Part shown: piece by piece, positions 1 to 64,000 of the stretch
Position numbering within the stretch: the stretch's first letter is position 1
Layout of the letters: the number at the start of each line of letters is the position of its first letter
NCBI GenBank assembly: GCA_019429005.1
Contig: JAHYJR010000001.1
Span: 136,663-200,662 of the forward strand
Length of the DNA: 64,000 nt
DNA from: Nanobdellati archaeon
GTDB taxonomy: Archaea > EX4484-52 > GLR71
Reading direction: 5' to 3'
Notes under the pieces: generated by a model
Seen by the model: the letters and a program-made list of their open reading frames with translations, nothing else
Told to the model about the DNA's origin: nothing
The model's database searches: none
Translations under genes and position numbers: made by a program

Positions 1-111
1 ATCAGAAATATTCTTGATTCGCTTAATAATGACGAACTAGACACCTTTTTCAAGATGCTTTCAGAAAGTAAAGAATCGCTCGAAGATGTAGGGGATATGG
101 ATTTTTTGTGA
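1..111 (+). CDS. 3' end of a gene entering from outside the window (IRNILDSLNNDELDTFFKMLSESKESLEDVGDMDFL*), possibly a geranylgeranyl-reductase-like oxidoreductase C-terminus
   Basis: Frame 1 is open from base 1 to TGA at 109-111. The GDMDF ending only loosely resembles archaeal FAD-dependent reductases. Confidence 0.35.
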   Translation: MRNILDSLNNDELDTFFKMLSESKESLEDVGDMDFL

Positions 112-170
112 GTTAAAAGTTTAACTTGTATATGCAAATCTATTTAAATTATGTTCATTTATATTGAAGA

Positions 171-746
171 ATGGCAGACTATTTTATGACAAAGTTGGAT
201 AAGAATTTATATGAAAGTAAGAATCCTGTTGTGAATTATATTTTTAAAAATAAGATTGATAAAATTTTAGATTTTGCAGGTATTAAAAAAAATCATACTG
301 TTTTAGATTTAGGTAGTGGTGAAGGTTACATCACAAAGATTTTGATGTCAAAATCAAAAGATGTTTATGCAGTTGACATTGATTTTGATAAGGTAAAATT
401 GCTTTCAAAATTGAATCCTAAAAGTTCATATGCAAATGGTTCTGAGTTACCCTTTAAAAATGAGTCTTTTGATGTTATTGTATGTTCAGAAGTTATGGAA
501 CATATAAAAGATCTTGATTATTTTTTAAAAAATGTTAGAAGCGTTCTTAAAAAAAATGGTGTGTTTATTGTGACATTACCACGTGAAAAAATTATAACTT
601 TGGGCAAATTATTATTATTACGTTTTAATGACCATCCTCATTTTCATGAGCTTCCACAAATTGAAATTAAAATAAAAGAGTATTTTGATATTACAGAATC
701 AACAAATACCTTATTTTTTGTGCATAAGGTTATGAAATGCATATAA
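171..746 (+). CDS. Class I SAM-dependent methyltransferase (Methyltransf_11-like)
   Basis: VLDLGSGEG motif I; LPFKNESFDVIVCSEVMEHI; LKKNGVFIVTLP. Confidence 0.9.
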   Translation: MADYFMTKLDKNLYESKNPVVNYIFKNKIDKILDFAGIKKNHTVLDLGSGEGYITKILMSKSKDVYAVDIDFDKVKLLSKLNPKSSYANGSELPFKNESFDVIVCSEVMEHIKDLDYFLKNVRSVLKKNGVFIVTLPREKIITLGKLLLLRFNDHPHFHELPQIEIKIKEYFDITESTNTLFFVHKVMKCI

Positions 747-756
747 GTGATATGTT

Positions 757-2145
757 ATGAAAGTTCTTCTTATAAATCCGGAATGGGTACGAAAAGACAA
801 GAATATTTGGAAATATGTTGCAAGTTGTATGCCTCCTTTAGGTCTGGCTTATATCGCATCGTCTCTCGAAAAAGATAAACATACTGTAAAGATTATTGAT
901 GCAGCAGCATCTAAATTATCGATTAAAGATATCGAAAATAAATTAAAACGTTTTAAGCCTGGTATGGTGGGTATAACAGCAACTACAAGTATAGTTGATA
1001 AGGCTTTATATGTTGCTGAAATATCAAAAAAAGTTTTACCTAAAGCAAAAGTTATAATAGGCGGTGTTCATGCCACAATTGAACAAGAGGGTTTATTAGC
1101 TAATAAAAATGTTGATGTTGTTGTTCGTGGTGAGGGTGAGATTACAATGTCAGAACTTGCCAACAAAACACCATTAAACAAAATTAATGGAATCTCTTAT
1201 CGTAAAGGTAAAACTGTAATACATAATGACAATCGTGAACTTGTTAAAGATCTTGATTCCTTGCCTTTTCCAGCATACCATCTTTTACCAATAGATAAAT
1301 ATCACCCCCCTCTTGGAAATTATAAACGGCTTCCTGCAATAAGTATTATTGCGACTCGTGGATGTCCTGGAAAATGTACATTTTGTTTTAGGGGTATTTT
1401 TGGTAAACGTATACGTTTCAGGTCTCCAAGAAATCTTGTTGACGAAATTAAAATGTTACAGAAAAAATATGGTATTCGTGAAATCTCATTTTATGATGAT
1501 ACTTTTACAGTTTTCAAATCCAAAGTCAAAGAATTTTGCACTTTATTACTTTCCGAAAATGTCGATATAACCTGGTCTTGTATGTCTAGGATTGATTATC
1601 TTGATTTAGAAGTCTTGTCTTTGATGAAAAAAGCTGGTTGTCATCAGATTTGTGTTGGTGTTGAATCAGGAGATGAGAAAATCTTAGCAAACATCAACAA
1701 AGAGATATCTTTAGATAATGTTCAAATTGCAATAAAATTAATACAGAAAGTTGGTATTGATGCAAGGGCAACATTTATGTTTGGAAATCCAGGAGAGACT
1801 GTAGCGTCTATGAAAAAGACAATTGATTTCGCAATTAAACTAAATCCAGATGTTGCTTTATTTAATATTACAACCCCCTATCCTGGAACAGATATGTTTT
1901 ATTGGGCTAAGAAAAATGGTTATTTGAAGACTGAAAATTGGGAAGATTATGATCAGTCGCACCCTGTTATGGAATTACCAACAGTCTCATCAGACGAAGT
2001 TGAACATTATTACAAGATTGCTTTCAGGAAATTTTATTTTAGGCCCAAATATCTTTTGAAACGTGTTATGAAATTACGCTCATTAGACGAGATAAAAATG
2101 AATTTAAAATCATTTCGCGTTATTCTAGACACATTATCTTGGTAA
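757..2145 (+). CDS. Cobalamin-binding radical SAM protein (class B methyltransferase-like)
   Basis: N-terminal B12-binding domain (PPLGLAYIAS, IIGGVHAT, VVRGEGE); TRGCPGKCTFC CxxxCxxC motif; GVESG. Confidence 0.92.
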   Translation: MKVLLINPEWVRKDKNIWKYVASCMPPLGLAYIASSLEKDKHTVKIIDAAASKLSIKDIENKLKRFKPGMVGITATTSIVDKALYVAEISKKVLPKAKVIIGGVHATIEQEGLLANKNVDVVVRGEGEITMSELANKTPLNKINGISYRKGKTVIHNDNRELVKDLDSLPFPAYHLLPIDKYHPPLGNYKRLPAISIIATRGCPGKCTFCFRGIFGKRIRFRSPRNLVDEIKMLQKKYGIREISFYDDTFTVFKSKVKEFCTLLLSENVDITWSCMSRIDYLDLEVLSLMKKAGCHQICVGVESGDEKILANINKEISLDNVQIAIKLIQKVGIDARATFMFGNPGETVASMKKTIDFAIKLNPDVALFNITTPYPGTDMFYWAKKNGYLKTENWEDYDQSHPVMELPTVSSDEVEHYYKIAFRKFYFRPKYLLKRVMKLRSLDEIKMNLKSFRVILDTLSW

Positions 2146-2162
2146 TTTTAAATTTTTTAAGA

Positions 2163-3038
2163 TTACATCTTTTTTCTATTGATGCTATCTAGAATAATCC
2201 CGATTGAGAAAAATTGTATTGATAAGAATATCAATAAACTTGATAATACTGTTGTTGGTATTCTATCAACAATACCTGTATTTAACCAATTTTCAAATAC
2301 AAATCCTCCAAGACCAAGTCCTAGAATTAAAGTTATTGTTGAAATTATCGAAAAGAAAAATAGTGGTCTATAATCTCTAAATAATATAATTATTGTATAT
2401 ATGATTAATGATCCATCTCCAAAAGAACTTAATTTAGATTTACTTTCACCCGGTCTAGATCTGTATTTTACAGGAATTTCAATAATTTTATAATTTGAAA
2501 TAAGGCTTTTAATTGTCATTTCAGTTTCAACTTCAAACCCTTCTGATGTTAATTTAAGTCCTTTAGCAAGTTTTCTGTTAAATATACGATATCCTGATAA
2601 GATATCATTTAATTTTTTGTTAAAGAACAAATTAACAAGTCCTGTAATTATTTTATTTCCAAATATATGTAATCCTTTCAAAGATCCTTTTTCTCGCAAT
2701 TTGAGTCGTGTACCAATGACAAGATCGGCATTTTCATCCTTTAATGTTTTTATGAGTTGTTTGCATACATCTGCAGGGTATGTATCATCGCCATCAACCA
2801 TTACATATATATCAGAATCAATCTTATCAAAGATTTCACGAATTGCACTACCTTTACCTTTGCCTTCCTGCAACATCACCCTTGCTCCCATTTTTTTAGC
2901 AATGTCACAAGTTTTATCTGTGGAATTTCCGTCATATACAACGATTGTACAATCCTTAAGTTCTTTTTTGAAATCAGAAATAACTTTTTTGATTGTGCTC
3001 TCTTCATTGAGGGTTGGGATAACTACAGTTGTTTTCAT
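2163..3038 (-). CDS. GT2 glycosyltransferase, polyprenol-phosphate sugar synthase (DPM1/AglJ-like) with two C-terminal TM helices
   Basis: VVIPTLNEE, YDGNSTD, GKGKG, VDGDDTY, DILSGYR, GFEVETEM; hydrophobic C-terminus. Confidence 0.9.
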   Translation of the reverse strand: MKTTVVIPTLNEESTIKKVISDFKKELKDCTIVVYDGNSTDKTCDIAKKMGARVMLQEGKGKGSAIREIFDKIDSDIYVMVDGDDTYPADVCKQLIKTLKDENADLVIGTRLKLREKGSLKGLHIFGNKIITGLVNLFFNKKLNDILSGYRIFNRKLAKGLKLTSEGFEVETEMTIKSLISNYKIIEIPVKYRSRPGESKSKLSSFGDGSLIIYTIIILFRDYRPLFFFSIISTITLILGLGLGGFVFENWLNTGIVDRIPTTVLSSLLIFLSIQFFSIGIILDSINRKKM

Positions 3039-3080
3039 ATAATCACAAATATATTTGTATAATTTTATTTTAATATTTTT

Positions 3081-4052
3081 TTAGGTTTTTATTATATCTT
3101 TATTTATTTTTAAATTGTTAAACATTAAAAGTATGAATCCTGGAACTGTGCCTAAATAATTTATGAAAAGTATACCTAAAGATAATAGTACTGCAGATTC
3201 TGGTGCAATCAAAATAAATGATAATAAATATATCATTAAAACATCACGAGTTCCAATTCCAGAAATAGATATTGGTATAATCTCAATTAGTACTACTAAG
3301 GGCATAATTGATAAAATCATAATATAACTGATATTTATGTTAAGTCCTTGTGACATAAGATACGTTTGAAAAAATATAATTATCCAGGAACTTAATGTTA
3401 ATATTAATGTTTTTAAAAGTGTAATTTTTTTATTTGAAAGTTTATTGAAAAACGCATAAAATTCGTGAAAATTAATTCGGATTTTATCTTTGTGTTTTTC
3501 GGGTATTAATTTATTGAAAAACGGTTTTAATATTTTTTTAACAATATTTTTTTTGGTGATTGAAATAAGCATAATAAAAAGTATTGTAATTGAAACAAAA
3601 AATAAATTTATAGTAATTTCTGAATTTCCAAATCTATATGCAAAAAATAATGTTCCAAAAATTGCCATTATTATCAGTATAATAATATCTTCAATTCGAT
3701 CAGCAATAATTGTTATTATTGAATGATTTAAAGCTAATTTGCTTGTTTTTTTAAGTTCTAATGCTCTTGTGAAATCACCAAGTCTACCAGGTGTGAATGT
3801 GCCGATAGAATTCCCTATCATAATTCCTTTGATGTAATTAGTGAGACTATCTGTTATATTGTATGTCTCTGTTAAAAGTTTCCATCTTAGGGCTTTAATA
3901 AAAAAAAGGGGTATAAACAATAGAATTATTGGGATAATATAAATCAAATTTATATTTCTGATTTGGTTTAGTATGTTTTCAAGTCCTGTCGCTTGTATTA
4001 TGTATATAAATAGTAATACTCCTAAAAGTCGAAAGTACTTCATATGATTCAT
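3081..4052 (-). CDS. UPF0104 / lysylphosphatidylglycerol-synthase TM-domain membrane protein (putative flippase-like)
   Basis: KALRWKLL, TPGRLGDFTRA, ADRIED, IPISISGIGTRD motifs. ATG at 4052 (MNHMKY) preferred over the track start at 4094. Confidence 0.85.
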   Translation of the reverse strand: MNHMKYFRLLGVLLFIYIIQATGLENILNQIRNINLIYIIPIILLFIPLFFIKALRWKLLTETYNITDSLTNYIKGIMIGNSIGTFTPGRLGDFTRALELKKTSKLALNHSIITIIADRIEDIIILIIMAIFGTLFFAYRFGNSEITINLFFVSITILFIMLISITKKNIVKKILKPFFNKLIPEKHKDKIRINFHEFYAFFNKLSNKKITLLKTLILTLSSWIIIFFQTYLMSQGLNINISYIMILSIMPLVVLIEIIPISISGIGTRDVLMIYLLSFILIAPESAVLLSLGILFINYLGTVPGFILLMFNNLKINKDIIKT

Positions 4053-4073
4053 GTTTAATTCTAGTATCTTATA

Positions 4074-4081
4074 TTTATAAA
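4074..4081. promoter_or_regulatory. Palindromic TATA box (TTTATAAA), candidate bidirectional promoter
   Basis: Lies about 22-24 nt from the divergent ATGs at 4052 (-) and 4105 (+), a spacing consistent with archaeal leaderless transcripts. Confidence 0.5.
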
Positions 4082-4104
4082 TCGTTATGTACAATTATCT
4101 GTAT

Positions 4105-5763
4105 ATGCCTAAAAAAAATAAAGAACTTCTTAAGAAAACAGAAATCAAGAAAACACAATCTGTTAAGAAATCAGATATTAAGAAAACAAAATCTGTAAAG
4201 AAACTAGTTAAATCTAAAAATAAAAAATCTAAATTTAATTACGATAAATTGTTTGATACTAAATTTTATTATGATTTGTTAGTTAAACATAAAGAAATAC
4301 TTTTTTTACTTTTCTTCTTTGGATATATTTATTTTTCTACAATAAGTTCTTATGGCATGTTTATGTGGGATGAGGCAGGGTATGCAAATATTGGAAAATC
4401 TATGTATGAAGATTTTGAGTTTGCACAAAATGGTCAGATTGAAACAGGTAGGAATTATGGTTTCCCTTTATTGATTGCAACATCCTTTTTTATTTTTGGA
4501 GATACAACAGACACTGTTGCAAAAATGTCTGTATTATTTTCAAGTCTTTTAACTATTTTTGTAGTTTATTTTTTTGTAAGGCGTATAATTAATAAGAATA
4601 CAGCAATTTTATCAGCATTCATATTAGGAATATTGCCGTTATTTTGGAGTAATACTGCACATTTATTATCAGAAGTACCATTTACAACCTTTTTCACAAT
4701 TTCAATATTATCTTTTTATCATGGTATTAAATCAGATAAGCGGTATTTATATCTTGCATGGGCTTCATTAGGTTTTTCATATACAATAAGATATAATGCT
4801 ATGTTATTTGGTCCCCCAATAATATTATATATGCTTACATTATTTGTATTGGATTGGAAAAAAACATTTAATCTTGTCAAAACAAAAGAATTTTTATTAT
4901 CACCTTTTTTATTTGTTTTAGTTACAATACCATATTATATTTTGATGTATATGAATGGCGTTGATTTTATTGAACAATTTAAACTTATGTCAGGTGGTCT
5001 AAGTCAATATGCTCTTGTCGTAAGTTCAATACCCTCATCTTTTTTTATTGTTCAATTACCGAATAATTTGACTTTTTTCTTAATGATATTAATGTTAATT
5101 GGTGTTGTATATGTGTTAAAAACAAAAAATGAATTTGGTATTTATTTATTATCACATATACTTATGGCTTTATTATATTTTTCATCTCAAGCATGGAAAG
5201 AATCACGATTCGTTTTATCTCTTACACCACTTTATGCAATCTTGATTGCAATCGCATTTATGAATGTTTTATATCCTATACTTAAAAGGGATATAAAAAG
5301 TAAAAATGTTGTATATTTAATAATGTTTGTTATTTTGTTATTTGCTGCAAAAGGGGCTTATACTAGTGCAATGATGCCTTTGACTTATAGCATCGCAAAT
5401 GGTTACCCTGCACTTTTACAATCATCCGAATTCATTAAAAATAATGTTGGTGAAGATGAAACCTTTATGGCTGTAGGTCCGCAGTATAATTGGTATGCTG
5501 ATAGAATTGTAACTAGTTATGGACGAAATATAACTGACGTTGTATCTATTTTAGAAGCAAATCCAAAAATCCGTTTTATTGTTATAAATAATTATGAAAG
5601 GAGTGTTCCGTCCTTTTTACTTGAGTCTTTTAGTACCATTTTTAATCAAGATGATTTCACATCAGGGTATGTATTTATTTTTGGAGACGAAAAAAATAAA
5701 TTTAGGGATATTGTTATTGAATCTCAATATTATATAGTGAAAGTAAAACCGTTATTAAATTAA
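4105..5763 (+). CDS. GT-C (ArnT/PMT_2-like) membrane glycosyltransferase
   Basis: MWDEAGY acidic motif after first TM; LLSEVP; many TM helices; Lys-rich N-terminal tail. Track start 4087; 4105 preferred. Confidence 0.85.
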   Translation: MPKKNKELLKKTEIKKTQSVKKSDIKKTKSVKKLVKSKNKKSKFNYDKLFDTKFYYDLLVKHKEILFLLFFFGYIYFSTISSYGMFMWDEAGYANIGKSMYEDFEFAQNGQIETGRNYGFPLLIATSFFIFGDTTDTVAKMSVLFSSLLTIFVVYFFVRRIINKNTAILSAFILGILPLFWSNTAHLLSEVPFTTFFTISILSFYHGIKSDKRYLYLAWASLGFSYTIRYNAMLFGPPIILYMLTLFVLDWKKTFNLVKTKEFLLSPFLFVLVTIPYYILMYMNGVDFIEQFKLMSGGLSQYALVVSSIPSSFFIVQLPNNLTFFLMILMLIGVVYVLKTKNEFGIYLLSHILMALLYFSSQAWKESRFVLSLTPLYAILIAIAFMNVLYPILKRDIKSKNVVYLIMFVILLFAAKGAYTSAMMPLTYSIANGYPALLQSSEFIKNNVGEDETFMAVGPQYNWYADRIVTSYGRNITDVVSILEANPKIRFIVINNYERSVPSFLLESFSTIFNQDDFTSGYVFIFGDEKNKFRDIVIESQYYIVKVKPLLN

Positions 5764-5785
5764 GTATACATAGGGATTATAAATT

Positions 5786-6379
5786 ATGAATCGTTTAACA
5801 AGAGGTTATGGTTTTCTTGAAGTTTTTCTTGCAAAAAAGCGTGCAAGTATTGCTAATGATTTAATACCTGATAATATAAGATCTGGTTCGATATTAGATA
5901 TTGGTTGCGGATCTTATCCTTTTTTTTTAAATACTATTAAATTTAATAAGAAATATGGTATTGATAATAGTTTGAAAAAAGATGCTTTGAACACAAAAAA
6001 AATGTTTTTAAAAAAATATAATATTTTAAATAATAAATCGTTACCTTTTGAAGATAATTATTTTGACTGTATAACCTTACTCGCTGTAATTGAACATTTA
6101 GATAATAGTACTTTTTTAAATATTTTAAAAGAATGTAAACGTGTTTTGAAAAAAGACGGTCTTTTAATTATGACAACACCAACTTCTTATGGTCATATTC
6201 TTCTAAATATCATGGCAAAATGTTATTTAGTTTCAAAAGAAGAAATAAATGAACATAAATATGTTTTCACAAAAAACAAATTAGAGTCTTTTTTGATAAA
6301 ATCCGGTTTTGACAAAAACAATATAAATATAAATTATTTTGAATTTATGCTGAATTTTTCTATTTTAGTTAAAAAATGA
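5786..6379 (+). CDS. Class I SAM-dependent methyltransferase
   Basis: ILDIGCGS; LPFEDNYFDCITLLAVIEHL; RVLKKDGLLIMTTP. Confidence 0.9.
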   Translation: MNRLTRGYGFLEVFLAKKRASIANDLIPDNIRSGSILDIGCGSYPFFLNTIKFNKKYGIDNSLKKDALNTKKMFLKKYNILNNKSLPFEDNYFDCITLLAVIEHLDNSTFLNILKECKRVLKKDGLLIMTTPTSYGHILLNIMAKCYLVSKEEINEHKYVFTKNKLESFLIKSGFDKNNININYFEFMLNFSILVKK

Positions 6380-6382
6380 TTT

Positions 6383-7810
6383 TTATTGTCTATATATGAT
6401 AAAAACCGTTTGATTCTTATTTTTTATTTCAGATATTTTTTGATATTTATTATTTATATTGTGATAATATTTTGAATTGAATGTATAATCTTTAGGTGGT
6501 CTAATTGAAGTGTTTTTTAGTTTTATTAGTTTGATATCTTTTCCAAGTATTTTCGGATAATCATAGGCGCCTATTGGTTCTCTTTCAAATTCGGAATAAA
6601 TTGAAAGTATTATATAGTCTGTATTTACTTTTTGATCCGTATTATTTGTTAGAATTGGTATCACATTATATCCTGTTATCATCTTTAGCATATCTGGCAT
6701 ATATTCGGATTGTATTATTGTATTATTATCGAATGTTTGTATCTCATTTGCAAGAATATCAATACCCCAATGTGTATTGTTATCAAGGGTACTAATAGCT
6801 ATTGTTTCTAATGACGTGAACATCATTAAAAGTATAAATAATATTTTTGAAATTTTAGGGGTTATTATTTTTATTTTATTATAACCAATTGTTGCTATTA
6901 TGGCATATATTCCAAAAAGTGGTGCTATAAATCGTACTTCTTTCCACCCTAGACTTGTGAATGCAAAAAGTATAGTTAAAAATGAAATTAATAAATACGT
7001 TTGTTCTTTCTTTTTTTCTTTCAATGTTTGGTATATTCCAATTATAAAAAACAAACTCCAAGGTATAATCGTAAGACGTATCATATAAAAAAGAATACTT
7101 ATGGTATGTGTTTTTGAGACTGTTGAAAATCCATTTAAATAATCCATACCTGTTGATCCTGAAAGAATCCACATTGTGGTAATTATTGTTAAAAAAAGTA
7201 TTATTGTAATAATTATCGGTATTATCATTGATTTTTTTGTAAACATTGATATTTTTTTTTGTGTTAATGCATATAAAAAATATATTGGTATTAGTATAAA
7301 TCCAGTTATTTTTGTTAATATTGAAACTAATGTAAATATACACGTTTTATAAAAATACGATTCTTTTATTTCAACTGTTTTAAAAAAATAAAGTAATGCT
7401 ATTGAACTAAAAGCTAATAAGGGTATATCAACAATAAGACGAGTACTATATCTCCAAAAATAAGGTATAGTTAATAATATTATTGAAGGTGTAAATCCAT
7501 CTTTAATAAGTGTTTTACCCAAAAAGAAAACAGCTATGACAGCAAATATTGAAAATATTAATGGGATAATAAACATTATTGTTAGCATTTTTATATTTAA
7601 TGCCAATAATATTGAAATAAAAAAAGGTATTATAGGACCCCGATGTATTATGCTGTATGGATAATCTAATGATAATATACTTTCTCCTGCAAAGAGATAA
7701 TCATAAGTGTCAGGATAAAAAGAATGTTGTGGATAAAGTATTATATATAAAATTATTGTAATTATAATCAATAAGATTAATTTTTTTTTATCATCATTAT
7801 ATTGTTTCAT
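6383..7810 (-). CDS. GT-C (PMT_2-like) membrane glycosyltransferase, paralog family A
   Basis: YPDTYDY, HRGPIIP, LIVDIP, LTKITG, KEVRF; polytopic membrane protein. Confidence 0.8.
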   Translation of the reverse strand: MKQYNDDKKKLILLIIITIILYIILYPQHSFYPDTYDYLFAGESILSLDYPYSIIHRGPIIPFFISILLALNIKMLTIMFIIPLIFSIFAVIAVFFLGKTLIKDGFTPSIILLTIPYFWRYSTRLIVDIPLLAFSSIALLYFFKTVEIKESYFYKTCIFTLVSILTKITGFILIPIYFLYALTQKKISMFTKKSMIIPIIITIILFLTIITTMWILSGSTGMDYLNGFSTVSKTHTISILFYMIRLTIIPWSLFFIIGIYQTLKEKKKEQTYLLISFLTILFAFTSLGWKEVRFIAPLFGIYAIIATIGYNKIKIITPKISKILFILLMMFTSLETIAISTLDNNTHWGIDILANEIQTFDNNTIIQSEYMPDMLKMITGYNVIPILTNNTDQKVNTDYIILSIYSEFEREPIGAYDYPKILGKDIKLIKLKNTSIRPPKDYTFNSKYYHNINNKYQKISEIKNKNQTVFIIYRQ

Positions 7811-7856
7811 TTTATCTTATAGATCATATAATTTTAAAATAGTTTCTATTATTGGA

Positions 7857-8804
7857 TTATAAACCTTTTGTTATTTTTATGTTTTCTTCTATCCTATCCA
7901 ATTTTTTTGTAAGATAATCTATCACAACACCTATAGAAAAGACCTGTACAGATATCAAAAGCAATAACGTAGTCAATAATGGATAATATCCATGAATTGC
8001 AGGGATACTATAAACATACCATTTTATAGTTTCGATTATTGAAATACTACCAAAATAAAACGCAATAATTGTTAACATAATACTAGGAATCATAATCGCT
8101 TTAGAGATAATTGATGTCTCCTTTATACCAATTGAAATCAAAGCTTTAAACATCTTAAACCCATCAACAACCGGATTTAATTTAGATGTACCCAATCGTT
8201 CTCTATATTCAATAGGTATTTCAACAATATTATATCCGTATTTTGCTGATCGTACTGTCATCTTTGTTTCAAACTCAAGGCTTTTTGCTTTAACATCAAG
8301 TTTATCAAACATATCTTTTCTAAATGCTCTGTATCCTGTTTGACCATCTGTTATGTTTACACAACTTATGTATGTTGTAAGAAATGAAAAGAGTGTATTT
8401 CCTACACGATTAAATAACGGCATGTTATTTATACCATTTAAAAATCTTGAACCTAGTACAAGGTCAGCACCATTGTCAAGTTCTTTAATAAAATTAGTTA
8501 TATATCTTGCAGGGTATGTATAATCCGCGTCAGTAAGGATTATGTAGTCACCTGTTGCGGCATTGATACCTGTTCGAATTCCACCAACTTTACCCTGATT
8601 GATTTTATGTTTAATTACTTTGATATTTTTATGTTCTTTTGATAATTTTAATGATCTTGGATATGTTTTATCGCTTGACCCATCATCAACAATGATTATT
8701 TCAATTGAATCTTTAAACTGTTCAAGTATCTCATTTACAACAGGTTCTATAGCTTCTTCTTCATTGTATGCAGGAATAATTATTGATGCTTTCATAGGTA
8801 TCAT
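7857..8804 (-). CDS. GT2 polyprenol-phosphate sugar synthase-like glycosyltransferase
   Basis: IIIPAYNEE, VDDGSSD, NQGKVGG, TDADYTY, DGQTGYRAF; C-terminal TMs. Confidence 0.9.
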   Translation of the reverse strand: MIPMKASIIIPAYNEEEAIEPVVNEILEQFKDSIEIIIVDDGSSDKTYPRSLKLSKEHKNIKVIKHKINQGKVGGIRTGINAATGDYIILTDADYTYPARYITNFIKELDNGADLVLGSRFLNGINNMPLFNRVGNTLFSFLTTYISCVNITDGQTGYRAFRKDMFDKLDVKAKSLEFETKMTVRSAKYGYNIVEIPIEYRERLGTSKLNPVVDGFKMFKALISIGIKETSIISKAIMIPSIMLTIIAFYFGSISIIETIKWYVYSIPAIHGYYPLLTTLLLLISVQVFSIGVVIDYLTKKLDRIEENIKITKGL

Positions 8805-8845
8805 CTAAATCTTATTTTCTTTTTTTTGTTTATATGCATTACGTT

Positions 8846-9787
8846 TTATTTAAGATTTTCAAAATATTCAATAGTTTTTTTAAGACCAATATTTAATTCA
8901 ATTTTTGGTTCCCAACCCAATAATGCTTTAGCTTTTGTTATATCTGGTTTTCTTCGTGTTGGGTCATCTTCAGGTATTTCTTTAAAGATAATATTGGATT
9001 TAGATCCAATTATTTCTTTAATTTTTTCAGCCGTTTCAAGTATTGTATATTCATCAGGATTTCCAAGATTAACAACTTCTGCAGAAACGTCCGAAAACAT
9101 AAGTTTCATCAAGCCATCTACAAGGTCATCAACATAACAGAAACTTCTAGTCTGTGAACCAGAACCATATACAGTTAAATCTTCATTTTCTAATGCTTGG
9201 TTTATGAAATTTGGCATTACACGTCCATCATTTGCACGCATCCTAGGTCCGTATGTATTAAATATTCTCGCAAGCACAACATTTAAATTATATTCTCGGT
9301 GATATGCCATAGTGATTGCTTCAGCGAACCGTTTTGCTTCGTCATAACAACTTCTAGGACCTATTGGATTAACATTACCGAAATATGTCTCTTTTTGAGG
9401 ATGTTCTAAAGGGTCTCCGTATGTTTCAGAAGTTGATGCAAGTAAAAATCGTGCATTATTATTTTTTGCAATTTCAAGAATATTTTTTGTTCCGATAGAA
9501 CCTGTAAGTAATGTCTCAATAGGTATGTTTTGATAATCAATTGGTGATGCGGGAGATGCAAGGTGGAATATGTAATCAATATCTTCAAGTTCTAGGGGGT
9601 CCTGCACATCATGAATTATATTTTTAAAATTAGGATTATCTTTGTGTTGCGTTAAATTTTGTTTTGAACCTGTAATCAAATTATCTATAGATATAACTTC
9701 ATAATTCAGTTCTAATAGTTTATCAACAAGGTGGGACCCAATAAAACCCGAACCACCTGTAACAATAATTCTTTCCATTTTAATCAC
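8846..9787 (-). CDS. UDP-glucuronate decarboxylase (UDP-xylose synthase) family SDR
   Basis: TGGSGFIG; HLASPASP; ASTSETYGDP; GNVNPIGPRSCYDEAKR; RIFNTYGPRM; DDPTRRKPDI. Confidence 0.9.
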   Translation of the reverse strand: MIKMERIIVTGGSGFIGSHLVDKLLELNYEVISIDNLITGSKQNLTQHKDNPNFKNIIHDVQDPLELEDIDYIFHLASPASPIDYQNIPIETLLTGSIGTKNILEIAKNNNARFLLASTSETYGDPLEHPQKETYFGNVNPIGPRSCYDEAKRFAEAITMAYHREYNLNVVLARIFNTYGPRMRANDGRVMPNFINQALENEDLTVYGSGSQTRSFCYVDDLVDGLMKLMFSDVSAEVVNLGNPDEYTILETAEKIKEIIGSKSNIIFKEIPEDDPTRRKPDITKAKALLGWEPKIELNIGLKKTIEYFENLK

Positions 9788-10614
9788 TTATTTATCTTTT
9801 CAGCAACAGAATTCCATTCTTCTGCTAATTTTGTTATATCCTCTTGAGTCTTATCTTTAAAAAATGCCCATTGTGCTTGAAGATATGTTGCGGGTGAACC
9901 AATATCAAGCCAAGTTCCCGTATGTTTTAGGCCTATAATCTGTTCACCATTATCAATTCCAACCTGCATAGCGTCTGTTAGCTGGACCTCATTATTTCGT
10001 CCTTTAGGTGTTTTTTCAATATATTCAAAGATTTTTTGATCAAGACAGTATATGCCGATTGATGCAAAATATTTTCCATTAAATTCAAATGGTTTTTGTT
10101 CTGTCTCAGTTTGAGGTTTTTCAAATATGTCTGTAACTAGATGTAGGTTGTCTTTAATTTCTTTTAATTTAACAACACCCCATAGTTTAGGATCTTCAAC
10201 TTCGTGTAAAAGTATTGTTGCAAGTGGTCGTTCACTTTTATGGATTTTTATCATATTTTTAAGAATCTGTTTAGGTTCTATTACTGTATCTCCAAGTATA
10301 ACCATAAGTCCGAGCGTAGGGTCTCTAATCTTATTTTTACAGCAAAGAATTGCATGTCCAAGACCGCCCATTTCTGTTTGATATACAAAGTCAATATCTA
10401 TATTATGTAAATGACCATCTTTTACAAAATCCATAAGTGTTCCTTTCTTATGTCCTGTGATAATCAAACTCCTATCAATTCCACAAGCATTCATAGATTC
10501 TAATCCATGTTCAATAAGTGTTTTAGAACCACACATAAGAAGTTCTTTTGGTATTGCATCTGTAATAGGCCGTAGTCTTGTACCTTTTCCAGCCGCAGGG
10601 ATAATTCCTATCAT
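9784..10614 (-). CDS. Sugar-1-phosphate nucleotidyltransferase (RmlA/GalU/AglF-like)
   Basis: AAGKGTRLRPITDAIPKEL; GLGHAI; LGDT; FEKP; EVQLTDA; WLDIG. Confidence 0.9.
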   Translation of the reverse strand: MIGIIPAAGKGTRLRPITDAIPKELLMCGSKTLIEHGLESMNACGIDRSLIITGHKKGTLMDFVKDGHLHNIDIDFVYQTEMGGLGHAILCCKNKIRDPTLGLMVILGDTVIEPKQILKNMIKIHKSERPLATILLHEVEDPKLWGVVKLKEIKDNLHLVTDIFEKPQTETEQKPFEFNGKYFASIGIYCLDQKIFEYIEKTPKGRNNEVQLTDAMQVGIDNGEQIIGLKHTGTWLDIGSPATYLQAQWAFFKDKTQEDITKLAEEWNSVAEKINK

Positions 10615-10619
10615 AATAA

Positions 10620-12378
10620 TCAGATATTTTTATATTTAATTTGATATACAATAACATTATTGTATTTTATAATTTTATAAAACTTGGTTGTATTGTATTG
10701 TTTTAAAATAGTATCTAATTCTTTTTCTGAAAATTGTTTAATCATAGGTGTTTCAATAAAATAAATATTTTTTGGGTTTTGTATATTGTTACAATTATAT
10801 TTGTATAATATGCCTTTTGTATTGTAATAATTATCAAGATAATAATCATAAGGTGGTGTGTTGGTTCCATTTAAAAGAACAATACACGTTTGATTATTAA
10901 TATTCTGTATTAAATAATTTGAAACAGATCTTGTATCTCCACAGTTGCCATTATTTAGAGATGGTGTGTTATATGCATTATCGGTATAATATTGATAACC
11001 ATAAATTGTAAAAAAAACAATAATTGAAATATATAATATATTATAATATTTTTTGTTGATTTGTTTTATTATTGAATATATACTATAAGAGATTCCTGTA
11101 AATATTAGTGGTAATATATATATAAGTTCTTTCAAATGGTTGAACTTTTTGTATTATATTAAGAGATACTAGTATTATTGGGAACAGTATAAAAAAAGTT
11201 TTCCAGATGTCCGTTTTCTTTAGGTATATTAATATTGCACCAAGAACATAAAGAAAAATCCATAAACTATAATGTAGTGGCAAACCAAAGAAAATATACG
11301 AACTTAAATGTTCAACAAATAATATTGACTCTGAAAAAGTCCATATAAATGTCCCTTTAGAAATTTTAGTAAGACTTTCAAGTCCAGAAACAATAATTAC
11401 TGGAGAATATAATACAAATGTAGTGATTATTGTTGAACTCAAATAAATGATAAAACCATAAAGAATTTCTTTATTATTTGAGATTTTATCTTTAATTATA
11501 TATAGGATAAAAAACGAAATCACAATAAAAAAATGTAGCATTGAAGGTATTGTGTATAATGCTAGGCTCATAATGAAACCTAATGTTAACCAATATATGT
11601 TTTTGTTTGTTTTTAGTGCATAATGTGTTAATATTAATGATAATATACAAAAAGTGATAATCATACTATATCCACGTCCATCTGTGGAATATTGTATGTG
11701 AGGTTCTGATATTGACATAATTGTTGCCGTGAGTAATCCAACATCTTTGTTAAAAATAATTCGTGCAAAGATGTAACTCAATATTATCGATATTAGTCCA
11801 AATAAGAATGCAGGTAAACGTATAGCCATTTCAGAATTTCCAAATATATCTGTTGTGGTTTTAACAAAGATTGTATGTAATAAATGATTGTTTGGAACAT
11901 TATAAACCGATTGCGAAATGTATATTGGTTGCGATGCATATCTATTATATGAATATGCTTCATCAGTTCTTATAGGGTCATTAAGATGTGATATACGGAA
12001 TGTTATCGCAATAAATAGTATTATAAATAAAATAAACATATGTTTTTTTTCATTTTTAATTTTGTTTAATATTTTTTTAATTTGTTTTTTCGTAAATATC
12101 TCTATAAATTCCTTTTTGAGTCTGTTAAGATTTTGTTCAACCCATTTGTTTTTAATAAATAATAACAAACTTACCAATATTGTTAGTCCAGAATATATTT
12201 TTAATTTAGTTTGAATATTTTCAAAACGTTCAAGTGTACACCAACTATGTGTTTCATTTACAGAACCCGTTTGGCATTTATTTTGTATTGTTATCGGGTT
12301 TAATATAATTGATGCAATTAAGAACGAGATACTTGATATAATGAAAAAAAGGATAATATATAATGTTATTTTTTTCAT
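10620..12378 (-). pseudogene. GT-C glycosyltransferase split by a frameshift at a (TA)5 tract (track ORFs 11083..12378 and 10620..11135)
   Basis: RTDEAYSY, NNHLLH, RLPAFLFG, RGYS in the first ORF. One extra TA unit at 11115-11124 joins the two ORFs as ...PFERTYIYILPLIF... Confidence 0.8.
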
Positions 12379-12503
12379 AAGTATTATTTTATTTATTATT
12401 TTATAAATTTTATTATTTAAATTAGTAATAATATAAGTTATATTTTTAATTTATATTTAAATTATTTATTTTTATAATTTTTTTAACAGTTGTATTAATG
12501 GGT

Positions 12504-12569
12504 TCAAAACAGTTTTTGAATCATATTTAATCCTATAAAATCTGCACCACCTGTTACAAGATATTTCAT
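12504..12569 (-). pseudogene. 21-aa remnant of an NAD-dependent epimerase N-terminus (MKYLVTGGADFIGLNMIQKLF*)
   Basis: Decayed TGGAGFIG Rossmann motif; the 20 nt AAATATCTTGTAACAGGTGG are identical to the 5' end of the epimerase at ~35276. Confidence 0.75.
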
Positions 12570-12579
12570 AAGTACCAAA

Positions 12580-13593
12580 TCATATAATTATCAAACCAAT
12601 AATTCCAATAATAATTTCAAACCCAATTAATATAAGCACAATCTGTTTCTCACTAAATCGTCCAAGATGCATCACAACATGTGTAAGGGAATAATTTTTA
12701 TCATATTTGCATTTTAAGGTTCCATCTTTTTGCAGGCCCCCAAAGTTCTCAGCACTAAAACCTGTTCTTGCTTTTAGTATCAGTTCAATAAACCATGGTA
12801 TAAATAGAAATACTGCAAATTTTTCTATATTTCCAACGATTGCAGTTATTGCCGCAACGGCACCTATTGTGTATGCTAAGCTATCACCAGGCATAATCTT
12901 TGCAGGATACCAGTTCCACAACAAGAACGCGAGCAATGCCCCAACAAAGATCATAGATATTGCTGCTGCAAGAGAGGCTCCATGGAGATATGCATAAACT
13001 CCAAGAAATGATAATAAAACGGTACCTAATCCAGCTTCAAGTCCATTCATACCAGCAAGCATGTTTGTAGCATTAGACGCTCCAAAGATTCCAAGCGGTA
13101 TTAAGATTAAAGGATATATTAAACCGAAGTTTACAGAACCGATAAATGGTAACACCATTGTAGATGTTCCCGAATTGAGTACAACAAGAGGTATTGCGGC
13201 AGCAAGTGGCATGATAAATTTATGTCTTTGTTTAAACCCAACTCTTTTGAATGATTTATCATCTTGTTTTATGTTCCGTCCAAGAAGTGTAGATATATCA
13301 TCAAGCATACCGATTAATGTGATAATCATTATTGTCAGTATCGCACCAAGAAGTTCGGCTTTTAACGCATTTCCAGATGTTGTCAAAAATGTTATAAAAG
13401 CGACATACAACAATCCGCCTGCAAGAAAACCTATAAGTACAGGGAGACCACCCATTTCAGCAAGAGTTGGCTTATCTTTTTTCTGTATGTCTATGCCTGT
13501 AATTCCAACATTTTTTAAGAACCATATTGTTTTTGGTAAAATTAAGACTGTTGTAATAAATGCCAATAAGAATGCTGAAATAAAATATATCAT
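12580..13593 (-). CDS. aglH: UDP-GlcNAc:polyprenol-phosphate GlcNAc-1-phosphotransferase (GPT/Alg7/AglH, Glycos_transf_4)
   Basis: GIDIQK, EMGG, IGMLDD, NATNMLAGMNGLEAG, NWYPAKIMPGD. Confidence 0.85.
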   Translation of the reverse strand: MIYFISAFLLAFITTVLILPKTIWFLKNVGITGIDIQKKDKPTLAEMGGLPVLIGFLAGGLLYVAFITFLTTSGNALKAELLGAILTIMIITLIGMLDDISTLLGRNIKQDDKSFKRVGFKQRHKFIMPLAAAIPLVVLNSGTSTMVLPFIGSVNFGLIYPLILIPLGIFGASNATNMLAGMNGLEAGLGTVLLSFLGVYAYLHGASLAAAISMIFVGALLAFLLWNWYPAKIMPGDSLAYTIGAVAAITAIVGNIEKFAVFLFIPWFIELILKARTGFSAENFGGLQKDGTLKCKYDKNYSLTHVVMHLGRFSEKQIVLILIGFEIIIGIIGLIII

Positions 13594-13599
13594 GATAAA

Positions 13600-15831
13600 T
13601 CAACTTGAACTTACTTCGAGTGATTCAATGTTTTCAGTTGGAGTTATGCTTAATTCACCAAATCCTCGATTAAAATCAACTTTAAATATTTTAATTTCCG
13701 TATTATCATAGACTTTCTCAAGGAATGGTATTCCTGCACCATCAAACAAGTATAATTTTGCAAAGTTTGATATTCCTGCTTCTTTGTTTGGGTATGGCAT
13801 ATATATCCCAAATTTCGAAAGCACAATACATGCATCAAATGTTGGTTCAGGTGCACCAAGATCCAGAAGTCCTTGTGCTGTACATAAGTATTTTAAGTTA
13901 ACATCTCCATTAGCGGTTGAAAATACAATATTTCCTGAAAGTTCACCGTCTGTTCCTATTGGGATATAAAATGCATTGGATCCTATTGCAAATACTAGTA
14001 TTGTCTTATTACCTTGTTTTAATTGATTGACGGGTTGTCCAAGGGGTATAAAACTATCAACAAATTTAGCATCGTTTGCAATTTTACTCATAGCAGCATA
14101 CTTTCCAATTAAGGTATAATCGACAACAACATAATCAACAGAATTATTTTTGATTGTATCTTCAAGCTGGCTTATATTGGTGTATGTAAAGGCTTGACCT
14201 AACATTTCATTCATACCACCCATTTGATTACCACCATCACCCATTGAAGTTCGTTCACCTGCAGTCTGGAACCAGTACCCATAATCCCACCACGACATAA
14301 TGACTGAATCTGTTGGTGTATCTGTTTTAAGGAATTTCATAGCATTTTGCCAATTTGTATTAAGTCCAGGACCTGAAGACTTCATAACTGCAAGACCTGA
14401 TGCTAAATTAGAAAATAGTATAAGGAATATTGCAATTGCGGAAACAATTGAATATACATTAATCTTTTCTTCAATTGATTTTGCATTTTTCATAATCTCA
14501 AGATTCATAAGTATATCAATTATTTTTGAAATGAAATAGCCTCCAAGAAGTGCTGCAGGAAATCCAACTAAAAATATTAATCTAACAGATCTTAATGCAC
14601 CAAGGTATGAACTTGCAAGCCATATTATTGGAAGTAAATAAATCCACTTTTTCTTTTTTATTATTTCGTATGACGAATATAAGAAACCAAATATTGTAAA
14701 TATCCAAAGTGAGGTATATTTTAATATAGGGGCAAGTGAAGGGTATAGATTTCCAGCATAAAGTGCACTTAATTGGCCTGTAACTCCATTCCAATTTGTA
14801 GGGTTATTTTCCGCAACTGTTGATCCTACAGTTCCGTGACTAAAATGTACAAGGGAACTTATTGTAAGGAAGAGTCTTGCAATAGTTTGTGAAAATAAGG
14901 ATAAGAATAGACCAATTAAAAATAATACAATTATTGTGACAGGTACCACATATTTTAAGTTTTCAGGTTTTATTAAGTTCATCTTTTCTGAAAAATGTCT
15001 TATTGTAATTATAATAAACACAGTTAATGTAATTAGACCATAATTATCAAATAATTTTACTGCAGATGTTGTTGAAAATAGTGTAGGTATTATAAGTGGT
15101 ATTAATGTTGTAAATACGTATGTGCGATATAATGATTTTTCTTGTTTATTTAAAAAATATATAATTAATGTAAATGCTGGTATTAACAAAAAGAGAAATG
15201 TTGCACCACCCCAAACCATATTCATAACTGTGAGCGATAATCCTGCATTAATAGCAGATATTTTTGAGTCTTTTTTAATTGCTCTTACAAAAAAATAAAG
15301 AGCCAAAAGCATGAAAAGACCACCAATTGGTTCTTTTTCAACTACACTTGCAGAAGTTCTATGAAGTGTTCCAGGTGTTACAGCAATAAAGAATGCTGCT
15401 AATAGTCCTGCCTTTTTACCGTATAATTCTTTTCCTAAGAAAAACATAGCTAGTGCAAAAAGTCCACCAAATAAGGCAGGGAAATATAACATTGCTTGAT
15501 AATATGTCATTGGTATTATAGTATTTAGTACTTTATAGAATATTCCTGGTGTATAAAGCATCATTGGAAACTCTGAATGAGGATCCCAACCATAGGGATA
15601 ATATCGCATTGTATCATTATCTGGAAGATGAAAATCGTTATTCATTGTAGTTTCAGCCATTCTGTAATGATAAAATGGGTCTAGATTAAGTAGGCAGACA
15701 ACACCGTCAACACAGTTTTCAAGAGATGCTGCAGGCTGCATTCTTATGTAAAATCCTAAAATAATTATTAATATAAGCGGTATTACATACCAGAATTCTT
15801 TTAGCTGTTTTTTAACTTTTTTATTATTCAT
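13600..15831 (-). CDS. aglB: Oligosaccharyltransferase STT3/AglB
   Basis: DPFYHYR, EKE, STVAEN and SWWDYGYW motifs; multi-TM N-terminal domain plus soluble C-terminal domain. Confidence 0.95.
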   Translation of the reverse strand: MNNKKVKKQLKEFWYVIPLILIIILGFYIRMQPAASLENCVDGVVCLLNLDPFYHYRMAETTMNNDFHLPDNDTMRYYPYGWDPHSEFPMMLYTPGIFYKVLNTIIPMTYYQAMLYFPALFGGLFALAMFFLGKELYGKKAGLLAAFFIAVTPGTLHRTSASVVEKEPIGGLFMLLALYFFVRAIKKDSKISAINAGLSLTVMNMVWGGATFLFLLIPAFTLIIYFLNKQEKSLYRTYVFTTLIPLIIPTLFSTTSAVKLFDNYGLITLTVFIIITIRHFSEKMNLIKPENLKYVVPVTIIVLFLIGLFLSLFSQTIARLFLTISSLVHFSHGTVGSTVAENNPTNWNGVTGQLSALYAGNLYPSLAPILKYTSLWIFTIFGFLYSSYEIIKKKKWIYLLPIIWLASSYLGALRSVRLIFLVGFPAALLGGYFISKIIDILMNLEIMKNAKSIEEKINVYSIVSAIAIFLILFSNLASGLAVMKSSGPGLNTNWQNAMKFLKTDTPTDSVIMSWWDYGYWFQTAGERTSMGDGGNQMGGMNEMLGQAFTYTNISQLEDTIKNNSVDYVVVDYTLIGKYAAMSKIANDAKFVDSFIPLGQPVNQLKQGNKTILVFAIGSNAFYIPIGTDGELSGNIVFSTANGDVNLKYLCTAQGLLDLGAPEPTFDACIVLSKFGIYMPYPNKEAGISNFAKLYLFDGAGIPFLEKVYDNTEIKIFKVDFNRGFGELSITPTENIESLEVSSS

Positions 15832-15893
15832 ACGAATCCTTTATACGGATTATATAGTGAGATTTATATGTTTTTGTTTTTGAATAATTATTT

Positions 15894-17309
15894 ATGAAAA
15901 TATCCAAAAATCTTGTTAATTTTTTAATACTTATTTTATTATACATTACAATTTATATATGGATTTTTCCGGAAGACGCATATTATCCAGATATGGGATC
16001 CTATATTTCCTTAGCATATGATTTATCACAAGGTGGATATGGGGCAGGTCTTTTTTTTAGAGGTATAACAATACCATTATTAATTTATATTGGTATACAA
16101 ATCGGTTTATCATTAACATCTATATTATATATTTATCCTTTTTTATTTGGACTTCTTTTGATTATTTCAACATATTATATGTCCGATATTTTTTCAAAAT
16201 ATAAAACAATACCTGTTTTAGTTTTATTATCAACATTTTCTTTTTGGCAATGGACACCCTTTTTACTTGCAGACATTTTATTTGCTGCATTTTTTACATT
16301 TTCGCTGTATTTCTTTTATCGTTTTGTAAGTAATTCAACTCATTATGTTTATTTTTGTTTATTTTTTACATTACTTTCAGTTTTAACCAAAGTTACGGCA
16401 TGGGTATTGTTTCCAATATATATCACATACCTTATTTATTCACGAAATTTGAGCCTAATTAAAAATAAAGACGTGATACTAAGTTTAATTTTATTTAGTT
16501 TTTTAATTTCATCAATATTTCTTTATTTTAGTTCATTATATGGTGGTTTGGGTTTAACGTCATCAATACCAACAAAAGCATTTTATAAAGATATTAGTTA
16601 TTATATTTTTAATTTTTTACTTATACCGTGGACATATATTTTTGTTTATGGGTTATTTAAATTAGGCAAAAAAATAGATAATAAAACAGCATTTATATTA
16701 ATTTCATTTATAATACCCTTTGTCTTTTTACATCTGATAAATGAGAAAATTATACGTTATATTTTATTTATTTTTCCTGTATTTGCTATTTTTATTGAGA
16801 TGTCGTTTAGAAAAATTGCATTGAACAAACGCAAAATAATATTTTATGTCTTTTTAATTTTTGCAATGTTACAAGTCTTCATGATATCAATACCAATTCA
16901 GGATATTTATGGTGGTGCAGGACAACTTACAGATTCGTTAAAAAAGACTGAAAGTATTATTGCAACAAACTCTGTGATGGTGTATGATCAATCTTTTTCA
17001 GGACGGCTTGTGTCTTTACCGATTAATGGATTAAATTCAGAATGGATTGAAAATAATAATATTAGTTATGTTGTATTGTCTTTAACAGACGAAATTACAC
17101 AGAATCCAGATATAACTTATTATAAACCAAAAATAGGACCTTTTGATATTTCGCTTTTATTAGATAATCGTCCAAAATTTGTAATGAGTTGGTGGGTTGA
17201 TTATCCTTTTAATTCAGAGAATTATCTTTTTATGGATAATAATTATTTGATCTCTGACATAATTAAGAAAAATAATAAGACTATTTTTTTAATTTATAAA
17301 ATCTCTTAA
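15894..17309 (+). CDS. GT-C (PMT_2-like) membrane glycosyltransferase, paralog family A
   Basis: YPDMGSY, FRGITIP, LLADIL, LTKVTA, KIIRY; C-terminal domain shared with 6383 and 23359 genes. Confidence 0.8.
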   Translation: MKISKNLVNFLILILLYITIYIWIFPEDAYYPDMGSYISLAYDLSQGGYGAGLFFRGITIPLLIYIGIQIGLSLTSILYIYPFLFGLLLIISTYYMSDIFSKYKTIPVLVLLSTFSFWQWTPFLLADILFAAFFTFSLYFFYRFVSNSTHYVYFCLFFTLLSVLTKVTAWVLFPIYITYLIYSRNLSLIKNKDVILSLILFSFLISSIFLYFSSLYGGLGLTSSIPTKAFYKDISYYIFNFLLIPWTYIFVYGLFKLGKKIDNKTAFILISFIIPFVFLHLINEKIIRYILFIFPVFAIFIEMSFRKIALNKRKIIFYVFLIFAMLQVFMISIPIQDIYGGAGQLTDSLKKTESIIATNSVMVYDQSFSGRLVSLPINGLNSEWIENNNISYVVLSLTDEITQNPDITYYKPKIGPFDISLLLDNRPKFVMSWWVDYPFNSENYLFMDNNYLISDIIKKNNKTIFLIYKIS

Positions 17310-17394
17310 TATTGTTATTTAACCTAAAAGTAATTACAATATTTAACAATATTATTATAGATAACTAAAAGGTTTTTTATTTTTTTAATAACAA

Positions 17395-18354
17395 TTATAT
17401 AATACCTTTAGATTTAGTTTTATTACTTTTACACCAATCAACATGTTTTTGAAGTCCCGTTTTTATATCTATTTTTGGCTCGTAACCTAATTCTTTTTTT
17501 GCTTTAGAGATATCTGCACTTGTGTTTTTAACATCCCCTTGTTGTTCAGATATTTGGATTTTATTTATTTTATTATCTAGCAATTCATTTAATGTATCTA
17601 ATATATCATTTAATGGTTTTCTTGAACCACCACCAAGATTATATGCACCTGCACCATTTTGTGATGCTAGTATTGTACCATCTACAATGTCACTAACATA
17701 CGTAAAGTCACGAGTCTGCGTTCCATCTCCATAGATTTCAATTGTTTCGTTATTTAATGTTTTTGTAATGAATTTTGTAAATGCTTCATCAGGTCTTTGT
17801 CGTGGTCCATACACTGTAAAATATCTTAGTGAAGTTGTATTTAATCCATATAGCTTTGAATACATTTCACACCAATGTTCACAATGCATTTTAGATAATG
17901 CATATGGGGATATTGGATCTAAAACATGATTCTCTTGTACTGGAAGATCTTTTTCAGCCACATCACCATATACTGACGAACTTGAAGCAAAAACAAATTT
18001 ATTTATGTTATTTTTACAAGCGGCATCAAGAAGTATGTTTGTACCCAAGATATTCGATTCAACATATTTTGTAGGATTTTGTATCGAATTTCTAACACCT
18101 GCTATTGCTGCAAGATGATATATTATATCAACATTTTTTGTGATTTTATTTATTGTGTCTTTATTTAATATTGAATCTTGTACAAATTCAAAATTATCAT
18201 ATTTTTTTAAGATTTTTAAATTTTGTTTTTTTAAGTTCTCTAAATAGTAGTCATCAAAATTATCTATACCGATTATCTTATTTCCTTCGGAAAGCAATTT
18301 TTCAGTAAGATGGGAACCTATAAAACCACAAGTTCCTGTTATTAGGATTGACAT
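17395..18354 (-). CDS. NAD-dependent nucleotide-sugar epimerase (UDP-glucuronate 4-epimerase-like)
   Basis: TGTCGFIG; HLAAIAGVRNS; ASSSSVYG; PYALSK; RYFTVYGPRQRPD. ATG at 18354 (MSILITG) preferred. Confidence 0.88.
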   Translation of the reverse strand: MSILITGTCGFIGSHLTEKLLSEGNKIIGIDNFDDYYLENLKKQNLKILKKYDNFEFVQDSILNKDTINKITKNVDIIYHLAAIAGVRNSIQNPTKYVESNILGTNILLDAACKNNINKFVFASSSSVYGDVAEKDLPVQENHVLDPISPYALSKMHCEHWCEMYSKLYGLNTTSLRYFTVYGPRQRPDEAFTKFITKTLNNETIEIYGDGTQTRDFTYVSDIVDGTILASQNGAGAYNLGGGSRKPLNDILDTLNELLDNKINKIQISEQQGDVKNTSADISKAKKELGYEPKIDIKTGLQKHVDWCKSNKTKSKGII

Positions 18355-18424
18355 AATATATATTATAACCAATAACATTAAAAAACTTAAGTTATTATTA
18401 TAATTATAACCTCGGTGTTTTCAA

Positions 18425-19282
18425 ATGAAAGATTTAATTTCTATAATAATTCCCGCTTTTAATGAAGAAAAATCAATAAACAATACAATTGTTGAAGTTA
18501 AAAGTGTACTTAATAAATCGTATGATAATTATGAGATTATTGTCATTAATGATGGTTCTAAAGACAAAACAAGTGAAATAATTAAAAAAATAAAAGATAT
18601 TAAAATTATTAATCATGAAATTAATTATGGTTATGGTGCTGCACTTAAGTCTGGTTTAAATGTGTCAAAAGGTGTTTGGATTCTGATTACAGATAGTGAC
18701 GGAACATACCCTATAAAAGAAATTCCTAAATTATTAAAACATATTAATAATTATGATATGATTATAGGTTCAAGAGCCAAAAAAAATATACCTTTAGTTA
18801 GAAAACCTGCAAAATGGTTTTTAGGCAAATTTGCTGAATATATTACAGGTAAAAAAATACCCGATTTGAATTCTGGATTAAGATTGTTTAAAAAAGATCT
18901 TGCTATGCGTTTTTATACCCTATATCCAGAAGGTTTTTCATTTACAACAACAATAACGGTTGCATCTTTAATAAATAAATATAATGTTAAATTTGTTGAT
19001 ATAGAATATTTTAAGAGGTCTGGAACATCCACAATACACCCTGTTAAAGATTTTATTGGTTTTACAACTCTTATATTGCGTTTAGGTATCTTTTTTAATC
19101 CTCTAAATGTTTTTTTACCCATAAGTTTTTTTTTATTTATTTTTGGTGCTATTAAATTATCTATTGATTTTATAAATTTAAACTCTTTTGGTTTAGGTGG
19201 TGTTATGTTGGTACTTATGGCGATACAAATTACTTTAATGGGTATGATGTCTGAATTGATAATTAAGAGAACAAAATTATGA
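18425..19282 (+). CDS. GT2 glycosyltransferase with C-terminal TM helices
   Basis: IIIPAFNEE, NDGSKD, NYGYGAALK, TDSDGTY, DLNSGLR, PEGFSFTTT. Confidence 0.9.
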   Translation: MKDLISIIIPAFNEEKSINNTIVEVKSVLNKSYDNYEIIVINDGSKDKTSEIIKKIKDIKIINHEINYGYGAALKSGLNVSKGVWILITDSDGTYPIKEIPKLLKHINNYDMIIGSRAKKNIPLVRKPAKWFLGKFAEYITGKKIPDLNSGLRLFKKDLAMRFYTLYPEGFSFTTTITVASLINKYNVKFVDIEYFKRSGTSTIHPVKDFIGFTTLILRLGIFFNPLNVFLPISFFLFIFGAIKLSIDFINLNSFGLGGVMLVLMAIQITLMGMMSELIIKRTKL

Positions 19283-19295
19283 TTTTTGTGATTGT

Positions 19296-20010
19296 ATGGT
19301 TGAAACTGATGCTACAAAAAATTTGATGCTTACCGATAAAAATCTAAATTTTACAAATTGGCTTTATAGTGAGATTCAACCTTATATTTTGGGGTAATGT
19401 TTTAGATGTTGGTAGTGGTATTGGAACTTATTCAAAAAAATTATATAGTTCTGTTAAAGGCAATCTGTTTTTAACTGATATAGATTATAAAAATTTAAAA
19501 AAACTTGAAAATTTATTTAAAAACAAAAAAAAGGTCACAATCAAAAAATTAGATATTACTAGTAAAAAAGATATTCAATCTATTAAAAATAAATTTGATA
19601 CAATAATTTGTTTAAATGTTTTAGAACATATTGAAGATGATTTGATTGCGTTAAAAAATATGTCTAGTTTACTGTCGGATACGGGTCAAATAATTTTATT
19701 AGTTCCAGCCCATAATTTTTTATATAATTCTTTAGATATTGCAATGTCGCACAAAAGGAGATATAGTAAAAAAAGTCTTAAATATTTGATACATTCTACA
19801 AATTTAAGTATTAAATGTTTATTTTTTTATAACTTTTTTTCAATATTCGCATGGTTTATTAATGGTAATATTTTAAAGAAGCGTATAGTAAATAAAACAG
19901 CATATTCCTTATTTAATAAATTAGTACCTTTATTACGTTTATTTGAAAAGTATAAATCTATAAGATTAACAGGTATTAGTCTTATCGGTATTTGCAAAAA
20001 AAATATTTAA
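19296..20010 (+). pseudogene. Class I SAM methyltransferase frameshifted at TTTTGGGG (19387-19394)
   Basis: ATG 19296 (preceded by GTGAT) reads MVETDATKNL...NWLYSEIQPYILG*. Removing one base continues into NVLDVGSGIG of track ORF 19369..20010. Confidence 0.75.
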
Positions 20011-21929
20011 AGTTGTATTTTTATCTTATGATTTTCATTTATAAACAGCTCATGCCATATTTCAAAATTAAGAATATTCCATATTTGTCTACTGTAATAT
20101 AATTTAGTTTTATCTTTATTTGAAAATAATTTAGTTGTATTTATCTGGTTAAAATATCCCTGTTTTTCAATAATTTGTTTATTTGCAAATCGATTAATTA
20201 GGTAGGACATTTCATCAGTCCATTGTTCTATAGGGACATAAAATGTTTGTTTTTTTCGTTTAAGAATCTGTTTAGGCAATATTGGTTGTATTGCTTTTTT
20301 GAAGATATATTTTGTTTTTAATCCATTCATCTTTAAATTGGGAGGTATTTTAAATGCTAATTCAACCAATTTATGGTCTAAAAATGGAACTCGCGCTTCA
20401 ATTGAATGTGCCATACCCATTTTATCAGGTTTCATAAGAAAATCTTCAGGTAATACGGTTTTAGTGTCAAGATATAATACCTGATTTAAGAAATCCCATT
20501 TATTTGAAAAATAGGTTTTATTATACATATCATAATTTGTAAAATCAGGTATTTTTTTGATTATTTGTTCATTTAATATATTTTTACGTTCCTCTTCATC
20601 AAAGATTGAAATAATCTCTAGATAACTTTTTGCTTTATTTTCAGGCATCTCTGTTACGAATTTAGCAAATCTATTAATCATTTTATTTCCCGTTTTTTTA
20701 CTATATTTATAAAATATATTCAGTACTTCGGATGGTATTATTTTCATAAGTTTTGGCAAAACCGTTTTAATATTCATAGGAATATTTCTTATATTATAAC
20801 CCATTTTAAGAAACTTGTATTGGTCATAACCTGCAAAAAGTTCATCTGCACCATCACCAGTTAAAACAATTTTTACTTTTTTTTGAGCCATTTCAGATAA
20901 TTTATAATTTGGTATTATTGCGGGGTCAGATATTGGTTCATCAAGATGCCATAACATTTTAGGTAATTCTTCTAAGATTTTTGAATTTATGATAACTTCT
21001 TTATGTTCTGTAGAGAAATAATCACTTGTTTCTTTTGCATAACTTAATTCATTATATTCCGAAATATTTTCAAAACCAACAGAGTATGTACGTAATGTTT
21101 TTTCAGGATTAATCTTTTTTATGTATGCTAATATTGCACTTGAATCTAAGCCACCACTTAAAAAGAGACCTATAGGCACATCACCAACAAGCCTTTTTTC
21201 AACTGCTTCTTCAATAAGTGTTTGTATTTTTTTGATAAAATATTGTTCAGTTTTTTTTGTTATATCTTCTTTAATATCCCAATATTGTTTTATATTGAGC
21301 TTTTTTTGATTTAAATCATATATCATAAAATGTCCAGGTTCTAATTTGAATATATTTTGTAATATTGTCTCATGTCCTGGCATATAACGCAACATTAACA
21401 TTTTATTTAAAACATTAACATTTACTGTTCTTTTTAATTCATATTCTAATATTGCTTTGATTTCAGATGCAAAAATAAAAGAATCATTTTGGTTATAATA
21501 ATATAGTGGTTTTTTCCCTAATCTATCTCTTGCAACAAATATTTTTTTATTTTTTTTATCATATATTGCAAAAGCAAACATACCTTCAAAATATGATAAA
21601 CAATTTACCCCATATTCTTCATATGTATGAATTATTGTTTCTGTATCTGTATTACTGTGAAATTTATGTCCTTTAGCTTCTAATTTAATTCTAATTTGTT
21701 TGAAATTATATATTTCACCATTGAATATAATTAATATTGATTCATCTTCATTATACATGGGTTGTTTTCCATTTATACTAAGATCAATTATACTTAATCT
21801 TTTGTGTCCTAAAGAAATGTATTTATCTGTATAGTATCCATCTTGATCAGGACCTCTATAATGGATCGTTTTTGCCATTTTTTCAATTAATTGTTTGTCA
21901 TCCCAATTAAATCCGCAGATACCACACAT
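20007..21929 (-). CDS. asnB: Asparagine synthase (glutamine-hydrolysing)-like amidotransferase, copy 1
   Basis: MCGICG, RGPD, RLSIID, NGEIYN, LSGGLDSS, GDGADE, EARVPFLD. Confidence 0.93.
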   Translation of the reverse strand: MCGICGFNWDDKQLIEKMAKTIHYRGPDQDGYYTDKYISLGHKRLSIIDLSINGKQPMYNEDESILIIFNGEIYNFKQIRIKLEAKGHKFHSNTDTETIIHTYEEYGVNCLSYFEGMFAFAIYDKKNKKIFVARDRLGKKPLYYYNQNDSFIFASEIKAILEYELKRTVNVNVLNKMLMLRYMPGHETILQNIFKLEPGHFMIYDLNQKKLNIKQYWDIKEDITKKTEQYFIKKIQTLIEEAVEKRLVGDVPIGLFLSGGLDSSAILAYIKKINPEKTLRTYSVGFENISEYNELSYAKETSDYFSTEHKEVIINSKILEELPKMLWHLDEPISDPAIIPNYKLSEMAQKKVKIVLTGDGADELFAGYDQYKFLKMGYNIRNIPMNIKTVLPKLMKIIPSEVLNIFYKYSKKTGNKMINRFAKFVTEMPENKAKSYLEIISIFDEEERKNILNEQIIKKIPDFTNYDMYNKTYFSNKWDFLNQVLYLDTKTVLPEDFLMKPDKMGMAHSIEARVPFLDHKLVELAFKIPPNLKMNGLKTKYIFKKAIQPILPKQILKRKKQTFYVPIEQWTDEMSYLINRFANKQIIEKQGYFNQINTTKLFSNKDKTKLYYSRQIWNILNFEIWHELFINENHKIKIQL

Positions 21930-22088
21930 ATATCTTGTTTTGTTGTTAAGAAATTTAAATATATGTTGTTAAGTTATAATTATTTAAAAACATTTATTTT
22001 TATACTATTTTTAACTTTTTTTTAAATAATTTTTATATTAGAGATTCTTTTATATTATTTTATATTAAAAAATATTTGTGATTTAAAA

Positions 22089-23282
22089 ATGAAAACAAGA
22101 ATTGTGGATCTTTTGATTTGTCCTTATTGCAAAACAAAATTATTATTAAATATATATAAAACCGCAAAAAACGATTTCAAAATTAAAAACAAAATATATT
22201 GTAAAACGTTTTGTAATTTTAAAAATAAACAAATAAAAAATAATAAACATTTTGATTGTGTTTCTTGTTTTAATACTGAAATAATTGAAGGTAATTTGAA
22301 ATGTACTACTTGTAATAGATTATTTCCAATTATTAACGGAATACCACGTATTTTAAAAGATGAATATTTTATCAATATTAATAAAATCTATAAACCGTTT
22401 TTTAAAAAATATAAAGCTGATTTTAATGAGAATTTATATGATATATCGGATATCGATCAAGATATTAAATTAAAAGAAAAAATTGCAACAGCTTTTTCTA
22501 AAGAATGGTTAGATTTTAATAATATGTATAAAGAATACGAAAAACAGTTTTTAACTTTTATTGCACCAGTAAAATCAGCTTTTTTTAATGAAAAATTAGT
22601 TCTTGATGGTGGTTGTGGTTCAGGACGCCATGTGTATTATTCCTCAGTATATGGTGCTGAAGTGGTGGGTATTGATTTAGGTATCTCTGTTGAAACGGCA
22701 TATAAAAACACTAAAAAATTACCATTTACACATATAATACAATCTGATATATATAATATACCAATTAAAAAAGAGTCATTTGATTTTATTTATTCTATTG
22801 GCGTATTACATCATTTACCTAATCCTAAAAACGGTTTTTTAAATTTAACTAATTATCTTAAAAAAGGAGGTTCTATTTTTGCATGGGTTTATGGTTATGA
22901 AAATAATTCAAAAATTTTATTTTTTGTAGATCTTTTTAGAAAGAACATTACAACAAAATTACCTTTGACAATAACTAAATATATATCCTATTTGTTAACA
23001 ATACCATTTTATTTTATTTTAAAATGTTTTTATGGGCCATTTAATCAACTGAATGATCAGTTTGCAGAAAAAATATTACCAATAAATCAACATTTTTTTC
23101 AGATGTCCGGTTTTAGTTTTAATCAGGTTTATTCAATTGTATTTGATCATTTATTAGCACCAATCGCATTTTATTATAAAAAAGACGAATTTAAAAAATG
23201 GTTTAAAGATGCAAATTTGAGAAATATACGTTTGAATTGGTGTAGAAAAAATAGTTGGGGCGGTATTGGCACAAAAATTTAA
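22089..23282 (+). CDS. Trm112-like zinc-ribbon domain fused to a class I SAM methyltransferase
   Basis: LICPYCK...EIIEGNLKCTTCNRLFPIINGIPRIL, then VLDGGCGSGRH and SIGVLHHLP. Confidence 0.85.
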   Translation: MKTRIVDLLICPYCKTKLLLNIYKTAKNDFKIKNKIYCKTFCNFKNKQIKNNKHFDCVSCFNTEIIEGNLKCTTCNRLFPIINGIPRILKDEYFININKIYKPFFKKYKADFNENLYDISDIDQDIKLKEKIATAFSKEWLDFNNMYKEYEKQFLTFIAPVKSAFFNEKLVLDGGCGSGRHVYYSSVYGAEVVGIDLGISVETAYKNTKKLPFTHIIQSDIYNIPIKKESFDFIYSIGVLHHLPNPKNGFLNLTNYLKKGGSIFAWVYGYENNSKILFFVDLFRKNITTKLPLTITKYISYLLTIPFYFILKCFYGPFNQLNDQFAEKILPINQHFFQMSGFSFNQVYSIVFDHLLAPIAFYYKKDEFKKWFKDANLRNIRLNWCRKNSWGGIGTKI

Positions 23283-23358
23283 TTTTTAAAAAAAATCTCA
23301 TAATGGGTTTAAATTTAATCTTTAAAATTATTTAAGGTTTATAAATAAATTAGTTAGC

Positions 23359-24939
23359 ATGTTCCAAATAAAACCTAAAAAAGAATTATTTTTATTTATT
23401 ATCTTTTTTATTTATATTTCCTTTTTTTATTTTAACACAATTTCTATAAATTCTAGATATGATGATACTTTACAATATCTATCTGCAGGAATAACTCTCG
23501 TTGAAGATGGTATGTATACCGAAAATTATTGGCTTAGACCACCTTTGTTACCATTAATTATCGCATCTTTATATAAATTAGGTGTTTCTGTTGATATAAT
23601 AACGTTAATTTTACCTTTATTTTTAATTTTTTTATTTATACTTGTATCATATTACATTATCAACGTTTTTTATAATAAAGAACTAGCATATATTGTTGTA
23701 CTTCTTATGATAGTGTTTCCATCTTTGTGGCGATGGGGCAATGTACTCTTAGTCGACATTTTATTTGGTGCGTTATGTTTGTTGTCATTATTATATTTCT
23801 ATTTGTCTGTTGAAAAAGAGGATTATTATTTTTTGTATTCGGCATTTTTTTTATCGCTTGCGTTTTTAACAAAAATATCGGCAATAGTTATACCTTTTGT
23901 TTTTATATGTTTTTTAATTTATCAAAAAAAAATAGTTTTTATTAAATCCAAATATTTTTTAATAGGAACATTTTGTGCAACATTTATTTATTTATTTATT
24001 TTTTTGTTTATATATAGTATAAGTTCTTTTGAAATATTTTCTTTTACACCAATGAATTATGCATTAGTTGCTGAGACAACTATTAGATATTTTATTGAAT
24101 TTTTGTTAAGTCCAATAATTCTATTGTTACCCATTGGTATTTTAAGATTAAGTAAGAGCAAGTCAGACATACTTGTTTCTTTTTTAGCAATCGGTTTTAT
24201 GTTATTTTATTTAAAAACAACTTTTTTAACTAGGTATTTTTCTATATTATATCCTTTTATGTTATTAGTATCTTATAAAGGCTATCAGTGGATTATTAAT
24301 TATTTTAAAATAAATATAAAAATATCTAAATTTATCTTTTTAATTATTTTATTAATTAGTTTTGAAAATACTGTTTATTTATTAACGATTGATTCACAAA
24401 GTTATTACGGCGTTTATGACTTAAAAGAATATATTAGCACTTTAAATACGAATCCAATTATAGCGGTAGGTGAATCTTATACATATCTTAGTATTTATAC
24501 AAATAATAATTTAATCCAACCACCACATTATATGGTTTTTGGCGACAAAATAACAATGGAATATAAAGAGTATATTGATTTAATAACAAATCCAGATTCT
24601 GAAAATTATTCAGATTATGTTAATTTAATTAGATCTGGTAATACAAAGAGTTTTTATGATATCAGTCAAGAATGGATTTATAAAAATAACATATCTTATA
24701 TCATATTATCTATATATGATGAATATGAAGCGAAGCCTAAGCCAGAATATTATACTGTAAAATATGCAGGTATCGAAATACCTTACAAACGTCAATATCA
24801 AGCGAATAATATACCACCAAATTATATTTTTAATTCGGAACAATATCATTTTTTTGAAAACAATAATAATTCAATACGTATAAAAACAATTTATAAAAAG
24901 AATCAAGAAATATTTATAATTTATAAGATTTTATTTTAA
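23359..24939 (+). CDS. GT-C (PMT_2-like) membrane glycosyltransferase, paralog family A
   Basis: YDDTLQY, LRPPLLP, LLVDIL, LTKISA, LTRYF; shared C-terminal domain. Confidence 0.8.
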   Translation: MFQIKPKKELFLFIIFFIYISFFYFNTISINSRYDDTLQYLSAGITLVEDGMYTENYWLRPPLLPLIIASLYKLGVSVDIITLILPLFLIFLFILVSYYIINVFYNKELAYIVVLLMIVFPSLWRWGNVLLVDILFGALCLLSLLYFYLSVEKEDYYFLYSAFFLSLAFLTKISAIVIPFVFICFLIYQKKIVFIKSKYFLIGTFCATFIYLFIFLFIYSISSFEIFSFTPMNYALVAETTIRYFIEFLLSPIILLLPIGILRLSKSKSDILVSFLAIGFMLFYLKTTFLTRYFSILYPFMLLVSYKGYQWIINYFKINIKISKFIFLIILLISFENTVYLLTIDSQSYYGVYDLKEYISTLNTNPIIAVGESYTYLSIYTNNNLIQPPHYMVFGDKITMEYKEYIDLITNPDSENYSDYVNLIRSGNTKSFYDISQEWIYKNNISYIILSIYDEYEAKPKPEYYTVKYAGIEIPYKRQYQANNIPPNYIFNSEQYHFFENNNNSIRIKTIYKKNQEIFIIYKILF

Positions 24940-24959
24940 ACATTAATTTTTTTCAAATT

Positions 24960-25769
24960 TTAAAAATATTCTTTATACGGGTTTGGTCTATTTTTTTTTA
25001 TTGCAACAAAAATATATTCCGAACAAATACCATATTTTTCTAAAAATGTTTTAATCTTGGTAAAACCTAAACCGTAACCAGAGGCTACAGGTCCTTTAAG
25101 GATTGCAATTATATTAAAATCTGCATCATTAAACTCTTTAATCCATCTATTTTTTCTAAACAGAATTAACTCTTTATAATTTGAATCGTATGCCCCATGT
25201 GGTAATGGGAATAAGAGGCGTATTAATTTTGATCTTTTTGTAGTTATTTTAGGATTGTTATCAAATTGTTTTTTTTGTGATTTATTTATTGAATTATTTG
25301 TAATTCTTTCAAAAAGAACAACAATCAAATTTATGTAATGGAATATGATTTGCGTTATTTTCCAAAATGAGTTAGGTATACAATGAATTGTGATTCCATC
25401 ATTTTTAAGTATCTTATGTATGCCATTTAAAAATTGATTTGGGTTTTTAAGGTGTTCTATTAAATTTGAAGAAAATATAATATCAAATTCGTCTTTTTTA
25501 AAATATGTATCAATCTGTTCTGCATCACATTCCATATATTTAATTTGTTTTGATTTTATTTTTGAAATTTGTTTTATATTATAATTTGAAGAAATAATCT
25601 GTTTTACATACTCTTGTAATAATGTTGTTTGGTATCCATCCCCTGCACCAACTTCTAAACCCTTTTCAAATTTTGTTTTTGGAAATCTCTTAAATATTAT
25701 ATTAAACTCTTCTTTCCTTAATCCATGTAAATATTTTATCCAATTTGGTTTTATTTTCATAAGAATCAC
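24960..25769 (-). CDS. Class I SAM-dependent methyltransferase
   Basis: GLEVGAGDG; FDIIFSSNLIEHL; ILKNDG. Confidence 0.88.
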   Translation of the reverse strand: MILMKIKPNWIKYLHGLRKEEFNIIFKRFPKTKFEKGLEVGAGDGYQTTLLQEYVKQIISSNYNIKQISKIKSKQIKYMECDAEQIDTYFKKDEFDIIFSSNLIEHLKNPNQFLNGIHKILKNDGITIHCIPNSFWKITQIIFHYINLIVVLFERITNNSINKSQKKQFDNNPKITTKRSKLIRLLFPLPHGAYDSNYKELILFRKNRWIKEFNDADFNIIAILKGPVASGYGLGFTKIKTFLEKYGICSEYIFVAIKKNRPNPYKEYF

Positions 25770-26247
25770 ATTATATATTATATGTTTTATTTTTATGCTA
25801 TTATTAGGATCCTATAATTCGTACATATAATAAATAAATAGTTTAACTTTGTTATCATTTTCTTTTTTTAATTCAATTTAATAATAATATATCTAATATA
25901 TATTTATCTTTTTTGTGTAATCATAATAAATATATTTTGTTTTAATATAAACATTTTTATTTAATTTATACATAATTAGTACAAATATATATTTTGTTTT
26001 ATATTTTTAAACATTTTATTAATATTTAGACACTTCTGTATATTTAATTGTTTTAAATTACTATTTATGTATTATTATTTGTTTTATCTAATTAAATCTT
26101 AGATTAATTTTAAGTTATTTACAAAATAGTTAGTTTATCACTAGTATAGAATACGACATATTATTTTGTAATTTGTGTGTTTTTATAATAGGTCTAGGTT
26201 AAATTGAATATATTTATAATATTTTATATCTTTTAATATTTATAATT

Positions 26248-27009
26248 TTATATTTTTCTAATAAGAAATCTAAAATTCTTTTTAGTGCCAATAAGATTTT
26301 GTAATTTAGAAAAAAACATAAATTTTCGTGCATTATATTCTTCATATAATAAAATTTCAAAATTTTTATTGATATTTAATGTATCTATTAATTTTTTTGC
26401 ATCAATACCATTTTTACAATGTATATCTGCATAACTATAATCTATTTTTTGTGTTTTTATTTGTTTTAAATACAAATTAAATCTATATAAATAATAATCT
26501 ATTTTTTCAATAATGTTATCTAGAATCGTTTCATTATTATTTAATGGTTCGTGTATTACATACAGAATACCATTTGATGTTAGCTTTTTAATACAATTTT
26601 TTAATGTTTTTTGATAGTTTGGTAAGTGATGTAAAACAGAACTAAATGATATAATATCATATTTTTTATTAGTTATTTTAAGAAATTCATCTATATCTTG
26701 ATTATATAAATGTATTTTTTTTGATTTTATTTTTTGTTTTAGTTCATTAATCATATCTTTAGATATATCTAAACCATCAACATAATATCCTTTTTGAATA
26801 AATTGTATTGTTAAATTACCGGTACCACATCCAACATCTAAAACGGATCCTTTTTTGAAATACGTGTATATAATCTTTAATTCATTTAAAATTTTTTTTT
26901 GTTCATATGTATTAAATATTTCACGATGTAATTTATCATAGCTTTTTGCTTCAATACTATGTACACGTATATTTTTATTTTTAATTTTTTTAGATAATGA
27001 ATTCATCAT
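26248..27009 (-). CDS. Class I SAM-dependent methyltransferase
   Basis: VLDVGCGTG; GLDISKDM; YDIISFSSVLHHLP. Confidence 0.9.
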   Translation of the reverse strand: MMNSLSKKIKNKNIRVHSIEAKSYDKLHREIFNTYEQKKILNELKIIYTYFKKGSVLDVGCGTGNLTIQFIQKGYYVDGLDISKDMINELKQKIKSKKIHLYNQDIDEFLKITNKKYDIISFSSVLHHLPNYQKTLKNCIKKLTSNGILYVIHEPLNNNETILDNIIEKIDYYLYRFNLYLKQIKTQKIDYSYADIHCKNGIDAKKLIDTLNINKNFEILLYEEYNARKFMFFSKLQNLIGTKKNFRFLIRKI

Positions 27010-27052
27010 ATTTAATTGTTTTAAATCTATTTATTAATATGTCTATAAACAT

Positions 27053-28192
27053 ATGATTAACAAGATGGTTTTTATGAAAAGTATACTCATGTTAATAAAA
27101 AATAACCCATGGACTACTCCGGGGGGTGCAGAGATTTTTGTGCGTGAAATCTCAAAAAAGCTATCAAAAAATAATTTAGTTCATATCGTTTGTGAGGGTC
27201 TTGAGGATAAAACAGAATATGTAGATGATATATTAGTTCATACATATAAAACATCCAATATACCAAAAATACGTGCTCTTGAAAGTATGTATAAGTTATT
27301 TAAAACTACTGAAAAAGTAATAAAAAATTATCAATTTGATGTTATTAACTCACATATAGTTTTTCCGACAGGATATATAGGATATTATCTTGCAAAAAAG
27401 TATAAGATACGTTCTATTTTTTCAGCACATGATGCATCTGATTCATCTATATATAAACAATCAAGATATAATTTATTTTATAATTATTTTGTAAAAACAA
27501 CAATTACAAAATCAGATAAAATACATATTGTAAGTGAATATTCAAGAACCTTTCTGAACTCATATTTTTCTAACATTTCAAACAAATGTGTTGTTGTATC
27601 GCCGGGTTTAGATAAAAATATATTTAATCTTAAAAAGTTTAATACAAAACGAAAAAAAAACAGTATTATTTGTATTTCAAATTTTCATAAATTATTCACA
27701 ACAAAACGACAAGATCTATTAATCCTTAGCGCAAAAAAATTAATTCAAAAATATCCAACAATATCTATAATTTTCGTAGGTGATGGTAATATGGAACCTC
27801 TTAAGACTTTATCAAAAAAAATAAATCTTAAAAAAAGTAATTTATCTTTTTTAGGTAAATTCACACATAATGATATTGCAAAAATTCTTTCAGAAACAGA
27901 AATATTTGCATTTCCAACAAATTTTGAATCTTTTGGAATGGTTGCAATCGAAGCAATGTCTATGGGCACTGTTCCGATTGTTCCAAATATACCTCCCTTT
28001 GATGAATATATTTCAGATCAAAAAGAGGGTCTTTTTGTAGAATTAAGTGCTGATGGTTTTTATGAGGGTATTGATACTTTATTATCAAATAGAGAACTAT
28101 TATCCCATTTATCAAAAAATGCAATTTTAAAATCTAATAAGTATACTTGGTTAAAAATTTCTAAAAAATATGAAAATATGCTATTTTCATAA
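27053..28192 (+). CDS. GT4 glycosyltransferase
   Basis: PGGAE near the N-terminus; ESFGMVAIEAM (EX7E motif). Confidence 0.9.
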   Translation: MINKMVFMKSILMLIKNNPWTTPGGAEIFVREISKKLSKNNLVHIVCEGLEDKTEYVDDILVHTYKTSNIPKIRALESMYKLFKTTEKVIKNYQFDVINSHIVFPTGYIGYYLAKKYKIRSIFSAHDASDSSIYKQSRYNLFYNYFVKTTITKSDKIHIVSEYSRTFLNSYFSNISNKCVVVSPGLDKNIFNLKKFNTKRKKNSIICISNFHKLFTTKRQDLLILSAKKLIQKYPTISIIFVGDGNMEPLKTLSKKINLKKSNLSFLGKFTHNDIAKILSETEIFAFPTNFESFGMVAIEAMSMGTVPIVPNIPPFDEYISDQKEGLFVELSADGFYEGIDTLLSNRELLSHLSKNAILKSNKYTWLKISKKYENMLFS

Positions 28193-28327
28193 GATTTTAA
28201 ACGAATCTACTAAATATATAAATACTTTTTAATTAAACATAATATTTATTTTAAAATTATTTTTATAATTTCTATAAATATTAGTCTATTTTTCAATTAT
28301 TTTTTGTATTTACATCTAAATAAGGTC

Positions 28328-29420
28328 TTATTTTATTTCAGCAATTAAAACACGTTCACAAATGGGATCTATTTTATTTAAATTTATGAATCTAAATCTA
28401 TATGAAGGAACCCATTTTTTAATTAATTTAGGAATCTCAAAAAAATCATGACCAGTGTGATATAAACAAATCAGCAACTTTGGTTTAAATTGTTTTTTCT
28501 CCACCCTTAATTGTATCTAGTTCAAAACCTTCAATATCCATTTTAATTAGTTCAACATTATTTATCTTTTTATTTTTAATTATATTATCTATTGTTGTTA
28601 TAGTGATTGGACCTTTTTGATCATAATCTATATATGTTCCAGGTCCACCAGCCAAATTCAATTTAGCTTTTGATTCTTTTAAACCTAAAGCGAGTTTAAG
28701 GGGTGTAACCTCTTTAACCATATTATTAATTTTGATATTTTCTGTTAAAATTTTATAATTATGAGGGTCTGGTTCTATTGCAAGTATCTTACATTTTGTT
28801 TTTTTAGTAAATAACCAAGACGAATCTCCAATATAAGCACCAATATCTAATATAAAACCATTACCAAAGGGTTTATTAAAATATTTTAATCCGTATTCAT
28901 GATAAAAAACATTTGGTTCAAAATCATTTTTAATTGATTTAAAACCATTTAAACTAAAAACTTTTTTGTGTTTTATGATTTTGTTTTGTAATATATTGTA
29001 TTTTTGGTTATAAGTTGTATAATCTTTTAAATTAAATAATCTGTTTTTCGGAATAAAATCATATATAGTTATCAAAAATTTATTTCTAACAAATGTTTCT
29101 ATTTGGTTTTTATCTTTAGTATCAAACAAATCAAAATCAATTTCAGGATCTTTTTCGACACAATATTTTAAAAAATCCAAACATAATATTTTAGAACCTT
29201 TTGTAATCTGTATTAAATTATTTAAATATAAATTATTTATTAATTTAATATTATTTAAATTTTTTGAAATATATTTTTTTAGAAATGTTGGGGTTATTTT
29301 TCGATATATTTGTCTATATTTTGAGGGGTAAGTATATTGATTATATGTATTTGTTTCTTCTTTTTTAACCTTTAACAATTCATTTTTTAATAGGTCTTTA
29401 TAAAATATTAACGCTTTCAT
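28328..29420 (-). pseudogene. FkbM-family methyltransferase with a C-terminal frameshift near 28490
   Basis: ILDIGAYIGD, IEPD, IKMDIEGFE. The ORF stops at KGGEKTI*, while the typical tail (FKPKLLICLYHTGHDFFEIPKLI...AEIK*) continues in another frame to 28328. Confidence 0.8.
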
Positions 29421-29693
29421 TTAATCACAGTGTATATGTTTTTTTGGTTATTTTCCAAATTAATTATTATTTATATAATACTATATTATTTTGTTAAATG
29501 TCATTTTTTTTCAAATTATTAGTAATCATTTGAATATATAGTATATATACTTAAACTAAATTGTATTGTTTAATAATAGTATGTTTTTATGGTGTCATAA
29601 ACTAGATAATCTGTTTTAAAATGGTATTCTATATATTGTGAATTTATGTTTTTAAAATCTTTTTATTAATTATATCTATTTTATTTTTTGAGT

Positions 29694-31199
29694 TTATTTA
29701 TGACTATTTTTTAATTTTTGTTTAATATTTTCAATAATTTCAAAATCATATTTATCAATTAGATTTAGTTTTAAAATATATAATATATATAATATATTTA
29801 AAATAATATAACCTAATATAATATAATAAAAAGGTATGTTTTCAAATAGGGTTTGCATTATTATATTATAAACATATATTAAAAGACCATAAAGTATAAT
29901 TGTTTTAAGTATTTTTTTATTTATTGGAACTATATTTATCTTTTTATAAATAATATATCCAAATATGAAAGACGATACTATAAGCGATATCGTAGTTGCA
30001 ATTGCACCACCATTAATGCCATATTTAGGTATTAATATAATATTTAATAGCATATTTAAAATTGCTGTTAATGTTGTTATGTATAAGAGTATTTTTGTAT
30101 TTTTTAGCAGTTTGAGCATACTATCTGTAGTTGAAAATATGCTTTTAATAAAATATCCAACCGAAAGTATTGATAATGCATATTTAGCACCGACATACTC
30201 TATTCCAAAGATAATATTTATTATATAATCTGAATAAAAGAAAATTATAAAAAATATAGGTAAATTACCCAATAGAATCCATTTATTGATTCTTAAATAT
30301 ATTTCTTTAATTATTTTCGTATTCCCTTTAGCAGATTCTGATGTAACAACAGATAAAAAGAGGAATATAAATGCATTTGGAACAATTAATAATAAGTTTG
30401 CAATTGGTACTGCTGTATTATATAGACCAACAGCCGAAATAGGTTCAAAATAACCAATCATAATTGTATCAATCCATGTTAATATTTGTGTTATTACAAC
30501 GACAAAAACAAGAGGTATCGAATAGTTCAGTAATTCGTTATTTATATATTTAGATTTTATTTTTGTATTAAATACTGGAAATACTTTATATTCAATTAAT
30601 AATATTGACAATAATAAAATAATAAATGCAGAGAATACATAAGCTATTGAGACTCCAATTAAATTATATCCTAAATAAATTAAAAAAATACTTAATGTAA
30701 CATTTAAAAAATTTTGCAGAATTTGTTGTAATATTATAACATATTTTGCATTTTCAAAACCGATACTAATACCAAAGAAAATATCACTTATTGATAAAAA
30801 AAATACAGAAAATGAAAATATCTTAAATAACGGCACTAATAATACATTATTAAATATACTTAATGATATAAATTCAGAAAATCTATATAATAAAAATGCA
30901 AATATTATTGATGATATTGTCACGATTTTCAAACTACTTACAATTACACCTTTAATATGTTCTTTGTCATTTTTACCTCGATAATAAGATACATAACGTA
31001 AAACACCACCACCTAAACCTAAGGTTGCAAGCATTGTGACAATAGAACTTATACTGAATACTAACGAAAACAATCCATATGCATCAGGACCTAAGTGAGA
31101 TATAATAATACGCCAAAGTAATGTAAATATTTTTGAGAAGGCCATACCTATAAATACAAAACCTGCACCCTTTACAATAGTGTTTAATTGTTTTTTCAT
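29694..31199 (-). CDS. Wzx/MOP-family oligosaccharide flippase (AglR-like)
   Basis: LGPDAYGLFSL; DTIMIGYF; VGLYNTA; LIPKYGINGGAIAT; polytopic membrane protein. Confidence 0.9.
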   Translation of the reverse strand: MKKQLNTIVKGAGFVFIGMAFSKIFTLLWRIIISHLGPDAYGLFSLVFSISSIVTMLATLGLGGGVLRYVSYYRGKNDKEHIKGVIVSSLKIVTISSIIFAFLLYRFSEFISLSIFNNVLLVPLFKIFSFSVFFLSISDIFFGISIGFENAKYVIILQQILQNFLNVTLSIFLIYLGYNLIGVSIAYVFSAFIILLLSILLIEYKVFPVFNTKIKSKYINNELLNYSIPLVFVVVITQILTWIDTIMIGYFEPISAVGLYNTAVPIANLLLIVPNAFIFLFLSVVTSESAKGNTKIIKEIYLRINKWILLGNLPIFFIIFFYSDYIINIIFGIEYVGAKYALSILSVGYFIKSIFSTTDSMLKLLKNTKILLYITTLTAILNMLLNIILIPKYGINGGAIATTISLIVSSFIFGYIIYKKINIVPINKKILKTIILYGLLIYVYNIIMQTLFENIPFYYIILGYIILNILYILYILKLNLIDKYDFEIIENIKQKLKNSHK

Positions 31200-31331
31200 T
31201 TTATCTAATCCTATAATTTATAATTATATCATTATTAAATATACTTAGAGTGTACATGTTTATAATTAATAGTTTTTAAAATAGCAAATAAAGACACTAA
31301 TAATTTCGTTTAAAACGATTATTTCAAACAT

Positions 31332-33200
31332 CTATTTAACTTCTAAAAGATTCTGTCTATACCATTCATTAAATGCAAAGATATGCCACATATAAGTTGC
31401 AGTATGACCTGTTTGTTTTTTATTAATATTATTTATAATCTTTGAAACAATATTTTTATTATATATCTTTTTTATTGCGGGTTCTTCAAAACTATTTATA
31501 AATCTGTCTTTAAAATCATGTTGTATCCATTTTGTTATTGGTGTGCCATATCCCTGTTTTTTTCGATTTATGATTTCTTTTGGTAATAACTTTTTTACTG
31601 CTTTTTTAAGGATATATTTTGACACATTATTTTTCATTTTTAATTCAGGTGGGGTTGAGAACATAAATTCTATAAGTTTTTTATCTAGAAGAATAACTCG
31701 TTCTTCAACGGAATTTAACATAGTTGATTTATCTGCTTTCATTAAAAACTTTTCAGGCAACAAATTTTTACAATCTAGCCACAACATTTGATTTAATTTA
31801 TTTTTGATATTTTTGGGATAAAGGATTTTATCCGATTCGGTTATATATTCTGTATTTATTAGTTTTTTAGTTTCATTATCCGTAATGCTTTTTGTGGTAT
31901 ATTGGTGTTTATCATAAAAGTTTTTCTGTGTGAAATATAAAACGTTCCTAAATATTTTATTTTGAAATGGATCATCATTATATGGCATTCTTGAGACTGT
32001 TTTTCCAATAAGATCTTTAACTTTAGTTGGCATATCAAATAATTTAGCATATTTGAGATTCATCTTATAATTCTCATAACCCCCAAAAACCTCATCACCC
32101 CCTTCCCCCGCAAGTATAACTGTTACATCTTTTTTTGCAATCTTTGCAAGAAAATGATTAGGTATTACAGCTGCATCACCAACAGGCTCATCATAATAGT
32201 TTATGATGTTTTTCCATTCTTTTTCAAGATTCTTTTCATTTATTTGTATCTCATGATGAATTGTTCCTACATGTTCACTTACAATTTTTGCATAAGGTAA
32301 TTCAGAATTTTGATTATCAAAACCCATAGAATATGTATGAAAATCATATTCTATATGTTTTTTTGCGAGCGCAACCACGGAACTCGAATCTAACCCCCCC
32401 GATAAAAAAGCACCAACGGGCACATCACTCAAAATCTGTTTTTCTGCAGAATCTTCAAGAAGTTTTCGAGCAGTATCAATATAATATTGTTCCGGATGCT
32501 CTGTTTTATTTTCAACAATATTCCAATATTCGTTAATTTTTATATTATTTTTTGAATATATAATATATGTGCCGGGACTTAATTTTTTAATGTTTTTAAA
32601 CATTGTTTCAGTTCCTGGGACGTAACCATAATTAAAATAAGAACTCATTACATCTATATTTAATTCTGGTTTAATATCTTGATATTTATTTATCGCTTTT
32701 ATTTCCGAAGCAAAAATAAAGAGACCATCCACAAAATAATAATATAATGGTTTTATCCCTATATTATCTCTCGCTAGAATCAATTCTTTCTTTTTTGAAT
32801 CCCAGATTGCAAATGCAAAAATACCATTTAACGAATTTAAAAAGGTTTTAATATTTTTTTCAGAATTTAAATTAGTTTTTGTGAATTCTTCATAAAGATG
32901 AATTATCACTTCTGTATCAGAATTTGATTTAAATTTATGTCCTTTTTTTACCAGTTTATGTCTCAATTCTTTATAATTATAAATTTCTCCATTAAATGTA
33001 ATCCATATCGTTTCATCTTCATTAGACATTGGTTGTTTTCCATTTGTGCTTAAATCAATTATCGATAGACGTCTATGACCTAAAGAAATATTTTTATTGA
33101 TATATCTGCCATAACCATCAGGTCCTCTTTTTTGAAGTGTTTTACACATTTCTTTTAGTAATGTTTTATCTTCAAAATTAAAACCGCAAATACCACACAT
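31332..33200 (-). CDS. asnB: Asparagine synthase-like amidotransferase, copy 2
   Basis: MCGICG, RGPD, NGEIYN, LSGGLDSS, GEGGDE. Confidence 0.93.
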   Translation of the reverse strand: MCGICGFNFEDKTLLKEMCKTLQKRGPDGYGRYINKNISLGHRRLSIIDLSTNGKQPMSNEDETIWITFNGEIYNYKELRHKLVKKGHKFKSNSDTEVIIHLYEEFTKTNLNSEKNIKTFLNSLNGIFAFAIWDSKKKELILARDNIGIKPLYYYFVDGLFIFASEIKAINKYQDIKPELNIDVMSSYFNYGYVPGTETMFKNIKKLSPGTYIIYSKNNIKINEYWNIVENKTEHPEQYYIDTARKLLEDSAEKQILSDVPVGAFLSGGLDSSSVVALAKKHIEYDFHTYSMGFDNQNSELPYAKIVSEHVGTIHHEIQINEKNLEKEWKNIINYYDEPVGDAAVIPNHFLAKIAKKDVTVILAGEGGDEVFGGYENYKMNLKYAKLFDMPTKVKDLIGKTVSRMPYNDDPFQNKIFRNVLYFTQKNFYDKHQYTTKSITDNETKKLINTEYITESDKILYPKNIKNKLNQMLWLDCKNLLPEKFLMKADKSTMLNSVEERVILLDKKLIEFMFSTPPELKMKNNVSKYILKKAVKKLLPKEIINRKKQGYGTPITKWIQHDFKDRFINSFEEPAIKKIYNKNIVSKIINNINKKQTGHTATYMWHIFAFNEWYRQNLLEVK

Positions 33201-33249
33201 AATTAGTAATTATGTGCATCATTTATTTAAATAAATTGAGTATTAAGCT

Positions 33250-34296
33250 TTATTCAACAATTTTTAGAATCTTATTACCCCAATCAAACTCAAATTCTTT
33301 TTTCCGCACCAAACAAAGTTTTTGTATTTTTGAATAATTTTTAAATACAGCTTCAAGCCGTAATGTAATTGATCGAGCCGAATTAACCTCAAAAAGCAAT
33401 TCATCATAGTTTAATACTTCACGAATCCCTCCAACACCAGACCCGATACAAGGTGTATCACAACCAAGAGCTTCAAGTATGACGTTAGGACAACCTTCAG
33501 ATTGCGATGGTAATATCAATAGTTCAAATGAGTTAATATGATTTATTGCATCTTTACGCCAACCTAAAAATTCAACTTTGTTTTCAATATTTAATGTTTT
33601 TACTAATTTTTTAAGTTTTTCTTCTTCAGGACCAACACCAATTATAGTTAATTTTTTATGAATATTTGCTTTTGAAAATCCGCGAATTAACAAATCAACA
33701 TTTTTTAATTTATCTAATGTACCAACATAACCAATGTGATTATTAAGTATCTTTTGACCCACATGAATCTCAGGTATATTATTATATACAACATCAATTT
33801 TTTCGGAATCAATATTATATCGTGTAATTATTTTGTTTTTAAGATCTTCAGAGTTTGTAATGATCTTGTCTGCAGAATTAAATGTTATTTTTTGTATGAG
33901 TTTAGTAATAGCTATATTTCGTTTTTTAATCTGAGATTCAAGTAACCAGTCACCCCTAATTAATACAACTAAAGGCACATCAAATATTTTTTTGAGAATC
34001 GCACCTAAAAAACCATATACATCTCCAAAGACAATTATTTTATCAATATCTTCTTTTTTTATAACTAGGCTAGATTTAATTAGCATAGAAGAAAACAGAG
34101 TAAAATATCGTAGGTATGTGAATTTATGAAATAGTTTATTCTCGTTTAATTTATAGAATTGTCCTTTAATATTTAATTTTGTCGTTGAAACATAATATAT
34201 TTGATTTGCTGATTTCTCTAATGTGTCTAATAATGTAATTAATCGTTTTTTAAACCCCCCTTCAACATCAATCTGAAAAAATGTAAGCATTTTCAT
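33250..34296 (-). CDS. GT4 glycosyltransferase
   Basis: YVGTLDKLKN; SEGCPNVILEAL (EX7E motif). Confidence 0.9.
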   Translation of the reverse strand: MKMLTFFQIDVEGGFKKRLITLLDTLEKSANQIYYVSTTKLNIKGQFYKLNENKLFHKFTYLRYFTLFSSMLIKSSLVIKKEDIDKIIVFGDVYGFLGAILKKIFDVPLVVLIRGDWLLESQIKKRNIAITKLIQKITFNSADKIITNSEDLKNKIITRYNIDSEKIDVVYNNIPEIHVGQKILNNHIGYVGTLDKLKNVDLLIRGFSKANIHKKLTIIGVGPEEEKLKKLVKTLNIENKVEFLGWRKDAINHINSFELLILPSQSEGCPNVILEALGCDTPCIGSGVGGIREVLNYDELLFEVNSARSITLRLEAVFKNYSKIQKLCLVRKKEFEFDWGNKILKIVE

Positions 34297-34369
34297 ATTA
34301 ATTAAAGTATTTATAAATTATTTAACATTATCTAAAACAATTTAAAAACCGTTTTCTATAATATTACCT

Positions 34370-35200
34370 ATGAAAACCAGAATCTCTATGACAATATCAA
34401 AAGATCTTCTTAAAAAACTAGATTCTGTTGTAGATGGGGTTCAAGCAAGATCACGTTCCGAAGCAATTGAGAATATCTTAAACCTGTATCTTGATTCAAA
34501 TAAGGTTGCTGTTTTTCTTGCGGGTGGAAATAAAGATAACTTGAAGATTGATGGTGTTTATAAACCCTTAATTAAAATAGATGGACACTATTTAATTGAT
34601 TTTGCAATAGATAATCTCAAGAAAGCTGGATTTAGAAAAATATTTTGTATTGGGTCTGATGAAATCCTAAAAAAGATCTTCAAAGTTCTTGGAAATGGCG
34701 AAAACAACAACCTAAATATCACATATATTGAAGAAAATAAAGTACAAGGTAATGCGAAAACACTCCAGCTTGCAGAACAATACATAACCTCACCTTTTTT
34801 AGTAATACCAATAGACAATTATTTTGATTTTGATTTGAATAGTCTTTTTAGAAAACATATGCTTCATGATAGTCTTGCAACCGTTGCAGTTCAGGCGACA
34901 AGAGAAAATCTTTCAGACCTTGGTGTTGTTGAGATGTTGGGTGACAAGATTACAGGGTATGAAGAGTGTCCAAAAAATCCAAAAACGTTTATTGCATCAA
35001 CATCAATTGCAATTTATAATCCAAAAATTTTCAGTTATATTCCTAAAGGTGACATTAAGTGGGTCTTGCAGAAAGATGTTTTTCCAAAAATTGTAGCTGA
35101 ACATAAAATGTACGGTTGTATGGTTGGCGGTCCTAGATTAAATATACATACAAAAGACGACATAACAAGACTTAAAAAGATTATTTCTCATAAAAAGTAA
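34370..35200 (+). CDS. Ribbon-helix-helix (CopG/NikR-like) domain fused to a degenerate sugar-phosphate nucleotidyltransferase; putative transcription regulator
   Basis: N-terminal KTRISMTISKDLLKKLD...SRSEAIENIL (RHH pattern); NTP_transferase fold with LAGGNKDNL in place of GGxGTRL. Confidence 0.8.
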   Translation: MKTRISMTISKDLLKKLDSVVDGVQARSRSEAIENILNLYLDSNKVAVFLAGGNKDNLKIDGVYKPLIKIDGHYLIDFAIDNLKKAGFRKIFCIGSDEILKKIFKVLGNGENNNLNITYIEENKVQGNAKTLQLAEQYITSPFLVIPIDNYFDFDLNSLFRKHMLHDSLATVAVQATRENLSDLGVVEMLGDKITGYEECPKNPKTFIASTSIAIYNPKIFSYIPKGDIKWVLQKDVFPKIVAEHKMYGCMVGGPRLNIHTKDDITRLKKIISHKK

Positions 35201-35246
35201 TACTAAAGTATTACTTAGTATTAAACCGGTTTATATACTTAATACC
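35195..35246. promoter_or_regulatory. Operator-like repeat cluster and TATA box upstream of the epimerase/dehydrogenase operon
   Basis: Perfect inverted repeat AAGTAATACT-AA-AGTATTACTT (35195-35216); second AGTATTA at 35217; palindrome TAAACCGGTTTA (35222-35233) overlapping TTTATA. Confidence 0.55.
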
Positions 35247-35269
35247 AAATATTAAAATAAGTGATTTTT

Positions 35270-36199
35270 ATGGCAAAATATCTTGTAACAGGTGGCGCAG
35301 GTTTTATTGGTTCTAACATTGTTCGTGAACTTGTAAAACAAAAAGAGGAAGTTATTGTTATTGATAATCTTTTGACAGGGTATATTGAAAATATTTCAGA
35401 TATAATGGATAATATCAATTTTATTGAAGAGGATATAAGAGATTTTGATAAGATCAGACCACATTTTAACGGTGTTGATTATGTTCTTCATCAGGCAGCT
35501 TTACCTTCTGTACCAAAATCTTTATTAGACCCCATAAAATCAAACGATATAAATATTAATGGGACTTTGAATGTTCTTGAAGCATCAAAACAAGCGGGCG
35601 TAAAAAGATTAGTTTATGCTGCATCATCTTCAGCATATGGCGATACACCAACACTTCCAAAACGTGAGGATATGAAAATCAGTCCATTATCACCATACGC
35701 AGTATCTAAAGTTACAGGTGAACTTTATTCAAAAGTATATTCAAATGTTTTTGGTCTTGATACAGTCTCAATAAGATATTTCAACGTTTTTGGACCTAGA
35801 CAGGACCCAAATTCAGCATATGCAGCAGTAATTCCGAAATTCATAAAAAGCATGCTGAAAGGTGTTTCACCAACAGTATATGGTGATGGCACACAAACTA
35901 GGGATTTCACATTCATAAAAAATGTTGTGAATGCGAATATCTTAGCGACAAAAGTAAAAGAAAACCTGAATGGCGAGACTATAAATGTTGCATGTAATGA
36001 AAGAATAACATTAAATGAATTGGTCAATCTATTAAATAAACATCTTAATACGAATATAGAACCAGAATATGTTGATGAAAAAGCTGGAGATATCAAACAT
36101 TCTCTTGCAGATATCTCAAAAGCAAAACAATTGATTGGATATAGTCCAATCACATTTCTTGAAGAAGGTCTTAAAGAGACTATTAAATGGTATAATTAA
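35270..36199 (+). CDS. UDP-GlcNAc(A) 4-epimerase (WbpP/TviC-like SDR)
   Basis: TGGAGFIG; HQAALPSVPKS; AASSSAYGD; SPYAVSK; RYFNVFGPRQDP-YAAVIP. Confidence 0.9.
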   Translation: MAKYLVTGGAGFIGSNIVRELVKQKEEVIVIDNLLTGYIENISDIMDNINFIEEDIRDFDKIRPHFNGVDYVLHQAALPSVPKSLLDPIKSNDININGTLNVLEASKQAGVKRLVYAASSSAYGDTPTLPKREDMKISPLSPYAVSKVTGELYSKVYSNVFGLDTVSIRYFNVFGPRQDPNSAYAAVIPKFIKSMLKGVSPTVYGDGTQTRDFTFIKNVVNANILATKVKENLNGETINVACNERITLNELVNLLNKHLNTNIEPEYVDEKAGDIKHSLADISKAKQLIGYSPITFLEEGLKETIKWYN

Positions 36200-36208
36200 G
36201 TGATAAGT

Positions 36209-37498
36209 ATGAATCAAAAAGTCTGTGTCTGCGGTCTAGGTTATGTCGGTCTTCCTCTTGCAATAGAATTTGCAAAAAATAATCAATATACAATTGGTTT
36301 TGATGTTGATTCTAAAAAGATAAATTTACTCAAATCAGGAAAAGATCCAATTGGTGAAATTGGAGATACTATTATAAGTGCTCTTGTAAAAAACAAAGTA
36401 ATAAATTTTACACAAAACCCCTCTGACATAAAAGAAGCCGATTTCGTGATAATGGCAGTACCAACACCAATCACAAAAAACAGAAAACCCGATTTATCTT
36501 ATGTTGAAGGTGTAGCAAAAACGGTCGGTCAGAACTTAAAAATGGGTGCAATTATAATTCTTGAATCAACAGTATATCCAGGTGTTACCGAAGATATCTT
36601 AGGACCAATTCTTGAAAAAGAGTCAGGAATGACTTGCGGCACAGATTTCAAAATTGGTTACTCTCCAGAACGTATAAACCCCGGAGATACAGAGCATACG
36701 ATTGATAAAGTGATAAAAGTCGTAAGCGGTATGGACGAAGATTCAACAGATAAGATTGCAACGTTATATAGGACTGTTGCAAAAGCAGGCGTGTTCAGAG
36801 CAAAAGACATAAAGACTGCTGAAGCCGCAAAAGTTATAGAAAACATTCAACGTGATTTGAATATCGCACTTACAAACGAATTATCAATTATTTTTGATAA
36901 AATGGGAATTGACACAAAATCCGTAATTGATGCAGCCGCAACAAAATGGAATTTTCATAGGTATACACCCGGTCTTGTAGGTGGTCATTGCATACCTGTT
37001 GATCCTTATTATCTTGTCCATAAGGCAGAAGAGTTAGGATATAATCCAAAAGTAATACTTGCAGGTAGGACTATAAATGATTACATGCCAAAACATGTTG
37101 CAGAACAAGCAATTAAATGCCTTAATTCCGCAGAAAAAATAATCAAAGGTTCAAAAGTGCTTATCGCAGGACTGACTTTCAAGGAAAATGTTAAAGATAC
37201 AAGAACATCTCCCGCAAAAGACATTATAAAATATCTTAATGAATTTGAGATTGATATCTATGGATATGATCCTCTTTTAACTGATGAAGAAATAAACTCA
37301 TTCGGAATCACGTCAGCAAATACACCTTTTGGTCAGTATGATGGAATAATCATTATGAGTCCTCATGAAGAAATCAAATCGATAAATCTTAAAGATCTTA
37401 AAAACAGCATGTCTGAAAACCCTGTCATAATTGATGTCAAAGGCAGTTTAAATTTTAATGATGTTAAGTCAAACGGGTTTATATATAAAAAATTATGA
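36209..37498 (+). CDS. UDP-N-acetylhexosamine 6-dehydrogenase (WbpO/TviB/WecC-like)
   Basis: GLGYVGLPLA; AVPTP; ESTVYPG; YSPERINPG; ENIQRDLNIA; PGLVGGHCI; GLTFKEN. Confidence 0.92.
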   Translation: MNQKVCVCGLGYVGLPLAIEFAKNNQYTIGFDVDSKKINLLKSGKDPIGEIGDTIISALVKNKVINFTQNPSDIKEADFVIMAVPTPITKNRKPDLSYVEGVAKTVGQNLKMGAIIILESTVYPGVTEDILGPILEKESGMTCGTDFKIGYSPERINPGDTEHTIDKVIKVVSGMDEDSTDKIATLYRTVAKAGVFRAKDIKTAEAAKVIENIQRDLNIALTNELSIIFDKMGIDTKSVIDAAATKWNFHRYTPGLVGGHCIPVDPYYLVHKAEELGYNPKVILAGRTINDYMPKHVAEQAIKCLNSAEKIIKGSKVLIAGLTFKENVKDTRTSPAKDIIKYLNEFEIDIYGYDPLLTDEEINSFGITSANTPFGQYDGIIIMSPHEEIKSINLKDLKNSMSENPVIIDVKGSLNFNDVKSNGFIYKKL

Positions 37499-37594
37499 TA
37501 AACATATCACAAAATCATAATAAATTCATAATATTTATTTAACAAGATTATAACATATTAAAAGATTGCAATAGACTATATTTATTAGATTTGG

Positions 37595-38746
37595 ATGAAA
37601 AAGACAATTTTGTTAACAGGTTCAAAAGAATATCCTTTTGGCACAAATCAAGGTGACGATTCAATCCCTTCAGGAGGTATTGAAGTATACACTACTCGTT
37701 TTGTGAAAGAGTTTTCAAAATATAAAAATATAAATCTAAAGATAATCACAAGAAAATTCAAAGGAACAAAATCTTATGAAAAAAAAGACAACATTGAAAT
37801 CTATCGTGTCAGTTGGATAAGGGGTTTTTTCTTAAGGAATATTTCGTTTAATTTTTTCTCATTTTTAAAATATTTAACTTTAGACTTTGATATCCTCTTT
37901 GCGACAGGACCCTTTGCAGTTCTTTTTGCTAAATTAACAAAATTACTAAAAAACAAGAAACTCGTCGCAAGACCTGCAGGAATCAGTTGCAGCCAACCAC
38001 AATACAATTCAATCTTAAGATTTGTTTTAAAACAAATTGAAATCTTAGCTTACAGAAATACGGATTGTATAGTATTTTTATCAAACGAAGAAAAAATCCA
38101 GTTCACAAAAAAGCTAGGTATCAAACCCCAAAAAGATACGATTATCCCAACTGGAATAAACATTACAGATTATGAGAATATAATTTCTGCTAAGATAAAA
38201 GATGAATTTAATCTGAAAGGAAAAACCGTTATAACTTTTATTGGACGATTGATTGAAGTTAAAGGTTTAAAATATTTGATTGATGCTGTAAAAGAAATCA
38301 AAAACAAAGACATTATAATACTTCTTGTGGGAGACGGTCCAGAAAGAATTAAATTAGAATCTTATGTTAAAAAGCAAGATTTAAAAGATAAAATAATTTT
38401 CACAGGCCAGAGATCTGATATTCCCGAGTTACTCGCATCAACAGATATTTTCATAATGCCAAGTTTGTCAGAAGGTTTACCTGCATCACTTCTTGAAGCA
38501 ATGGCGTCAGAAATACCCTCCGTTGTAACCGATATTGGACTTCCTGTTGAAAACAGAAAGACTGCTTTAGTTGTGCCATCTAAAGATTCAAAAGTTTTAG
38601 CAGATGCAATAGATGAATTGATTAAAGATCCTAAATTAGCAAGTGTTATTGGTAAAAATGCAAAAGTGCATATAAAAAACAATTTTTCATGGGATTACGC
38701 AGTTTTAAGATATAAGAAATTATTTGATAAATTATATGATAGATAA
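37595..38746 (+). CDS. GT4 glycosyltransferase
   Basis: SGGIE; FIGRLIEVKG; SEGLPASLLEAM. Confidence 0.9.
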   Translation: MKKTILLTGSKEYPFGTNQGDDSIPSGGIEVYTTRFVKEFSKYKNINLKIITRKFKGTKSYEKKDNIEIYRVSWIRGFFLRNISFNFFSFLKYLTLDFDILFATGPFAVLFAKLTKLLKNKKLVARPAGISCSQPQYNSILRFVLKQIEILAYRNTDCIVFLSNEEKIQFTKKLGIKPQKDTIIPTGINITDYENIISAKIKDEFNLKGKTVITFIGRLIEVKGLKYLIDAVKEIKNKDIIILLVGDGPERIKLESYVKKQDLKDKIIFTGQRSDIPELLASTDIFIMPSLSEGLPASLLEAMASEIPSVVTDIGLPVENRKTALVVPSKDSKVLADAIDELIKDPKLASVIGKNAKVHIKNNFSWDYAVLRYKKLFDKLYDR

Positions 38747-38757
38747 AGGGATTTGTT

Positions 38758-40641
38758 ATGTGTGGTATATGCGGTTTTTATGGTCTTGAAGATAAACCAC
38801 TAATCAAAAAAATGACAAATATTTTATCGCACCGAGGTCCCGACGATTCTGGTTATTTTATAGACAAAAACATCACTCTTGCACACAGACGTCTTAGCAT
38901 AATTGATATTAAAGGTGGTCATCAACCTATACATAACGAGGATGAGACTGTTTGGGTTGTTTTTAATGGTGAAATTTATAATTATAAAGAATTGAGGGAA
39001 CGGTTAGAAAATAAAAATCACAAGTTTTATACAAATACAGATACTGAAACAATAATCCATGCATATGAAGAATTCGGCCTTGGTTTTGTAAAACATCTTG
39101 ACGGTGATTTTGCTTTTGCTCTTTATGATAAAAATAAGAAAAGACTGATTCTTGCACGAGATAAATTAGGTGTAAAACCAATATATTATTCGAATATAGA
39201 TGACAAATTGTTATTTGCATCAGAGATAAAATCGATTCTACAATATCCTGGTTTCAAAAGAACGTTAAATATGGATGCTGTAAACGAATTTTTCACATTC
39301 ACATATCCTATTGCACCAAACACAATGTTTCAGAATATACAAATGTTACCGCCCGCAACAATCCTTATTTATGAAAACAATAAAATCCTAACTAAAAAAT
39401 ATTGGACTTTTTCAATGAAAGATGAAATATTAACCGAAAACGAAATCATAAAAAAAATCAAAAGATATCTTAATGATGCAGTTGAGAAACGTATGTTCTC
39501 CGATGTGCCTATAGGTGCATTTCTTTCAGGTGGTCTTGATTCAAGTTATGTTGTAGCTCTTATGAGCAAATTTTCAGATAATCCTGTAAATACCTTTTCA
39601 GTGTCTTTTGGTGAATCTAGCGACGAGACTAAATTTGCAAAAATCATAGCAGACAAATTTGACACAAATCATAGAGAACTTAAAGTGGATTCTTCAAAAC
39701 CAAAATTATTGCCTGAAGTCACATGGCATCTTGATACGCCTGCAGCAGATGTTGCTGCAATACCAACATACCTTATGTCTGAAGTGACATCAAAATATGT
39801 TAAAGTTGTTTTAACCGGTGACGGTGGTGATGAGGTTTTTGGTGGTTATAAAAAATATGCTATACTTTCAAACTTAAACACATTGAAAAACAAGATTCCT
39901 ACTAATTTAAAGTCAAAGATAATATCTCTTGGTGCAATGAGTGGAAAGACAACTGTTCTAAGGAGATTATTTGATAACATATCATCCCTTTCAACTGAAG
40001 ATGAATATCTTTCATATATTTCAGCGTTTACAAATGATGAAAAATTGCAAGCATTACAACCAAGTATAACTGATCAATTTAATTTAGATTCAGCTAAAAA
40101 GGTAATTCAAAAACATTTCAACGAAAATATATCTTTTACAAATAACATGATGTTTTTTGATTTAAAGACATTGCTTCCAGATGATTATCTTATGAAGGTT
40201 GATAAGATGACAATGGCAAACTCTCTTGAAGCACGAGTACCTTTTCTTGACTCAAAATTAGTTGAATTTATGGCATCCCTCAATCCAAAATATAAAGTAA
40301 ACAATTTTTCAACAAAATACATATTCAAAAAAGTTCTCAAAGAGGAAGGAATACCAAGAACAATACTGAACCGTAAAAAACACGGATTTAATGTACCAAC
40401 ATCCTCATGGCTTGATGGCGAGTTGGGTGAGATTGTATCACAATTATTCTCATCAAGACATCGCAATCCATACATTAATTCGAGATACGCACGAAAAGTT
40501 ATTCAAGATTTTAACAAATCTAAGCGATATTACAGCAAGAAATTCTGGACACTTTTCACATTTGAAATTTGGCGCAGGATGTATTTTGAACAAGAAGATA
40601 TCAAAAAACCGTTATCTTTTGATAAGTTATTATCTTTGTAA
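38758..40641 (+). CDS. asnB: Asparagine synthase-like amidotransferase, copy 3
   Basis: MCGICG, HRGPD, NGEIYN, LSGGLDSS, GDGGDE, EARVPFLD. Confidence 0.93.
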   Translation: MCGICGFYGLEDKPLIKKMTNILSHRGPDDSGYFIDKNITLAHRRLSIIDIKGGHQPIHNEDETVWVVFNGEIYNYKELRERLENKNHKFYTNTDTETIIHAYEEFGLGFVKHLDGDFAFALYDKNKKRLILARDKLGVKPIYYSNIDDKLLFASEIKSILQYPGFKRTLNMDAVNEFFTFTYPIAPNTMFQNIQMLPPATILIYENNKILTKKYWTFSMKDEILTENEIIKKIKRYLNDAVEKRMFSDVPIGAFLSGGLDSSYVVALMSKFSDNPVNTFSVSFGESSDETKFAKIIADKFDTNHRELKVDSSKPKLLPEVTWHLDTPAADVAAIPTYLMSEVTSKYVKVVLTGDGGDEVFGGYKKYAILSNLNTLKNKIPTNLKSKIISLGAMSGKTTVLRRLFDNISSLSTEDEYLSYISAFTNDEKLQALQPSITDQFNLDSAKKVIQKHFNENISFTNNMMFFDLKTLLPDDYLMKVDKMTMANSLEARVPFLDSKLVEFMASLNPKYKVNNFSTKYIFKKVLKEEGIPRTILNRKKHGFNVPTSSWLDGELGEIVSQLFSSRHRNPYINSRYARKVIQDFNKSKRYYSKKFWTLFTFEIWRRMYFEQEDIKKPLSFDKLLSL

Positions 40642-40917
40642 TCTGTATTTATCACTAAGATAATTTAATTATGTGTCTGAAAAACGTATAGTATATTACA
40701 TTTTAAGACTTATAGTACCTTTTTGTTTAATTAAACCATAATTATAAACAACAACAAGACCTTATGTAGTATACTATATAACAAACACCATAAACTTAGG
40801 TATTATATTACATAACTTTACAAACAAAAACAAATTAAGCCTTATAGAATGATATTTAGTTAACTTAAAAAATAACTAATTCCAATCTTTTTAATTCTCT
40901 ACATACAAATTAATACT

Positions 40918-43362
40918 ATGCATATAGATTTTTTCCTGACAGATGCAGATTATATCGTAATAGATAATAAACCAGTTATACGGCTGTTTGGAAAAACCGA
41001 AAAAGGTGAATCTGTTATTGTTAAGGATGATTTATTTAAACCCTATTTGTATGTGATACCAATAATTAGCGTAAAAGAAGCAAAAAAAACTATAAGCGAC
41101 CTTGAATTATTTGATAAGAATAACGTACAAGTCATTATTGATTCTATTGAAATCGTGAAAAAAGAGGTTGACGGAAAAAGTCAAGAGATTTTAAAAATAT
41201 TCACACAAACTCCAAATGACATTCAAAGACTTAAGGACATTATAAAAGGTCTTGATTTTATAACGTCAATACGTGAGTTTGATATAGCGTTTCATAAACA
41301 GTATCTTTTTGATAACGGTTTTTCACCCATGACGTGGTTTTCAGTTGATGGTCATATTTTAGGAGAAGATTCTTATGCAGATTTTGTGGTTATTGCATCT
41401 AATATAAAACCTAAAATATCAAAATCAATTCCAAAATTAAAGATTATGGCATTTGACATCGAGACAATGCAAACTAAAGAGGATATAAAAGAAATCCTTA
41501 TGCTTTCTGTCGCAACAAATACAGGTCTTAAGAAAGTATTTTCTCACGGAAAATCAACTTTTGAACATTCAGAACCTGTAAAAGATGAAAAAGCGATTAT
41601 AGAACGTTTCAAAGAATGTATAATTACAGAAAAACCCGATTTCATTGTAGGCTATAATAGCGATTCTTTTGATTTCACAATAATAAAAGAACGTGCTGAC
41701 AAATACAGAATAAGATTAGATATTGGTATGGCTGGCCAACTTTTAACCATCCAGAAACGTGGCATGACATCCGCCGCCATAACAAAAGGTTTTGTGCATA
41801 TTGACTTGTATCAGTTTGTATTTAGGATAATGCGAACAACATTAAAATCCGAGACCTTAACTCTTGATAATGTCGCATCAGAACTAATTGGAGAAAAAAA
41901 GCTTGATGTTGATTTTGACAAGATGTATGATGACTGGAAAAATAAGAGAGATATGAAAGATTCTGCAAGATATAATCTTCATGACTCTGTTATAACTTTA
42001 AAGCTTGCAGAAAAGATATTAACAAACATTTCAGCATTGTCAAAGCTTACTGGTCTTGTACCCTTTGATTCTTCAAGGTCTACATATGGTCAATTTGTAG
42101 AATCTTTTGCGATGAAAAAGGCAGCACAACTTGACGTTGTTATACCTAACAGACCTCTTTCAGACGAAATTTCAAATAGGATGGAACAAGCACCAATCGA
42201 AGGTGCCTTTGTCGCAACACCTAGGGCCGGTCTTCACAAAAACATTGCAGTCTTTGATTTCCGGTCACTATATCCTTCAATCATCGTATCACATAACATA
42301 GATCCCTTCACATTCAATTGTTCATGTTGCAAAGGCAACCCTAAAAACAAAGTCCATGGTTTCTCATATAGTTTTTGCACAAAAAAGCATGGTTTTGTAC
42401 CAACTATTGTTGAAGAACTTGTTATGGGGCGATACGATATTAAAAAACGTATGAAATCTCTTGATATCCTATCTGAAGAATATTCACGTCTTGATATGGA
42501 TCAGTATGCAATGAAAACAGTATCAAATGCATTTTACGGTTATCTTGGTTTTGCTGGATCTCGTTGGTACAAGCGCGAATCTGCAGAGTCTGTCACAGCT
42601 TTTGGTAGGGATTATATACATAAAACTATAGCTATAGCCGAAAATTTAGGTTTTGATGTTTTATATGGTGATACAGATTCCTTATTTTTGAGGACTGATA
42701 AAAATATTGATGACATTTTAAACACCTTTTTACGTGATGTAAATAAAATTCTTCCGGGCATAATGGAACTTGAGTATGAAGGTCATTTTAAGTCAGGTCT
42801 TTTTGTGTCTAAAAAGACAGGTACTGGCGGCGCAAAAAAGAAATATGCTCTTTTAGATGATAAGGGAAATATGAAGATACGCGGTTTTGAGAAAGTTCGG
42901 CGCGACTGGTCACATCTTGCAAGAAATACGCAAGAGGTTGTTCTTCAGCTGGTATTATCTGATAAAAAGGATGAGGCTGTATCTCTTGTAAAAAAGACAA
43001 TATTAAATTTAAAGGGTGGCAAAGTTGATTTAGAATCTCTTATTATTTTCAATCAACTTACACGTGCAATTGAGAAATATACTCAAAAAGGACCTCATGT
43101 ATCTGCAGCAATCCGTGCACGTGTCGCCGGAATTGATATTGTACCGGGTATGGTTATTCCATATATTATCACAAAAGGTTCGGGGTCTATAAGTTCAAGA
43201 GCTGTATATGCACCTTTCGCGAAAAATTATGATCCCGATTATTACATAAATAAACAGATTATGCCTACAACACTTAGAATCCTTGAAGCTGTTGGTGTTT
43301 CAGAAGATGAGCTTTTAGGTAAATCAAAGCAGAGCGGACTTTTTTCTTTTTCAAAAAAATAA
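40918..43362 (+). CDS. polB: Family B DNA polymerase (archaeal PolB3-type), intact with proofreading motifs
   Basis: Exonuclease motifs FDIET, YNSDSFD, YNLHD; polymerase motifs DFRSLYPS, KTVSNAFYG, YGDTDS; C-terminal PIP box KQSGLFSF. Confidence 0.96.
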   Translation: MHIDFFLTDADYIVIDNKPVIRLFGKTEKGESVIVKDDLFKPYLYVIPIISVKEAKKTISDLELFDKNNVQVIIDSIEIVKKEVDGKSQEILKIFTQTPNDIQRLKDIIKGLDFITSIREFDIAFHKQYLFDNGFSPMTWFSVDGHILGEDSYADFVVIASNIKPKISKSIPKLKIMAFDIETMQTKEDIKEILMLSVATNTGLKKVFSHGKSTFEHSEPVKDEKAIIERFKECIITEKPDFIVGYNSDSFDFTIIKERADKYRIRLDIGMAGQLLTIQKRGMTSAAITKGFVHIDLYQFVFRIMRTTLKSETLTLDNVASELIGEKKLDVDFDKMYDDWKNKRDMKDSARYNLHDSVITLKLAEKILTNISALSKLTGLVPFDSSRSTYGQFVESFAMKKAAQLDVVIPNRPLSDEISNRMEQAPIEGAFVATPRAGLHKNIAVFDFRSLYPSIIVSHNIDPFTFNCSCCKGNPKNKVHGFSYSFCTKKHGFVPTIVEELVMGRYDIKKRMKSLDILSEEYSRLDMDQYAMKTVSNAFYGYLGFAGSRWYKRESAESVTAFGRDYIHKTIAIAENLGFDVLYGDTDSLFLRTDKNIDDILNTFLRDVNKILPGIMELEYEGHFKSGLFVSKKTGTGGAKKKYALLDDKGNMKIRGFEKVRRDWSHLARNTQEVVLQLVLSDKKDEAVSLVKKTILNLKGGKVDLESLIIFNQLTRAIEKYTQKGPHVSAAIRARVAGIDIVPGMVIPYIITKGSGSISSRAVYAPFAKNYDPDYYINKQIMPTTLRILEAVGVSEDELLGKSKQSGLFSFSKK

Positions 43363-43372
43363 TATATTATAT

Positions 43373-43540
43373 TTACCTTTTCCCTGCCACAATTTTTGAT
43401 ATTGTCGCAAATGGAACAACATCAACACCAGGTATACTGCTTTCAACAACACCAATTATTGAAAGCCATTTATTTCCCGTATAATAATATATTATTGCAC
43501 CTTCGACAATTGCAACAGCAGGTATACCTATTAACATCAT
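43373..43540 (-). CDS. Small hydrophobic protein (55 aa, MMLIGIPAVAIVEG...IPGVDVVPFATISKIVAGKR), below the ORF-track cutoff
   Basis: Manual translation; fills the gap between polB and the wHTH gene. The frame extends upstream to ATG 43600 except for one TGA. Confidence 0.6.
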   Translation of the reverse strand: MMLIGIPAVAIVEGAIIYYYTGNKWLSIIGVVESSIPGVDVVPFATISKIVAGKR

Positions 43541-43650
43541 TTCTTCAAAAGGCGAAGCATCAATTAAGTAAATTAAGATTGGTAATCAGTAGCTCAACAT
43601 AAATTATATTTAAATCTGCTTGATTATATATCTTATTGGTGTAATTTCAA

Positions 43651-43950
43651 ATGTCTGAAAAAGAAATATCTGAAAAAAAAAAGACAGTCTCAAGCAAAGA
43701 ATTTAAAAATCTATTAATTGTGTTTAATGTTTTGAAACAACATCCTGGAGGCTTGTGGATTCGTGAGATCTCAAGACGTGGCAAACTCCATATGGAAGTT
43801 GTACGTCGAATAATCGCAAAGCATGCAACTCTGTTTGAAAATTATGCAGACTTTACAGGGTATAATATAAACTTGAAAATATTCAAATTACGAAATCCTA
43901 ATATGACACATACTGCAATTGAGAATTACCTCAAGCTTAAAGCCCAATAA
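43651..43950 (+). CDS. Small winged-helix DNA-binding-like protein
   Basis: IVFNVLKQHPGGLWIREISRRGKLHMEVVRRII fits an HTH pattern. Confidence 0.65.
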   Translation: MSEKEISEKKKTVSSKEFKNLLIVFNVLKQHPGGLWIREISRRGKLHMEVVRRIIAKHATLFENYADFTGYNINLKIFKLRNPNMTHTAIENYLKLKAQ

Positions 43951-45651
43951 TCATCTTATCCAAGACATTATTTTTGTAAATAGACTTCTCTTGTTTTGTA
44001 TATTTTGTGCGTTAATGTTTCCCGTAATAAGATTTTCTGTAATCAAATCCGTTTTAACGCTTTTTTCTTTCTCATATTTACAACTACTATAGATCTCATC
44101 AGAATACGCAATTAATATATTAGTGCCATATACAGTTTTCCAAGTTATTGTGTTATTTTTTTTAGATTTGATTATAATTTTTTTTTCATCAATCTCATTG
44201 TCTTGTATCAGTATTATACTTACATTTTTGTCATTAATATCTGAATTATACATTTTTAACATAATTTCGTCATCATCAAAAGAACAATTAATTATGATGT
44301 TTTGTGGTGTCGTATCATAAATCACAGTTATTTCTTTTTCAATGACATCCAATAGTGCACCATCCGAATAAATCTTGATTTTTAGTTTCGCATCTGTCAA
44401 GTTTTCTGTAATCTTATTCCATAATGATATCGGTTGCGTTTCATTTGCCTCAAGTTTAAAATCAATAACATTTCCGGTCCAAGTTTTTGTCCAGATATTA
44501 TCACCAAATCCAAGACTTTTCAGTGTGCCATCATAATAGGCATAAGAATATACAGAATAATTTGAAGTGCTATCACCTTGATTTGTGATTTTAAGTACGA
44601 TCTCAAACGGTTTATTAACATACAAAATATTATCCAATTTAGAAATATCAAATGTTTTAGGTTCTATCATCTCTTGGGTGCAGTTTTTTTCTAAATATAC
44701 AGTTTTACTTGGATATCTGATATATATTGTATTTTTCTTGCATATTTCAGACATTTTGTCAGTATGTTTGACAAATATTGTATCTTTAAACATGACATCT
44801 GTATATGCAAATGTCTCATTTTCTTTGTTACATAATCTGACCGTCAGATGATATGTACCGTCAGTATATTGTTTTTTGCAGTCGTCTTTCAGGATCAGTG
44901 GGATAAATAATCGTGTATCAGTCGCATTTAACATTTCAATTGCAGTATCGGTGTCACAATATTTTTGGTATAATGTAGTCTCATCAAGGTCCCTACTGAT
45001 TTTTTTTGGACCCGATATATAACCAATAATCCGTAAATCTAGGCCTTTATATTGACCTACAAAAACATCTGTATCAATAAGTATTGTTTCGCCAAAATAT
45101 GCTTCTTTATTGAATTTGGCGAATATGCTTGCATCTTTTCCACCCAAATCTTCTTCAATTATAGTTTCATTATCCTCTGTTATATTTTCAGTTATGTCAT
45201 CTGCCACATTTTCAACATCTTGCTCATATATGTTGAACAGTGCATACGCTGTTGTATATGATTCGTTATAATAGAACTTTGCATATGCCTTATACTCACC
45301 TGCTGTAATGTTCATTGTTTCAAATTGTGCGGTTATAATTTTTACAGTTCCGTTTTCAACAACAACACCAATAATATCAACAATAAGCCAATCTTTGGGA
45401 TATTCAAACAGAGTACCAATCTTTTTTCCAATTTTCATGGTCAGATTACCTGCTGCGAAATAATCATTGTCATTACTTATCAGAATGTTGATGTCTTGTA
45501 ATGTACCGATTGTTATATTTGAATTTGGTATATTGATGTTGAGTTCTGGTTTTATGTCCCAGAAGAAGGTTTGGTTTATGGCATATGCAGGTGTGAGCGA
45601 AATTGAAAAGAAAAAGGGTATTAGAATGCATAATATTATCTTTTGCGTCAT
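43951..45651 (-). CDS. Secreted/surface protein, 566 aa, probably Ig-like beta domains
   Basis: Signal peptide MTQKIILCILIPFFFSISLTPAYA; many N-x-S/T sequons; acidic linker; GGGGTGA SD upstream of the ATG. Confidence 0.7.
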   Translation of the reverse strand: MTQKIILCILIPFFFSISLTPAYAINQTFFWDIKPELNINIPNSNITIGTLQDINILISNDNDYFAAGNLTMKIGKKIGTLFEYPKDWLIVDIIGVVVENGTVKIITAQFETMNITAGEYKAYAKFYYNESYTTAYALFNIYEQDVENVADDITENITEDNETIIEEDLGGKDASIFAKFNKEAYFGETILIDTDVFVGQYKGLDLRIIGYISGPKKISRDLDETTLYQKYCDTDTAIEMLNATDTRLFIPLILKDDCKKQYTDGTYHLTVRLCNKENETFAYTDVMFKDTIFVKHTDKMSEICKKNTIYIRYPSKTVYLEKNCTQEMIEPKTFDISKLDNILYVNKPFEIVLKITNQGDSTSNYSVYSYAYYDGTLKSLGFGDNIWTKTWTGNVIDFKLEANETQPISLWNKITENLTDAKLKIKIYSDGALLDVIEKEITVIYDTTPQNIIINCSFDDDEIMLKMYNSDINDKNVSIILIQDNEIDEKKIIIKSKKNNTITWKTVYGTNILIAYSDEIYSSCKYEKEKSVKTDLITENLITGNINAQNIQNKRSLFTKIMSWIR

Positions 45652-45658
45652 AATCAGT

Positions 45659-45723
45659 TCACCCCTAAATTAACCATTGACGACACCAGATATTTCTAGC
45701 ATCGCAACAACTTTTAGGGGTGA
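45659..45723 (-). promoter_or_regulatory. 65-nt RNA hairpin covering the SD site of the 566-aa gene
   Basis: The minus-strand sequence folds by hand into 11+8+10 bp stems with 7 G-U pairs and a 4-nt loop; the 3' arm contains GGGGUGA. Confidence 0.65.
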
Positions 45724-45735
45724 TGTGTTTAAGAT

Positions 45736-46311
45736 TTACTCGTTTGTTATGGTTACTTTATTCATCTTGTCTCCAACAACAAGCGATGAAACAACATCCA
45801 TACCTTCTGTGACTAGACCAAAGACTGCATAATTATCATCTAGGAAATGTGCAGCTTCAAGTGTGAAATAGAATTGTGAACTCGCACTGTTTAGATCCTG
45901 ACTTCTTGCCATACCAAGAGCACCTTTAACATGTCTAAGTTCGGGGTTTATTTCTAACTGTATATTCTCAGAAGAGCCACCTTGACCATTACCTTTAGGG
46001 TCACCGCCTTGAACTACAAAACCTTTTTCAACTCTATGGAATGTAAGTCCATCATAAAATCCGCTTTCTGCAAGTTTTATGAAATTAGCGGTTGTGATTG
46101 GTGCACCGTCTTCGAAAAGTTCGAATTTAATTGTGCCTTTATCTGTTTCTATTACTGCGAATCTATTTGTTTTTTCAGTATTCATTGTATCACCTAAATC
46201 AGAAGTATCAATATCTGATACATCTGTATCTATGTTTCCTGAATCAGTTACACATCCAGATGCAAAAATGACAAGAAATATCATAGCTATTGTAAAAATT
46301 TTGTTTTTCAT
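45736..46311 (-). CDS. Cyclophilin-type peptidyl-prolyl isomerase with lipoprotein-like signal
   Basis: [37 protein letters not shown]; N-terminal hydrophobic stretch ending FASGC. Confidence 0.93.
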
Positions 46312-46397
46312 ATTAATTGTTTACGTTATTAAATTTTATATATTTTTGAGACATTTTCTATCAAAAACATTTAAATCTATCATAATAATTGTAATCT

Positions 46398-47291
46398 ATG
46401 CTTTCAAAAGATATTGAGGATAAATACATTTTAGCTGGAAAGATTGCAGCTTATGCAAGGGATAAAGGCAAAACCTTAATCGTGCCAGGTGCATTGGCTT
46501 TTGATATTGTTGAAGCTGTTGAGGCTATGATTATTGATAAAGGTGGTCTATTTGCCTGTCCGACAACGTTATCAATTAATAATATTGCTGCACATTATAC
46601 ACCCGAATATGGTGATAAGACAATAATTGGTGAAAATGATGTAGTAAAACTTGATATGGGCGTTCATGTTGATGGATTCATTGCAGATACAGCAACAACT
46701 GTATGTCTAGATAAAGATAAAGAACCTATGAACGAATGCGTTAAAAAAGCACTTGATGAAGCTATAAAAGCAATAACGCCTGGTGTGAACGTCGGTTACC
46801 TTGGTGAAATAATACAATCTGTAATTTTTGATGCGGGTTTCAAACCGGTTTCAAACTTGACAGGTCATGTTCTTGAACAATATGAATTGCATACCGGAAT
46901 CGGTGTTCCAAATATAAAAATGAAATCATCAAAAACTCTTGAAGATGGTATGGTTGTAGCTATTGAACCCTTTGCAACAGATGGATCTGGTTTTGTTAAA
47001 GAATCAGGACATGCTCAAATTTTTATGTTTGAGGTTGATAAATCAATACGTCTTGATGCTGCAAGAAAAATAATGACGCTCTCAAAAACAAAGTTCAATA
47101 AAATGCCTTTTGCATCACGATGGATAAAAGGTGTTAGCCCACAAATGATAAATCTTGCTTTAAAACAATTGACAGCAATTAAAGCAATGGCATCATATCC
47201 TACACTTCAAGAAGCTAAAGGTGTTACAGTAACACATGCAGAACATACAATTATTGTGAAAGACAAACCTATTGTTACAACAAAAATATAA
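46398..47291 (+). CDS. map: Methionine aminopeptidase type II
   Basis: AAHYTP; KLDMGVHVDGFIADTA; NLTGH; AIEPF; HAEHT. Confidence 0.95.
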   Translation: MLSKDIEDKYILAGKIAAYARDKGKTLIVPGALAFDIVEAVEAMIIDKGGLFACPTTLSINNIAAHYTPEYGDKTIIGENDVVKLDMGVHVDGFIADTATTVCLDKDKEPMNECVKKALDEAIKAITPGVNVGYLGEIIQSVIFDAGFKPVSNLTGHVLEQYELHTGIGVPNIKMKSSKTLEDGMVVAIEPFATDGSGFVKESGHAQIFMFEVDKSIRLDAARKIMTLSKTKFNKMPFASRWIKGVSPQMINLALKQLTAIKAMASYPTLQEAKGVTVTHAEHTIIVKDKPIVTTKI

Positions 47292-47323
47292 TCAAATACT
47301 TTATTAAAATTGCTTTCTAAAAT

Positions 47324-48391
47324 ATGTCTATGACAAGAACAGATAATATCCTTGTTCTCTGTGTTGATAGGGATAATGATATCGGTAATAAGGCAAACAT
47401 AAAAGGCCCTATAATCGGAAGATCAAAAAATATTGATACAGCTGTAAAGCTTGCTTTAGCAGATCCGTCAGAATCTGATGTCAATGCCATATTTCATGCA
47501 GTAAAATCGTATGATCAACTCAAAAAAGATCTTGGTTCTACCGTTAATGTTGATATTGTAACAGTCACCGGTGGATATCCTGTTGGTATTATTTCTGATA
47601 AAATTATTGAAAAACAGCTTGATGAATTAACAAAAAAAATAAAATATAACAAAGTTGTTTTTGTTTCTGATGGTCAGGCTGATGAGCATATAATGCCAAT
47701 TATTAAACATAAATTAGGCACATTTAATATTTATACAGAACGTGTTATAATAAAACAAAATAGGTATCTTGAAGGTGCTTATTATATAATTTATGATTTT
47801 ATTTCAGCCGTTGCATCAAATAAGGATCTTTCAAAGATATTTTTTGGTATACCTGCAATAATGCTTATACTTTATGCAATTTTTGGATTTGCAGGTGGCC
47901 GTTTAATACTTGGTGTTGTTGGTATTTATTTACTTGTACGAGGTTTCCATCTAGATCCGTATGTTATGGGATTTATAAGTGAATTTAGTAATTCTGCAAA
48001 ACTTAGGAAAGCTAGTTTTTTTGTATATATTGCATCAATAACATTTCTTATTATGGGTGTTATAGAAGGGTATTCATCTTCAAGAGGCATTATTGCAGAA
48101 GATATGCTTTTAGCAATTTCACTTTTCTTACACGCCTCAATATTCTTATTATTTTTTAGTGCTATATTATTAGGTATTGGTGTCCTTTTACGAGATATTA
48201 AAGCTAAGACTAATTATTTAAAATATTTATCTTATTTTGTTTTAATTTTTGCAATAAGTTGGATAATCTATGCTTTGACGTCATATGTAATTAATGCGTT
48301 CACTGGTATTGGCAATGTACTTTATACACTGCTTATAAGTGGCGGTTTGACTTTTATTGTATTGTCTTTAGAGCGAACTGAGGAAGATTAA
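47324..48391 (+). CDS. DUF373 family archaeal membrane protein
   Basis: LVLCVDRDNDIG; ADPSESDVNAIF; VSDGQADE; C-terminal TMs. Confidence 0.88.
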   Translation: MSMTRTDNILVLCVDRDNDIGNKANIKGPIIGRSKNIDTAVKLALADPSESDVNAIFHAVKSYDQLKKDLGSTVNVDIVTVTGGYPVGIISDKIIEKQLDELTKKIKYNKVVFVSDGQADEHIMPIIKHKLGTFNIYTERVIIKQNRYLEGAYYIIYDFISAVASNKDLSKIFFGIPAIMLILYAIFGFAGGRLILGVVGIYLLVRGFHLDPYVMGFISEFSNSAKLRKASFFVYIASITFLIMGVIEGYSSSRGIIAEDMLLAISLFLHASIFLLFFSAILLGIGVLLRDIKAKTNYLKYLSYFVLIFAISWIIYALTSYVINAFTGIGNVLYTLLISGGLTFIVLSLERTEED

Positions 48392-48504
48392 TAAAACTTA
48401 GATAAAAACAGATAACATAAAACATAACAATTAAAAAACTTTGTACTTAAATATTGTAAATACTTGGTGATATTAAATGTGTATAAAATTTAGATGTGAT
48501 ACAA

Positions 48505-48804
48505 ATGCCAGTTAGTAAAGCTCCTTACAAACGTGGTCATAAATCAACAGCTGCTCGTGGTAGTCAGTCTAGTGTTTCATGTTCTTTTTGTGGAGCTATG
48601 ACCCCTAGGCATAAATGTATTATTCAGCATAGGGGTTTTAGAATAACAGATCCTGGCCTAAAACGTGAATTAGACCTTCAAAGTGTCAGTACTCGTTCAG
48701 AAAAGCAATATGCTTGTCCTCGTTGTGCACGAAGTCGTGGTATTGTAGAACATAAAACGGGTCAACAAAATGTAAAACGACCTCCAAGAAGGAGCGTTTT
48801 TTAA
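48505..48804 (+). CDS. rps26e: 30S ribosomal protein S26e
   Basis: Basic protein; RG..SSVSCSFCGAMTPRHK and YACPRCARSRGIV zinc motifs typical of eS26. Confidence 0.85.
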   Translation: MPVSKAPYKRGHKSTAARGSQSSVSCSFCGAMTPRHKCIIQHRGFRITDPGLKRELDLQSVSTRSEKQYACPRCARSRGIVEHKTGQQNVKRPPRRSVF

Positions 48805-48815
48805 GAGTATTTTGT

Positions 48816-48855
48816 TGATATTCTGTGTCTTTTTATAATTTAAAACAGAATATCA
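48816..48855. promoter_or_regulatory. 11-bp inverted repeat bracketing a TATA-like sequence between rps26e and the pilus ATPase gene (terminator or operator)
   Basis: TGATATTCTGT-(18 nt containing TTTTTATAATTTAAA)-ACAGAATATCA. Confidence 0.45.
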
Positions 48856-48889
48856 TCTTATATTCTTATTTAAATTTTAAGGTGTTTTT

Positions 48890-50740
48890 TTGATTCGCGG
48901 TTGGTTACGGAAAAAATATTTTGACGTCAAAAAAACGTTTTCTAAAGATTATAAAGTCTATAATTTTGAAGATGAGATAGCTAAATTTAAAATTATACCT
49001 GAAAAATTAGGTAGTCATATGACTGTTTTTCCAGATAGCGACGTTTCAAAAAATATAGATATAACATATCCTTTAATTCCTCCGTTTGCTTATGCAAATA
49101 TATCATATGATGCTGTTTTAGGTTCTTTATTGTATTCTGTTAAGGAACCCGTACTTACAAACCGCGAAACTGCAATATATAAGGTTCTTGAAAAACATCT
49201 TGAAACATCACTTGATATTAAATTTGATAAAGAAAGTTCAGAAAAAGATCTTGTTCAATATCTTATCGATTCTACAGTAAAAATAATTCATACACAATCA
49301 ATATCTCTTAGGTCTGGCGAGATAACAAAGATTATGTATTATATTTATAGAAATTTTCTAGGTTTAAATCAACTTGAACCCCTATTAAATGATATTAATA
49401 TTGAAGATGTCGGTTGTGATGGATATAATGTACCTTTTTATATTGTACATAAAAAATATGGTGCTTTGAAGACTGATGTAATTTTTAATGATTCAAAAAA
49501 ACTTTCAAATTTTATAGTAAAACTTGCAGAACGTTGTAATAGGTATGTGAGTTATGCTGAACCCTTATTAGATGGTACACTTCCAGATGGTTCAAGGATA
49601 CAGGCAACCTATACTGCAGATATTACAACAAGAGGACCTACATTTTCTATAAGGAAATTTCAATCAACACCTTTTAGTATAATTGATCTTATCAAATTGG
49701 GTACTGGTTCCGTTGATTTGTTTGCATATTTATGGTATCTTGTTGAACATGGTAAAAATATTCTTATTATTGGAACAACTTCTGCTGGAAAAACCTCATT
49801 TTTAAATTCACTTGTGTCTTTCATGCCACCCGAAAGTAAAATCGTGTCAATTGAAGATACAAGAGAACTTAACATACCTCATGACAATTGGATACCTTCA
49901 GTTGTACGGCATGGTTTTGGTCCATCTTCAAAGAAGTATGGTACTGTTACAATGTTTGATTTGCTTAAAGAGTCTTTTAGACAGAATCCTGATTATGTTA
50001 TCGTGGGTGAAGTTAGGGGTGAAGAAGCAAATGTTCTTTTTCAAGGTATGGCTTCAGGGCATTCATCTTTTAGTACATTCCATGCTGGAACTGTGGATGA
50101 GATTATACAGCGTCTTGAGACACCACCTATAAGTCTGCAACCGTCTCTTATTAATTCACTTGATGCTGTTATTACCATTCAACATGCAAAAGAAGTAAAA
50201 AGTGATGCACGGCGTATAAAATGTATTGATGAAATTAGTGATGTTGACCCAAAATCTGGTGCAGCACGAACTATTAGAAGTTTTGAATGGATACCATCTG
50301 CTGATTATTATGTTGAAAAAAATAGTCTTCTTATGGAGCAGATGGGTATTGAGTTAGGAATACCTATAAAATCAATAGTTTCAGAAATTGAGCTTCGCAA
50401 AAAACTTCTTAACTGGCTTTTAGAAAATAATATTTCATCTTTTGATGATGTTTCATCATATATTGCAAGATATTATAACGATAAAGAGAATCTTTTAAGT
50501 CGACTTGGGAAAAAAGTATATATGACTGAACACGGCATATTTACAAATAAGGCACATAGTATTATTAACGAAAACAATTCTAAACAATCTATAACAAACA
50601 GTAATTATGCAAAATGGCTTGATTCTATTGATAATAGGGATGAACTTAAAATCAAATCAAAAATCAAAACAAAAAAAGTTGTATCTAAAAATAAAGATTC
50701 TCAAAAGATAAGTGACCGTGTATTGTCCTTCAAGACATGA
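48890..50740 (+). CDS. Type IV pilus assembly ATPase (VirB11/TadA/ArlI family)
   Basis: Walker A GTTSAGKTS; SIEDTRE; RQNPDYVIVGEVRGEE; GH-STFHA. Confidence 0.93.
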   Translation: MIRGWLRKKYFDVKKTFSKDYKVYNFEDEIAKFKIIPEKLGSHMTVFPDSDVSKNIDITYPLIPPFAYANISYDAVLGSLLYSVKEPVLTNRETAIYKVLEKHLETSLDIKFDKESSEKDLVQYLIDSTVKIIHTQSISLRSGEITKIMYYIYRNFLGLNQLEPLLNDINIEDVGCDGYNVPFYIVHKKYGALKTDVIFNDSKKLSNFIVKLAERCNRYVSYAEPLLDGTLPDGSRIQATYTADITTRGPTFSIRKFQSTPFSIIDLIKLGTGSVDLFAYLWYLVEHGKNILIIGTTSAGKTSFLNSLVSFMPPESKIVSIEDTRELNIPHDNWIPSVVRHGFGPSSKKYGTVTMFDLLKESFRQNPDYVIVGEVRGEEANVLFQGMASGHSSFSTFHAGTVDEIIQRLETPPISLQPSLINSLDAVITIQHAKEVKSDARRIKCIDEISDVDPKSGAARTIRSFEWIPSADYYVEKNSLLMEQMGIELGIPIKSIVSEIELRKKLLNWLLENNISSFDDVSSYIARYYNDKENLLSRLGKKVYMTEHGIFTNKAHSIINENNSKQSITNSNYAKWLDSIDNRDELKIKSKIKTKKVVSKNKDSQKISDRVLSFKT

Positions 50741-50831
50741 TTTTTCAGGTTAAATCATTTATTAACAACTCAAAAACAAATATATTAACCCTCGACATAC
50801 AATAGTTAATATATGTCTTTTTTAAATTGGG

Positions 50832-51911
50832 GTGTCAAGATTGCCGAATAATCATATGAATCATAATAAACGTTTAAAAAATAAAAATTCTTTAAATACA
50901 CCTATTTTAAAAACTGAAAAAACACATAAAACAGACATGCAGGAAGAATTAAAACAGATGACTTCAGAATATGAAAATCTGGGACTTTCAAACAAACAAG
51001 TGTCTATCAAATCCGAAGAAGATATATTTATAAATTGTTTAGAGATAAGGTCAGTCACTCAATTGTTTTCAATTATTGGAATATATATAACTAAAAAATA
51101 TCCAAACCTGTTCAAAAATATTGATATTACCTTACAATCCTTAGACCAAGATACTTATTTTGAAGGTTATGTCGGAAAAATGTTAATATTACCTTTTATT
51201 TCATCTTTTATAGCTTTAATTTTTATTTTGTTTAATATTGTTTATGGTGTGTTTTATTTAGGATTTTTATCTTATGTATTATTACCCATAATTTTTATTA
51301 CGACTTTTTCATTTTTATATTATAATCCATTCAGGTTACGTGCAGCAAAAAGACTAAATATAAATTCAAATTTACCCTTTGCATTAAATCATCTTGCTGC
51401 AATTGCATCAAGTGGCGCACCGCCTGAAAAAGCATTTGAAATTTTATCAATATTTACCGAATTTGGTGCAATTTCTAAAGAATCGTCAAAAATTATTGAT
51501 AGAATACATTTTGGTGAAGATATAACAACTGCAATAAAACATGTTATGCGTATTACACCCTCTGAAAAATTTAAAGGCCTTCTTGCAGGGATACTGACTG
51601 TTATAGAAACTGGGGGGGATCTTGAGGAGTATCTTAAGCAGGCTGCAGAAACAGCTATGCATAATTATAAGTTAGCACAAAATCAATATACCGATTCCTT
51701 GTCAACGTATGCTGATATATATACAGCTATACTTATTGCAGCACCGCTTTTTATGGTATCTATACTAGCTGTCATGAATATTATACCAAGCACAAAACTT
51801 GTTGGTGGTATTTCGATACCCTTCGCACTAACAGTAGGTGTCTATATCGTGATGCCTGTTTTAAATATACTATTTATATTACTAATTGATATGATGCAAC
51901 CGGAGATTTGA
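50832..51911 (+). CDS. Type II secretion system F / TadB-TadC-like membrane platform protein
   Basis: NLPFALNHLAAIASSG; GEDITTA; TPSEKFK; ETGGDL; follows the ATPase gene. Confidence 0.88.
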   Translation: MSRLPNNHMNHNKRLKNKNSLNTPILKTEKTHKTDMQEELKQMTSEYENLGLSNKQVSIKSEEDIFINCLEIRSVTQLFSIIGIYITKKYPNLFKNIDITLQSLDQDTYFEGYVGKMLILPFISSFIALIFILFNIVYGVFYLGFLSYVLLPIIFITTFSFLYYNPFRLRAAKRLNINSNLPFALNHLAAIASSGAPPEKAFEILSIFTEFGAISKESSKIIDRIHFGEDITTAIKHVMRITPSEKFKGLLAGILTVIETGGDLEEYLKQAAETAMHNYKLAQNQYTDSLSTYADIYTAILIAAPLFMVSILAVMNIIPSTKLVGGISIPFALTVGVYIVMPVLNILFILLIDMMQPEI

Positions 51912-52783
51912 TTATGGGCAATTTTAACAATTTGTTCCGCTTTTATGAAGGAGAAGAAAAACAAGCAGTTATTCTTACCTTTGGTGTTGGTTTAATTATT
52001 TTTATTTTAAATCTATTTCTCTTTTATGGGAAAACTACTTTTGTGATTTATAATACTATCTTTGGTTTTGTTGCAGTTATTATTGCTCTAGGGCCCTTTG
52101 CTTATTTTCAATATAAGAGTTATAGGATTTCAAAAGAGATTGAATCAAATTTTTCATATTTTTTGATAGGTGTTTCAGAAGGTCTTGAAAGTAACATGTC
52201 TCTTCCAAATGCGTTAAAATACTCAGCTAAAAACGATTACGGTGTATTGGATCCTTATATAAATAAGATAATTTCGCAAATATCTTGGGGTGTGACCTTA
52301 GATAAGATTTTAATTGATTTTGCAGATCGTGTCAACAATCCAGTAATTAAACGTTCTGTTTCAACAATAATTGAAACGTATAATTCTGGAGGTAATCTTG
52401 CATCATCACTTTCAGCAGTTGCAAGTTATGTTACTGAAATTGAAAAAGTGCGTAATGAACGTTTGTCAAGACTTTCAAATAATATGCTTCAGAATTATGT
52501 GATTTATTTTGTATTTCTTGTAATCCTTGTGGGAATACAACAGATATTGCTTCCTATTTTCATGAAAAGTGGTTTTGGTGTAGTGTCATCAGCATCTTAT
52601 GGTATATCACTTTCACAGCTTTATTCAGTGCGGTTTAGAGATCTTGCAGTTATGCAGGGATTATTTTCAGGCCTTATAATTGGAAAATTATCATCGGGCA
52701 CACTTGCATCTGGTTTAAAACATTCAGCCATAATGGTATTTATTGGTTATGTTGTACTTACGATATCCTCCGCATTAATCTGA
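51908..52783 (+). CDS. Second T2SSF / TadC-like membrane protein
   Basis: IESNFSYFL; DYGVLD; ISWG; SGGNL; QGLFSGLIIGKLSSG-SGLKH. Confidence 0.88.
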   Translation: MIMGNFNNLFRFYEGEEKQAVILTFGVGLIIFILNLFLFYGKTTFVIYNTIFGFVAVIIALGPFAYFQYKSYRISKEIESNFSYFLIGVSEGLESNMSLPNALKYSAKNDYGVLDPYINKIISQISWGVTLDKILIDFADRVNNPVIKRSVSTIIETYNSGGNLASSLSAVASYVTEIEKVRNERLSRLSNNMLQNYVIYFVFLVILVGIQQILLPIFMKSGFGVVSSASYGISLSQLYSVRFRDLAVMQGLFSGLIIGKLSSGTLASGLKHSAIMVFIGYVVLTISSALI

Positions 52784-52802
52784 TTATGAATATATTTATA
52801 GT

Positions 52803-53029
52803 GTCTCTGTTAAGTATATGTATTAAGTGTATCTGTGATACAGATAGCATAATATCAGACGTAGAAAGTCTCTGTTAAGTATATGTATTAAGTGTATCTG
52901 TGATACAGATAGCATAATATCAGACGTAGAAAGTCTCTGTTAAGTATATGTATTAAGTGTATCTGTGATACAGATAGCATAATATCAGACGTAGAAAGTC
53001 TCTGTTAAGTATATGTATTAAGTGTATCT
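52803..53029. repeat. Perfect tandem repeat, 65-bp unit x 3.5
   Basis: Unit GTCTCTGTTAAGTATATGTATTAAGTGTATCTGTGATACAGATAGCATAATATCAGACGTAGAAA starts at 52803, 52868 and 52933; a 32-bp partial copy starts at 52998. Confidence 0.97.
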
Positions 53030-53090
53030 CTAATCAATAATTCAATCAATTAAAAAGAGTAAAATACTAAAATCTCAAAAGGTTAATTTT

Positions 53091-53591
53091 ATGGTTTACA
53101 GACGTAAAGGTGCATCAACAATTGTCGCAACAGTTATTCTTGTTGTTTTTGTGATGGGTCTTTCTGCAATGGTGCTTACTTGGATACAGGAATCTACTAA
53201 AGAATCTATGTTGCAAGCAGATGACCAACGTGCAGACATTCTTGATTGTTCTGGTGGTAATGTTAAAATTGATTCTGTGTATATTTCTAATAATAGTGGT
53301 GTTTATAATTCAACAATTGTTGTTATAATTGATAATAATGGACGTGCACCATTTAAACTTGAAGAAGTGACTTTATGGAATACGACTGGTAGTTATTGTA
53401 CACTAGATACATCTCAAACGAGTTTATCTTCTGGTGACACCATTTCATTATTAAATAATTCTTGTTCTGTATTGGATGCTATCAATTGTTCTGGTTTCTA
53501 TAAAATTAAAGTCACGACAAATTGTGTTGGTGTTTCAAGCGAATTAACAAATTTAAATGATGTTATTTGTAATGGTGTTGTATTAGGGTAG
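53091..53591 (+). CDS. Archaeal type IV pilin-like protein
   Basis: Class III signal RRKG/ASTIVATVILVV; 6 Cys; 5 sequons. Confidence 0.88.
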   Translation: MVYRRKGASTIVATVILVVFVMGLSAMVLTWIQESTKESMLQADDQRADILDCSGGNVKIDSVYISNNSGVYNSTIVVIIDNNGRAPFKLEEVTLWNTTGSYCTLDTSQTSLSSGDTISLLNNSCSVLDAINCSGFYKIKVTTNCVGVSSELTNLNDVICNGVVLG

Positions 53592-53600
53592 TGGTTTTTT

Positions 53601-54086
53601 ATGGTCTGTTCAAGAAAAGCGATATCACCACTAATTGCATCTGTATTTTTAGTTGTATTTACTATAGGTCTTTCTGCTATGCTTGTTGATTGGATGAATA
53701 CTTATAATCGGGAATTGACTCAAGATGTGCAGATTTCAAGTAAAAGTGTTATGGATTGTATAAAAGTGAATCTCAATATAGATAAGATTTATCTTAATGT
53801 GAGTAACAATGGTAACGATTCTATAAAAGCACTTATCATGAATAATGGTCCTAGTGTCAATATTGTTTCAGCTTATGCTTATAGTGTAGATGGTTCAAGA
53901 TGTGTGCTTTCAAATCCAATAAAAACAATTAATCAGGGTATGTCACAGTTTTTAATAAATGATACTGGTTGTGATATTTACAATAATAATGTATCTTGTT
54001 CAGACTTTTATTTTGTAAAACTCATGACTGATTGCGGTGCAACAGCTGTATTCGAAGCACCAAGAACACCTGATTGTGTAAATTGA
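53601..54086 (+). CDS. Archaeal type IV pilin-like protein (paralog of the 53091 gene)
   Basis: RKA/ISPLIASVFLV; same 6-Cys pattern; 4 sequons. Confidence 0.9.
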   Translation: MVCSRKAISPLIASVFLVVFTIGLSAMLVDWMNTYNRELTQDVQISSKSVMDCIKVNLNIDKIYLNVSNNGNDSIKALIMNNGPSVNIVSAYAYSVDGSRCVLSNPIKTINQGMSQFLINDTGCDIYNNNVSCSDFYFVKLMTDCGATAVFEAPRTPDCVN

Positions 54087-54258
54087 AATGCTTTGTATAA
54101 CACTGCTAAATAATATTTATTCAATTATGACCTTAACTAATGATTATAAAAATTAACTAACTATTATAAGTACCATTACCGAATAAACAGTAAATCATAT
54201 ATATCAAGCTCATACAAAATACTTAATACCTATTAGATATTTTTTTCAGGTTATCGTC

Positions 54259-54774
54259 GTGTCCCAGTTTCATAAATCATCAAGAAAAGGTCTTTCGCCA
54301 CTTGTAGCAGCAACACTCCTTATAGCTTTTACGTTATCTAGTGCAGCAATACTTACTGTGTGGGTTACAGATATTACAAATCAACAAAAAGCAGAATCAA
54401 CACGGTTTGAAGAAAAGATTGCATGTGCGGGATCAAATATCCAAGCAAATCTGGATTTTGCTAAATGGGATGCCGACAATACAACTTTTTCAATTTATAT
54501 TAGAAATAAAGGTGTTAATACTATTTTGATTGATGAATATTTAGTCTGGTATGAGTTCCGTTCAACCCCGGTTTATATTGATGCATCTGATCTGAAAATC
54601 GAAAAAGATAAGGCTATAATGTTAGACATTAATGTTTCAAAGGGTGTCTCTGATTTTGGTTATATAAATATTAGTGAAGCAGGAGAACCAATAAAAATTA
54701 AATATCTGACGACTTGTGATGGTGTTTTCTCTCAAGTTCAAAGACCCATGTTGGGTTGGAACACTGTTAGTTAA
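54259..54774 (+). CDS. Archaeal type IV pilin-like protein
   Basis: RKG/LSPLVAATLLIAFT. Confidence 0.88.
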   Translation: MSQFHKSSRKGLSPLVAATLLIAFTLSSAAILTVWVTDITNQQKAESTRFEEKIACAGSNIQANLDFAKWDADNTTFSIYIRNKGVNTILIDEYLVWYEFRSTPVYIDASDLKIEKDKAIMLDINVSKGVSDFGYINISEAGEPIKIKYLTTCDGVFSQVQRPMLGWNTVS

Positions 54775-54817
54775 AACTTAATATGACTCAATTATTTATA
54801 TTCTTAAGACCTAAAGT

Positions 54818-55261
54818 ATGTTTATGTCTGGAATTCAAAAAAGGAAAGCCATATCTCCATTTATTGCGGCTGTATTTCTTATTGCAACAACTATATTTAT
54901 AGGTGGGTTTACGGCAACGTGGATTAAAGACTTTTCAAAAACACAAACAGAAACCGTTCTTAGTAACACAAATACGGAATGTAATTATGTATATCTTAAC
55001 CCTATAAATCCTAGTTTACTGAATGGTACCTTTTCACTTATAGTTCAAAATACTGGAACTGGTTCAACAACCTTAAGTGATATTCAGATAATCTATGATA
55101 ATAATACACAACTTCAAAAATCGTTATCCTCTATTGAATTACGAGGTTTAGAAATGGCACCAATATCAATTTATAACGTTAGCAGTAACATCTATATGAT
55201 AAATATAATATCTGATTGTAAAACTCTAAGTATTTATTCTTATGATATCTCGTTCATATGA
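54818..55261 (+). CDS. Archaeal type IV pilin-like protein
   Basis: RKA/ISPFIAAVFLIA. Confidence 0.88.
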   Translation: MFMSGIQKRKAISPFIAAVFLIATTIFIGGFTATWIKDFSKTQTETVLSNTNTECNYVYLNPINPSLLNGTFSLIVQNTGTGSTTLSDIQIIYDNNTQLQKSLSSIELRGLEMAPISIYNVSSNIYMINIISDCKTLSIYSYDISFI

Positions 55262-55326
55262 TATTTCCGTCATATGATTTTTAGTTTCTTATGTAATTAT
55301 TTAAGCAATATTGTATAACTATATTT

Positions 55327-55728
55327 ATGCAATCTTATCCGGTGCGTAGTCGTAAAGCTTTTGTAAAAATATTAGAAGTATCAATTGCATCTTTTATCTT
55401 ATTTATATTTATTGCTCTTTTTTCGGTTGTGGATGATATGGCCTATGATTTGATTGATCTTGAAATGACTGTGTACGAATCTTTTGAATACTTATACTTA
55501 TCTGGAACTCTCGGCCAATTCGCAGTATCTAGCAATCTTACAGGTTTTAACGACTCGTTTAGAGCTGTTGTATCTCCGATATATAACTTTGATGTTGGAC
55601 TAAAAAATAGCACAGCCTATATTGTACCACAATTACCAGATAAGTCAGATATCTATGTGTACCAATATCTTGTTTCAGGGTCCGATACAACATTTTCTCC
55701 GACTGTATTTAGTCTATATGTATGGTGA
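55327..55728 (+). CDS. Minor pilin-like protein
   Basis: RKA/FVKILEVSIASFILF class III-like signal. Confidence 0.75.
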   Translation: MQSYPVRSRKAFVKILEVSIASFILFIFIALFSVVDDMAYDLIDLEMTVYESFEYLYLSGTLGQFAVSSNLTGFNDSFRAVVSPIYNFDVGLKNSTAYIVPQLPDKSDIYVYQYLVSGSDTTFSPTVFSLYVW

Positions 55729-55732
55729 TGTT

Positions 55733-56314
55733 ATGGGTAAAAAGGGTCAATATTATATAGTTGGAGCAGCAATCCTAGTGTTTGTATTAGCATCTTTAAT
55801 AGCTTCAAAAGGTTATGACGCACAGTCTCTTGCAAGTGACACCAATCAATATGTTTTTGACAACCTATATATAGATCTAGCACACCTATCTAATGTGATT
55901 ATCGCTGAAAATAGAACAACGGAATCTATGGAACACTCTCTTGGGTCTTATTTTAATCTCACAAAAGATTTTGTAAAAAATAAGAATCTGTTTATTGAAG
56001 GTTATATGTTTGTAGGAGTTCCTTATGAAAATAGTTTAAATGTAACTATTGTTAATTTGTATAATGCTTCTTTTTCTGATATGAATTTGAATATTTCTTC
56101 AATATCTAGTTTAACAACAATTCCTGCAGAATCTATAAAAACAGTTTCATTTGTTGATGTATTTAATACAACATCAGAAATTGAAGTATCTTATCGTATT
56201 GTTGAACTTGATGAGGGTTTAAGTTTTAATGTAACACAAAAAACGTTTTCAGTATTCCGTTTGACACTTATTGGTCCTGGAACAAAGATAACTTCCCTTG
56301 AAAAACGTCTATAA
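55733..56314 (+). CDS. Minor pilin-like protein
   Basis: MGKKG/QYYIVGAAILVFV. ATG 55733 follows a GGTGAT SD; the track start at 55622 overlaps the previous gene. Confidence 0.78.
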   Translation: MGKKGQYYIVGAAILVFVLASLIASKGYDAQSLASDTNQYVFDNLYIDLAHLSNVIIAENRTTESMEHSLGSYFNLTKDFVKNKNLFIEGYMFVGVPYENSLNVTIVNLYNASFSDMNLNISSISSLTTIPAESIKTVSFVDVFNTTSEIEVSYRIVELDEGLSFNVTQKTFSVFRLTLIGPGTKITSLEKRL

Positions 56315-56363
56315 TCAGAGAGTTTATGTTAAAAATCTTAACTTTAATATATTGCCTTGAATA

Positions 56364-57521
56364 ATGTTATATATGCGAAAAGCAATATCACCTTTAATTT
56401 CTGGAGTGTTGTATACTGGAATATTAATAATGGCAATATCTTTTGTTTTATCTATGGTAGTTCCAGCTATTGATAATCTCGCAGATACTCTTAAAGTTGA
56501 TACTTCAAAAGACATGATGTACTCAATAGATCTTTATGTGAATAAGGTTGCGTCATCAGGTAAAGGCTCAAAAAGGACAATCCCTATTAGTTTTGAAATA
56601 GGAACCTTAAATGTTGATACTGAAAAAAACAGGATTTTATTTTTAGCCGATGTAGATACGAGGGATATTGCACCTAGAACCTCTTTATATCAAGGGAATG
56701 TTAAGATTAGTTCAAATGCAAACACAAATTTAAGTTATTTTAATAATTCCTATGTTCTTGAAAACGAGCATCTTAAGGTCACACTTTTTGGGAATGGCAC
56801 TATTTTACAACCTCAATATATAGATTTTAATAACATTATAGAATCAATCTATATGAAGGAAGTTGAAGAAAATCTAACAGGTATTGGATTAAATGTTGAT
56901 GGCCTTAATGATGCGTATTGTTGGTCTGAAGCTGTAACTGGAATAAATTTAGGTCGTGCTCGTGTAATCCAGCATTGTAATTCGTCAAATCTCTTATTTG
57001 ATGTATATATAGTTCTTGAATCTAGTGCAGATTATTTATCAGTCTCTATAAAAAATCCAAGCACAGAATATACTAATGTTTCATTGGTTATTGATTCTAC
57101 ACATATAAGTTCGTCTGTTTTAGATTCTGGAAAAATATTTATCACCTCTGAAAAATCAGATTATGTTATCGCACTTGTATCTGATTCTTATGCTGTTACT
57201 TCAAGCACTGCGTCCTCAATATCAATGACACAGGAATTTGATAGCAATGAGTTTTATGTTGTGTTCACTCAAGGTAGCAATCAAATAGTGCGGTCTAGAT
57301 TGGATTTAGTTGCATCTGGGAAATTTGATTTGTATTATGATCCTAGTTTTGCTTTTAAGATGTCTGATAAAAATCATATTGAATTTTCTTTAGATTATAC
57401 TAATGATAATATTAATCTTAGCGGAACTTCACTACTTCTTAGGCCTGGAAATTATATGTTATCTATTGAAAATAATGGTAGTTTGGGTAATTATATTACT
57501 ATTCTATTAAAAACGGTTTAG
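56364..57521 (+). CDS. Large pilin-like/adhesin protein
   Basis: MRKA/ISPLISGVLYTGILI; GKGSKRTI motif; long beta-rich C-terminus. Confidence 0.8.
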   Translation: MLYMRKAISPLISGVLYTGILIMAISFVLSMVVPAIDNLADTLKVDTSKDMMYSIDLYVNKVASSGKGSKRTIPISFEIGTLNVDTEKNRILFLADVDTRDIAPRTSLYQGNVKISSNANTNLSYFNNSYVLENEHLKVTLFGNGTILQPQYIDFNNIIESIYMKEVEENLTGIGLNVDGLNDAYCWSEAVTGINLGRARVIQHCNSSNLLFDVYIVLESSADYLSVSIKNPSTEYTNVSLVIDSTHISSSVLDSGKIFITSEKSDYVIALVSDSYAVTSSTASSISMTQEFDSNEFYVVFTQGSNQIVRSRLDLVASGKFDLYYDPSFAFKMSDKNHIEFSLDYTNDNINLSGTSLLLRPGNYMLSIENNGSLGNYITILLKTV

Positions 57522-57528
57522 TGATTTT

Positions 57529-58638
57529 ATGGGACGATACGGTACTACATCAATTGATAATGTGATTAGTTTTGTGCTTTTCTTGGGTATTGTAACAATT
57601 ATAATGTTTTATGCAGTTGAGTTATCCGATTCAAATCATATTGGTCTTTCAGATGATTACGTTTCTCTATGGGGTCGTTATATGGAACCACAAGATTCTT
57701 TTAATCTGTATATTGTACCTGTGTATGTAACATCAATTAAAACAATAGCTAATTACGCCATAAATATTACTAGTAATTATAATACTGATTTTAATCCAGA
57801 TTCAATAACTGTTTTTGATTCAAATTGGGTTGAAGTGCCAAGCATTTATAATACGTCTTTATTTTTTTCAAGTAATTTAACGAGTGGTAATAACCTATTT
57901 TATATTGGTTATTCAACTGATTTTAGATTCACTGAACTATCAATGTTGACAGATATAACTTTTTCCGAAAGTTGGATTAACAATTCTAAAATCAGTCTTA
58001 ATTTTACTCAAAGTGGTATGTCTAGTATGATTTTTAATGGTAGCGAATTTTTAACAACTGGCATTTATTTTGACAATACTTCTTCATTTTATATGGAAAA
58101 TCTTTCAGTATTACATTCTGTATTTTTTGAAAATTTGACTGTACGTATGTATCCTAACACGTCAAGAATATTTGTAGAAACGAACATCCCTAAAACAATT
58201 ATTTTTAATATAACGGATGTGTTCGACAGGTTTTATAATGGTTCAGTGAATCAATTTAATGAATCATTATATGAATTATTTACTTTCAATACAGGGTTCC
58301 TTGATATGTATTCGACAACAAATTCAAACGGAATTGCTTTAATGGGGGATAATATGTCTATAATTATAGAAAATCATATATCTCCTGCACAAAAGACTAT
58401 TTATTTATCAGGAGTATCTTTTTTTGAAGTCTATTTACACAATTCAGATTATCTGCAAGCACTTGACGAACTTGATATATTTTTCACACCGCCAACTATT
58501 ATGCTTGGTTCTACTGAACTATTAAAAGATATAACGAACAATTTATTCATAGATTATAGATATAATGATACTAACAATAATACTCTTTTTGGTATACCTA
58601 AGATTGATTCATTTATGGCACGAATAGATCTTGAGTAA
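57529..58638 (+). CDS. Large minor pilin-like surface protein, very sequon-rich
   Basis: MGRYG/TTSIDNVISFVLFLGIV; 16 N-x-S/T sequons by manual count. Confidence 0.7.
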   Translation: MGRYGTTSIDNVISFVLFLGIVTIIMFYAVELSDSNHIGLSDDYVSLWGRYMEPQDSFNLYIVPVYVTSIKTIANYAINITSNYNTDFNPDSITVFDSNWVEVPSIYNTSLFFSSNLTSGNNLFYIGYSTDFRFTELSMLTDITFSESWINNSKISLNFTQSGMSSMIFNGSEFLTTGIYFDNTSSFYMENLSVLHSVFFENLTVRMYPNTSRIFVETNIPKTIIFNITDVFDRFYNGSVNQFNESLYELFTFNTGFLDMYSTTNSNGIALMGDNMSIIIENHISPAQKTIYLSGVSFFEVYLHNSDYLQALDELDIFFTPPTIMLGSTELLKDITNNLFIDYRYNDTNNNTLFGIPKIDSFMARIDLE

Positions 58639-58843
58639 TTGTGTGTTATAGATTACATTTTGCATTTTGATTTAGGATTTATAATTCTGTGTATGTTATG
58701 TACAAACGAATATTTCAATTATTTCTAAGTTATATTAATTCTTAAAAATAAAATTAACAGTTAGATTAATACTTAAATTAATAATTTATCGTTAAATTAA
58801 TAGTAACTATTTAACATTTTAATGTGAATATAGGTATTATACG

Positions 58844-60181
58844 ATGTGTGTGATTATTATGTCTTCTCAACAATTAAAAAAAATTCTTGATGATTTGAAA
58901 ATAGTTATCGGTTCAAAAATCGTTGTTAAAACAAAAGATACTATTTATGAAGGTATTCTTATGCCTCGTTCTGAGCTTTCAGATCAAAACACAATTGTTA
59001 TGAAACTTGATAATGGATATAATGTAGGGATTCTGTATACTAAAGATGTTTCAATACAAGCCTCTAAAACCAAAGCTATTGTGAGAACTTTAGGTAAACA
59101 GAAACAAGTAAATCAGAAATTCGATCCCAAAAAACCAAAGATTTCTCTTGTATCAACAGGGGGCACAATATCTGCGCGTGTTGATTATAAGACGGGTGGT
59201 GTTTATTTCCTGATGGACCCTGAAGAAATTCTTTCAGGTGTACCCGAACTTAAAGATATAATTAATCTTGACAGTATAAAAAGTCCTTTTAAGGTAGGTA
59301 GTGAAGATATGTCACCAAAGGATTATATAGTTCTTGCAAAAACCATAGCAAAAGAGCTAAATTCTGGTGCAGATGGTGTTATTGTAACACATGGTACTGA
59401 TACACTTCATTATACGAGTGCTGCATTATCTTTTATGCTTAGGGATCTTTCAAAACCCGTCGCTCTTGTTGGTGCTCAAAAATCCTCAGATCGAAGTAGT
59501 TTTGATGGTGCAATTAATCTAATCTGTGCTGCACGGTATGTTGCAAGTGATATGGCTGGTGTTGCTGTTGTTATGCATGGTAGTCTTAATGATGATTATT
59601 GTCTTGTAACGCCCGGTACTAAAGTTCGTAAGATGCATACTTCAAGACGTGATGCATTTAGGCCTATAAATGCATTGCCTATTGCAAAAATTTGGCATGA
59701 TGGTAAATGTGAGATAATTGATAAGGCTTATAAGAAAAAGTCAGATTCAAAAGTTACGCTTGATGCAAAGTTTGAGGATAAAGTTGCGATTGTGCATACC
59801 TATCCTGGTGCGAAAACGGACATTTTAGATTTTTATGTTGCTAATAGGTATAAAGGTATTGTGATTGGTGCAACTGCTTTAGGTCATGTGCCTTCATCAT
59901 GGCTATCTTCATTAAAAAAAATGATTGATGCTGGTATTTCTGTTGTTATTGCGTCTCAGACTTTATATGGTAGTACACATCCTCATGTATATAGACAGCT
60001 TATTGAATTGGATAATATTGGTGTTATTTTTGTTAAGGATATGCTTCCAGAAGTTGCTTATATAAAATTAGGATGGGTTCTTGCACATGTTACAAAATCT
60101 GATGATGTTAAAAAGATGATGCTTGAAAATTATGCAGGTGAATTTACAACGTGTTTAACGCTTAATATGTTCCTTTATTAA
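58844..60181 (+). CDS. gatD: Glutamyl-tRNA(Gln) amidotransferase subunit D
   Basis: N-terminal YEGILMPR/KLDNGYN domain; TGGTISARVDYKTG; HGTDT; RKMHTSRRDAF; MLPEVAYIKL. Confidence 0.96.
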   Translation: MCVIIMSSQQLKKILDDLKIVIGSKIVVKTKDTIYEGILMPRSELSDQNTIVMKLDNGYNVGILYTKDVSIQASKTKAIVRTLGKQKQVNQKFDPKKPKISLVSTGGTISARVDYKTGGVYFLMDPEEILSGVPELKDIINLDSIKSPFKVGSEDMSPKDYIVLAKTIAKELNSGADGVIVTHGTDTLHYTSAALSFMLRDLSKPVALVGAQKSSDRSSFDGAINLICAARYVASDMAGVAVVMHGSLNDDYCLVTPGTKVRKMHTSRRDAFRPINALPIAKIWHDGKCEIIDKAYKKKSDSKVTLDAKFEDKVAIVHTYPGAKTDILDFYVANRYKGIVIGATALGHVPSSWLSSLKKMIDAGISVVIASQTLYGSTHPHVYRQLIELDNIGVIFVKDMLPEVAYIKLGWVLAHVTKSDDVKKMMLENYAGEFTTCLTLNMFLY

Positions 60182-60204
60182 GATTTATGTTAATATTATA
60201 ACAA

Positions 60205-60220
60205 TGTGTCATATGACACA
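60205..60220. promoter_or_regulatory. Perfect 16-bp palindrome TGTGTCATATGACACA immediately upstream of the SD of the HD-like gene
   Basis: Read directly; followed by AAGGTGAT and ATG 60232. Confidence 0.45.
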
Positions 60221-60231
60221 AAGGTGATTAT

Positions 60232-60819
60232 ATGATTGATAATGCAATAGAAAATACGCAAATATTTGTGTCTAAAAAGATGGGTCAAGACCCACTTTTT
60301 GGGTATCTTCATGCTGAGCGGGTTCGTATGAATGCACTTAAGCTTGCTGAAACGTTAGGTGGTAATAAACAAATTGTTCAGATTGCAGCACTTTTTGATG
60401 ATATATCTTTTAATAAAAATAATGTTGAGACTCATGCTATTGAAAGTGCCAATATCGCTAAGACATTTCTTGAACACGAACTTAAATTTCCAACCGTTAA
60501 AATTAATGCAATCTTGAATATAATAAAAAAACATGAGCGACGTGTGTGGTCTGAGGATTTTAAACCTGAAACTCTTGAAGAAAAAATTGTATTTGATGCT
60601 GAAGTGATGGAACGTGTGTCTGCACTTGGTTTTGTCAAATTTATACATACTGCTGGTACTCTTAATTTTAATAGTCGGGAATTGATAAATCTGCTTAATG
60701 ATTTTATTGAAAATAATTATTCAGCTATATTTTTTGACGAGACTAAGAAACATCTTGAATGGGATTATAGGCTTGTTGGTACAATGCTTAAGAATATTAA
60801 GACTGAATGTGAATTTTAA
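60232..60819 (+). CDS. HD-domain-like protein with degenerate HD motif
   Basis: HAERV...AALFDDIS...HAIESA...H...LEEKIVFDAE pattern; the HD dyad is replaced by DD. Confidence 0.75.
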   Translation: MIDNAIENTQIFVSKKMGQDPLFGYLHAERVRMNALKLAETLGGNKQIVQIAALFDDISFNKNNVETHAIESANIAKTFLEHELKFPTVKINAILNIIKKHERRVWSEDFKPETLEEKIVFDAEVMERVSALGFVKFIHTAGTLNFNSRELINLLNDFIENNYSAIFFDETKKHLEWDYRLVGTMLKNIKTECEF

Positions 60820-60834
60820 GTTATTGGTGTATAT

Positions 60835-62709
60835 ATGGTATCTCACGATTATAAAAAACTAAATTTCAAATGTGGTTTGGAATTTCATCAAGCTCTTGAT
60901 ACTGGAAAATTATTTTGTTCTTGTTCAAGTAAACTTTCTGAAGAATTGTTTGTTACTTCAGTTGAGCGTCGTCTTAGGCCTGTTGCTGGTGAAACAGGAA
61001 ATGTGGATCCTGCAGTTCTTTTTGAATCCTTTAGGGACCGATCTTTTGTTTATAATATATATGCAGGTGAATCTTGTCTTGTTGAGTTGGATTGTGAACC
61101 TCCGCACCCCGTAAACGCATTGGCTTTCGATGTTTCACTTAAGATTGCTTTGATGCTTAATCTTGATATACCTCATGAAATATTTTTTATGCGTAAGACT
61201 GTTAATGATGGTTCAGCAACATCTGGATTTCAAAGAACTGCTTTAATAGGTACTGGTAATATGAATTCAATAATAAAAAGTTCATTTGGTGATGTGCATA
61301 TAGAAAATATGAGTCTTGAAGAGGATGCTTCAAAAATAGAAAAACGTGAAGGTGCTAAGGTTTATTATTCTTTAAGTCGTTTGGGTATACCTCTTGTTGA
61401 AATAGGTACTGCACCTGAGATAAAAACACCTGAACATGCTTTAGATATTGCAAAAATTATAGGTACTTTTTTGAGATCTTTTAATGAAATTAAACGTGGT
61501 ATTGGGACTATACGTCAAGATGTGAATATCTCAATCGCTGGTGGTGAACGGATTGAAGTTAAAGGTTGGCAAGATTTAAATAAATTACCGCGTTTGATTG
61601 AGAATGAAGTTTCAAGACAAATTTTTTTAATTGAATTTAAGAATTATTTGGTCGAGAAAAACTTCACTGAACTAAAAACGAATTCAGTGTGTGATGTGAC
61701 TGATATATTCAAGACTTCAAAATCTAAATTAGTATCTCGGATGTTATCTGGTGATTCTGTTGTTCTCTCTCTTAAACTTGAAAACTTCAGTGAACAATTA
61801 AAACGTGATGTCTGTGTTGGTAAGACTTTTGGTAAGGAATTAGCTGAGTATGCTATGGCTTATGGTGTTAAGGGTATGATCCACAGTGATGAAGATCTTT
61901 CAAAATATGGTCTTGAAACTGAATTCAAAACACTTTCAAAATATCTTGACGCGAAAAAGAATGATCTTGTTTTAATTATAATTGAATCTGAATCTGTTGC
62001 AAAAAAAGCGATAAATTCTGTAATAGATCGTATTAATTATTGTCTTGTTGGTGTTCCTAAAGAGACTAGGGTACCAAATCATGTGCTTGCAACGACTAGT
62101 TATGCAAGACCCTTACCTGGTTCAGATCGTATGTATCCTGAAACTGATGTCGCATCTATTGTTATTGATTCAATTACACTTAACAAAATTTCAAAAATGC
62201 TTCCCGAAACTCTTGATGCTAAACGGCAGCGTTTTGAGGCTAATTTAGGTATTAATGTAGAATTAGTGAATGCGTTAATATCTTCTAAATATTTGTATCT
62301 TTTTGACATTTTATCTTCAAAATATGCACCTGTTGCAAAAGAAATTGCAAACTGTTTTGTGAATACTCTTTTTGATTTAAAATCTCGTGAAAATCTTGAT
62401 ATTGCTTTATTGGATGATATCTTTTTTGATGAGCTTTTTAGTCTTTTGATAAAACAAAAAATTAAAAAAGCAATAATTCCTTATATCTTGTCTGAAAAGA
62501 TAAAAACACCTAATAAAACCATTTTAGATATATTAAGTGGTGTCGAAACAGTCTCTGATGTGGAAGTACTATCTGTAATCAAAAAGTTGATTTCAGAAAA
62601 CAAAGATGTATCAAAAAATGCGATAATGGGTATGGTTATGGCTAAGCTTCGTGGCAAAGTTGATGGAAAAGTTGTTTCTGATTTGGTTTTGAAACAATTT
62701 CAAAACTAA
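60835..62709 (+). CDS. gatE: Glutamyl-tRNA(Gln) amidotransferase subunit E
   Basis: CGLEFHQAL; KLFC; EPPH; SGFQRT; LEEDA; RLGIPLVEI; RGIGTIRQDVN; GAD insertion; RPLPGSDRMYPETD. Confidence 0.96.
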   Translation: MVSHDYKKLNFKCGLEFHQALDTGKLFCSCSSKLSEELFVTSVERRLRPVAGETGNVDPAVLFESFRDRSFVYNIYAGESCLVELDCEPPHPVNALAFDVSLKIALMLNLDIPHEIFFMRKTVNDGSATSGFQRTALIGTGNMNSIIKSSFGDVHIENMSLEEDASKIEKREGAKVYYSLSRLGIPLVEIGTAPEIKTPEHALDIAKIIGTFLRSFNEIKRGIGTIRQDVNISIAGGERIEVKGWQDLNKLPRLIENEVSRQIFLIEFKNYLVEKNFTELKTNSVCDVTDIFKTSKSKLVSRMLSGDSVVLSLKLENFSEQLKRDVCVGKTFGKELAEYAMAYGVKGMIHSDEDLSKYGLETEFKTLSKYLDAKKNDLVLIIIESESVAKKAINSVIDRINYCLVGVPKETRVPNHVLATTSYARPLPGSDRMYPETDVASIVIDSITLNKISKMLPETLDAKRQRFEANLGINVELVNALISSKYLYLFDILSSKYAPVAKEIANCFVNTLFDLKSRENLDIALLDDIFFDELFSLLIKQKIKKAIIPYILSEKIKTPNKTILDILSGVETVSDVEVLSVIKKLISENKDVSKNAIMGMVMAKLRGKVDGKVVSDLVLKQFQN

Positions 62710-62769
62710 TTTAATTTTATATTGATATTTTTTAAAATAAGAACTATACTATAAAAAGGATAATTTAAC

Positions 62770-63942
62770 TTAGAAATTTAAACAGTTAAATTCTGTTTTC
62801 AAATCTTTTATTTTTTGATTTAATACTGTGTCTGTTATGTCTTGACTGTACTTGATTATTTCCGTAATCTTTTTATTGAATTCTTTAATAATCTGGGTTA
62901 TTGGATGTTCTGCATATGTTTCTGTTTTGGTTGTTTTTGGTTCTAAATATGTGGGTTTTTGTGTTTCTTGTTCTTCTTCATCTTCGTTTGTATTTTTGAT
63001 TGTATATAGTTCTTCGTCATCGATTCGGTTAGTACCTATTCTATGTGCATTTTGTGTATTTGATGTTTTTGGGTCCTTATAGTGTATTTTTGGATGTGTG
63101 TCTGTTGTTGTAGTATTTATGTCTGTTATATATTCTGTATTTATATTTGTTTCTGGATTTTTAATCGCATTATATAGGTCTTCAGCATAAGTGTTTGTAA
63201 ATTTATTTTTATATTTTGTAATTGTAGTTTTAAAATCTTTTACAGATCTGATTGTGTCATTAAAACGTTTTCGTCCAAGGTTTATATTACCCTCTCCGAT
63301 TATATCATATAGGCTTTTTACAACCGTTTCATATTTTTCATAAAGTGTATTTGTTATGTTGTGTTTATTGTTTGCTTTTTGCACTATTGTTGCATCACCT
63401 TCTGCAATAAGTTTATTGAATTTTTTATCTATGTATGGGAGTATGTCTGCTTGTTGAGCATGTACTAATTCGTGTGTTTTTACAGAGTCTTTATATTTTG
63501 TATCTGTTATTGAGGGGTCTAAGTATATTGAGATATGATCTGGTTTTATTTCAGTACCATTTAGTTTATATTTAATCTCTGTAAGACCTACTGTATTTGA
63601 TGGCAATCTTGCAATTGTGTAATCTAATTCTGTAACGTCATATTTATGTTCTTTTGGTGTGTGTTTTAATGTTTTTAGGTATCTTTCAGCTAAGTCAAAT
63701 ATATTATAATCTGGTTTGTTTGTTGTTGTATATTGTTTTAATATCTCTGTATTGTATTCGGGTTGTGTGTCTGTAATATATTTAGGTTGTATGTCTGTGA
63801 TGTATTTTGGTTTTGTGTCTATTAAATATGGTGCTTGTTTGTTTGATATACCTAAATCTATTGTGTGTGTATCTGTTTTGTATTGTATTTGGGGAGCTAC
63901 TATATATGCTGATTTCAAATCACTTAAATACATAAATAACAC
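62770..63942 (-). CDS. Hypothetical protein with zincin-like HExxH motif and Thr/Lys-rich repeats
   Basis: KTHELVHAQQ followed by IAEGDA; no signal peptide seen. Confidence 0.6.
   Translation of the reverse strand: MLFMYLSDLKSAYIVAPQIQYKTDTHTIDLGISNKQAPYLIDTKPKYITDIQPKYITDTQPEYNTEILKQYTTTNKPDYNIFDLAERYLKTLKHTPKEHKYDVTELDYTIARLPSNTVGLTEIKYKLNGTEIKPDHISIYLDPSITDTKYKDSVKTHELVHAQQADILPYIDKKFNKLIAEGDATIVQKANNKHNITNTLYEKYETVVKSLYDIIGEGNINLGRKRFNDTIRSVKDFKTTITKYKNKFTNTYAEDLYNAIKNPETNINTEYITDINTTTTDTHPKIHYKDPKTSNTQNAHRIGTNRIDDEELYTIKNTNEDEEEQETQKPTYLEPKTTKTETYAEHPITQIIKEFNKKITEIIKYSQDITDTVLNQKIKDLKTEFNCLNF
63748..63819 (-). repeat. Three imperfect 24-bp in-frame repeats (DTKPKYIT / DIQPKYIT / DTQPEYNT)
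   Basis: Read directly in DNA and protein. Confidence 0.75.
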
Positions 63943-64000
63943 CTGATTTTTGTTAAAGTTAAAATTAGTTATATATATTTCATATTTATTTAATTTTATA

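Follow-up and report, generated by a model that had tools for sequence, protein, structure and literature searches.

The gene considered here lies in the window, a stretch of 64,000 nucleotides from an archaeal genome of 1.08 Mb (15 contigs, 93.6% complete, 29.7% GC). It occupies positions 34370..35200 (+), stop codon included, encodes the 276-aa product P0001 according to the list of open reading frames and their translations, and is separated from its neighbours by intergenic gaps of 73 nt and 60–69 nt. It is called RHH-NT below, after a ribbon-helix-helix (RHH) head and a nucleotidyltransferase (NT) body. The Pfam profile NTP_transferase (PF00483) matches residues 62–251 with 72 bits against a cut-off of 21.2, yet spans profile positions 19–219 only, and because the match begins at position 19 the N-terminal signature loop is left out of it. 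Where the signature G-x-G-T-R-L-x-P-x-T would be expected, the product carries LAGGNKDNLKID, while EECP replaces EKP and RLNIH replaces W-x-D-I-G. In contrast, the paralog encoded at 9784..10614 (-) keeps all three elements, as AAGKGTRLRPIT, FEKP and WLDIG, and reaches 129.8 bits with the same profile. At the other end of the protein, the single sequence matches RHH_1 (PF01402) over residues 4–42 with 19.2 bits (E=1.2e-3), just below the cut-off of 20.5, and NCBIfam returns weak NikR N-terminal matches over residues 3–44, far under their cut-off. An AlphaFold (AF2) model of the full protein, computed with 33 homologues, reached a pLDDT of 90.6 and a pTM of 0.84.

Two genes follow downstream. 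The best NCBIfam match of the product of 35270..36199, for which GTG 35261 is an alternative start, is TviC, a UDP-GlcNAcA 4-epimerase (287.6 bits, under the equivalog cut-off of 760), and the product of 36200..37498 matches the nucleotide-sugar dehydrogenase family TIGR03026 with 423 bits (cut-off 189.8) and TviB with 380.9 bits (cut-off 592). A preliminary description of this DNA had pointed to about 40 residues of RHH fused to an NTP_transferase fold, to the replacement of the signature, EKP and WxDIG motifs in this gene and their retention in the paralog at 9784, and to a position directly upstream of UDP-HexNAcA genes. The fusion is borne out by Pfam, by a profile search of the PDB and by the AF2 model, every motif quoted there was confirmed, and the genes in question are indeed a TviC/TviB-like pair, both members of which stay under their equivalog cut-offs. 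The features of the locus are collected in Table 1.

Table 1. Features of the RHH-NT locus, in coordinates of the window.
Feature	Coordinates	Strand	Basis or remark
Lone half-site ATATTAC	34361..34367	.	2 nt before the RHH-NT ATG, downstream of TTTAAAAA (34341-34348)
RHH-NT gene	34370..35200	+	ORF list, Pfam NTP_transferase 72 bits and RHH_1 19.2 bits, AF2 model
Ribbon-helix-helix domain, residues 1-46 (predicted)	34370..34507	+	Profile matches in PDB, AF2 topology
Nucleotidyltransferase-like (GT-A/Rossmann-like) putative sensor domain, residues 47-276	34508..35197	+	PDB profile, Foldseek, column counts
Predicted operator O1, half-sites GTAATAC-taaa-GTATTAC-tta-GTATTAA	35197..35224	.	Inverted repeat; 10/10 clade loci
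TATA-like box TTTATATA, putatively of the epimerase/dehydrogenase operon	35230..35237	+	Sequence inspection
Candidate second site TTAATAC-caa-ATATTAA, between TATA box and start codon	35239..35255	.	Weak: spacing N3, not N4
Predicted target operon, TviC-like UDP-HexNAcA 4-epimerase and TviB-like UDP-HexNAc 6-dehydrogenase	35270..37498	+	Pfam, NCBIfam

By profile comparison, the N-terminal head (residues 1–46) is a NikR/CopG-like RHH domain. For a search of all PDB sequences, a profile (A3) was built from residues 1–46 of the proteins of 12 loci, and its top five matches were all RHH DNA-binding proteins: the antitoxin Rv0298 (2.8e-5), NikR of P. horikoshii (2.2e-4), NikR of E. coli (2.4e-4) and two CopG entries (0.065). 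The layout of the head comprises a strand with R4, S6 and T8, a helix at 11–20 and a second helix at 29–43 with the N-cap R-S-R-S-E-A-I-E, and the full AF2 model likewise has residues 1–10 extended, helices at 11–20 and 29–43, and the nucleotidyltransferase fold after them. Modelled in isolation, the 46-residue domain forms helices at 11–23 and 29–43 (pLDDT 75.9). Foldseek with this isolated head gave no match at E<=0.001; its leading matches, NikR, ArtA, ParD and SvtR, have a TMq of 0.63–0.72 and, for so short a query, E values of 0.24–3, with NikR (2hza_A) in first place (TMq 0.70, rmsd 1.9, 36% identity over 44 columns). Few positions of the protein are better conserved than those of the RHH: D18 occurs in 161, R29 in 170, S30 in 172 and E34 in 166 of 176 homologues. 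The helix-2 N-cap R29-S30 hardly varies, and neither does the strand pattern R4/S6/T8, which presumably contacts the bases. Precomputed PF01402 matches are present in 11 of 54 homologues, and a two-copy homodimer prediction of the protein scored 0.27 against a mark of 0.42, a value that speaks neither for nor against a dimer.

The body of the protein is, as judged from profiles and models, a sugar-1-phosphate nucleotidyltransferase fold. Searched against the PDB, the family profile finds RmlA (3hl3, 3.7e-36) and GDP-mannose pyrophosphorylases (about 1e-31), and lower down the non-catalytic GMPPA (4.3e-19) and eIF2B gamma (5e-12); Foldseek returns 3hl3 and 4ecm with a TMq of 0.75 and an rmsd of 2.3. 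Catalytic positions were set by residue-by-residue alignment to 3hl3, which places the Arg of G-x-G-T-R-L at position 57, the loop Lys at 65, the first metal Asp at 149, E-K-P at 199–201 and the second metal Asp at 258; we take positions 149, 258 and 65 to be the equivalents of RmlA D110, D225 and K25. At these positions the window protein has N57, K65, D149, E199, C200, P201 and N258. Thus, the N-terminal signature, here L-A-G-G-N-K-D-N-L, has N57 in place of the phosphate-binding Arg, and E199-C200-P201 is devoid of the E-K-P lysine that binds the sugar phosphate. D149 and K65 are retained, and the second metal position is occupied by N258, which is invariant in the clade of close relatives, versus Asp in all seven unfused paralogs. 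An Asn at this position occurs in active GlmU too. To judge from these substitutions, the window protein has probably lost its enzyme activity.

A survey of the fused architecture and of its motif decay, one of the checks proposed in the preliminary description, extends these observations to the family, and identified 147 fused proteins among 203 collected homologues, defined by a length of 230–330 aa and the presence of the RHH helix-2 motif. Of these 147, 25 have R at position 57, 45 have K and 77 another residue; at position 65, 70 have K and 40 have R; D149 is found in 142 and E199 in 106; at position 200 there are 90 with K and 15 with R; and at position 258, 66 have N, 43 have D and 23 have H. 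Even on a loose reading, only 38 of the 147 have compatible residues at all five key positions, whereas seven unfused NTP_transferase genes, taken from these loci and from the window, are canonical at each of them. In the close clade (21 sequences, 49–64% identical to the window protein), position 57 is basic in 16 members (K8 R8 S3 N1 A1) and position 200 in 18 (R10 K8 C1 S1 A1), and in 18 the Thr of G-T-R-L has become an acidic residue. Around both basic positions, G52, G53, P66, L67, E122, G127-N-A-K-T131, Q133, D149, D155, E199, P201 and N258 are invariant throughout the clade. In the fused family the catalytic basic residues are relaxed, while the pocket motifs are invariant. The window protein, the only one of the 21 members to be without both basic residues, is unusually degenerate within its own family; the motif decay first noted in it thus stands for this protein, but does not hold as a rule of the clade, most close relatives having K or R at both positions. 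Together with these basic residues, the complete G-x-G-[TS]-R-[LM] loop plus EKP that is kept in 4 of the 147 fused proteins speaks against a blanket “dead enzyme” label for the family, some members of which may have residual or altered catalysis.

The architecture is found mainly in DPANN archaea, which are tiny and probably symbiotic, plus one cluster of methanogens. A word-indexed search returned 54 matches, about 50 of them full-length at 263–300 aa, and only one of the 54, from a Micrarchaeota MAG, is named “ribbon-helix-helix protein, CopG family”, the others being listed as NDP-sugar pyrophosphorylases; the database names within the family are NDP-sugar pyrophosphorylase, glucose-1-phosphate thymidylyltransferase and mannose-1-phosphate guanylyltransferase. 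An exhaustive search gave 5,218 matches at E<=1e-3, 629 at <=1e-10 and 47 at <=1e-30. At E<=1e-20, a match is present in 18 of 41 genomes of the same order (the host genome, G000, included) and in only one of nine genomes of the same family, where the best identity is 36%, and the closest homologues (50–59%) come from other MAGs, with related loci titled Aenigmatarchaeota and other uncultured archaea. The distribution of RHH-NT is therefore patchy. In the ESM Atlas, look-alike clusters come from Aenigmatarchaeota, Nanobdellota and Woesearchaeota, and a single one from Methanobacteriota, 80% of whose members have RHH_1. The preliminary description knew of no characterised regulator with such an architecture, and a search of the main texts of papers for an RHH plus NTP_transferase regulator likewise found no description of one.

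A conserved predicted operator at the 3' end of the gene is the new result of this analysis. The 60-nt spacer that follows the RHH-NT gene holds the inverted repeat of O1, whose first half-site shares nucleotides with the last codon and with the stop codon of the gene. All 10 clade loci, namely the window, L015-L022 and L024, have the array GTAATAC-N4-GTATTAC-N3-GTAATAA at this place, despite protein identities of only 50–59% and GC contents of 28–56%, and in the relatives it directly abuts ATAG-TTATTTAAA, a BRE/TATA-like element. In the window, TTTATATA would, from what is known of archaeal promoter structure, be the TATA-like box of the downstream operon, and the candidate second site that follows it resembles the sites GTAATAC-N4-ATATTAC at the relatives' own promoters. 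In three relatives (L016, L017 and L018) the array lies inside a C-terminal coding extension, so that the peptide ..SNTKVL.. is the translated operator; it is therefore the DNA that is conserved, not the peptide.

The same half-sites recur at the promoter of the RHH-NT gene itself. In 6 of the 10 clade loci this promoter reads TTTAAA-[GTAATAC or GTATTAC]-N4-ATATTAC and ends 1–5 nt before the ATG; in the window and L020 only the second half-site, ATATTAC, is present, and in L021 and L024 neither is. Over 13 loci, the two promoter zones, 1,976 nt in total, contain 24 exact GTATTAC/GTAATAC heptamers and the other 176,953 nt contain 27, which makes 12.1/kb versus 0.15/kb or an 80-fold enrichment, and six of the 27 outside are the in-frame operators of L016-L018. 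Of the more distant homologues, L012-L014 (about 30% identity) have GTAATAC-AAA-GTATTAC upstream, and clades whose strand reads K-E-K-I-S-V/I-T, not K-x-R-I-S-M-T, have other repeats, namely GTAGGATA twice and TCCTAC twice. Within the host genome, the exact 16-mer palindrome is a single copy. TAATAC-N4-GTATTA occurs genome-wide once exactly, at its own locus (0.5 expected), nine times at <=1 mismatch versus 14.2 expected and 195 times at <=2 versus 186, and a scan of the window at <=3 mismatches gave 23 sites versus 20 expected. A larger regulon in the host genome was considered and dropped, as mismatched operator copies are not enriched; from this and the uniqueness of the palindrome, RHH-NT is read as a local regulator.

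In all six relatives scanned (L015, L016, L017, L019, L020 and L021) a nucleotide-sugar dehydrogenase lies directly 3' of the RHH-NT gene. It is a different, divergent one, 27% identical to that of the window, and in three of the six a second nucleotide-sugar dehydrogenase lies divergently upstream. In L016 and L021 this AglM-like UDP-glucose dehydrogenase is accompanied by a canonical NTP_transferase and an epimerase; L019 also has the AglM-like dehydrogenase upstream, with an LPG_synthase_TM membrane protein encoded beyond it. Of the distant clades, L005 and L006 have the gene beside NTP_transferase and epimerase genes and L004 and L011 beside an epimerase gene, while the neighbours of L012 and L013 include no adjoining NTP_transferase or epimerase. 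The genes nadE and nadC come after the dehydrogenase in relatives; NAD sensing was nevertheless set aside, as neither gene stands beside that of the window and the body has the fold of a sugar-1-phosphate NT. Finally, the host genome encodes a canonical archaeal GlmU (442 bits, cut-off 292) beside a GlmM-like gene, plus two more canonical NT genes, and the RHH-NT protein is therefore dispensable as an enzyme.

Taken as a whole, this evidence makes it probable that the RHH-NT protein is an RHH repressor that senses a nucleotide sugar and acts locally, on the TviC/TviB-like UDP-HexNAcA operon; its DNA binding, oligomeric state and ligand are what we infer from sequence. Under this model the protein would act as a one-component transcription factor, in which two RHH heads pair into a beta-ribbon that reads the GTAATAC/GTATTAC half-sites. 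Three such half-sites in a row, at intervals of about 11 bp, point to a dimer of dimers as the bound form, and the NT body may be what brings the RHH dimers together into an oligomer. Since O1 runs from the stop codon to the BRE/TATA region, its occupancy should block the recruitment of TBP/TFB or of RNA polymerase and thus repress the operon. In relatives, the second site between the gene's own TATA box and ATG would add autorepression; in the host genome a single half-site of this second site remains. The NT body, with its pocket kept and its phosphate-handling Arg and Lys lost, would most likely bind, without turnover, a metabolite of the UDP-HexNAc / UDP-HexNAcA pathway, either a nucleotide sugar or a sugar phosphate, and this ligand would alter the geometry or the affinity of the RHH head, as nickel does in NikR; either induction or co-repression would fit. 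The idea of the preliminary description that an enzyme fold has been repurposed as a sensor controlling glycan precursors is thus supported, at the level of sequence, in each of its computationally testable elements.

Several other explanations have to be weighed against the repressor model. One is that the protein is a bifunctional enzyme-repressor, that is, a divergent pyrophosphorylase that is still active and feeds the adjacent dehydrogenase while its RHH head controls its own gene, much as BirA, NadR or PutA do. K65, D149 and E199 are retained, K or R stands at 57 and 200 in most clade members, both the loop and EKP are fully canonical in a handful of fused proteins, and enzymes that consume nucleotide sugars always adjoin the gene. 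We nevertheless regard this explanation as unlikely: the window protein is the very member of the clade that is without both basic residues, an acidic residue has entered the phosphate-binding loop of nearly all members, the catalytic positions vary inside motifs that are otherwise invariant whilst the unfused neighbours are uniformly canonical, and the genome already holds GlmU and two other canonical NT genes. The NT-like domain might also be a mere oligomerisation scaffold that binds no small molecule, with control exerted through protein level or a partner protein. Sugar nucleotidyltransferases such as RmlA are oligomers, as PDB entry titles also indicate; but the clade-invariant residues line the pocket (the G52-G53 loop, K/R65-P-L, E122, G127-N-A-K-T, D149, E199-x-P and N258) rather than forming surface patches only, which is the pattern that ligand binding would conserve and makes a scaffold improbable.

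A still more conservative explanation takes the protein for an ordinary sugar nucleotidyltransferase whose N-terminal extension does not bind DNA, the motif being the site of a different regulator or simply a part of the promoter. The database names, be they pyrophosphorylase, thymidylyltransferase or guanylyltransferase, and the sub-threshold score of RHH_1 in the window sequence would agree with it. It is, however, very hard to reconcile with an N-terminal profile whose top matches are RHH DNA-binding proteins only, with RHH residues that form the best-conserved part across 176 sequences, and with a motif that tracks the gene at its own promoter and 3' end over 10 loci, and we give it hardly any credence. 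Another factor may also bind the O1 site.

Among known systems, the preferred reading of RHH-NT as a repressor with a sensory body has a likeness in NikR (PDB 1q5v, 2hza, 2bj1). The two share the N-terminal RHH pattern ..R-I/V-S/T-I-T-L...NRSEAIR.., the combination of an RHH head with a C-terminal body that binds a ligand and oligomerises (putatively so in RHH-NT), and palindromic operators at target promoters. They differ in that NikR has a metal-binding C-terminal domain and responds to a metal, in place of the NT fold and, presumably, a nucleotide sugar, and in that the half-sites are widely spaced in NikR and adjacent here (about 11 bp centre to centre). Because its C-terminal 230 residues form an NT fold and not a tetramerising metal-binding domain with a His/Cys nickel site, RHH-NT is not a member of NikR. 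CopG (1b01, E 0.065) aligns over its first 20 residues with the strand motif K-x-R-I-S-M-T-I-S, and binding to adjacent repeated half-sites would be expected by likeness to CopG, Arc and MetJ, although these are proteins of about 45–100 aa without a large sensor domain. PutA, BirA and NadR are DNA-binding domains on active enzymes, PutA being an RHH domain joined to a proline catabolic enzyme. RHH-NT resembles them in that a DNA-binding domain, in PutA also an RHH, is fused to an enzyme fold of the regulated pathway, but they belong to other enzyme classes and are still active, whereas here the catalytic Arg and Lys are lost, and relaxed family-wide.

For the body, non-catalytic NT folds are found likewise in GalF and eIF2B gamma, and in GMPPA (7d72_A), which shares the fold at Foldseek rank 31 (TMq 0.75) and with the profile E value given above. 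In PMC11228364, GMPPA is described as a non-catalytic GDP-mannose pyrophosphorylase paralogue that binds GDP-mannose to regulate the pathway, and it offers a precedent for the NT fold as a nucleotide-sugar sensor. In contrast to RHH-NT, which would act on transcription, GMPPA acts allosterically on GMPPB and has a C-terminal left-handed beta-helix and no DNA-binding domain.

Beyond the single locus, we tentatively put forward, as a possibility somewhat short of an even chance, that RHH-NT represents a large unrecognised family of one-component regulators, in which a retired biosynthetic enzyme would serve ultra-small DPANN archaea and some methanogens as a gauge of their nucleotide-sugar pools, by which they set the transcription of surface-glycan precursor operons. 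Such a family would have a recognition code, in which R or H at strand position 4 goes with GTAATAC and K with GTAGGA, and would form a series from intact fusions (4/147) to pure sensors. Very few DPANN transcription factors have a predicted ligand, site and target, and here a testable circuit is laid out, consisting of the regulator at 34370..35200, the operator at 35197..35224 and a target operon for cell-surface UDP-HexNAc uronic acids. RHH regulators would gain a new sensor module in the NT fold, as a transcription-level counterpart of the “dead enzyme” sensing of the GMPPA type. The current pyrophosphorylase-type names probably overstate the sugar-activating capacity of these reduced genomes. 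If the family is indeed one of regulators, the annotated “NDP-sugar pyrophosphorylases” of such genomes are partly regulators, and their operators would predict their regulons.

In L016, L017 and L018, three relatives of the window locus, the ORF of the RHH-NT gene, which couples an RHH head to a nucleotidyltransferase-fold body, extends across the predicted operator, the half-site array at the 3' end of the gene. Translated GTAATACTAAAGTATTAC forms a conserved C-terminal tail of the ORF (..SNTKVL..NK) and, judged from sequence, this tail is a peptide dictated by the putative DNA site.

Features discussed here
Feature	Location	Strand
Putative regulator (RHH-NT)	window 34370-35200	+
Glutamine amidotransferase, asparagine-synthase-like	window 31332-33200	-
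Glutamine amidotransferase, asparagine-synthase-like	window 38758-40641	+
GT4 glycosyltransferases	window 33250-34296, 37595-38746	
Canonical GalU-like NTP_transferase	window 9784-10614	-
Epimerase/dehydratase	window 8846-9787	-
Operator read-through	L016:7803-7834, L017:2023-2054, L018:7803-7834	
nadE and/or nadC	L015:9202-9924, L016:9197-10770, L019:9217-9948, L020:9218-10048, L021:9159-10774	
Tandem repeats upstream of RHH-NT gene (example)	L006:2234-2313	

A separate RHH-NT clade, with the strand K-E-K-I-S-V-T (L005-L010), carries tandem GTAGGATAA-N-GTAGGATA repeats upstream, flanked by two TATA-like boxes, in the spacer between the RHH-NT gene and a divergently oriented gene pair, a canonical NTP_transferase with an epimerase; their conservation is less informative because these loci all come from one genus. 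The window pair at 8846-10614 (minus strand), 24 kb from the regulator, is the same gene pair that divergently adjoins the RHH-NT gene in L016 and L021.

After the operator-proximal dehydrogenase, relatives carry nadE (NAD synthase) and/or nadC (quinolinate phosphoribosyltransferase); a NAD-consuming sugar dehydrogenase and NAD supply genes appear to be co-transcribed there, an arrangement that the window locus lacks. The amidotransferases, which are 622 and 627 aa long, and the GT4 glycosyltransferases, two of each, flank the regulator and the UDP-HexNAcA genes on both sides; the region suggests a glycan island, which may amidate uronic acids.

The nearest homologues of the regulator (50-64% identity) lie in MAGs outside the window genome's family, within which only one of nine genomes has a match, at 32% identity (comparison with G001-G040, genomes of the same order). 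This patchy distribution is compatible with sugar-island transfer among DPANN archaea.
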